Part shown: positions 1 through 25,023 of the stretch, one piece after another
Position numbering within the stretch: the stretch's first letter is position 1
Layout: every line of letters starts with the position of its first letter
Assembly: GCA_964551805.1 (NCBI GenBank)
Contig: CAZKEK010000001.1
Location: 1-25,023 of the forward strand
Length of the DNA stretch: 25,023 nucleotides
DNA from: an uncultured Candidatus Peribacteria bacterium
Lineage (GTDB): Bacteria; Patescibacteriota; Gracilibacteria; Absconditabacterales; Absconditicoccaceae
Direction: 5' to 3'
The notes under the pieces: generated by a model
The model's input: only the letters and a program-made list of their open reading frames with translations
What the model was told of the DNA's origin: nothing
Databases searched by the model: none
Translations under genes and position numbers: made by a program

Positions 1-81
1 GGGCGGGATTCGAACCCGCGAGACGATTTCTCGTCTGACTCGTTAGCAGTGAGCTGACTTCGACCACTCATCCACCTCACC
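1..81 (-). tRNA. tRNA-Ser(GCT), 3' end cut off by the window edge
   Basis: Minus strand reads GGTGAGG..AGTGGTCGAA (D arm), anticodon arm GCTCA-CT GCT AA-CGAGT, long variable arm AGACGA-GAAA-TCGTCT and T loop GGGTTCGAATCCC. Confidence 0.95.
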
Positions 82-206
82 TCAGCAAATTTCCATAAAC
101 AAAAAAATGGTGTGGTGACTATATACAGAATTAGTATTGAATTTCAAGAACAAAAACATACCTTTTTATGCAGTAATAGGCAAATTTTACTCATTAGAAA
201 CAAATA

Positions 207-806
207 ATGGCAGATGAAGTAGGAGGAATGGGCTTAGATGGGCTCACATCATGAGGAGAAGTAAGAGAAGATACCAACAAAGTTACGGAAGAGGCAGTAA
301 GAAGAGTTCAAGACGACCAAAAAAAAGCACAACAAGTTGGTCAAGACATCAAAGCAGACAAAGCTACCAACAATAAATTTGCAAACTTTTTGGCATTTTT
401 ACTCAAAGACATAAAAAACGATCATCTTATCAAACAAATATATCAAGTTTTTTTCAAAACCAGAAACGAAGAAACCGACCTTGTTTATCTCAGAAAAAAC
501 ATGAATACCGTAGTTGTTGTAGGCATGTTTGTACCTTTTTATCAGACAGAAATTAAAGAACTAGGACTTTCAGAGATATACCAAGATATTTTCTCTTTTG
601 AGAAAGAAACCTATCTAACCGAATACATCGCATATATAAAAAAATTATTACCAAAATATCATGATAACATCATAATCGACAAAACAGAATTTATCACCTT
701 ACTCAGAATAATAACTGAATATTACGAGCTCACCGAGAAACTTTCCGCAGAAAAATCATTAGAATTCGAGGAAACCCTCCAAAAAGAAATCACTATCGTG
801 GAATAA
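207..806 (+). CDS. Hypothetical protein, 199 aa (one in-frame TGA=Gly)
   Basis: ATG at 207 is in frame with track ORF 390..806, with no TAA/TAG between. MADEVGGMGLDGLTSGGEVREDTNK...; followed by a terminator. Confidence 0.8.
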
Positions 807-834
807 AGAAAAAAAACATATTTTACATCAGTTT

Positions 835-861
835 TAGGGTTTTTGTCAACCCTATTTTTTT
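835..861 (+). terminator. Intrinsic terminator
   Basis: TAGGGTT-tttgtc-AACCCTA stem followed by a T run, just after the 207..806 stop. Confidence 0.7.
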
Positions 862-937
862 ATTTATTACAAGTTTTTTGGTATTTGTGGTAGTTGTGCG
901 TATAATAAAGATATACATTTTTACTTACCATATACGG

Positions 938-3472
938 ATGTGAGGAGCAGAAACATTAAAAATAAACAAAGCTAAAGAAGGTGAATCATTAGGTATAGAA
1001 ACACTTTCAAAATACGAAAGCTTAAATGGAAAAGAAAAAAGCTTCAAAGATGAGCTGAAATTTTATGCTATTAACGATATTTTTAAACAAACAGAAATAA
1101 AACAAGATGGAGAAAAATATATGTTTATCATCGATGGTAAACCAAAATTTCTTGTAAATAAATGGAATTTAGTACCATGGATACAACAATTTTATTCAGA
1201 CAAAACAAAAAACGAAACATCAGTAACAAAAGAATGAATATACGTTAGATTAAGCGAAATAAAATGAGAACAAACATTAGAAAGCTTTAAATGAGAATTA
1301 AAAGATTTACAAAAAAACATCGAAACAAATCAAAAAACCATAGAACGTTCAACAAATATTGAAAATATGAAATTTAAAGTAGAAAGATTAATTACTTTTT
1401 ACGAACAAGAAAGAGACTTAGCAAAAGCTGAAACAGCAGGTTGGTTTTCCAATACCAAATACGACAAAAAAGACAAAGAAACACGAAAAATACATAAAAT
1501 GCAAATAGAAAGACGTATTAAAGAACTCAATAAAATCAAAGAAATTATGGAAGATGTAGCAAACAACAAAAACAGAAAATATGACATCAAACGAGACATT
1601 GACACAAAAAACGGAAAAAATAAAGATTTCACAGAAGTACAAATGAATGATATCAATGGTATGGATATGAGAATGACACTAGAGCAATTGAGTGATAGAA
1701 TAGAATTTCTTAGTAAAGAATGACCTGATTTTATTCTTACAAGAAATGGTATAATACTTGAAGATTGAGATAATACGCCATACTATGAAACTATTATCCA
1801 CGATAAATCAGATGCAAAAAAAATAAACAGATCACTTAGAAAAGTAAACAAAGAATATGCTATTCTAGATGAATTAGAACTTACCTGAGCAAAAAGACAA
1901 GAATTGAACCTAGACCTCCAAGCATTGGAAGCTTATCTCAATAATGTTATTTCAAATCCTGACACGTTCAAACCATCAGAACATCCATTTGTACCAACAC
2001 ATAGAAAAGATTTTTTTGAACTAACAAAAATAAATCCAGAATCACTTAAACAGTTAAATAAATCAGCAGGAAAAAATTGAGCAGAAGAAAAACCTTGAAA
2101 TAGCACAATAGAAAACACCAAAAACAATACAGAAGAAAACATTCAAGACAGCAAAAACACAAATAACAACAACATCCCTAGCTATGCAGACAAAGATTAT
2201 ATAGATACATTCAAAAAATGATGAGTAACGTGAGTTATCAGAAAAACACTCAATATGTTTCCTAATATGACCAACGAAGCAAAGAACACATGGACTAATT
2301 TACTTATTGTTGGTTGAGTTGGTTATGGAATATTTAAACTAGGGAAATGGTTATTCTCTGGTAAATTTAATAAAGACCAAAAAGAAAAAACACCATTTTG
2401 GCAAAGAATGCTTATTGTTGGATGAGTAACTCTTGGATTTAATGCTTTCGGTGGTAATCCATTCAATACAGCAGGAAAATTTATTTCTGGAGGACTTGAT
2501 GTAGATGCATTGAAACTACAATGGCCTTGAGCAAACCAAGAAAAAATAAACAATCCAGAAGAAGAACTTAGTTATATAGAGATAAATGAAATATTTGGAA
2601 CGTTACCAGTAGGGAAACTCAAAGATTTTGTTGATCAAAAAACATTTAAAATGACACAAGCTTGATATAATGGACTATTATTAAATTTCCAATGAACAGA
2701 CAGCAATAGTAAACAAAAAAGAGAAATTATCCAAAAAATGCGAAAAAATAACGATAAGGATATTCTCAAAACATCATTTGCCAAAGTTGGTATAACAACA
2801 GAAAACATAAGCAATCTCGACCAAAACAAAACAATAAAAGAATATACAGAAAGCGCTGTGCCTACTCTTGAATGATGAAGTGATTGGGATAATGTTGATG
2901 ACACAAGAATAAATATTACAGAACAAGTAAAAAACTTCAACGTCAGTGAAGAACAGAAAAAAAATCTAATAAAATATGGAAATATTTTATACAAAGAAAA
3001 ACCAGGAAGTAGTAAAGAAAAAGTAGAATTTAAAGAAAAAGATACAAAGATATATATAAAAACTTACGGAGAACGAACAGCAATTGATCCAGAAAAACTA
3101 ATTATTTCGGGATATAAAAAAGAAGATGGAACTCCTATAGTATTTAGCTGATATCAAGAACTTTTAAAATCAGCAAATTTAACAAATTATATGAAATCAA
3201 TATTTAGAGGTAAAGCAAAAGGGGACAAATACAATCCATTTGAATCGACTTGATTAGGAGACAAACTAACACGAGACCGAGGAGATATTATGTTCAATGA
3301 TGGAGCCAATAAATATAATCCTATACATACAGAAGCTATAGATGGCGGACGATTTGGAACACTGGGGAAAATTTCACCTAAAATAGAAAAAAACAAAGAA
3401 GAATATATAAACTATCTCAATAGTCTTAATATATGGAACGAAAAAAGAGCAAGAGAGAATAAAGCCGAATAA
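938..3472 (+). CDS. Large hypothetical membrane-associated protein, 844 aa
   Basis: Translated by hand from ATG 938 to TAA 3472 with only TGA interruptions; joins track ORFs 1367..1723 and 3290..3472. Two Gly-rich hydrophobic segments near 2290-2500. Confidence 0.85.
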
Positions 3473-3497
3473 AAATTTCTATTGAATACTTCTCAAG

Positions 3498-3526
3498 GAC
3501 TACTATATATTTAGTAGTCTTTTTTT
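3498..3526 (+). terminator. Intrinsic terminator
   Basis: GACTACTA-tatatt-TAGTAGTC followed by a T run. Confidence 0.75.
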
Positions 3527-3540
3527 ATTTTACAGAGAAT

Positions 3541-4539
3541 ATGGAGATAAAAAGCACCTTAGCTATCACAGAAAAACATCTGCTTATCATCGGAAATCGA
3601 TCCTACAAAAATATGGGAGACGAGCTCATTTTATTATGAACGGTAAAATTATTGCTCGATGAATGAAAAGAGATAACTATCGCAGCCTACGATCCCACAC
3701 GACTCAAAACCTTTTTTCAGCAATTCATCGACACCAGCAAAATAACATTCGTCACAGAAATCCCCAAAGGATTTCGCACCCGGGTGAAATATATTCGCCA
3801 ATGAAAATTAAGCGAACGAAAACTCTATAAAAAAACCGACGCAGTAATTATCGGTTGAGGTGAAATACTTACAGAAGAAAACCCAAATGCTTATCGATAT
3901 CGATTGGTATCACTTCTCCCCTGCTTAAAAAAACCTCGCTATCTCATGGGAGGAATACAAGTACCAAAAAAACGATTCAACAGATTCCTTTTCACGCACA
4001 TCCTCAAAAGAACGAAACACATCTTCGCAAGAGATATGGATACCGTTCACGACCTCAAAACATATGGCTACCAAAATGTAGAATTTTTTATGGACACATC
4101 TTTTTTCGCTTACCCACGACAAAAAATTCAGAATTCAGAATTCAAAATTCAAAATTGAGAGAAATACATAGTTATCAACCTCAACAAAAATGCAGAACAA
4201 TTTCTACCTATGATTATACATGACGTAAAAGAATATTATCTCCAATGATACAACATCGTATTTGTTCCCATAGCGAAAGGGAAGAACAATCAATACAACG
4301 ACAAAAAATATGCCCACAATATACAACAATGAGCGTGAATAAAAAGTCAGGATTTTTCTTTTCTTGACCGAGAAAAAGATTTTGCTACGTTCACAAAAAC
4401 ACTCGCTTGAGCACATGTAGTTATTAGTAGTAGATTACACCTCTTTCTCGTAGCAAGTTTTTTGGGCGTTCCCACAAAAGTCTATCCCTATCAAAAGAAG
4501 ATTCTGAAGATGCAAAAAATCATAAAAAATATAGATTAA
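3541..4539 (+). CDS. Polysaccharide pyruvyl transferase family protein (CsaB-like), 332 aa
   Basis: N-terminal IIGNWSYKNMGDELIL, central IIGGGEIL and C-terminal SSRLHLFLVASFLGVP match the family motifs (N-x-GDE, GGG, RLH). Open only with TGA=Gly. Confidence 0.85.
4125..4159. repeat. 7-bp tandem repeat AATTCA(G/A) x~5 inside a CDS
   Basis: aattcag aattcag aattcaa aattcaa aattgag, encoding KIQNSEFKIQNG. Confidence 0.85.
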
Positions 4540-5432
4540 GCAAACATACCTTTCCAAATAGCTTTGAGAAGTTTTTTTACTTCAGATTTTTTTGCAAAAA
4601 TAAGCACTTTAAGCATAAGCCAAAGCGGCTGACCTCGAAATCCTAGCGAATAAAACTGTATTTTTTGAAAGAAATTTGCATACTTTTTGACAAACAGCAT
4701 CCTATGTTTAGATTTTCTATATGCAGCATATTCATTAGCAACTCGAGCCTGTTCAAGTTTAGTTTTGTCTCTTTCCATATGATATATTTTGAGATTGCGC
4801 AAAACGATAAGAGGAAATCCAGCACGATAAATACCATACGTAAAATCCAAATCTTCATAGACAAAATCAAATTGTTCATCAAATAAATGCTGCTGGAAAA
4901 TATATGCCGGAGCAAGCAGTGAATTTCCAGAATACATCTGAATATATGCTCGTTTTTTGTTTCCCAATAGTTGAGGAATAGGTCTCGAAAGCCGATAGTT
5001 GAAATGAGAAAATCCTTGGTTTTGGATCAGTCAAGTTGTCCTATACATCAAGGTTGGTGTAAGTACAAAATCTTTATGAAGAAGCAAACGATACTCATCT
5101 CGAAGATGCAAAGATTTTTCTAAATAATCAGCATCAAACATTTCATCATCATCCATAAGTTGAATAAATTCCCCTTTCGCCTGATTAATACCAAAGTTTC
5201 TATTATAGCTCGCATTTTTTTGTGGTTTAAAATCACTATTTGCATTGGTGACACAACGAATAGCATGATGATGCAAAAATTCGTAATCCGTAATTCGTAA
5301 TTCGTAATTTTCAATATGTTTGTCTACCACAAAAATAACTTCAAAATCGGTAAACGTTTGACGTTGTAAATATTCCGTGATGTTTTTCATGTTTTGATCT
5401 CATCTTGTTGGGATAACTATACTAAGTTTCAT
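4536..5432 (-). CDS. Glycosyltransferase family 2 protein, 298 aa
   Basis: Starts MKLSIVIPTRG; contains EVIFVVD, ASYNRNFG, FIQLMDDD (DxD) and YEDLDF. Joins track ORFs 5031..5390 and 4536..4967 across a TGA. Confidence 0.9.
5278..5309. repeat. 7-bp tandem repeat AATTCGT x~4 inside the GT2 CDS
   Basis: aattcgt aatccgt aattcgt aattcgt aatt; encodes NYELWITDYEF on the minus strand (CGA=Trp). Confidence 0.85.
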
Positions 5433-5492
5433 AGAATTCTACAAAATAAACATATTCAATGTATAGATACCAAAAATATTTGCAACAAATAT

Positions 5493-5521
5493 TTGCAAAA
5501 AAAAAGAAATCGGAGTATAAT
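5493..5521 (+). promoter_or_regulatory. Sigma70-like promoter
   Basis: TTGCAA-N17-TATAAT, 27 nt upstream of ATG 5548; overlaps a direct repeat AAATATTTGCAA x2. Confidence 0.6.
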
Positions 5522-5547
5522 ATATATGTTTATATATAAGTCATATT

Positions 5548-6567
5548 ATGAAAAGAATCAATATTAACGCTATACAGCAAATATGCGAAGAAGAAAAAGA
5601 GATACAATCAGACATAAATAAAGAATTATATGATAATTTGAATGAAGATAAAGAAGACGACGAACAATATGAAATAAAAGATTATCTCTATACCGACAAA
5701 ATTAGCGACAACGAATTGTGATATAAGATGTTTGGATGCATTTTCTGTATGCAAGATTTTTACAATAGCAATATGGATAATGAAGAAGATTGGTCAAAAT
5801 ATGGTCCAACAATAAAAAAAATACGAGAAAAAAAAGAAAAAAATACAGAAACAGAAATACGAAATAATTTAGCGTTATATATAAAGAGAATTATTTTGTA
5901 TATATATCCAAATAACATAATAGAGGAAGATATTATAAAACAAATTACCCCAAAAATGATAAAATGACTAATATATTGTTGAAATTGATTAGAATTTTTA
6001 TGAAAGGTTTGAAATACGTATGATTATGTTGAAAATAATGATAAAAAAGAACAAAACACATATCCAATAACACACTATATAGAAGAAAGAAAACTTTTAG
6101 AATTATGACTAGAAAAAACAGAAATTGATGAGATTATAGCTCAAGGAGTTACTAAAAGAGAAAAAAATAGTATAATCGAAAACGAAATTATTAACGATTT
6201 TCTAAGATTATATTTAGATAAAATCATCATTGCTAGCTTAAGACATAACAAAACAGATTATGATAAATGTGATTTTGAGTATGAAGAAGATAATGAATAT
6301 TATAATAGAGTCGATCGAAGAAGATATTATAACAGCTTTTGTAGAGACAAATATCTATACAATGCATATGATATAGAAGAAGAAGAAGATAAAGAATGAA
6401 ATACACGACACGTAACAGACGTGTACAATTACAATATAGAAGATATAGAACGTTTTTGAGAAAAAACAGCAACAGGAGAATTTTCTTTTTTCTTTAATGA
6501 AGAAGAAAATGAAGAAGAAAACGAAAAAGAGGAAATAGAAGAAGCAAAAAAAAAGATTAACGTATAA
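5548..6567 (+). CDS. Acidic hypothetical protein, 339 aa
   Basis: ATG 5548 to TAA 6567, open with TGA=Gly; includes track ORF 5728..5967; D/E-rich; promoter upstream. Confidence 0.75.
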
Positions 6568-6642
6568 AATACTTTTTCCATTGTTTTTATTTTGTGAACC
6601 ACTATAAAAAACCTATCATTTATCATTTAGCATACATCGTTA

Positions 6643-7992
6643 ATGATCAGGTTTTTGAAACCATTTTTGATATTTGTCGTACTCTATCATCTCTTCGTCA
6701 CTATTATCTGATACGGCGTACTTGGATGAGCATATCCACAATTACCCGCACTGGGAAGAGATGCAATCTGGGTACTTTTTTTTGCATACATTCTTCTAGC
6801 AAACCGAAAAAAAATAAAAGGATATCTTATGCTACGAAAACGACCACGAATCTCATTAATAATTATAATTATATTTGGAACCATAATATCACTCACCAAA
6901 GGAAAATGACGATACGACATTTTTGTAGGGATAAAATACGGACTCCTCTACCTCTTCATTTTTCTTTCTTCAACATTCATCGGATATCTCTGGAATAGTT
7001 CTCCCTTGATAAAGGGAGATGCCGAAGGCAGAGGGATTTGATCAAAAATTATGAATTTTATTAATTTTCTAAAATATTTTCTGATTATCACGATGACGTT
7101 TGGCTTCCTTCGACAAGGAGCAAAATTCCTATGGCCAGATATTTTTCTTCACCTAGGATATTGACCACTCAATGATTTTAAATTCTGAGTAAAACCACCA
7201 ATCTACTATCTCACCTGATATAAAGGCACACCTAGACGACAATGAATATTCTCTTGACCAAACAATTATGGATATTTTTTAATCGCATTTCTTCCTTTCA
7301 TACTAACACTATGCAAACAAAAATTTACCACTATCAAAGACGTGGTTAAAGCAAACAAACATACGATAGTAAATATTGGTATAATACTGCTGCGATTGCT
7401 TGCAATACTCCTAACACTATCAAGAACAGCATATATTTGATGAATAATATGATTAGCACTTGTAAATATCCAACGAATCAAAAAGCACAAAAAATTTTCA
7501 CGAGGAATAGCTGCAGCAATTCTAGCTGGATTAGTAGGAGTAAGTATACTAAAATGAGCATCTACATTAGGACATATCACCGCAAAATTTGGAAGCATAC
7601 AATACGTCATAAATCAACCAAGTGGATATGGATTGTGAACTTCATGACCAGCAGTACTTCATAATGGAACCATCTTACCAGAAAACTACTATCTTCAACT
7701 AATGCTCGATATCTGAACTATAGGATTTTTGTTGCGAGCAATAATGATTCTACAAATCACCCGAATAGCAAAAAGAATCCAAAAAACATGGAAAAATATA
7801 GATATCGAAGAAAAAAACATATATTTTCTACGAAAATCATTATATATCGGACGAATAGCTTTGCTGATTATGGGCATGTTTTTGCACGTCTTTGAAGATA
7901 GCATGGTCAATTATATCTTCTTCATCTCACGAGGAATACTGATGTGATATTTATCTACTTTTATCGACAAAAAGTTGACGAAAAATAGCTAA
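6643..7992 (+). CDS. O-antigen ligase/Wzy_C-like polytopic membrane protein, 449 aa
   Basis: Many hydrophobic helices; motifs QGIFSGPNNYGYFL, TLSRTAYIGG, GYGLGTSGPA, PENYYLQLMLDIG and LHVFED. Missed by the track because of its many TGA codons. Confidence 0.85.
7000..7039. repeat. In-frame double-hairpin (REP/RPE-like) insertion
   Basis: TCTCCCTT-GATA-AAGGGAGA directly followed by TGCC-GAA-GGCA and GAGGGATTT; a GC-rich patch in an AT-rich gene, encoding SPLIKGDAEGRGI. Confidence 0.7.
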
Positions 7993-8054
7993 AAAATAGA
8001 CAAAAAGTAGCCGAATTCACAGCTACCTTTAGTCAACATTAAGCAATATTTGTC

Positions 8055-8074
8055 GCCCCGGAGTACTCCGGGGC
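8055..8074. repeat. Perfect 20-bp palindrome GCCCCGGAGTACTCCGGGGC (probable terminator and/or member of the palindrome family)
   Basis: Self-complementary, lies between convergent genes and is followed by TTTTG on the + strand. Confidence 0.75.
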
Positions 8075-8080
8075 TTTTGT

Positions 8081-8434
8081 CTATTTATCGTACTCTACTT
8101 CAAGTTTAATTTTTTCTGGTATCAATGCTTTTGGTACGATTATTTGCAAGGTATTGTCTGGGGTTAGTTTGCTATGAATCTTATCAAAATATACCTGAGG
8201 AGGAAGATCGATGATTTGGTCTATCGGTCATCGGTAGCACTCTTCTTTGAGAGGAATCAGATGATCTTTGAGTTTTGGCTTTATTCTTTCTCCAGAAATC
8301 ACAAGTCTATAATCCTTAATTTCCAATTTAAGCGTTTCTTTTTTTACTCATCCCAAAGGAAGCAAAATCACAATTTCCTGAGGAGACTCATAAATATCAA
8401 AAGGAATACGTGGTTTTTCTTGTTCTTGCTTCAT
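8081..8434 (-). CDS. Hsp20/alpha-crystallin family small heat-shock protein, 117 aa
   Basis: PFDIYESPQEIVILLPLGGVKKETLKLEIKDYRLVISGER...EECYWGPIDQIIDLP...DNTLQIIVPK. The WG is encoded CGA-TGA. Confidence 0.9.
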
Positions 8435-8537
8435 GACAGAAAATTAAAAAATAAATTTTTTTAGTAAATATGTATCTTGATATCCTATAGGTAATTTTTA
8501 ATTTTTAATTCTTGTTTATTTATAAATAGTTTCCATC

Positions 8538-8568
8538 GTTGTTAGTTGTTAGTTGTTAGTTGTTAGTT
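8538..8568. repeat. 7-bp tandem repeat GTTGTTA x4.4, essentially intergenic
   Basis: gttgtta x4 + gtt, abutting the stop codon of the 8567..9145 gene. Confidence 0.9.
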
Positions 8569-9145
8569 ATATTTGTGGATTTTGATCAGCTTGAATATCC
8601 ATTCCAATAATTTTTACAATCTGATTTCTTCTTTTTTCAGGCTTAGGAACCCAGCGAAGAATAATTTCTCCGTTATGTTCGGTATCTCATTCCGTCAAAA
8701 TAATAAGATCGCCATTATCAAACATACTATAGAGCAATCAAGATTTTTTTATAGAGATTGTTTTTATACTCAGAGATCAAATAGTAGCAACGTCTCTTTT
8801 GAGTATTCATCACTGCTCATATAACATAATAGAAGTAGGAATAACTACAATGAAATCCATTTTATAATCGATATATTTTCCTATCAAAGGAAAGAAAAAC
8901 ACCATGTCAAAAATAAGAATAGCAATAAGAAAATAAACAAAATAACTACCACCTGTCCAATCATAAAAAAATATAATTCACAAAATATTAATCAACAAAA
9001 AGAAAAAAAATGGCACAGCGAATTTATACATATAATATATTTTGCTTCTTCAAAAACATATAACATTATCTATACCATATTTTTCTTGATATTCTTGATA
9101 TGTTTTTTGTCTAAGCTGGGTGTCAAAATTTGAAAATATCTTCAT
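8567..9145 (-). CDS. Membrane protein with two TM helices and a bPH_2-like domain, 192 aa
   Basis: Open with TGA=Gly. YKMDFIVVIPTSIMLYEQGGILKRDVATIGSLSIKTISIKKSGLLYSMFDNGDLIILTEG resembles the bacterial PH pattern. Confidence 0.7.
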
Positions 9146-9174
9146 GAGAATATACCAAAAATAAATGTGTATAT

Positions 9175-9762
9175 TTAGAAGCTTTTAAAGTTAGGAAAAA
9201 ATCTCAAATACACTTTACCAATAATGTTGTCAAATGGTACTTCGTAACTAGAACCATCATAACAATTCAAACCAAAACAACAACGAGAATCAGTAGAAAA
9301 TTCTCTATTATCTCCCAACACAAAATATCATCACGTATCTATCACAAAATCATTTATACCACATCTTCATTCTGTTCTTACAGATCAAGACAAATAACCT
9401 TCTGATAATGTATGACATTGTTCTATAGCATTAACGGTTGTACAAATCTGTACACCATTATGCTGTATTTTTACCGTTTCTCAAGGCAATCATACAATTC
9501 TTTTGATATAAGGAATAGTTTTACCTGGCGGCACAAAAACAATAACATCACCTCTAGAAAGCTGACCAAATCTTTGCGTAACTTTATCTACAATAATAAA
9601 ATCATTTTCTTGAAATGTAGGAGCCATACTTGCACCCACAACGGTATAAGGATTAGCAACAAAAAACCTGACAAAAAGAACAATTCCTCCAACAAATATC
9701 AAAAAAGATACCATATCAAAGAGATCGTAAAGAAAATATTTTAGTTTAGTCGTAAAAGTCAT
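9175..9762 (-). CDS. lepB: Signal peptidase I, 195 aa
   Basis: Catalytic boxes VVGASMAPTF, YIKRIVGLPGETV (both Gly are TGA) and YFVLGDNREFSTDSR. Confidence 0.95.
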
Positions 9763-9846
9763 AAGCTACAAAAGCTAACGTATAAAAAATCTTATAATAC
9801 AAGATCAGTGCAAAATCAAAAAGCATTTTTATCAAACATATATGCT

Positions 9847-10260
9847 TTAGAATGGTACTTCTTCATCTTCAATAGGTGTAGAATCAGCCGCATCCAAAAT
9901 AGGATCATGATCATCCAATTCTCCCTGTCCTTTTGGATCCAAGAAAATAAAGTTGTCTACAATAATTTCTGTAGAGAATTTTTCTTTTCCTTCGCTATCC
10001 TGCCATTTTCTTGTTCTCAATCTTCATTCAATATAAATTCTTTTTCATTTGTTTAAATACTTAGTCAATACTTCAGCTCCTTTTCCATAAGCAACACATC
10101 TATGGTACTCTGCATCTTCAAGAACATTTCATTCTTTATTTTTAAATTTTCTGTTTGTCGCAACAGTAAAATTTACTACAGAAGTTCCACTACTTTCAAT
10201 CGTTTTAACTTGCAAATTGTTAGTAGATCTTCAGATAATCATTACCTTATTCAAATCCAT
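9847..10260 (-). CDS. ssb: Single-stranded DNA-binding protein, 137 aa
   Basis: MDLNKVMIIGR...FTVATNR...EYHRCVAYGK...KGKRIYIEGRLRTRKWQD and acidic tail DEEVPF; 4 of 10 Gly codons are TGA. Confidence 0.97.
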
Positions 10261-10398
10261 GGTTTCGATAGAATTATCGTGTAAAAAAATGATGAAAAAA
10301 CAATCATCACATGATATGTAAACAATCAATGCATAAAATCAATTGATTTTTGATTAGATTTTAGTAAACATTCACCACAAACATACAAAAATGGAATT

Positions 10399-10491
10399 GC
10401 CCAGATGTGCCAAGATTGCCAAAAAACAAAAGTGAAACGATTGGTTTTTGTTGCAAGATTGAGCAACCCGCTTTAGCGGGTATGGAATGGT
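10399..10491 (+). pseudogene. Interrupted 5' fragment of tRNA-Leu carrying a palindrome-ended insert
   Basis: GCCCAGATG (10399-10407) and ATGGAATGGT (10482-10491) are the first 19 nt of the adjacent tRNA-Leu, separated by 74 nt that end in ACCCGC-TTTA-GCGGGT. Confidence 0.6.
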
Positions 10492-10519
10492 GAATATGTA
10501 TTGTATTAAATTTGTTTAT

Positions 10520-10602
10520 GCCCAGATGATGGAATGGTAGACATGCTAGACTCAAAATCTGGTGTTCGCAAGGACGTGTGGGTTCAAGTCCCACTCTGGG
10601 TA
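10520..10602 (+). tRNA. tRNA-Leu(CAA)
   Basis: GCCCAGA/TCTGGGT acceptor, GGAATGGTAGAC D arm, CTAGA-CT CAA AA-TCTGG anticodon arm, long variable arm, GGTTCAAGTCC T arm; CCA not encoded. Confidence 0.97.
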
Positions 10603-10611
10603 AAAATCAAG

Positions 10612-10638
10612 ATCTGATGAAAAATTCAGATTTTTTTT
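10612..10638 (+). terminator. Terminator after tRNA-Leu
   Basis: ATCTGA-tgaaaaat-TCAGAT followed by a T run. Confidence 0.55.
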
Positions 10639-10700
10639 ATTTTAAATAAAAAATGTTGCATTATACAGGACATTACATACTCTCCTAGAGATAAATTTAT

Positions 10701-10922
10701 ATGATAATGTTTCAGATGGAACAAGAAAAAATATATAGAGAAGACCACAATGATATAGTAGAAAAAATGAAACAACTAAAAAAAAGACTTGTTAGTCAAG
10801 ATTTTATAAAAATCATAGAAATAGGAGAAGAGCAAGCAATGAGATTCGAAAACCAAACAGAAGAAAGCAGACATATTTCTAATAAAATACGAGAAAAACC
10901 ATTTGATGTTCGTGCTTCTTAA
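10701..10922 (+). CDS. Small hypothetical protein (68-73 aa, start uncertain)
   Basis: Track ORF; charged, helical-looking composition; fills an otherwise empty gap. Confidence 0.5.
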   Translation: MIMFQMEQEKIYREDHNDIVEKMKQLKKRLVSQDFIKIIEIGEEQAMRFENQTEESRHISNKIREKPFDVRAS

Positions 10923-11001
10923 AGAATAAACAAGATACGTACAAATAAAATTTTTTGTAATACCTATCAGAATCTGATACACAAAATAGTAATTTAAAAA
11001 A

Positions 11002-11028
11002 AAACTAGTAGAACACATCTACTAGTTT
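11002..11028. terminator. Probable bidirectional terminator
   Basis: AAACTAGTAGA-acaca-TCTACTAGTTT 11-bp stem preceded by an A run, between convergent genes. Confidence 0.75.
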
Positions 11029-11044
11029 ACAGAACAAATATTTA

Positions 11045-11713
11045 TTACGATTTTTTATCTAGCTCCCGCTCACGCTTAGTCATACCTGAATACCAGGTAC
11101 TTGTAGGCAAAAATATAAAGATAAGATATATTATAGGAAAGAACAGGAAGAAATACGAATGAGCAAACCAGCCAATACCAATACCAATCAACATAGTGAT
11201 TAGTACCATTAATATGGCACGATTTCGCTGACGTTGTTTTGTTTCATATCTATGATCACTATAGATCCAAAAAAAATCTTTTCTCAATTTCCAAAACCCA
11301 TAACAATGAATCGCAAGCAATAAGCCAAGAGCAATCCAACGAAAACATGTTTGATCTTCTTCGTAATTACCAATCATCTGCCACAATGAAGAATCATCTT
11401 CATCAGAAATACCAGTTACAAAAACAATATCCTGATCCTGAGTAGCTGCCGATTTTTCAATCGTAATCTTATAGTATTTATTACGAAGGAAAGGAGCTAC
11501 ATATTTATGAGGATAGAAGACACCCCACTCATATCTTGAGTACCGAACAGTATCTGTATAAGCAAATAGTAGCGTATCTTTTGTTAGTGTTTGTAACAAA
11601 GGAAGTTTTTCTACAGGAAACAATCCCGTGATACGAAGAGATTTTGGAGTATTAGATGAAAATCCTAGATTTTCTATACTCAATAATAGCAGAAATACAA
11701 TAATTTTTTTCAT
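11045..11713 (-). CDS. Hypothetical membrane protein with signal peptide and C-terminal TM helices, 222 aa
   Basis: Track ORF ending in TAA; MKKIIVFLLLLS signal-like N-terminus; about three hydrophobic helices. Confidence 0.75.
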   Translation of the reverse strand: MKKIIVFLLLLSIENLGFSSNTPKSLRITGLFPVEKLPLLQTLTKDTLLFAYTDTVRYSRYEWGVFYPHKYVAPFLRNKYYKITIEKSAATQDQDIVFVTGISDEDDSSLWQMIGNYEEDQTCFRWIALGLLLAIHCYGFWKLRKDFFWIYSDHRYETKQRQRNRAILMVLITMLIGIGIGWFAHSYFFLFFPIIYLIFIFLPTSTWYSGMTKRERELDKKS

Positions 11714-11864
11714 TTTTTTTAAAAATTAATTTTAGTTTTTGTTTAATTTTTATTTAATTGATATATTTATACATATTTGAAATAAAAAGTCAACAAACAT
11801 TTTTTCTTGTTTTCCTACCAACATTCACTACATTTTATCTAGCATTTATCATCTATCATAAACG

Positions 11865-13262
11865 ATGTCAAAAATAATCTTAGTTTGAGCCGGAGGAACA
11901 GGAATGTCGTGAATAGCAGGGATACTGCATGATTTATGATATACCAATATTGTCTGCATCGATGCCAACCAAAGCGAGCTTACCGACAAACTAAAAGCAA
12001 AATGATTACCCGTTATTATCGGACATGGAAAACACAAAATACAACTCTGAGATATAGTTATATATTCTGAAGCGACAGCCGAATCCGAGGAAGTTCTTGA
12101 AGCAAGAAAAATCATGAAAGCCAATAAAAAAGTGATGGTGATTCTGAATTATTTTCAATTTTTGGGAGAAATCTCCAAGTACTTTACTACGGTTGGATTT
12201 ACGGGGACCAATGGGAAAAGTTCATCTACCGCACTAGCAATCCACACAGCAAAAAAACTTGTTCCAGATTTTGGATTGGGAATATTATGAGCACTCGTAC
12301 AATGATTCGATACACAAAGTTATGTCATAAACAACAAACATAAAAACGAAATTAAGACTATTTTTGATTACATTCTCACAGGAAAACAATCATCAGAAAT
12401 ATTCTGAAACGATCTCATAAAATCTTTGTTTTTTTTCGTTGAAGCCTGCGAATACAAAAGACATTTTTTATATCTTGATATAGATTATGCGATAATCACT
12501 AGTCTAGAACTAGACCACACAGACTATTACCAAGACATGAAAGATTATCTTTCAGCGTTTGAAACCTTCATTTCCAAAGTAAAATACAAGGTCTTTATAC
12601 CCAAATGATTATCATTGCTAGACAAAAAAAAACAGAGTAACCAAAAAATTCAAGAAGTTTCAACAAAAAAAATAGCCTTTACTCACATCCGAGGAAAGCA
12701 CAATGACGTCAATGGATCTTTGGTAACGGATCTTATTTCGACGATAAGCAAACAAACAAAAACAAAAATACACGAAATCATGAAAGGATTTGGAGGACTA
12801 CGAAGAAGAATGGAATATTTAGGAAAAAATGCTCAAGGAGCAAAAATATTTACTGATTACGGACACATGGCCTCCTCGATAGAGTTTGGATACCTTGCTC
12901 TCCACCAAAAGTTTCCTAACAAAAAAATATTTGGAATTTTCCAACCCCATCAAATAAATAGAATAGTAACCTGACGAAACGATTTTATTCACGCTACGAA
13001 ACTATACGATAAAATAACTATCTACGACATTTACGCAGCCAGAGAAAACCTAGAAGAACTCACAAAAAAAATCCCAGCACTCAAAAACATCACCACACTC
13101 AAATCGCTAGGAAATAAATTTGCTAAAGCATGCGGATGACTATATAGAGACGATTTTGCAACTATCACCAAAGATATAGAAAGCACAACCAAAGACACTA
13201 TTATAGTAATCTATAGCGCGGGAGATATTGATTATACATTGAGAAATTATTTAGGGAAATAA
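11865..13262 (+). CDS. murC: UDP-N-acetylmuramate--L-alanine ligase (MurC/Mpl family), 465 aa
   Basis: IILVGAGGTGMSGIA, GFTGTNGKSSST, FVEACEY, ITSLELDHTDYY, GKHN, RRME, DYGH and FQPH motifs; several Gly are TGA. Confidence 0.93.
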
Positions 13263-13270
13263 ATAAATTT

Positions 13271-13298
13271 TTGACAAATAAGCAATTCTGACTATACT
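13271..13298 (+). promoter_or_regulatory. Sigma70-like promoter
   Basis: TTGACA-N16-TATACT upstream of ATG 13332. Confidence 0.65.
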
Positions 13299-13331
13299 TA
13301 TACGGTATATATTTACCGTTGTAATAATAGC

Positions 13332-14378
13332 ATGGAAATACCCAATTGATGAATTTCTAGAAAAAAAATAATTCAACCAAATCTATTAGATATTTTGGAC
13401 ATTTTATCAAAAAATAATTTATCTGAACAAGAAAAAGAAAATTATGAAATCAAAAAAGAAATAATCAGCAAAAAAGAATTTGCAGATATGAGGTTACTTA
13501 CGAAAGAATCATTATTAAAAATAGAACTTAAAGAGAACTGAAACTTCCCCAAAAAAAGACAAGAAATTTTAGAATGATGGACTAATATATCAGAAGGAAA
13601 AAATACAATAATAAACAAAAGATTAATAAAAGAAGTTATATTACCAAAATTAGAAGAAACATATACAGAATTTAAAAATAAATGATGAACATCAGAACAA
13701 AAAAAAATATTGGATGAATGTTATAAAAATGGACTATATTTTATAAATACAATTTCAAAAAAAACAATATGCGAAAATTTCAGACTAAGAAAATGTGCTC
13801 AAGTAGCTAGATGAGAACGATTTTTATTTACTACAAATGAGAATAAAGACAAATATATTATACTAGAAATAAAAAAGATAACTGAAGAATTCAAAAAAGA
13901 ATTTAAAGCATGATTAGAAGTCCAAAAAACAAATACAGATATAAATTTATTTGATGATCAAACTTTTTTTGTAAGAAGACATATCGATGAGGGAACTGAT
14001 ATTACTAAAATGTCAGATATTTTATTACAATGAAAAAAAATATTGGATCATTATCTTGCTGATAAACATATTAGATATATGACATCCTGTAGCTGGCTTT
14101 TTGACGAAAAATTCAATGAATTTTGGATGAAAGAAAGAGCAAAAGAATGAAAAAAAGAAATTCCCAATAGAATAAAAATAAGAGAAGAATTAAAATATTA
14201 TTGATGAAAACTACCTGATGAGAAGATGAAAGAACCAATTGAAAATGACCTCATACCATGAATAGAAAATTCTATGACGAGAGCAATAAAAAAATATATA
14301 TCAGAATGAAATGTATTGAAAGAAGGCTGAGGATATATCGATTTAGAAAAATTAGAAAAACGAAAAACAGAAAAATAA
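13332..14378 (+). CDS. Putative acyltransferase with GNAT-like C-terminal domain (GNAT_C/DUF5596-type), 348 aa
   Basis: Open with TGA=Gly. RHIDEG, MTSCSWLFDE and SMTRAIKKYISEGNVLKEGGGYI resemble the HIP..CxSWLL..LQRA..G..G pattern of that family. Absent from the track. Confidence 0.6.
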
Positions 14379-14427
14379 TTATCCTCTCTTATATTACCCG
14401 ATAATCTCAGATTAAATACTTTTTCTC

Positions 14428-14456
14428 TTGAAAAGTATAAAACAGTTAAATATAAT
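14428..14456 (+). promoter_or_regulatory. Sigma70-like promoter of the PemK-like gene
   Basis: TTGAAA-N17-TATAAT. Confidence 0.55.
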
Positions 14457-14507
14457 TACTTTGCCATACAAACAAGAATATATATTTTATGTGTGTAGGC
14501 GGGAAAA

Positions 14508-14840
14508 ATGGAAAAAACAAGAGAACTTTTTGATATATGGAACGAAAACAAGAAAAAAGATGGTAAATTTAAAAGAGTGTGCTTAATATTACATAATAAC
14601 CTCGGAAATTGATTGCTATTAGTTGCACCAATCACAACAAAATATCATAAACGAATGGAAAAATATTATATTAAAATAGATAGATATGAAAAATATGGAC
14701 TCAAAGAATGTCGGATTATCATAAACCAAATAAAACTCATAGATACCAAAAGATTATTTTCCAAACCAAATAATAAAAGACCTCTTTTGTGATTGGCAAT
14801 CAAAGTAAGACACTTTTATTGGAACATTATCCAAAAATAA
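14508..14840 (+). CDS. PemK/MazF-family toxin-like protein, 110 aa, no adjacent protein antitoxin
   Basis: FDIWNENKK..KRVCLILHN..LLLVAPITTK..IIINQIKLIDTKRL match PemK/MazF motifs (RPxLI, VAPIT, QIxxIDxxRL); two TGA=Gly. Confidence 0.75.
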
Positions 14841-14916
14841 AAAAAAATTGCCTCGAGATTTCTCTCAAGGGCAGTGGCAGATACGAGTCTGCAAAAGGAT
14901 CATTACTGATCACATT
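14841..14916 (-). ncRNA. Candidate small structured RNA 1
   Basis: Minus strand: promoter TTGCAT-N16-TATAAT (14950-14923), then hairpins GAUCA-GUAA-UGAUC, GCAGA-cucgua-UCUGC and UGCCcUUGAGA-GAAA-UCUCGAGGCA plus a U run. Confidence 0.55.
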
Positions 14917-14922
14917 GCAATA

Positions 14923-14950
14923 ATTATAAATATTATATTTTGAAATGCAA
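14923..14950 (-). promoter_or_regulatory. Antisense sigma70-like promoter 1
   Basis: TTGCAT-N16-TATAAT on the minus strand. Confidence 0.55.
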
Positions 14951-14979
14951 ATAAAAAATCAATAAAATTATTTTTCAAT

Positions 14980-15059
14980 AACATAAGAACCCCAGTCAGA
15001 ATTACTTCCGCCGGGGGGTGTAGAAAGCCAGATTACTCCAGACCAACATCTACTGTATG
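14980..15059 (-). ncRNA. Candidate small structured RNA 2
   Basis: Minus strand: promoter TTGCAT-N16-TATACT, then GUAGA..CUGGA-GUAA-UCUGG..UCUAC and CCCC..CGGAA-GUAA-UUCUG..GGGG followed by UUCUU. Confidence 0.5.
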
Positions 15060-15065
15060 CAATAA

Positions 15066-15093
15066 AGTATAAATATTCCCTTCTGAAATGCAA
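15066..15093 (-). promoter_or_regulatory. Antisense sigma70-like promoter 2 (near-duplicate of promoter 1)
   Basis: TTGCAT-N16-TATACT; shares TGCAATAA, TATAAATATT and TGAAATGCAAAT blocks with 14916-14952. Confidence 0.55.
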
Positions 15094-15195
15094 ATTTTAA
15101 AAAAAACAAACATACAATTCCCACTTTTTTTTACAAACAAAATTATTATCATAAACAAGTTATACAGAACCTTAATTCTTAATTCTTAATTATTC

Positions 15196-16440
15196 ATGCT
15201 CTTAATCTGAGATATTCATATCAATACGCGTTATCAAGACAAAATCCTGACTGGACTCAGAGATATTTTTTCTGCATATCCCGACGAAAAGACTATGGTT
15301 TTTTTCTGAGATTACGTCTACCATTTTGCTTACGATAGAAACGCATTACTTCAGCTCTACAAATTATTTTTAGAACTCTTCGCACAAGGAAAAAACGTCT
15401 ACATACTCGCGGGTAATCATGATCGGCTAGGAAATTCTTTCGTTTTTGAAGAAGCACAAAAAGCTTTCGAAACAATTATACATGATAGATTAGAAATGAT
15501 AGATTGAATAGGTAAGATCAAGTTTATTACTAAGCCAGTAGTAGAAAATATAGAAGGTGAAGACATAGTATTGTTACCATTCTTTTTGCCTACAGAACAC
15601 GAAGAAAGTAGTTATAGTCCAAAAAACGAAAGACTAAAAACTATCAACGAATTTTCTACATTGCTCCAAAAATCTACCAACAAAAACGAAGCTTTTTCAT
15701 GATATATCAATCAAGTAGTTGCAGAAGCCATAGACAAAAACCCCAATATCACAATTTTTCATCACTACTATATCAACGGAACACCATTTCCCGGACAAAA
15801 ATCTAGATTTAGTTACAAAGATATTGCGCTCCATGAATGATTTTTGGACATACCGACCACAAAACTTATTTCCTGACATCTTCACCAACCATTTACCTAC
15901 AACAATTATCTTTGCATAGGAAGCGTACGATCTACAAGTTCTTTGGAAACCAACCAAAACAAATATGTGTTTCAGTACGATACCACCACAAAAAAAATAA
16001 CAGCATTGCCACTTATGATCAATCCCCAAGTCACAATAACCAGCGAAACATCGCTCACTGAAGCTACACTCATAGAGCAATTAAAAATCATCAATGCAGA
16101 AAATAAATCATATTTTAGCTCACCAGCACGAGATATTATTTTTGCAGAAGATCAAGAACCAAACATAAAAAACATTTCACTGACCCTCAACGTCGAACAT
16201 ATCGATTACGACAAAATTGATGAGTTCATCACGCCGGAACTCCGCACATCATGCAAAGATATCAGACTCAAAAAAAACATGGAAAATATAGATAGCTTAC
16301 TTAAGACATTTAAAGTTTCCTCAGACACCTTAAGCGGATTTTCTGATCGAAAAAATATCCTCCAAGAATTTATACAAAAAAAATTTGGAGCTGACTACCC
16401 CAAATACGAAAAAATTTTGAAAGAACTGAAGCTACTATAA
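15196..16440 (+). CDS. Calcineurin-like metallophosphoesterase, SbcD/Mre11-like, 414 aa
   Basis: All five motifs are present: LIGDIH, FGDY, AGNHD, FHHY and SGHLH; three motif Gly are TGA. Confidence 0.85.
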
Positions 16441-16492
16441 AAAGTTGAAATATTGAAACATTAATTCCTCCATCTCTCCATCTCTTCATCGT

Positions 16493-17131
16493 CTAATAAT
16501 CTTCTTCTTCCTCTTCCTCAGTCGTTTTCTTCTCCATATACTCTTTTACTACTTCGCTTAATGCTTCAGCGATAATAGCCATTTTGTCATCAGTAATAGC
16601 TGATGATTTTTCTATAGGAAGATCTAGAGAAAATTGAGACTTATATTTGAGTATTTTTTCTGCTTGTCTCTGGGGATAATTGATATTTTCAAAAGGATAT
16701 TCGATACCATGTTCGAGTTTGATAAGCAAATCGCCTTTTGCAAAAAGTTTATCCCAAAAATTATTTTGATCATGAGAAATGGTTTCTATTTTATCTCGTT
16801 CGAAAAAATCAGTTTTATAATCAAATAATCATTCTCGCATAAATATGGTAATACCATGCTCAGAAAGGATAATTCAGTCTAAATATAAATTTAAAAAATC
16901 TATGATATATTTTACAAAAAGTCCTATACCAAAAGCAGCAAATATCCAAGGCAAATAGACAAAAAAAAGATATTTGTCCAAAAGAACAAAAAGGACATAC
17001 AAAACAAACAAAAAAACGAGTGTCCTTAGCGTTAATCTAATAAAAACACTCGCATTGTGTCAAATTATATGAAAAATTGTATCAACAGGCACATATCTTT
17101 TCATAATCTGCTTTCTAAGCATATTCAACAT
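16493..17131 (-). CDS. Membrane protein with two TM helices, bPH_2-like domain and acidic tail, 212 aa
   Basis: Extends track ORF 16493..16729 upstream through TGA codons; EGLFDYKTDFFEWDKIETISHDQNNFWDKLFAKGDLLIKL fits the PH-like pattern. Confidence 0.75.
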
Positions 17132-17192
17132 AGTAAACGACTAAACAACAAAAAACGAATGTACTCTTTCATAGTCAGACGTATGAATATAA

Positions 17193-17417
17193 TTATTTTT
17201 TGATAGCATCCATTTTTTTCTGTTTTTCCAAGAATTTTTCCATTCTTCCTTTTATAACTTTTTTGATAACTTTATCTTTGTTGAAAGCTGGATGACATTG
17301 ATAACATGTTTCCACTTTGATAGGTCCAGAAACTGTTGCGTTTACCGTAAATTTTGCACCACAGATGCAAGCAACTTCAACGTCTTTATAATAATTTCCA
17401 TGTATTCATTTTTTCAT
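17193..17417 (-). CDS. rpmE: 50S ribosomal protein L31 (four-Cys type), 74 aa
   Basis: MKKGIHGNYYKDVEVACICGAKF...VETCYQCHPAF...GRMEKF. Confidence 0.95.
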
Positions 17418-17536
17418 TGATAATAACATAACAAACTAAAAGATAGGTAAGATTGTACATTAAAAAATTTTGGAAACTAGTGGACTAAGAGATAAATTTT
17501 TTAATAATATAATCTTGGTTATTTTAATCAAACTGA

Positions 17537-18040
17537 TTAACGAGTGTATAACTTATGCAATGGATCATAATCAAACAATTCTTCTGAAGTAAACCAATGC
17601 TTGATTTCTTTTTCCGCCTCTTCTGCGTTTCCTGATGCATGAACAAGATTTGGGATTCCTATACTTGCACTATCTGCATATCCATATGACATATGCGCAT
17701 AATCTCCTCTAATAGTACCAGGAGCAGCACCTTTTGGTTCTGTAGAACCGACTATTTTACGAACATAATCAACCACTTCTATTCCCTCCAAAACCAAAGC
17801 AATAATAGGAGTTCTCATCATGGTTTTAACGGTATCATCAAATATTTTTTCACCATGTCTAGTAACCATTGTTCCTATGGTTTCATAGTGATGAAAAAGA
17901 AAATCTCTATCTGGACGAAGCATTTTCATACCTACGATGTGCAATCATGCCCTTTCAAAACGAGAAACAATTTCTCCAACGACACTACGACCTACACTAT
18001 CAGGCTTCAATACTACGAGAGTTCTTTGTACGTGAGTCAT
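17537..18040 (-). CDS. ndk: Nucleoside diphosphate kinase, 167 aa
   Basis: [33 protein letters not shown] (Gly=TGA), GTIRGDY and NLVHASG. Confidence 0.97.
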
Positions 18041-18221
18041 TTTTTCAATATACAAAAAAATAAAAGATTTGTCTGAGTATTATTGTTTTGCTAGCAATTT
18101 TCAAGAGTATTTACCTCAAAGAATCTTCGTCACAAGTTTATATTGAAAAGCTGTGTATATTTACTATATCTTATAGTGAAGTATATTTCACTTCATTGTT
18201 TTATTGTATCATTCTCTCATT

Positions 18222-20027
18222 ATGAACAAAAAATTACTCTGAATACTATGTATGGTTACTGCAGCTATGTTGGTTTTTCCTACAAAAGCAGACACGACAG
18301 GAAGCACAGGAAATACAGAGAACATAACCAATACAGGAAATTTTCAAATTGTTATAGATCCTATAACAAAAAAAATAACTATTATCAGTAGTACAGGCGG
18401 AGTAAATAGTGGAACTACAACGACAGCAACTACAACCACAACAACTACAACCACAACAACAGGAACAAATACAGGTACTACAATAATCACTACAACAAGT
18501 ACTGCATGAATCAACACCACATGATCAGAATTTGATCAAGCATTATCACGGATGTATGCAAATGGACTTACCAAATATAACAACGAAACGGAGTATAGAG
18601 CAAATGATGGATTAACAAGAGAAGAAGCAGCAAAAATAATTGGACAAGCATTTGTAGTTTTGGGATATAGCCAAGAAACAAAAAACGCAAGTTGCACATT
18701 TACTGATAGTTATCAAGTAGATCCAAGTCTTTCTGGCTTTGTCATAAACACTTGCAAACGAGGTATTTTCAAAGGAACAACAGACAACAAATTTCTTCCT
18801 GCAGAAAAACTAAGTAGACCACAAGCTATGGCACTATTAGTTAGAATTTTTGAAGGAAAACTATCCAACGAAAATAGAATTCCACGATGGTGAGATTATT
18901 ATATCAAAGGACAAGCACTTTGACTTACTACACTCAACAATCAAACAGCTTTTGATACTGCCATCACAAGAAAAGAAATAGCACTCTATATCTGGAGACT
19001 CAAAAACATAGTAACCAACGAAACCATCAGACTCATGATGATAAACAAGCTCACTACATTAAGCACAACGGGGACAGCAACAACAGGAATTTTGGACAAC
19101 TTTGGATCATTAGCTGATTCTCTAAGTATAAACAACGATCCTGAACTTCTCGAAGCGATAAGATGGATGAACGACAACGGACTTACCAACTTCACAACAA
19201 TCCAAGAATACAAACCATTTGAAATTCTCAATAGAGAACAAGCAGCAAAAATAATTAGCTTATTTGCAAAAATCTACAATTTCCAAGCAAATTCTGGAAC
19301 AATAGCCGACGATTGTACATTCAAAGATATAGCCGCTGCTGACGAATCGCTCAAAACATATATACAACAAATATGTACACTCGGAGTCATGAAATGAGCA
19401 AATGGATATTTTACTCCAAAAACCACTATAAACAAATCACAATTTATCGCAGCAATCATAAGATTGTTTGAAGGAAAAAAACTTGATGAAACACCAACGC
19501 CACGATGGAAAAATTATTTTGAAAAAGCCCAGACAATGGGGATGATTGGACCAGCAGATGCGGTTACTTTTGAAAATCCAATCACAAGATACGAAGTAGC
19601 ATTATTCTTGTATAGATTTAAAGTAAAATACCAAATCCTCCAAAATCTCAACAACAATACCATCCAAAATCAAATAATCAGTACCGTACCATGATCTATA
19701 AAAACAGGACTCAATGTTATGCCAGAAGCCAATGTATATGTAGATATGAATTTACTCCAAAACGGAAACTTTGATGTAGGATATATAGAGACATTTGGAA
19801 AAAGATACAAAATAGTAAAATCAAATACAGATAAATACTTCACCAACAATTTTGTTTGGTACGGTGATATTTTTGAACTCGATACAGAAGACAAAATAGG
19901 AACAGCAAGTTTTATCGTAAGTAGTTTAAGTCTTATTGAATGAGTTATCAGAATAGGAAACGCGAATTATAGTGTTACGCCGATAGAAAGCACCAACGCA
20001 TATTACAAGATCAAACAAACAAAATAA
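18222..20027 (+). CDS. S-layer homology (SLH) domain protein with Thr-rich linker, 601 aa
   Basis: Signal peptide and poly-Thr linker, then two homologous modules with SLH-like motifs (LTREEAAKII/LNREQAAKII, GIFKG/GVMKG, ITRKEIA/ITRYEVA). Joins five track ORFs across TGA codons. Confidence 0.88.
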
Positions 20028-20069
20028 CCAGAAAAAAAAATTGTATTTTTATTCTTTTTATTATATCCC

Positions 20070-20507
20070 ATGCAAACAAAAAAACCGCTTAAAACAGAAC
20101 CAAAAAAAACACATTTACGAAATCCACTAAAGATTTATTTTTTGCTTATGTCGCTTGTAGGAGTTATTGGGACACTTGTTGCGTTTGGTACGTTATTTTA
20201 CACCGTAGGGAAACAAGTTATCATCACCAATGATGAATATATTGTAGGAGATAGATATTACGAAATCGATGCTTGCAATACTACTATGATTGCAAAACCA
20301 ACAAAAGTAAATCCTGACAATTATGCACCCCCTACAGAAATAGAAAAAGAAAAATGCAAAGCTGACAAAAAAGTACGACTCATCCAGTCTAGAAAAGTAA
20401 TGTTCAAAACTGATGTTTTATGAGGTACTATCTGGGGAATATTATTTCTAGCGCTATTACTTACTCACTATCCAAGATTTATGAAACTCAACAAAAAAGG
20501 TGAATAA
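20070..20507 (+). CDS. Hypothetical protein with two TM helices and a Cys pair in the loop, 145 aa
   Basis: Track ORF extended through TGA 20421 to TAA 20507, which adds a second hydrophobic helix. Confidence 0.8.
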
Positions 20508-20556
20508 ACAAAGCAAAAAATAATTGAATCGTTTACCCGGTTACCCGTTGAAAATC

Positions 20557-21519
20557 ATGGAAGTAAAAAAAATCAATACGGACAAACTACTCAATATACA
20601 TACCACAACAAGACCTGATAGTTTCGATGAATTTATTGGACAAAATCATATCAAAGAAATTATAAAAACAGCTATAGAAAGTGGGAAAAAGAGAAAGTGA
20701 CATATAGGACATATGCTTTTTTCTGGTCCCAGCGGATTTGGAAAAACAACAATAGCACACATTATTTCCAAGCAAGGAAACGTAAGTATCAAAGCAGTTA
20801 CTGGATATGCAATTACCAAACCATCGGAAATTATTAGTATCCTCAACACGCTCGAAACCTGAGATATCTTATTCATAGATGAAATACATAGACTCAAGCC
20901 AAATATCGAAGAAGTTTTGTATATTGCTATGGAAGATTTTGTGATCGATATGGTGATGCCAGAGTGAGGAAACGTAAGGATTCCTATCAATCCATTTACC
21001 CTTATTGGCGCCACCACAAAATCAGAATCATTGAGCCAACCGATCAAAAATAGATTTGTCTATCAGTTCCACTTTATGGAATACTCACCAACAGAAAAAG
21101 AAACAATCATAAAAAAATATCTCGATAAATACGGGATTATTGCCAATGACCAACTTATCAAAAAAATGAGCGAAAAAGTCGCTGCCGTACCAAGAGAAAT
21201 CCACAACTTTTGTATAAAAATTCGTGACTATGTAATAACGCACTCCCTAATGAGTAATGAAGATTCCAAAAAAAACATTCTGACAGAACAACTTCGAGAA
21301 GATTTTCTCAATCACAGCCAAATCGAAGAAGGCGGTATGACTCCCCTTCACGCCAAATATTTAGAAATTTTGGAAAAAGCTGACAGACCAATAGGAGTCA
21401 AAGCCATCGCCGTCCAGCTTGGAATCAACGAAAAAGCTGTTGAAGAAGATATCGAACCATTGCTCTTGAAATTGGGAAAAATAGAAAAATCAGCAGCAGG
21501 TAGAATTTTAATTTGATAG
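20557..21519 (+). CDS. ruvB: Holliday junction branch-migration ATPase RuvB, 320 aa
   Basis: [11 protein letters not shown], Walker [11 protein letters not shown], Walker [18 protein letters not shown] and EDIEPLL; ends TGA(Gly)-TAG. Confidence 0.97.
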
Positions 21520-21529
21520 AATATTTTTT

Positions 21530-21901
21530 ATGCAAAAATTATTAAAACGAGTACCAAGAATTATAGCCACAATATATGTTATATTTATGTGTCGAAGTAC
21601 ATTAAGCGATTTTAATGGGAGCAAAGAAATATGGATTATTAATTGTATAGTTACTATATTATTGATTGGTATATTGATTCTTAGTCGAAAAAAACAATTA
21701 GCATGAGGAATAATATTTACACTGATATGATTGACATATATATACATATATTTTTTTATCTTTGAAAGCAACAAAGAAACACGGATACAATCAAGTAGTA
21801 TACAACGACGATGTGTAACAGCAATTCCAACACTATTAGCAGGCATACTATTTATCATTGATCGATGAAAAGAAAAAAAAGGTAAGCTTTTTACTTTATA
21901 A
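21530..21901 (+). CDS. Small four-TM hypothetical membrane protein, 123 aa
   Basis: MQKLLKWVPRIIATIYVIF...LILSWKKQLAGGIIFTLIG; hydrophobic helices become coherent with CGA=Trp and TGA=Gly. Confidence 0.75.
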
Positions 21902-21911
21902 TTAATATATA

Positions 21912-22133
21912 ATGACACCAGAATTAGCTACAAGTACAGCACCAGTAATTACTCAAGGAATGATGATCGGACTTGGAATTCTTATGGTTCGAGACGCAGT
22001 TTGGAAAGCTATTGGACTACGAAAATCAGGAACACAAAAAAGATTAGCACGATTCATTTGTATATTTATTTTCAATACTGCGGGAATCTTGCCAATCATC
22101 TACCTAGCATTTTTTCAAAAGAAAGGAAAATAA
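21912..22133 (+). CDS. DUF5652-family small membrane protein, 73 aa
   Basis: W-DAV-WKAIGL-W...W-FICIFIFNTAGILPIIY matches the DUF5652 pattern when the three CGA codons are read as Trp. Confidence 0.85.
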   Translation: MTPELATSTAPVITQGMMIGLGILMVRDAVWKAIGLRKSGTQKRLARFICIFIFNTAGILPIIYLAFFQKKGK

Positions 22134-22197
22134 TCAGAAAATCAAAATAAAACAAAAAATAATAAGAAAATTTTTTTATTTTCTTCAAAGCATACCA

Positions 22198-22575
22198 ATG
22201 CTCAAAAAGCATACTATGTTGATTATTTTTTGTTTCCTCAGTGTTTTTTTAGGAGGATGTGCAAAAATCAACGTACAGATACAATTTAAAGACATACCAA
22301 CATGTCAAAATTTTTGTCAATCCGCGAAGTTTCTTTGAAAAGAAATAATACAAACATGCAAAGAAACCTGTCAAAAAACAAACAACACGGAAATAAGCAC
22401 ACAAAAAGCCGTAGAACTCAGCCAAAAGTATTTTAAAAAAGCAGTAAAAGAGAAGGAGAGTAAAATTGTCCAAGACCAAGAAACAGGAGCAGAATGTAAT
22501 AAAATTTGCACAAGTTTATGGCCAACAAATATACAAGAAAAAAATACCTGCACCATAAGTTGTCTAAATCCATAA
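22198..22575 (+). CDS. Putative lipoprotein with two CX3C-X13-CX3C modules, 125 aa
   Basis: Signal peptide ending LGG|C; CQNFC-13-CKETC and CNKIC-13-CTISC; one TGA=Gly; missed by the track. Confidence 0.75.
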
Positions 22576-22671
22576 ACCAAAAATGAACTTGCATTATTGA
22601 ATTTTTCATATATAGTACAGATTGTAAACAAAAAACAATAACCAAATACCCCATGAAAGGAGGGGGAAATC

Positions 22672-23034
22672 ATGAACATAATAATGTTTTGTTCTGGAGA
22701 ATTAAATAAAATTCCCAAAAAAGAAAAAAAACACCTCAAAGCTAGGGTAAAAAACAGCATTATGGAGCTGTACAAAAAAAAACCCATTAAGAATCTATCC
22801 AAGATTGCACTAACCCAACAATGGGCAATCTACTCGGAAAACGAAATGGAAAGATCTAGTATTGAACTACTCTTTCCCAATAAAATTTTTCCAACCACAA
22901 ACTACTTTATTGGCATCGTAGAAATTAATAAGAAAAAATTTTTCTACCTTATCGATATTGATGAGTTATTTTATGCCAAAGAATATGTAATTTGGCCAAA
23001 CACAAACAAAAAAAGAATAATAATAACAAACTAA
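22672..23034 (+). CDS. Hypothetical protein, 120 aa
   Basis: Track ORF ending in TAA; AAGGAGG upstream; terminator downstream. Confidence 0.65.
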   Translation: MNIIMFCSGELNKIPKKEKKHLKARVKNSIMELYKKKPIKNLSKIALTQQWAIYSENEMERSSIELLFPNKIFPTTNYFIGIVEINKKKFFYLIDIDELFYAKEYVIWPNTNKKRIIITN

Positions 23035-23056
23035 AGTATATGCTAAAACAAAACTC

Positions 23057-23099
23057 AGCCACTCACTGTATTTTTTTATGAATCAGAGTGGCTTTTTTT
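23057..23099 (+). terminator. Intrinsic terminator
   Basis: AGCCACTC...GAGTGGCT stem followed by a T run. Confidence 0.65.
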
Positions 23100-23182
23100 A
23101 TAAAATAAAAAAAACAAAATACACTTGACTTTTATAATAAAATATGTATAAGTAAAATACAAACATAAAAAACAATAAAAAA

Positions 23183-23767
23183 ATGAAAACAAAAATCAAA
23201 AATAATCCGATGGCCATAATTGTAACAATATTTTTAACAATATTAATGATATTGTGCACGACATTGCCAAAAAGTTATGGTCAAAAAGTCCAAAAAACAA
23301 CGGTTAATGTTAATTTCGGTTTCGGCCCAAATTATAATATTAGCCAAAATTCATTCGGCTACTCTTCAGAGGTAAATGCTGAATTTAGGGCAAAATATGT
23401 AGGTATAGAGGTAGGGATTGGTACCTACAAGAACATCAACAACCAAAATCACACCAGCTTACTAAAAACGGCTGATTATTTAAAAATCGGTCCAACATGG
23501 ACCAAAACCATTGGTTTTGCTGAATGTACTTCGAATATATATTTGGGGTATATAAACAGCTCAGAAGAAGAAACTGAATCTTTAAGAATCAAAAATTTTG
23601 CTTATGGAGGATTTAGTGAAAAAATACAATTTACCTTCATGACTTTTGATGAGGGAACATTGAATCTAGGCTTCTTTGCCAAAATAGGTATAGAGAGAAC
23701 AGAAAAAAATAACGCTATTTCAGCTGTTATTGGGTTTGCCTTCAAGGCAATACCCAAAAAAAGATAA
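23183..23767 (+). CDS. Secreted beta-rich (beta-barrel-like) hypothetical protein, 194 aa
   Basis: Signal-like N-terminus ending SYG|Q; repeated alternating hydrophobic/polar Gly- and aromatic-rich strands; own promoter-like TTGACT..TATAAG (23125-23152) and terminator. Confidence 0.75.
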   Translation: MKTKIKNNPMAIIVTIFLTILMILCTTLPKSYGQKVQKTTVNVNFGFGPNYNISQNSFGYSSEVNAEFRAKYVGIEVGIGTYKNINNQNHTSLLKTADYLKIGPTWTKTIGFAECTSNIYLGYINSSEEETESLRIKNFAYGGFSEKIQFTFMTFDEGTLNLGFFAKIGIERTEKNNAISAVIGFAFKAIPKKR

Positions 23768-23788
23768 AAAAACTACCTTATAGGTAGG

Positions 23789-23820
23789 AAAAGCGGTGGA
23801 TTTCTTCATCGCTTTTTTTT
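23789..23820 (+). terminator. Intrinsic terminator, preceded by a second hairpin CTACCT-TAT-AGGTAG
   Basis: AAAAGCGGTGGA-tttc-TTCATCGCTTTT followed by more T. Confidence 0.75.
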
Positions 23821-24015
23821 AAAATTAAAAAAAATAACCGTAATTGGTTATCTTTCTTAATTTTGGATTAATAGATCGAACAAAAAGCCTCCCACAATTA
23901 TACTTTAACCATAATGATATGCTAAGCTGAAAAGCTTGGTAAATGTAAAGAATTTCTATCAAGAATTTGATACTTATATAAACTTTTCAAGAGAAGATCA
24001 GAATTAAACAAATTT

Positions 24016-24408
24016 TTAATATTTAGTTGAATATTCTCAATCAAGACAACTAAAAAGTTCAATCACAGTATTTCTACTTCTGCAAGAATGAAAGATTTGC
24101 TCTTGATCTAATCAAAGAACTACATGAGAGATACGCTCTTTAGGAGGTTTTCTCAGAAAAACAATATCTCAATTCTGTATTTTATTTACCAATATTTCAT
24201 TATAATTGTGTTCCTCTTTTAGTGTTTTTGGCAAATCTCGAATATAACAAGGTTGTAGATAAATATTTAATGTATCATAAAGAATTTTACGAAGAGCGGA
24301 GATGCAATGAAGACAAGAGATATCTCAATCTAATTGTTCTAATGAATGTAGTTTATTTTTTATGTTAAAGGGAATTCCTATAAGTTTTTTACAATTCTCT
24401 CTATACAT
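24016..24408 (-). CDS. NlpC/P60-like cysteine peptidase/amidase, 130 aa
   Basis: LIGIPF..SCLHCISAL..QNGDIVFL..ISHVVLG..IFHS follows the GxPY/DCS/GDLVF/HV/H order; open only with TGA=Gly; absent from the track. Confidence 0.65.
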
Positions 24409-24493
24409 AATTTCACTATAATCTTCGTTTCTAAAAACAGAGAATTTGTTTGATATAGTTGTGAAGTTAGTATTATTTAATAGAATAAAATCT

Positions 24494-24587
24494 TGGGTGA
24501 TACAGGACTGAACCCCGCAAGTCTGCGGGGCGTGCCTGTGACCTCTTGCACGTCACCCCGATGTATCGGGGCTAGCCAACTGAGCTA
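24494..24587 (-). pseudogene. Broken copy of tRNA-Val(GAC) with two palindromic replacements
   Basis: Blocks TGGGTGATACAGGA, CCTGTGACCTCTTGCACGTCA and CTAGCCAACTGAGCTA are identical to the intact gene, separated by segments holding CCCCGCA-AGTC-TGCGGGG and CCCCGAT-GT-ATCGGGG. Confidence 0.9.
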
Positions 24588-24620
24588 GTATGATAACAAT
24601 AAATCTTATAGTATTTTTAC

Positions 24621-24697
24621 TGGTGGGTGATACAGGATTCGAACCTGTGACCTCTTGCACGTCAAGCAAACGCTCTAGCCAACTGAGCTAATCACCC
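24621..24697 (-). tRNA. tRNA-Val(GAC)
   Basis: GGGTGATTAGCTCAGTTGGCTAGAGCG-TTTGC TT GAC GT GCAAG-AGGTCACAGGTTCGAATCCTGTATCACCCACCA; CCA encoded. Confidence 0.98.
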
Positions 24698-24737
24698 ATA
24701 GAACAATAACTTTACAAAAAGCTCCGAATGTAATGAG

Positions 24738-24779
24738 CCCCGTCTTTAGCGGGGTAGCCAACTGAGCTAATCACCCATA
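24738..24779 (-). pseudogene. 5' fragment of tRNA-Val fused to a palindrome
   Basis: TAGCCAACTGAGCTAATCACCCATA (24755-24779) is identical to 24676-24700 and directly preceded by CCCCG-TCTTTAG-CGGGG. Confidence 0.88.
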
Positions 24780-24787
24780 ACCATATT

Positions 24788-24859
24788 TGACCCGACCAGG
24801 AGTCGAACCTGGGTTACAACCTTCGCAGGGTTGTGTCTTATCCACTAAACGACCGGATC
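24788..24859 (-). tRNA. tRNA-Arg(GCG)
   Basis: GATCCGG/TCGGGTC acceptor, D loop AGTGGATA (A20), CAACC-CT GCG AA-GGTTG anticodon arm, CCAGG-TTCGACT-CCTGG T arm, discriminator A; CCA not encoded. Confidence 0.93.
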
Positions 24860-24865
24860 ATAAAA

Positions 24866-25023
24866 CTAATATACTTTTTACTATTTTATTAACAACGTAA
24901 TATCGTTAACCTAGGTTACCCCGCACTTCTGCGGGCTGTCTTATCCATTAAACGACGAGATTATAAATCTAATATACTTTTTACTATTTTATTAACAACG
25001 TAATATCGTTAACCTAGGTTACC
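24866..25023. repeat. Tandem repeat with 103-bp period; exact 55-bp blocks at 24866-24920 and 24969-25023, running off the window
   Basis: CTAATATACTTTTTACTATTTTATTAACAACGTAATATCGTTAACCTAGGTTACC occurs twice. Confidence 0.95.
24908..24963 (-). pseudogene. Partial copy of tRNA-Arg(GCG) with the anticodon arm replaced by a palindrome
   Basis: AACCTAGGTTAC ~ AACCTGGGTTAC and TGTCTTATCCATTAAACGAC ~ TGTCTTATCCACTAAACGAC flank CCCGCA-CTTC-TGCGGG in place of AACCTTCGCAGGGTTG. Confidence 0.85.

What the first reader, a model, noticed from the sequence alone, without database searches (positions are those of the whole stretch)
14428..15095. Solo PemK/MazF-like toxin opposed by two tandem antisense small-RNA cassettes
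Seen: no antitoxin ORF lies between the toxin's promoter (14428-14456) and its ATG. Downstream, two near-duplicate minus-strand promoters (TTGCAT-N16-TATA(A/C)T, about 142 bp apart, 30 identical positions) each precede about 80 nt of hairpins. Four loops are GNRA tetraloops only when read on the minus strand (GUAA x3, GAAA), and cassette 1 ends in a U-tailed terminator abutting the toxin stop codon. The promoters are conserved between cassettes while the RNA bodies differ in sequence. Established: ToxN-type (type III) toxins share the MazF/Kid fold and are neutralised by RNA, but those RNAs lie upstream on the same strand. Inference: this is a candidate RNA-antitoxin module with a convergent, multi-cassette layout, either antisense to the toxin 3' UTR or binding the protein.
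Basis: partly seen in the sequence, partly recalled or inferred. Interest (0 to 1): 0.75.

Follow-up and report, generated by a model that had tools for sequence, protein, structure and literature searches.

The report
Decayed MazF toxin / small-RNA antidote modules
The two small hairpin-RNA genes facing this MazF-type toxin gene are real and most likely RNA antidotes, but the locus is the worn-down remains of two toxin/RNA pairs of a kind common in these bacteria, with one little-known precedent on a Campylobacter plasmid.

Summary
The genome uses code 25 (TGA=Gly; relatives are Absconditabacterales/SR1). The PemK/MazF gene (14508-14840) is faced by two promoter-hairpin-terminator units on the minus strand.

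In 48 related PemK loci, 40 have a convergent promoter within 115 nt of the stop codon, against 11% of control ORFs. No protein antitoxin gene is nearby. RNA class tracks toxin clade. The class-A RNA keeps three hairpins through compensatory changes.

The "multi-cassette" reading is not supported.
- Cassette 2 is an orphan RNA of a second, deleted toxin; 11 codons of that gene remain at 14949-14981.
- The surviving toxin has a 93-nt in-frame deletion that removes strand beta1 and the beta1-beta2 loop.
- A sister genome shows the reciprocal decay.

The closest known system is the PemK-like gene pVir0047 with the Northern-verified sRNA CJpv3 on C. jejuni plasmid pVir. This is probably the published type I pair CjpT/CjrA. 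This scan has reported the same pairing before on other DNA (51 notes).

RNA antidote overall: about 0.75. Whether it acts as an antisense RNA or by binding the protein is unresolved. No expression data exist for this organism.

The parts
14428..14456 (+). Promoter-like site of the toxin gene (TTGAAA-N17-TATAAT)
   Evidence: Consensus scan, 11 of 12 matches. Function is inferred.
14508..14840 (+). PemK/MazF-family toxin gene, clade A. 110 aa under code 25, with a 93-nt in-frame internal deletion.
   Evidence: Translation with two TGA=Gly. Pfam PF02452, E 1.2e-9. The deletion is seen against the orthologues. The orthologue model has the MazF fold.
14841..14922 (-). Class-A small RNA gene (cassette 1). 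Hairpin A has a GUAA loop, hairpin B a CUCGUA loop, and hairpin C is the terminator. The TSS is inferred at about 14916-14918.
   Evidence: Covariance model match of 96.9 bits. Fold z-score -3.5. 87-91% conserved next to PemK orthologues. Covariation.
14839..14870 (-). Intrinsic terminator of the class-A RNA: stem 14870-14851 and U-tract 14847-14839, which overlaps the toxin stop codon at 14838-14840.
   Evidence: Terminator scan and direct reading of the sequence.
14923..14950 (-). Promoter of the class-A RNA (TTGCAT-N16-TATAAT)
   Evidence: The same position and form occur in the orthologous loci.
14949..14981 (+). 3' stub (11 codons, one now a stop) of a deleted second PemK gene, clade B
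   Evidence: Alignment to the intact gene in G009:C123. Homology starts at about 14949. Translation K*KINKIIFQ* against KQKINKIIFQ*.
14977..15059 (-). Class-B small RNA gene (cassette 2), now an orphan. Two GUAA-loop hairpins and a U-rich tail that overlaps the stub's stop codon.
   Evidence: 97% identical to the RNA that follows PemK-B in G009. Folds only on the minus strand. The differences from G009 keep pairing through G-U wobbles.
15066..15093 (-). Promoter of the class-B RNA (TTGCAT-N16-TATACT)

Best explanation
The block 14428-15093 is the remains of two tail-to-tail toxin/small-RNA modules.

A module consists of:
- a MazF/PemK-type RNase gene with its own promoter and no terminator;
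- a convergent, strongly promoted RNA gene of about 50-90 nt, made of hairpins, that ends at or over the toxin's stop codon.

The RNA is the antidote (about 0.75 for this step, whatever the mechanism).

The mechanism I commit to is cis-acting and type I-like.
- The toxin gene has no terminator of its own, so toxin transcripts run head-on into the RNA gene.
- They acquire a 3' extension that is perfectly complementary to the abundant small RNA.
- Loop-loop contact (hairpin B loop CUNGUA, which fits YUNR) followed by duplex formation, and collision with the much stronger convergent transcription, lower the amount of translatable toxin mRNA.

In this window both modules have decayed.
- Toxin A lost 31 residues, including strand beta1 and the beta1-beta2 loop, and is probably inactive.
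- Toxin B is gone except for 11 codons.
- Both RNA genes are intact.

Shown: the anatomy, the association, the covariation, the missing terminator, the decay pattern, and the homology to pVir0047/CJpv3.
Inferred: transcription in this organism, the antidote function, and the antisense mechanism.
For: Association
- 40 of 48 PemK loci have a convergent promoter within 115 nt of the stop, against 11% of 2034 control ORFs. Promoter plus strong fold: 32 of 48 against 19 of 2034. Among those control hits only the window's own gene is a PemK.
- The class-A RNA model hits 5 of 151 class-level genomes. The four strong hits lie next to a PemK gene; the fifth (G123, E 0.01) was not examined.

No protein partner
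- Neighbouring genes differ between loci and no conserved small ORF is present.
- The two AbrB/MazE-domain proteins in the genome are stand-alone and lie elsewhere.

RNA structure
- 15 distinct class-A RNAs fold independently into the same three hairpins.
- 89.8% of cells are paired against 35-51% in the slid controls. 9 of 17 pairs change on both sides (0 of 500 shuffles reach this).

Module inheritance
- RNA class follows the toxin tree: 4 label changes, minimum 3, shuffled mean 22.9.

Read-through
- Only 1 of 45 loci has a plus-strand terminator between the toxin stop and the RNA promoter. 41 have none within about 300 nt.

Decay asymmetry
- The window keeps RNA-B with only a toxin stub, and toxin A is deleted internally.
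- G009 has RNA-A with no toxin A.
- Own contig C75 has an RNA with only a toxin stub.

Precedent
- The pVir PemK-like gene is 35% identical, including the N-terminal FDxWNExKK motif.
- CJpv3 is a 77-nt convergent sRNA ending 5 nt past that gene's stop. It was detected by Northern blot, with 16164 TSS reads against 28 for the toxin (PMC3656092, Tables S5 and S12).
- CjrA on pVir is described as an antisense RNA antitoxin of a type I system (PMC10470494, PMC7826846).
Against: - There is no transcript evidence for this organism.
- Cis-antisense action needs no conserved sequence. Yet the loop CUNGUA, the 5' AAUG, and (in class C) ACAA motifs on both sides of the hairpin core are conserved while the stems change.
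- Orphan RNA genes with intact promoters would have no cis target.
- For classes A and B the RNA overlaps the coding region by at most a few nucleotides.
- One locus (L083) carries a three-unit RNA that resembles a type III repeat array.
- I could not read Shen et al. 2016, so it is not verified that CjpT is pVir0047 or that the mechanism there is antisense.
- Related loci are not independent, so the P values overstate the evidence.
Confidence: 0.45

Rival explanations
1. The RNA is the antidote but works as in type III systems. It binds the MazF-fold protein directly, perhaps as a pseudo-substrate, and may be trimmed by the toxin at the conserved A-rich motifs that flank the hairpin core. The convergent position only serves tight linkage and independent promoter strength.
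For: - Sequence is conserved in single-stranded parts and loops while the stems covary.
- ACAA-type motifs lie on both sides of the two-hairpin core in most class-C RNAs, which have no U-tract terminator.
- L083 has three tandem hairpin-pair units separated by AACAA or UAAAC.
- Orphan RNA genes keep their promoters and their pairing.
- RNA class tracks toxin clade.
- The mapped 3' end of CJpv3 lies 2 nt after a GC hairpin with no U-tract, which fits a processed end.
- Established knowledge: ToxN shares the Kid/MazF fold and is inhibited by RNA.
Against: - The toxin is a true PemK/MazF, not ToxN. Every listed structural match is MazF, PemK/MoxT, YdcE or Kid.
- The RNA is a single unit in nearly all loci, on the opposite strand and downstream. 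Known type III RNAs are upstream repeat arrays on the same strand.
- The invariant abutting, convergent placement and the missing toxin terminator point to a cis effect.
- The literature calls CjrA type I.
Confidence: 0.3
2. The small RNAs are not antidotes. They could be a cis-regulatory or insulating device, such as a terminator or roadblock that shields downstream genes from toxin read-through. They could also be a regulatory sRNA with other targets that travels with the toxin gene, or a substrate or cofactor of the RNase.
For: - No functional or expression data exist for this lineage.
- Co-inheritance alone does not show interaction.
- The toxin genes lack their own terminators, so some 3' device is needed.
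Against: - A mere terminator needs no strong promoter, no three conserved hairpins and no conserved loops.
- A toxic MazF-type RNase with no antidote would be hard to maintain in up to 8 copies per genome.
- The decay pattern is the one expected for an antidote: toxins erode and RNAs persist.
- The related pVir RNA is reported to be an antitoxin.
Confidence: 0.15
3. The minus-strand units encode a small protein antitoxin that starts at the AUG near the 5' end of the transcript.
For: An AUG lies about 8 nt from the inferred start in most class-A RNAs. Under code 25 it opens ORFs of 18-53 codons.
Against: - ORF lengths and peptide sequences are not conserved.
- The AUG is replaced by ACG, AAG, AUU or UUG in several class-C and class-A members.
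- Substitutions are compensatory in the stems rather than synonymous.
Confidence: 0.03

Closest known systems
PemK-like gene CJJ81176_pVir0047 with sRNA CJpv3 on Campylobacter jejuni 81-176 plasmid pVir; probably the type I pair CjpT/CjrA of Shen et al. 2016 (Mol Microbiol 101:909)
   Same: - The toxin belongs to the same PemK subfamily, with the N-terminal FDxWNExKK extension (35% identity).
- No adjacent protein antitoxin is annotated.
- A convergent sRNA of about 77 nt, with three hairpins and its own strong promoter, ends 5 nt past the toxin stop.
- The RNA is reported to be an antitoxin.
   Different: - Different phylum, the standard genetic code, and a plasmid-borne location.
- I noticed no RNA sequence similarity by eye; this was not formally tested.
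- The class-A loop motifs are absent.
- The identity of CjpT with pVir0047 and the published mechanism could not be read here.
Bacillus subtilis type I systems with convergent, 3'-overlapping antitoxin RNAs (txpA/RatA, bsrG/SR4); from my own knowledge
   Same: - Convergent small RNA gene at the toxin's 3' end.
- The toxin transcript runs into the RNA gene.
- Strong antitoxin promoter and weak toxin promoter.
   Different: - Those toxins are small hydrophobic membrane peptides, not a 110-150 aa MazF-fold RNase.
- Their overlap is 75-120 nt and is documented. Here the overlap with the coding part is 0 to a few nt, and the 3' UTR overlap is inferred.
Type III toxin-antitoxin systems (ToxIN, CptIN, TenpIN; PMC3401426, PMC5086642)
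   Same: - An endoribonuclease toxin with a Kid/MazF-like fold is neutralised by a structured non-coding RNA.
- One locus (L083) has a tandem three-unit RNA.
   Different: - The toxin here is Pfam PemK, not ToxN.
- The RNA lies downstream, is convergent, has its own promoter, and is normally a single unit. Type III RNAs are upstream repeat arrays on the same strand.
MazEF / PemIK (Kis-Kid) type II systems
   Same: Toxin family and fold. The best matches are B. anthracis PemK/MoxT, S. aureus MazF and B. subtilis EndoA.
   Different: - No MazE/PemI gene is present.
- The toxin has an extra N-terminal helix.
- An RNA gene stands in place of the protein partner.

Membership tests
PemK/MazF toxin family (Pfam PF02452) | Sequence match above the curated cut-off | tested here: met
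   38.8 bits against a cut-off of 23.1, E 1.2e-9. The family profile matches PDB PemK, MazF and EndoA at E about 1e-12.
PemK/MazF toxin family (Pfam PF02452) | Complete MazF barrel, including strand beta1 and the beta1-beta2 loop | tested here: not met
   The window protein lacks orthologue residues of about 17-48. In the model this covers the end of the N-terminal helix, beta1 (33-37) and most of the beta1-beta2 loop (low-confidence segment 42-47). The Pfam match starts at profile position 17. The intact orthologue has the full fold.
PemK/MazF toxin family (Pfam PF02452) | Conserved Arg at the start of beta2 (invariant R54 of the family alignment) | tested here: met
   R54 is invariant in 44 sequences and is retained in the window protein (KFKRVCL). 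Its catalytic role is inferred from solved MazF structures.
Type II MazEF/PemIK system | Adjacent co-transcribed protein antitoxin gene (MazE/PemI) | tested here: not met
   Only 51 nt lie between the promoter and the ATG. No conserved small ORF flanks any of the 17 loci examined. The genome's two AbrB-domain proteins lie elsewhere and stand alone.
Type III system (ToxIN-like) | ToxN/AbiQ-family toxin | tested here: not met
   Pfam reports only PemK_toxin. No ToxN appears among the 50 listed structural matches.
Type III system (ToxIN-like) | Antitoxin is a tandem direct-repeat array upstream on the toxin's strand | tested here: not met
   The RNA genes are downstream and convergent, each with its own promoter. 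The two window cassettes differ in their RNA bodies.
Type III system (ToxIN-like) | RNA binds and inhibits the toxin protein and is processed by it | not testable with these tools
   No RNA-protein modelling or assay is available.
Type I system | Antitoxin RNA is transcribed antisense to, and overlaps, the toxin transcript | tested here: inconclusive
   The RNA gene is convergent, and its U-tract overlaps the stop codon. 44 of 45 loci have no plus-strand terminator before the RNA gene, so overlap with a read-through 3' end is likely. No transcripts were seen.
Type I system | Small hydrophobic membrane-active toxin peptide | tested here: not met
   The toxin is a soluble MazF-fold RNase homologue of 110-150 aa.
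pVir0047/CJpv3-type module (probable CjpT/CjrA) | PemK-subfamily toxin with the N-terminal FDxWNExKK extension | tested here: met
   tblastn and BLASTP give 35% identity over residues 8-122. The motif is present in the window protein and in the pVir protein.
pVir0047/CJpv3-type module (probable CjpT/CjrA) | Convergent, separately promoted small hairpin RNA gene ending at the toxin stop codon | tested here: met
   Window. pVir. Relatives.
pVir0047/CJpv3-type module (probable CjpT/CjrA) | The RNA is expressed and neutralises the toxin | not testable with these tools
   Expression is shown only for CJpv3 (PMC3656092). Antitoxin activity is reported only for CjrA. There is no RNA data for this organism.

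The most novel reading that the evidence does not exclude
A whole branch of genuine MazF-fold toxins is held in check by direct binding of a small, toxin-trimmed hairpin RNA. That would be a type III-like mechanism on a type II toxin scaffold with a type I-like gene layout. The orphan RNA genes left after toxin loss, as in this window, would then act in trans as immunity against incoming modules of the same class.
Probability: 0.3. Interest if true: 0.8.

Novelty: new member of a known kind. Interest (0 to 1): 0.55.

Why it matters
- MazF is the textbook type II toxin. Here a large subfamily, routinely annotated as "type II" or "solo", has no protein partner. It is instead tied to unannotated small RNA genes that match no Rfam family.
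- Recognising this corrects the annotation of many "orphan" toxins in candidate-phyla bacteria.
- It adds several structured sRNA families to organisms in which few are known.
- It links them to a single, rarely cited experimental case in Campylobacter.
- The window adds an evolutionary snapshot. Tandem modules at one hot spot decay toxin-first and leave orphan antidote RNAs. This is indirect genetic support for the antidote role, and it makes the antisense versus protein-binding question directly testable.

Tried and rejected
- Known RNA families: Rfam gave nothing meaningful for the window at E up to 10, and no match at gathering score for eight related loci including pVir. There are no tRNA or tmRNA genes in the region.
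- Expression: no RNA holder is listed. Contigs of three metatranscriptomes from the same samples do not cover the locus. Run X13 gave only an unstranded 214-nt contig of a relative spanning 14774-14988. This is no evidence either way.
- Trans-antisense action on the toxin's 5' UTR or start: cognate duplex energies equal non-cognate ones (-17.1 against -17.4 kcal/mol, P 0.55). Rejected.
- Peptide coding by the small transcripts: rejected, because the AUG and the ORFs are not conserved and the stems change by compensation.
- Adjacent or remote protein antitoxin: none found.
- "Promoter duplication is special": the TTGCAT...TATA(A/C)T form is the generic strong promoter of this genome.
- Technical limits:
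  - The alignment-based locus search failed with the wide alignment.
  - The metagenome scan gave only 4 loci.
  - The MAFFT and Infernal alignments misplace hairpin A in the most divergent members, so the pair counts are conservative for that helix.
- Literature: Shen et al. 2016 is not held and "cjpT" occurs in no relevant held paper. The equation CjpT = pVir0047 is therefore unverified.

Full report
**Genetic code and gene map**
Under table 11 the toxin frame is broken by TGA. Under code 25 (TGA=Gly) long frames open across the whole window, and the toxin reads as 110 aa at 14508-14840. Related contigs are named Candidatus Absconditabacterales, SR1 or Gracilibacteria. The protein matches Pfam PemK_toxin. 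The upstream gene (13332-14378) and the downstream gene (15196-16440, a metallophosphoesterase) are unrelated. The 355-nt gap after the toxin holds the two cassettes.

**Checking the observation**
The promoter-like sites, the 143-bp spacing, the 46-nt repeat, the hairpins, the four GNRA loops and the minus-strand terminator that abuts the stop codon are all present. Cassette 2 folds far better on the minus strand (-26 against -13 kcal/mol). Cassette 1 folds equally well on both strands, so its strand is set by the promoter and the U-tract. The promoter form TTGCAT-N16-18-TATA(A/C)T occurs 16 times in the 1.15-Mb genome, mostly 20-50 nt before ordinary genes. It is the organism's strong-promoter type and not a feature special to this locus.

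**Comparative evidence**
- Cassette 1 DNA is 87-91% identical in four genomes of the same genus. In three of them it lies directly next to the PemK orthologue.
- The same layout appears behind PemK homologues down to about 35-45% identity: convergent promoter, hairpins, and an end at the stop codon. The RNA sequences differ between them.
- The toxin family occurs in 46 of 141 genomes of the order, with up to 8 copies per genome.
- Of 48 non-redundant loci, 40 have a convergent promoter within 115 nt of the stop, against 11% of 2034 control ORFs from the window's own genome. Promoter plus a stable fold occurs in 32 of 48 against 19 of 2034 (odds ratio 212). Loci are related to each other, so the P value overstates the evidence. 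The control hits are spurious ORFs or ordinary terminators.
- Neighbouring genes vary, and no conserved small ORF accompanies the toxins.

**RNA classes and structure**
I distinguish three classes.
- Class A (window cassette 1): a 5' AAUG, hairpin A with a GNRA loop, a 5-nt linker, hairpin B with loop CU(N)GUA, and a terminator whose U-tract overlaps the stop codon.
- Class B (window cassette 2): a variable hairpin, then A-CCCC...GGGG-UUC.
- Class C: a 5' CACAAAUGUCC-loop-GGAUCC, a GC hairpin, then ACAA, with no U-tract.

Fifteen distinct class-A sequences fold on their own into the same three hairpins, with at least five different hairpin-B stems. On the Infernal alignment:
- 89.8% of cells pair, against 79.9% when shuffled and 35-51% when slid.
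- 9 of 17 pairs change on both sides (0 of 500 shuffles reach this).
- The covariation score is 0.339, against at most 0.152 in the slid controls.
- The alignment is fitted to the structure, which favours it.

The class-A model finds 5 of 151 class-level genomes. The four strong hits lie beside a PemK; the fifth (G123, E 0.01) was not examined. RNA class follows the toxin tree (4 changes, minimum 3, shuffled mean 22.9), while single genomes carry several classes. Toxin and RNA are therefore inherited as one module. This alone does not prove that they interact.

**What is special in this window**
1. The toxin lacks 31 residues that all 44 aligned full-length relatives have, through a clean 93-nt in-frame deletion.
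   - In the AlphaFold model of the intact orthologue (pLDDT 83) the lost part is the end of the N-terminal helix, strand beta1 and most of the beta1-beta2 loop.
   - The model and the family profile match MazF, PemK, EndoA and Kid structures.
   - The retained codons show dN/dS 0.085 against G020. By my count from the alignment there is no excess of window-specific replacements, so the deletion is probably recent.
2. Cassette 2 is 97% identical to the RNA that follows a clade-B PemK (149 aa) in G009. Window 14949-14981 still encodes that gene's last codons. It is therefore an orphan RNA-B.
3. G009 shows the reciprocal state at the same hot spot: RNA-A with no toxin A, followed by RNA-B and an intact toxin B.
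4. The window's genome also has two intact class-C modules (contigs C24 and C6) and a third decayed one (C75: RNA plus a toxin stub of about 20 codons).

Toxins erode and the RNA genes stay. This is the order expected if the RNA is the antidote.

**Mechanism**
- Only 1 of 45 loci has a plus-strand terminator between the toxin stop and the RNA promoter, and 41 have none within about 300 nt. Toxin transcripts must therefore enter the RNA gene and become complementary to the small RNA.
- This, the invariant abutting convergent layout, and the YUNR-like loop of hairpin B favour a cis-antisense or transcription-interference mechanism.
- Against it, and in favour of direct protein binding:
  - motifs conserved in single-stranded parts and loops;
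  - ACAA motifs on both sides of the class-C core;
  - class-C RNAs without terminators;
  - the three-unit RNA of L083;
  - the orphan RNA genes.
- Pairing with the toxin's 5' UTR or start is not supported. A peptide product is unlikely.
- My estimates: RNA antidote about 0.75 overall, split into antisense or cis 0.45 and protein binding 0.30. Other role 0.15.

**Relation to what is known**
Earlier notes of this scan reported the same pairing on other DNA (51 notes, at least 47 genomes) and pointed to C. jejuni pVir. I checked this lead.
- tblastn against plasmids returns the pVir gene annotated as a PemK/MazF toxin (30634-31038) among its 10 matches, all from Campylobacter or Helicobacter plasmids. 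Identity is 35% and includes the N-terminal motif.
- Its downstream region has a convergent TTGATT-N17-TATAAT promoter and three hairpins.
- Dugar et al. 2013 list sRNA CJpv3 on the minus strand at 31119-31043 (77 nt), between pVir0047 (405 nt) and pVir0048. It was detected on a Northern blot, and its TSS has 16164 reads against 28 for the toxin TSS (PMC3656092, Tables S5 and S12).
- Two papers state that CjrA on pVir is an experimentally validated antisense RNA antitoxin of a type I system, citing Shen et al. 2016.
- I could not read that paper, so the equations CjrA = CJpv3 and CjpT = pVir0047 remain probable and are not shown.

**Verdict**
The RNA-antitoxin reading is well supported by comparison and by one experimental relative. 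The "two cassettes against one solo toxin" layout is an artefact of decay of two tandem modules. I file it as a new member, in a code-25 lineage and with new RNA classes, of a barely characterised known kind.

Noticed in passing
window 14404-14415 and 15202-15213: A perfect 12-nt inverted repeat (ATCTCAGATTAA / TTAATCTGAGAT) brackets the whole toxin plus two-RNA block. The second arm lies in codons 3-6 of the metallophosphoesterase gene. It could mark a cassette boundary or be chance.
   Followed up: no
window about 15171-15194: A heptamer repeat AATTCTT x3 lies just upstream of the metallophosphoesterase start. It recurs at 96-100% identity over 20-25 nt, in many copies, in most of the 60 relatives searched. 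It may be a widespread regulatory or promoter-associated repeat.
   Followed up: no
whole genome G000: TTGCAT is commoner than TTGACA (971 against 539 occurrences). TTGCAT-N16-18-TATA(A/C)T precedes many ordinary genes at 20-50 nt, which suggests a lineage-specific -35 consensus.
   Followed up: partly
G000:C75 about 1948-2140: A third decayed module in the same genome: a class-C RNA gene with its promoter, followed by only the last ~20 codons of a PemK gene.
   Followed up: partly
L083 1906-2078 (G004:C34): The RNA behind this PemK is about 165 nt, with three hairpin-pair units separated by AACAA or UAAAC (MFE -58.7 kcal/mol, z -6.0). It resembles a type III antitoxin repeat array.
   Followed up: partly
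G000:C35:7881-7970 and G000:C3:15695-15784: Two paralogous stand-alone AbrB/SpoVT-domain proteins of about 65-70 aa. At least one lies next to a transporter-like membrane protein gene, and neither is next to any toxin gene.
   Followed up: partly
H5-H10 (Helicobacter suis and Helicobacter sp. plasmids): Small Helicobacter plasmids carry PemK genes of the same subfamily (32-34% identity over residues 6-113). Whether they also have a convergent sRNA was not checked.
   Followed up: no

Follow-up and report, generated by a model that had tools for sequence, protein, structure and literature searches.

The free-standing GIY-YIG homing endonuclease SegB is encoded in a tRNA gene cluster of T4/T6 phages (PMC2330249; PMC13096335). 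Within tRNA genes, it cleaves a motif complementary to the T-loop sequence, and this drives the tandem amplification, by recombination, of segments that include tRNAs; homologs of SegB are statistically associated with tRNAs (PMC13096335). The locus compared with it here lies in the first 25,023 bases (hereafter the window) of C1, a 46.5-kb scaffold that has a 100-N gap at the end of the window. The scaffold belongs to a metagenome-assembled genome of 1.15 Mb (207 contigs, 32% GC) from an uncultured Candidatus Peribacteria bacterium, whose ORFs stay open only when TGA is read as glycine (code 25). Its tRNA-Val(GAC) gene is accompanied by partial copies of itself in which tRNA segments are replaced by GC-rich palindromes, and similar structures at other tRNA genes of this genome and of related genomes include small GIY-YIG genes. 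The likeness to SegB consists in the presence of a GIY-YIG gene among tRNA genes and in the tandem partial tRNA duplicates, whose breakpoints here lie in the T, D, and anticodon loops. Unlike SegB, the encoded putative nucleases have only 70-100 aa and consist of the catalytic domain without a DNA-binding domain, and their genes reside on the chromosome of a small-genome bacterium and not in a phage. The duplicated tRNA pieces also bear GC palindromes in place of arms, a trait that is not reported for SegB.

In the Ssn/NTS (SRM) systems, hairpin repeats flank the genes of single-domain GIY-YIG enzymes, which cut single-stranded DNA site-specifically next to these repeats; the text of the paper describing them mentions tRNA zero times (Chenal et al., 2025, PMC11893778). 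The genomes studied here resemble these systems in having GC-rich hairpin repeats of 20-50 nt on both sides of small single-domain GIY-YIG genes, with ORF-less copies of the repeats dispersed in the genome, and the cores of the palindromes (CCCG..CGGG) resemble the NTS core. However, the hairpins of the Val locus lack the oriented HGTCWY flank: a regular expression for the published SRM search pattern gave 15 matches in the genome, versus ~1 expected, and none within C1:24400-25300, the matches being ATTCCCGC..GCGGGAAT repeats elsewhere in the genome. Membership of the Val-locus hairpins in SRM was therefore rejected. Also in contrast to Ssn/NTS, the tRNA-associated nucleases form separate clades in our tree, and their hairpins, in the copies examined, are embedded in partial tRNA copies at the positions of tRNA arms. 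A second hairpin system in these genomes is the already described Ssn system. The Neisseria NTS consensus is matched exactly at four sites of this genome, the congeners encode a clade of 94-aa SsnA-like ORFs bracketed by ACGTC-ATTCCCGN..NCGGGAAT hairpins, and ORF-less pairs of the latter hairpins are scattered through the genome under study. In the nuclease tree, the NTS-flanked ORFs that resemble SsnA (cd10448) constitute a 100/99 clade of 26 rows, and the tRNA-associated ORFs fall outside the 99/94 group containing it. Because the SRM pattern failed and the tRNA-associated nucleases lie outside the SsnA-like clade of this tree, we treat Ssn as a mechanistic analogue and not as the family.

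GC-rich palindromes are also described from organelle genomes, including the GC clusters of the AT-rich yeast mitochondrial genome (PMC4478555) and the repetitive hairpin elements of sponges (PMC2800124). The palindromes of the present 32% GC genome are likewise short, scattered, polymorphic between close relatives, and sometimes located near tRNAs or in genes; however, there are no reports of organelle palindromes that take the place of arms in duplicated tRNAs or that accompany a GIY-YIG gene, and the resemblance is one of style. In Neurospora mitochondria, PstI palindromes flank tRNA genes. The REPs, in turn, are dispersed short palindromes that presumably move through the action in trans of a RAYT (Y1 HUH) transposase, whose single-copy gene is itself flanked by REPs. 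Unlike in REP/RAYT, the CCCG hairpins track GIY-YIG genes, and the repeats flanking the Y1 gene of this genome are unrelated to them. The initial annotation of the window recognised no described system with this layout, and this still holds within the literature searched: apart from SegB, Ssn, and the organelle analogues, no account was found in which small GIY-YIG genes nest at the tRNA genes of bacteria together with palindrome-substituted copies.

Partial copies at the tRNA-Val(GAC) locus and its neighbours

The intact tRNA-Val(GAC) gene and the partial self-copies on both of its sides, which had been read from the letters alone in the initial annotation, were recovered by ARAGORN, Rfam, and BLAST (Table 1). 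A BLAST search with the gene against the whole 1.15-Mb assembly returned three 100%-identical blocks beside it, namely tRNA positions 1-22 at 24776-24755 (E 3.9e-6), 34-54 at 24555-24535 (E 1.5e-5), and 8-23 at 24587-24572 (E 0.015), in agreement with the earlier observation that the retained tRNA segments are unmutated. A fourth block, comprising the 3' strand of the T stem and the acceptor strand, was read directly from the sequence at 24494-24506. The GC hairpins between the blocks, at 24513-24530, 24556-24571, and 24738-24754, are all perfectly paired.

Table 1. Coordinates of tRNA genes, partial tRNA copies, and palindromes in the window
Feature	Coordinates	Strand	Evidence
Intact tRNA-Val(GAC), parent of the partial copies	24621..24697	-	ARAGORN; Rfam RF00005, 70.2 bits
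Downstream partial copy of tRNA-Val(GAC), tRNA positions 8 to 74	24494..24587	-	BLAST blocks and direct reading
28-nt segment substituting the 7-nt T loop: CACG + 18-nt palindrome (24513-24530) + TTCAGT	24507..24534	.	
16-nt perfect palindrome, core CCCGATACATCGGG on the tRNA-sense strand	24556..24571	.	
79-nt upstream unit	24702..24780	-	BLAST, positions 1-22 at 100%
17-nt hairpin, CCGCTAAAGCGG-like family	24738..24754	.	
Intact tRNA-Arg(GCG), upstream neighbour, co-oriented with tRNA-Val	24787..24860	-	ARAGORN, Rfam
Tandem ~103-nt units, each a tRNA-Arg 5' half-copy	24866..25023	-	
Upstream split 5' copy of tRNA-Leu(CAA), hairpin at 10466-10481	10399..10518	+	

The downstream copy has no 5' acceptor strand, and its kept blocks are separated by two replacements, both of which the initial annotation had located. 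The 16-nt palindrome substitutes for tRNA positions 24-33, which correspond to the 3' strand of the D stem and the 5' strand of the anticodon stem, and is predicted to fold as a hairpin in single-stranded DNA. The core of this hairpin is also found in a tRNA-Ile copy of the same genome (C121:3143), and a shorter form of it, CCGATACATCGG, in a tRNA-Tyr copy of another species. The replacement of the T loop by a hairpin-containing segment was likewise described correctly except for its length, which is 28 nt and not 27 nt; the underlying module, CNCG + hairpin + TTCA[G/C]T, is shared with the Val(TAC) and Met copies of congeners. The upstream unit is composed of tRNA-Val positions 1-22 (24755-24776), the 17-nt hairpin, and a spacer with a remnant of the 3' strand of the D stem. 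The 25-nt exact repeat of the gene's 5' end, previously reported to be fused to a hairpin, is accounted for by positions 1-22 and three upstream bases. The copies are 36-80 nt away from the gene, with no island in between. One acceptor strand is absent from each copy, leaving the cloverleaf of a functional tRNA incomplete, and neither copy was called a tRNA by ARAGORN or by Rfam at the gathering score. No nuclease ORF was found at the Val locus or anywhere else in the 25,023-nt window.

Two further tRNA genes of the window have copies of the same kind. In the half-copies of tRNA-Arg(GCG), the 17-nt anticodon arm is swapped for a 16-nt palindrome (24920-24935); their array enters the 100-N scaffold gap at the end of the window and continues beyond it with a further hairpin in the D loop, and an ortholog in G019 has a different hairpin. 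The hairpin in the tRNA-Leu(CAA) copy belongs to the same CTTTAG/CTAAAG family as the upstream hairpin of the Val locus, and at tRNA-Leu(CAA) of the congener G020 a GIY-YIG ORF occupies the corresponding position (locus L057).

The junctions of the Val copies are matched by contigs assembled from sequencing runs in Logan; the runs concerned, X1-X3, derive from freshwater and mat samples. A single contig of run X1, which may be the source sample, covers 24468-24895 with zero differences, a single contig of run X2 covers 24720-24895, also with zero differences, and the Arg array between 24866 and 24998 is covered by contigs of X1, X2, and X3. Run X3, which belongs to an unrelated study of a microbial mat, has a contig in which position 24701 is joined to 24781 with 0-1 differences in the flanks, meaning that a near-identical strain lacks exactly the 79-nt upstream unit. 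With exact matches in X1 and X2 and a clean 79-nt indel in X3, the partial-copy structure is real and polymorphic between very close strains. An artefact of assembly or amplification could be suspected in a fragmented metagenome-assembled genome in which a 100-N gap interrupts the Arg repeat array at the end of the window and in which the 207 contigs contain only 14-15 assembled tRNAs, versus 17-47 in congeners. However, junctions matched by contigs of independent runs, the indel found in a third study, and the existence of homologous structures in independently assembled species make such an artefact extremely improbable, and we rejected it.

Recurrence at other tRNA genes and in related genomes

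The initial annotation had proposed a process that duplicates tRNA segments and writes related palindromes into them, and the pattern indeed recurs at other tRNA loci and in relatives. Adjacent partial self-copies, with blocks of 100% identity, are present at no fewer than 6 of the 14 assembled tRNA genes; the genes with such copies are Val-GAC, Arg-GCG, Cys-GCA, Ser-GGA, Ile-GAT, and Arg-TCG, plus Leu-CAA. Ten of the 90 CCCG..CGGG hairpins are located within 300 nt of the 14 tRNAs, whereas 0.58 would be expected (~17-fold; binomial p 4.6e-10), so that the association between tRNAs and hairpins is not a matter of chance. To locate the breakpoints, 71 identity blocks from 31 loci of this and related genomes were counted. 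The block ends peak at tRNA positions 26 (17 blocks) and 21 (7 blocks), and the block starts at positions 44 and 56-60; since both cluster at arm edges, whole arms are swapped at their boundaries. The anticodon arm (positions 27-43) is the one most often exchanged, and in the Cys copy exactly 18 nt are swapped for an 18-nt palindrome.

The palindromes are drawn from a small repertoire, and the CCGCTAAAGCGG core family was found at seven such sites in four genomes, beside five types of tRNA. The same hairpin cores occur at many unrelated sites too, and some CCCCGCA-N4-TGCGGGG hairpins elsewhere in the genome precede T-runs (C69:229, C207:360).

Homologous structures were identified in at least eight other species of the genus, across which the Arg-Val tRNA pair is conserved, and the same layout is also present in another family of the class. 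The upstream Val fragment is found with a hairpin at the same place in six to seven species, where the sequence of the hairpin differs yet remains perfectly paired. Across the genus, the Val(GAC) locus contains an ORF in G022, an ORF-less relic in seven species, and nothing in five. The Leu(TAG) site contains an ORF in G020 and G022 and is empty in G009, and a degraded GIY-YIG ORF is located at tRNA-Glu in G020; these three loci and the 79-nt indel constitute patchy presence and absence at orthologous sites among close relatives. The downstream Val copies of G010 and G012 have the same T-loop module as the copy in the window, with a compensatory C-G to T-A change in the stem in G012, and this module is also found on the Met and Val-TAC copies in a large tRNA cluster of two or three species. 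In all species examined, no ORF accompanies several hairpin-bearing copies, among them the Met and Val-TAC copies and the downstream Val copy of the window, and these copies may thus have lacked one from the outset.

Small GIY-YIG nuclease genes beside tRNA genes

ORFs of 70-100 aa that encode a single GIY-YIG catalytic domain and nothing else recur between the hairpin copies and the intact tRNA, and they are always co-oriented with the tRNA. The proposed full element is composed of such a gene, the intact tRNA, and one or two arm-swapped partial copies. The end of the ORF often coincides with the TAG in the D-loop sequence GGT(T)AGAGC, and as a consequence the next stem-loop, natural or palindromic, falls at the position of the anticodon arm. 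In the genome under study, contig C130 contains an 80-aa ORF of this kind (PF01541, E 2e-10) between a two-hairpin copy and the intact tRNA-Arg(TCG), and a third hairpin-bearing Arg-TCG copy, duplicated terminator included, is located downstream; the hairpins of C130 belong to the same families as those of the Val locus. This is the only small GIY-YIG gene in the assembly. A second GIY-YIG match, on C42, was rejected as a small nuclease, as it reads as UvrC. In G022, an 85-aa GIY-YIG ORF (PF01541, E 1.5e-17) is situated at tRNA-Val(GAC) itself, between the intact gene and two hairpin-substituted copies that both have a palindrome as their anticodon arm.

The layout is present at 10 of the 40 best-scoring GIY-YIG loci of the genus, which were taken irrespective of genomic context. 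Among the best 30 GIY-YIG loci of the class, about nine adjoin a tRNA; the full layout is seen at one of them, L091, which comes from another family and shares its palindrome type with its genus relatives. A maximum-likelihood tree was built for 86 ORFs, some rows of which were chosen for tRNA adjacency; on this tree, adjacency to tRNA requires 6 changes versus 25.1 in shuffles (0 of 500 as low), and the tRNA-adjacent nucleases concentrate in three well-supported clades. Every unbiased tRNA-adjacent row of the genus falls in the same clades, and the link between nuclease and tRNA is specific to these clades. The type of hairpin follows the nuclease subclade, with CCTGCC..GGCAGG accompanying the Leu-associated subclade in two families, and hairpin repeats flank the tRNA-clade nuclease genes at loci other than the Val locus of the window. 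The catalytic domain spans these ORFs from end to end, with no separate C-terminal DNA-binding domain, and the match to TIGR01453 covers only its first ~40 positions and is below the cut-off.

Proposed element and alternative readings

We consider it probable that the hairpin copies at tRNA-Val(GAC), tRNA-Arg(GCG), and tRNA-Leu(CAA) are ORF-less footprints of small tRNA-resident elements that combine a GIY-YIG nuclease with hairpins. The agents named in the initial annotation fit less well, and the small single-domain GIY-YIG clade that tracks the structures was not among them; its core proposal of a duplicating and palindrome-writing process stands. Since neither the window nor the locus contains an ORF, the nuclease is linked to the Val locus of the window by analogy with the other loci and with G022. 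We infer cutting, strandedness, mobility, and the role of the palindromes from a combination of the SegB and Ssn precedents, which makes break and repair the most economical reading. The nuclease would nick or cut DNA at tRNA genes or at palindromes, probably in single-stranded form, like the Ssn enzymes; through recombinational repair of the breaks, tandem partial duplicates would arise and disappear again, in the manner of SegB in phage T6; and the palindromes would be the cognate cis-sites of the nuclease, copied between loci and travelling with the element. At the Val locus, the nuclease might be supplied in trans by the C130 gene or by copies missing from the assembly, or might have been lost. 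The intact and presumably cleavable tRNA that always accompanies the ORF is awkward for a simple model of homing plus immunity, as are the several copies that are ORF-less in all species seen. The single small GIY-YIG gene of the assembly, the misfit of the hairpins to the SRM pattern, and the position of the tRNA clades outside the SsnA-like clade likewise speak against the proposed reading. A bolder version of this proposal is rather unlikely. According to it, a distinct minimal GIY-YIG clade would read single-stranded tRNA genes, through the conserved D-arm sequence and the stem-loop next to it, in the way that Ssn reads the NTS flank and hairpin, and by cutting them would drive both its own spread and the segmental duplication of tRNAs. 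The palindromes would then be cognate or immune sites copied between loci, and the whole would represent a widespread class of selfish elements, so far undescribed, that live on tRNA genes as parasites but leave them intact.

The hairpins might alternatively be mobile mini-palindromes that move autonomously, in the style of mitochondrial GC clusters or RAYT-moved REPs, and pile up in dispensable DNA, including decaying tandem tRNA duplicates, without any link to GIY-YIG genes. Such behaviour would fit the occurrence of the cores at unrelated sites, the in-frame hairpin in a gatA-like ORF of two congeners, the several hairpin copies that are ORF-less in all species seen, and the presence of one Y1 transposase gene in the genome. 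However, the arms are replaced at fixed tRNA positions, often length for length, and not by random insertion; the hairpin type follows the nuclease subclade; and the sister SsnA-like clade is bracketed by hairpins of its own as a published cognate pair. We therefore consider this reading unlikely. Mobilisation by a Y1/RAYT-type transposase, the lead candidate of the initial annotation, was rejected, because the repeats of the sole gene of this type (C36:1568-1918) are different from the CCCG hairpins and nearly confined to its own surroundings, with 2-9 occurrences of their cores, most of them at C36. It had also been suggested that integrase-bearing elements repeatedly inserted at tRNA att sites and excised again, leaving scars. 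Integrases commonly target the anticodon and T loops of tRNAs and leave duplicated 3' parts of tRNAs, and the genome encodes two tyrosine recombinases; however, the copies are close to the gene with no integrase or island in between, duplication affects 5' fragments of tRNAs no less often than 3' fragments, and the recombinase genes (PF00589) are found only on C19 and C37, away from the tRNA loci. Integrase scars are thus largely refuted and, in our view, very improbable.

It is quite unlikely, too, that the copies are functional tRNA-like RNAs, either leaders and trailers with a role in processing, in termination, or in stabilising the nuclease mRNA or the tRNA operon, or decoys that divert enzymes directed at tRNAs, as was also proposed for this locus, with GC hairpins that keep the fold and abolish decoding. 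The co-orientation of all copies and ORFs with the tRNAs, the conservation of the architecture of the 5' Val leader in seven species in which the hairpin changes in sequence while its pairing stays perfect, and a hairpin of G010 that pairs only through G.U on the sense strand are consistent with such a function. Metatranscriptome contigs of a relative also cover the Val leader and the Arg half-copy with ~90-95% identity, which may reflect carry-over of DNA. On the other hand, most copies lack one of the paired acceptor strands, so that no tRNA-like fold is possible, and the 79-nt leader is dispensable in the near-identical strain and folds no better than shuffled sequences (z -0.98). The imperfect hairpins across loci have 16 G.U versus 24 A.C mismatches on the tRNA-sense strand, i.e., no excess of G.U, as expected for DNA palindromes, and this test thus gave no sign of selection on a sense-strand RNA. 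Nor does any T-run follow the hairpins within the tRNA copies, as read from the sequence, and intrinsic terminators were discarded for this reason. The position of the hairpins in loops led us to consider split, permuted, or intron-bearing functional tRNAs; this reading was rejected, given the presence of intact genes and of different, self-complementary palindromes on the pieces. Snap-back (fold-back) repair was rejected as the source of the palindromes, since their arms are not copied from the adjacent tRNA sequence.

The locus contributes an ORF-less case of the proposed GIY-YIG/hairpin element, one in which strains differ by an indel and a congener has the ORF at the corresponding tRNA. 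If the link to the nuclease is correct, a compact element made of nuclease and palindromes resides at tRNA genes in small-genome bacteria and remodels these loci. This would explain why tRNA loci break assemblies, as in the low tRNA count of this genome relative to its congeners, and why pseudo-tRNAs with odd hairpins confuse annotation, and it would extend both SegB-driven tRNA amplification and the hairpin-specific single-stranded DNA nucleases of the Ssn type to a new kind of target and a new range of hosts. Should the link not hold, the swaps of hairpins at exact tRNA-arm boundaries are a still unexplained but testable regularity. Nucleases of 80 aa with a possibly programmable specificity for hairpin or tRNA shape would be of practical interest for single-stranded DNA tools; the closest solved structures to the nuclease are those of two UPF0213 proteins of unknown function.

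Tandem copies and GC palindromes at tRNA loci

At locus L007 of the congener G012, the hairpin-bearing copy located 3' of tRNA-Val(GAC) originates from Val(TAC) rather than from its neighbour Val(GAC), and it is followed by a second short 3' fragment with a different palindrome and its own terminator. The presence of a Val(TAC)-derived copy beside Val(GAC) thus indicates that copies or modules move between paralogous tRNA loci. At locus L013 of the congener G020 (about 1990-2260 in flipped coordinates), tRNA-Glu(TTC) and a full-length Glu copy are separated by a degraded GIY-YIG frame. The copy is recognised as a tRNA by ARAGORN; its anticodon stem is a TCCCG/CGGGA palindrome, with TTC kept in the loop. 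Another compared genome, G041, contains five tandem units with a spacing of about 104 nt (locus L069, 1548-1980), each including the palindrome GTCCGG-tga(a/g)-CCGGAC; these units adjoin a tRNA cluster, within which a GIY-YIG ORF is found at tRNA-Tyr.

A 16-nt GC palindrome occurs some 150-250 nt upstream of tRNA-Arg(GCG) in two congeners, G009 (L006) and G020 (L012); the other congeners lack it. It is in frame within a gatA-like ORF, close to the 3' end of that ORF. Its sequence is CCCCGACGGATCGGGG in G009, and the G020 copy differs by one mismatch. Based on this in-frame location in both genomes, GC palindromes can enter coding sequence too.

tRNA loci at assembly gaps

The window stops at 25023, where a 100-N scaffold gap (C1:25024-25123) interrupts the tRNA-Arg half-copy array; further tRNA loci of the same genome, G000, are at contig ends or adjoin gaps (contigs C121 and C56). 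Only 14-15 tRNAs are assembled in G000, compared with 17-47 in its congeners. Given this low count and the position of these loci, the tRNA-copy repeats probably break assemblies and conceal tRNA genes. The tRNA truncated by the window start has a T arm (window 3-19) with the sequences GCGGG/CCCGC.

Y1 transposase gene and NTS/SRM repeats

G000 encodes a single IS200/RAYT-like Y1 transposase, a type initially named among the candidates for moving the palindromes. Three copies of a ~65-nt repeat lie 5' of the gene; on its 3' side are hairpin repeats of its own, with no relation to the CCCG hairpins.

Features located in G000 (C-numbers, contigs)
Feature	Location	Strand	Support
tRNA truncated by window start	window 1-81	-	Rfam, 33.8 bits
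Y1 transposase gene	C36:1568-1918	+	PF01797, E 8e-23
NTS/SRM repeat, example	C1:43518-43545 (beyond window)		
NTS/SRM repeat, example	C3:10121-10148		
NTS/SRM repeat, example	C66:1491-1518		
NTS/SRM repeat, example	C121:1104-1131		
NTS/SRM repeat, example	C123:3269-3296		

Canonical NTS/SRM hairpin repeats of the Neisseria type, which belong to the Ssn system of GIY-YIG ssDNA nucleases, are also present in this small-genome bacterium. The published SRM pattern has 15 matches in G000 (~1 expected), and the 28-nt NTS consensus is matched exactly at four sites. No SsnA-like ORF was identified in the assembled G000 contigs, where the repeats often form two-hairpin units without an ORF and with arrays of partial ends; in congeners, an SsnA-like ORF is situated between the NTS/SRM hairpins.

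What the first reader, a model, noticed from the sequence alone, without database searches (positions are those of the whole stretch)
24788..25023. 103-bp tandem array of tRNA-Arg half-copies whose anticodon arm is swapped for a palindrome
Seen: upstream of tRNA-Arg(GCG) the unit [5' leader + acceptor 5' strand + D arm + palindrome + variable loop + part of T stem] repeats with a 103-bp period. The 55-bp block is exact at 24866 and 24969, and a further unit begins at the window edge. In the complete unit the 16-nt AACCTTCGCAGGGTTG, nearly the whole anticodon stem-loop, is replaced by the 17-nt CCCGCACTTCTGCGGGC, a different hairpin of similar size closely related to the one in the Val copy. 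Inference: this is hairpin-for-hairpin replacement at the anticodon, followed or accompanied by tandem amplification. If co-transcribed with the tRNA it would yield tRNA-like RNAs with no anticodon. It affects the tRNA tied to the CGN recoding.
Basis: partly seen in the sequence, partly recalled or inferred. Interest (0 to 1): 0.75.

Follow-up and report, generated by a model that had tools for sequence, protein, structure and literature searches.

The report
Hairpin-tagged tRNA-Arg relic repeat array
Just upstream of a working arginine tRNA gene lie about three tandem dead copies of its front half, each with the anticodon arm replaced by a GC-rich hairpin. This is one gene-less example of a genus-wide pattern of hairpin-marked tRNA gene relics that sit near tiny GIY-YIG nuclease genes, and it has no special link to the arginine codon reassignment.

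Summary
A 103-bp tandem repeat (24834-25023, 94% identity, 55 bp exact) lies upstream of tRNA-Arg(GCG) on the minus strand. Each unit has a roughly 47-nt promoter-like leader, tRNA positions 2-26, a 16/17-nt GC hairpin in place of the anticodon arm, and positions 44-56. The window ends at a 100-N scaffold gap; one more unit, carrying a second hairpin in its D loop, follows the gap. Unitig depth suggests about three units, not a long array.

The hairpins are identical between units, so they are not spacer-like. The copies lack a 3' half and cannot fold as tRNAs.

The pattern is general. In this genome it also affects Val, Cys, Ile, Ser, Leu and Arg(UCG). At the same Arg locus, 10 of 25 congeners carry relics, with different but fully paired hairpins. 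In one well-assembled congener about 9 of 31 tRNAs have relics. At other tRNA loci the same relic design frames 80-aa single-domain GIY-YIG genes; none lies at this locus.

Best reading (0.55): a gene-less relic of break-driven duplication or cassette turnover at tRNA genes, colonised by small mobile palindromes. The closest published analogues are SegB-driven tRNA amplification and Ssn nuclease/hairpin pairs. Earlier notes of this scan describe the same theme on other DNA in at least 23 genomes.

The parts
24787..24860 (-). Functional tRNA-Arg(GCG) gene, acceptor-stem allele GATCCGG/TCGGGTC
   Evidence: ARAGORN; Rfam RF00005 at 55 bits
24861..24907 (-). Leader of the functional tRNA, which is also the leader part of repeat unit 1. 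It has a promoter-like site: -35 at 24895-24890 and -10 at 24873-24868.
   Evidence: Promoter scan (the count is not above the shuffle expectation, so the placement is only suggestive); repeat alignment
24908..24919 (-). Relic of tRNA positions 44-56 (variable loop plus the 5' T stem, up to the T-loop GGTT). This is the break point of the copy.
   Evidence: 11 of 12 nt match the real gene at 24806-24817
24920..24936 (.). GC hairpin hp1 (6-bp stem, 4-nt loop), occupying the place of the anticodon arm
   Evidence: Perfect-hairpin scan; RNA fold; an identical copy lies at C1 25178-25193, beyond the window
24937..24961 (-). Relic B, tRNA-Arg positions 2-26. It carries the other acceptor allele (ATCTCG) and an AATGG D loop.
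   Evidence: blastn-short; comparison with congener alleles
24964..25023 (-). Start of repeat unit 2, read on the plus strand: a second leader copy (-35 at 24998-24993, -10 at 24976-24971) plus the 44-56 relic. It is cut off by the scaffold gap at the window end.
24737..24779 (-). Context: 5' relic of tRNA-Val (positions 1-22) followed by a GC hairpin. Same phenomenon, but the subject of a separate finding.
24621..24697 (-). Context: functional tRNA-Val(GAC)
24494..24590 (-). Context: a tRNA-Val copy with two GC hairpins, one in the T loop and one replacing the D-stem/anticodon-stem strand

Best explanation
The array is a non-coding, non-decoding relic. A segment running from about 50 nt upstream of tRNA-Arg(GCG) to the T loop (position 56) became duplicated. 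The anticodon arm of the redundant copy was replaced by a small mobile GC palindrome. The hairpin-bearing 103-bp unit was then re-amplified to about three copies, and the most distal copy later took a second palindrome in its D loop. I infer that the breaks driving this come from the small single-domain GIY-YIG nucleases that nest beside other tRNA genes in this genus. They would act in trans, either on tRNA-gene DNA around the T loop or on single-stranded DNA next to the hairpins, and repair would go by out-of-register recombination. Shown: the anatomy, the recurrence across tRNAs and species, the mobility of the palindromes, the nuclease-tRNA adjacency at other loci, and the mixing of alleles. 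Inferred: that the nuclease causes the breaks, and that the hairpin is its landing pad.
For: Anatomy and copy number.

Recent origin: relic A lies directly after the same leader that precedes the functional tRNA-Arg in the nearest relative G009, which has no relics.

Same locus in the genus: 10 of 25 congeners carry Arg relics. Hairpins sit at 27-43 (8 copies) or 22-32 (3 copies), and the hairpin sequences differ but stay paired. Most 5' copies end at positions 50-57, in the T stem or T loop; a few run on to 61-69, and one copy in G042 is a complete gene killed by three hairpin insertions.

Allele mixing: several relics carry an acceptor-stem allele that differs from the resident gene but is the functional allele in other species. 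This shows exchange between lineages.

Fully assembled counterpart: a three-unit 106-bp array of hairpin-tagged 5' copies upstream of tRNA-Pro in G011.

Nuclease link: 80-81-aa GIY-YIG ORFs (PF01541, 41-61 bits; nearest solved structures are UPF0213 proteins) sit between a real tRNA and a hairpin-tagged copy at Arg(UCG) in this genome and at Met and Thr in G011. About 11-13 of 21 GIY-YIG hits in three congeners lie beside tRNAs.

Palindrome mobility: the same hairpin subfamilies recur at unlinked loci. A C(C/A)CG-plus-hairpin module (or, in D loops, the hairpin alone) lands 5' of TTC(G/A) in T, D and anticodon loops. An 18-nt copy is inserted in frame in gatA of G009 and G016, and survives in decayed form in G020 and G024.

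Published precedents: SegB cuts tRNA genes at a motif that I read as the complement of the T-loop sequence, and it drives tandem amplification (PMC13096335). Ssn single-domain GIY-YIG nucleases bind hairpins in ssDNA and cut a few nt upstream (PMC11893778).
Against: No GIY-YIG ORF lies within about 450 nt of tRNA-Arg(GCG) in any of the 25 genomes examined, so the nuclease link at this locus rests on analogy. Only one tRNA-adjacent GIY-YIG gene was found in this incomplete assembly. The relic hairpins do not match the published degenerate Ssn-related motif. No cleavage data exist, and no mechanism is known for an exact arm-for-hairpin swap. The relic tRNA parts are unusually well conserved for junk, which could point to a function. 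Copy number rests on unitigs at 4-13x depth from the probable source sample.
Confidence: 0.55

Rival explanations
1. Plain replication slippage or unequal crossing-over duplicated the promoter-proximal part of the tRNA gene. Independently mobile GC palindromes, which prefer TTC(G/A) in loop-coding DNA, then settled in the redundant copies because insertions there are harmless. No nuclease is involved.
For: There is no nuclease gene at this locus in 25 genomes. The palindromes also insert elsewhere, for example in frame in gatA and inside NTS-type composite elements. A complete but dead tRNA-Arg copy with three hairpin insertions lies next to a live copy in G042.
Against: The same relic design frames GIY-YIG ORFs at other tRNAs. 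The clustering of breakpoints in the T stem or T loop, and the foreign alleles in relics, are not expected from simple slippage.
Confidence: 0.22
2. The units are functional. Either the extra promoter copies raise tRNA-Arg output, or each unit gives a small structured RNA (a D-arm-like stem plus the GC hairpin) with a regulatory or decoy role.
For: Each unit carries a TTGTTA-N16-TATATT site placed as expected for a tRNA promoter. Relic positions 1-26 are nearly invariant across species, and the hairpins keep perfect pairing despite sequence change.
Against: Promoter-like sites are not above the shuffle expectation. The fold z-score of the unit is only -1.45. Presence is patchy, with no relics in the nearest relative G009. 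The tRNA-Pro array has 17-nt spacers with no room for a promoter. The units have neither an anticodon arm nor a 3' half.
Confidence: 0.1
3. The copies are attachment-site scars left by integrative elements (tyrosine integrases) that target tRNA genes at the anticodon or T loop.
For: From general knowledge, integrases cross over in the anticodon or T loop of tRNA genes. The breakpoints here do lie in those arms.
Against: The units are 103 bp and hold no genes. The gatA-tRNA-Arg-tRNA-Val gene order is intact in all relatives. 5' halves, rather than 3' halves, are what is duplicated. I saw no integrase in the flanks read, where the neighbours are a gatA 3' end and an NlpC/P60 gene, but I did not survey the rest of the contig.
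Confidence: 0.03
4. The array is an assembly or scaffolding artefact.
For: The array abuts a 100-N gap, and the assembly is fragmented: 207 contigs and only 14 tRNAs.
Against: Unitigs from two samples span the unit junctions and both hairpins of relic A. Analogous arrays occur in 150-kb contigs of other species.
Confidence: 0.03

Closest known systems
SegB of phages T4/T6, a free-standing GIY-YIG homing endonuclease in the tRNA gene cluster (PMC13096335)
   Same: It is a GIY-YIG nuclease gene sitting among tRNA genes. It cuts inside tRNA genes at a motif that I read as the complement of the T-loop sequence. It drives tandem segmental amplification of a unit that contains tRNA sequence, with the junction at the tRNA.
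   Different: SegB is a phage protein whose size I did not check; from general knowledge it is several times longer and has a DNA-binding domain. The proteins here are 80-81 aa, catalytic domain only, and chromosomal in a CPR bacterium. SegB amplicons carry intact tRNAs and no hairpin tags. The array studied here holds no nuclease gene at all.
Ssn nucleases and their hairpin motifs (NTS/SRM/dRS3), Chenal et al. 2025 (PMC11893778)
   Same: These are single-domain GIY-YIG proteins of about 94 aa paired with short GC hairpin repeats that flank their genes, and they cut next to the hairpin. This genome also holds 15 canonical NTS-type motifs.
   Different: The relic hairpins do not match the published SRM pattern. 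The paper never mentions tRNA. Membership of cd10448 could not be tested, and the nearest solved structures are UPF0213 proteins.
Small mobile palindromes that enter genes: Rickettsia palindromic elements, yeast mitochondrial GC clusters and Allomyces double-hairpin elements (from general knowledge)
   Same: They are GC-rich hairpin modules in an AT-rich genome, scattered at many sites and tolerated in frame inside a protein gene (gatA).
   Different: The modules here are much shorter (16-22 nt), concentrated in tRNA-derived DNA, and able to replace a tRNA arm exactly.
tRNA gene part-duplications at integrative-element attachment sites (from general knowledge)
   Same: They are partial direct copies of a tRNA gene beside the intact gene, with breakpoints in the anticodon or T arm.
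   Different: There is no island and I saw no integrase in the flanks read. The copies are 5' halves, arranged in tandem with a 103-bp period.

Membership tests
Functional tRNA or tRNA-like RNA | Cloverleaf with paired acceptor stem and T arm | tested here: not met
   The units end at position 56 and have no 3' strand. ARAGORN and Rfam report only the two real tRNAs.
CRISPR-like or spacer-bearing array | Constant repeats separated by differing spacers | tested here: not met
   The hairpin is identical in all units seen (24920-24935 and C1 25178-25193). The array has only about three units.
SegB-type free-standing homing endonuclease locus | GIY-YIG nuclease gene within or beside the tRNA locus | tested here: not met
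   None at tRNA-Arg(GCG) in 25 genomes. The feature is present at other tRNAs.
SegB-type free-standing homing endonuclease locus | Multi-domain enzyme with a DNA-binding domain | tested here: not met
   The ORFs are 80-81 aa and consist of the GIY-YIG domain only.
SegB-type free-standing homing endonuclease locus | Cleavage inside tRNA genes that drives tandem amplification | not testable with these tools
   Only indirect evidence: most 5' copies end at positions 50-57, and arrays exist.
Ssn nuclease / SRM hairpin system | Single-domain GIY-YIG protein of about 90-100 aa | tested here: met
   80-81 aa, PF01541 at 41-61 bits, nearest PDB entries 1ZG2 and 1YWL. These genes lie at other loci, not in the array.
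Ssn nuclease / SRM hairpin system | Hairpins fit the published degenerate SRM pattern | tested here: not met
   The pattern gives 15 hits in the genome, all canonical NTS-type and none in a tRNA locus.
Ssn nuclease / SRM hairpin system | Protein belongs to CDD family cd10448 | not testable with these tools
   No CDD library is available here.
Ssn nuclease / SRM hairpin system | ssDNA-specific cleavage next to the hairpin | not testable with these tools
   This needs biochemistry.
Integrative-element att scar | Island with an integrase bounded by tRNA part-copies | tested here: not met
   The gatA-Arg-Val gene order is intact and the units hold no genes.
Mobile mini-palindrome (RPE or GC-cluster type) | The same module at unlinked sites, including inside coding sequence | tested here: met
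   Hairpin subfamilies are shared between the Val, Ile, Arg and Leu loci and the NTS-type elements. An 18-nt module is inserted in frame in gatA of G009 and G016, decayed in G020 and G024.

The most novel reading that the evidence does not exclude
Hairpin-tagged tRNA half-copies are the working ends of an undescribed class of selfish module. In this class a hairpin-guided, domain-only GIY-YIG nuclease breaks tRNA genes, and a neighbouring spare copy rebuilds them. Arrays like this one would be the expanding and contracting footprint of that process. The turnover would move tRNA alleles between species and could help new decoding tRNAs to spread. In this genome the tRNA with anticodon UCG, the reassigned CGA/CGG reader, sits in such a cassette.
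Probability: 0.3. Interest if true: 0.8.

Novelty: new variant of a known kind. Interest (0 to 1): 0.5.

Why it matters
If the nuclease link holds, tRNA genes of these ultra-small bacteria are under constant attack and repair by a tiny selfish module. That would explain three things: why tRNA loci break assemblies (14 tRNAs recovered here against 33-40 in better-assembled congeners), why tRNA alleles are exchanged between species, and why exact arm-sized hairpins appear in dead copies. It would extend two very recent findings to chromosomal tRNA genes: SegB-driven amplification of tRNA loci, and Ssn nucleases guided by hairpins. It would also offer natural nuclease-hairpin pairs for ssDNA tools. 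This particular array is a by-product rather than the engine, and it is not evidence for anything special about the recoded arginine codons.

Tried and rejected
Rfam at a permissive threshold over the locus gave only the two tRNAs.

RNA evidence: the one metatranscriptome from the source sample laid nothing on the stretch, so nothing can be said about expression.

The published SRM pattern does not match any relic hairpin.

A viral-collection scan for the 7-bp-stem palindrome gave 9 hits, all in GC-rich contigs with no tRNA nearby. These are chance-like and uninformative.

The 50-nt leader inside the unit shows no significant similarity to the relic-to-tRNA spacers of other species, so I could not show a conserved mobile cassette body.

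Full-text searches for palindrome-tagged tRNA copies or for Absconditabacteria tRNA hairpins found no description.

The hairpin as an intrinsic terminator: the genome's terminators use the same stem type followed by a T run, but in the tRNA sense the relic hairpins lack a T run. Only a weak antisense match was flagged.

I considered and rejected a CRISPR-like array, an integrase att scar and an anticodon-less tRNA (see the membership tests).

NCBIfam and PHROGs gave only sub-threshold homing-endonuclease matches for the mini GIY-YIG proteins.

Full report
WHAT IS THERE. The window is AT-rich (about 32% GC), and its long reading frames open only with TGA read as a sense codon (table 25). Two tRNA genes lie on the minus strand: Val(GAC) at 24621-24697 and Arg(GCG) at 24787-24860. 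Upstream of tRNA-Arg, which means at higher coordinates, Tandem Repeats Finder reports a 103-bp period from 24834 to 25023 (1.8 copies, 94%). The 87-nt copies are 82/87 identical, and a 55-nt block is exact.

Read in the tRNA sense, one unit has four parts:
- a roughly 47-nt leader with a TTGTTA-N16-TATATT site placed a few bases before the tRNA start;
- tRNA positions 2-26;
- a perfect hairpin with a 6-bp stem and a 4-nt loop, where the anticodon arm should be;
- positions 44-56, ending at the GGTT of the T loop.

The next leader follows directly.

BEYOND THE WINDOW. The window is the first 25,023 bases of a 46.5-kb contig, and its end abuts a 100-N scaffold gap. After the gap comes one more unit (C1 25124-25240). 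It has the identical hairpin plus a second hairpin inserted in its D loop, and then the 3' end of gatA. The 55 nt before the gap equal the 55 nt after it, so the gap could close with no extra unit or with one.

Unitigs from the probable source sample cover the flanks at 3.7-6.7x and the shared unit segments at 11.5-13.1x. A second sample of the same study has a 133-nt unitig that spans a unit junction. I read this as about three units (range two to four). It is a short array, not a long one. The RNA run laid nothing, so expression is unknown.

NOT PECULIAR TO tRNA-Arg. The assembly holds only 14 tRNA genes, while congeners with few contigs hold 33-40. Several contigs here end in tRNAs or in such copies. 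tRNA loci are therefore under-assembled, most likely because of these repeats.

Most of the loci that did assemble show partial copies beside the real gene, with GC hairpins replacing or splitting segments. Perfect GC-rich hairpins are 9-fold enriched within 450 nt of tRNA genes, and none lies inside a functional tRNA.

THE SAME LOCUS IN THE GENUS. The gene order gatA, tRNA-Arg(GCG), tRNA-Val(GAC) is conserved in the genus. Of the 25 genomes where tRNA-Arg(GCG) was found, 10 carry Arg relics. The main features are as follows.
- Eight copies have the hairpin exactly at positions 27-43, and three have it at 22-32.
- Most 5' copies stop at positions 50-57, and a few run on to 61-69.
- Three genomes also have a 3' relic downstream, which begins in the T loop (or, in G043, at about position 36) and is followed by a duplicated trailer.
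- One genome (G042) has a complete tRNA-Arg copy killed by three hairpin insertions, with a live copy of another allele 56 nt away.
- The hairpin sequences differ between species but remain fully paired.
- One other species also has an array interrupted by an assembly gap.

The nearest relative with a comparable locus (G009, whose tRNA is 99% identical) has no relics. In it the functional tRNA sits directly after the same leader that precedes the most distal relic here. The array is therefore recent, and the distal relic marks the ancestral gene position.

Several relics carry the acceptor-stem allele GATCTCG/CGAGGTC, while the resident gene has GATCCGG/TCGGGTC. The relic allele is the functional one in four other species. 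This shows DNA exchange between lineages at this locus.

LINK TO A NUCLEASE. In this genome an 80-aa GIY-YIG ORF (PF01541, 41 bits) lies between a hairpin-tagged 5' copy that ends at position 54 and the real tRNA with anticodon UCG. A hairpin-tagged 3' copy lies downstream.

In congener G011, tRNA-Met is followed by two 316-bp tandem units. Each holds an 81-aa GIY-YIG ORF (61 bits) that runs into a tRNA copy whose anticodon arm is replaced by a hairpin. Upstream of the same tRNA is an array of 5' copies with the same swap. tRNA-Thr shows the same design.

In three well-assembled congeners, about 11-13 of 21 GIY-YIG hits lie beside a tRNA or a tRNA relic. tRNA flanks are only one to two percent of the genome, so fewer than one would be expected by chance.

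In G011 about 9 of 31 tRNAs have hairpin-tagged relics. One of them is a fully assembled three-unit, 106-bp array of 5' copies upstream of tRNA-Pro(GGG). This is the closest counterpart of the Arg array.

No GIY-YIG ORF lies at tRNA-Arg(GCG) in any genome examined, so here the link is by analogy only.

THE HAIRPINS. They fall into a few subfamilies, with stems CCCCGC/GCGGGG or CCCGA(C/T)/(G/A)TCGGG and variable 4-6-nt loops. These recur at unlinked loci. The genome's ordinary terminators use the same stem type but are followed by a T run, which the relic hairpins lack in the tRNA sense.

In T and anticodon loops a module with a short C(C/A)CG extension is inserted just 5' of TTC(G/A); in D loops the hairpin alone lands at the same kind of site. 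Elsewhere the hairpin replaces a whole arm: the anticodon arm in Arg, Met, Ile and a Lys-like copy, and the T arm in one tRNA-Leu relic.

An 18-nt member sits in frame in the gatA gene of G009 and G016, adding six residues. Decayed copies are present in G020 and G024. So the palindromes are mobile in their own right. They accumulate where insertions are harmless, namely in redundant tRNA copies.

COMPARISON WITH THE LITERATURE. Two papers bear on this.

The first concerns SegB of phage T6. It cuts inside tRNA genes at the motif RAWTSGAAC, which I read as the complement of the T-loop sequence. Its activity is needed for tandem amplification of a unit containing tRNA-Tyr and segB, through recombination at microhomology (PMC13096335).

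The second concerns Ssn nucleases. They are 94-aa single-domain GIY-YIG enzymes that bind short hairpin repeats in single-stranded DNA and cut a few bases upstream, and their genes are usually flanked by such hairpins. The paper does not mention tRNA (PMC11893778).

This genome holds 15 canonical NTS-type motifs of that system, each inside a composite element of about 120 nt. One of these contains the same small hairpin as the Val relic. The relic hairpins themselves do not fit the published motif.

The mini nucleases here are domain-only proteins whose nearest solved relatives are UPF0213 proteins. I could not test whether they belong to the Ssn family proper.

MOST LIKELY MECHANISM. I propose a sequence of events (confidence 0.55). 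A break in or near the T-loop part of the tRNA-Arg gene was repaired out of register, or against a foreign allele. This left a 5' copy ending at position 56 in front of a rebuilt gene with a new leader. A mobile palindrome then replaced the anticodon arm of the dead copy. Further breaks next to the hairpin re-amplified the 103-bp unit, and another palindrome entered the D loop of the oldest copy.

The source of the breaks is inferred to be the genus's tRNA-nesting mini GIY-YIG nucleases acting in trans. The exact arm-for-hairpin swap remains unexplained mechanistically.

The main rival (0.22) keeps the mobile palindromes but attributes the duplications to ordinary slippage. A functional-RNA or promoter-dosage reading (0.10) cannot be excluded without RNA data. 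An integrase scar and an assembly artefact are each unlikely.

VERDICT. The array is a short, gene-less relic of a genus-wide process and not a special feature of the recoded arginine system. Earlier notes of this scan report the same theme on other DNA, in at least 23 genomes, and for the neighbouring Val copies in this window. I re-tested the main claims here. I found no published description of hairpin-tagged tRNA relic arrays. I file this as a new variant of known kinds: nuclease-hairpin pairs and nuclease-driven tRNA amplification.

Noticed in passing
Genome contigs, e.g. C1:43518, C3:10121, C3:19996, C121:1104 (outside the window): Fifteen copies match the Neisseria-type NTS/Ssn-related motif (a CGTCATTCCCGCG... 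hairpin). Each sits in a composite element of about 120 nt with inverted ACGTCATTCC ends and upstream CACGTCATTCC repeats. One copy contains the same small hairpin as the tRNA-Val relic. This is striking for a CPR genome, although the contamination estimate is 6%.
   Followed up: partly
L010 (G009), L012 (G020), L068 (G016), L069 (G024): the gatA 3' end about 200 nt upstream of tRNA-Arg: An 18-nt GC palindrome is inserted in frame in gatA, changing VEDQGE to VEDHPDGSGQAE. It is intact in two species and decayed in two. The gatA in this window lacks it.
   Followed up: partly
G000 contig C130:481-1000 (outside the window): The tRNA with anticodon UCG has G73. It sits inside a GIY-YIG cassette with hairpin-tagged copies on both sides, so cassette turnover could move recoding tRNAs between lineages.
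   Followed up: no
Whole assembly G000: Only 14 tRNA genes were recovered, against 33-40 in congeners. Contig ends and N gaps fall in tRNAs or relic arrays (C1 start, C15 end, C102 start, C121 end, and gaps in C1, C17 and C56).
   Followed up: partly
window 24019-24408 (-): A 130-aa NlpC/P60-family ORF (PF00877, 29 bits) lies directly downstream of the tRNA-Val relics. The longer 217-aa frame listed under table 25 runs into the relic and is probably spurious.
   Followed up: partly
L064 (G045), downstream of tRNA-Arg: A close relative (tRNA-Arg 99% identical) has no upstream Arg array. Instead it has a large tandem array of tRNA-Val relics, each with three or four different hairpins, between Arg and Val. 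This shows fast, lineage-specific turnover.
   Followed up: no
Read laying, run X3: A related organism at 90-95% identity in a third sample has 517 extra letters between the Val relic and the real tRNA-Val. This may be a nuclease cassette at that spot.
   Followed up: no
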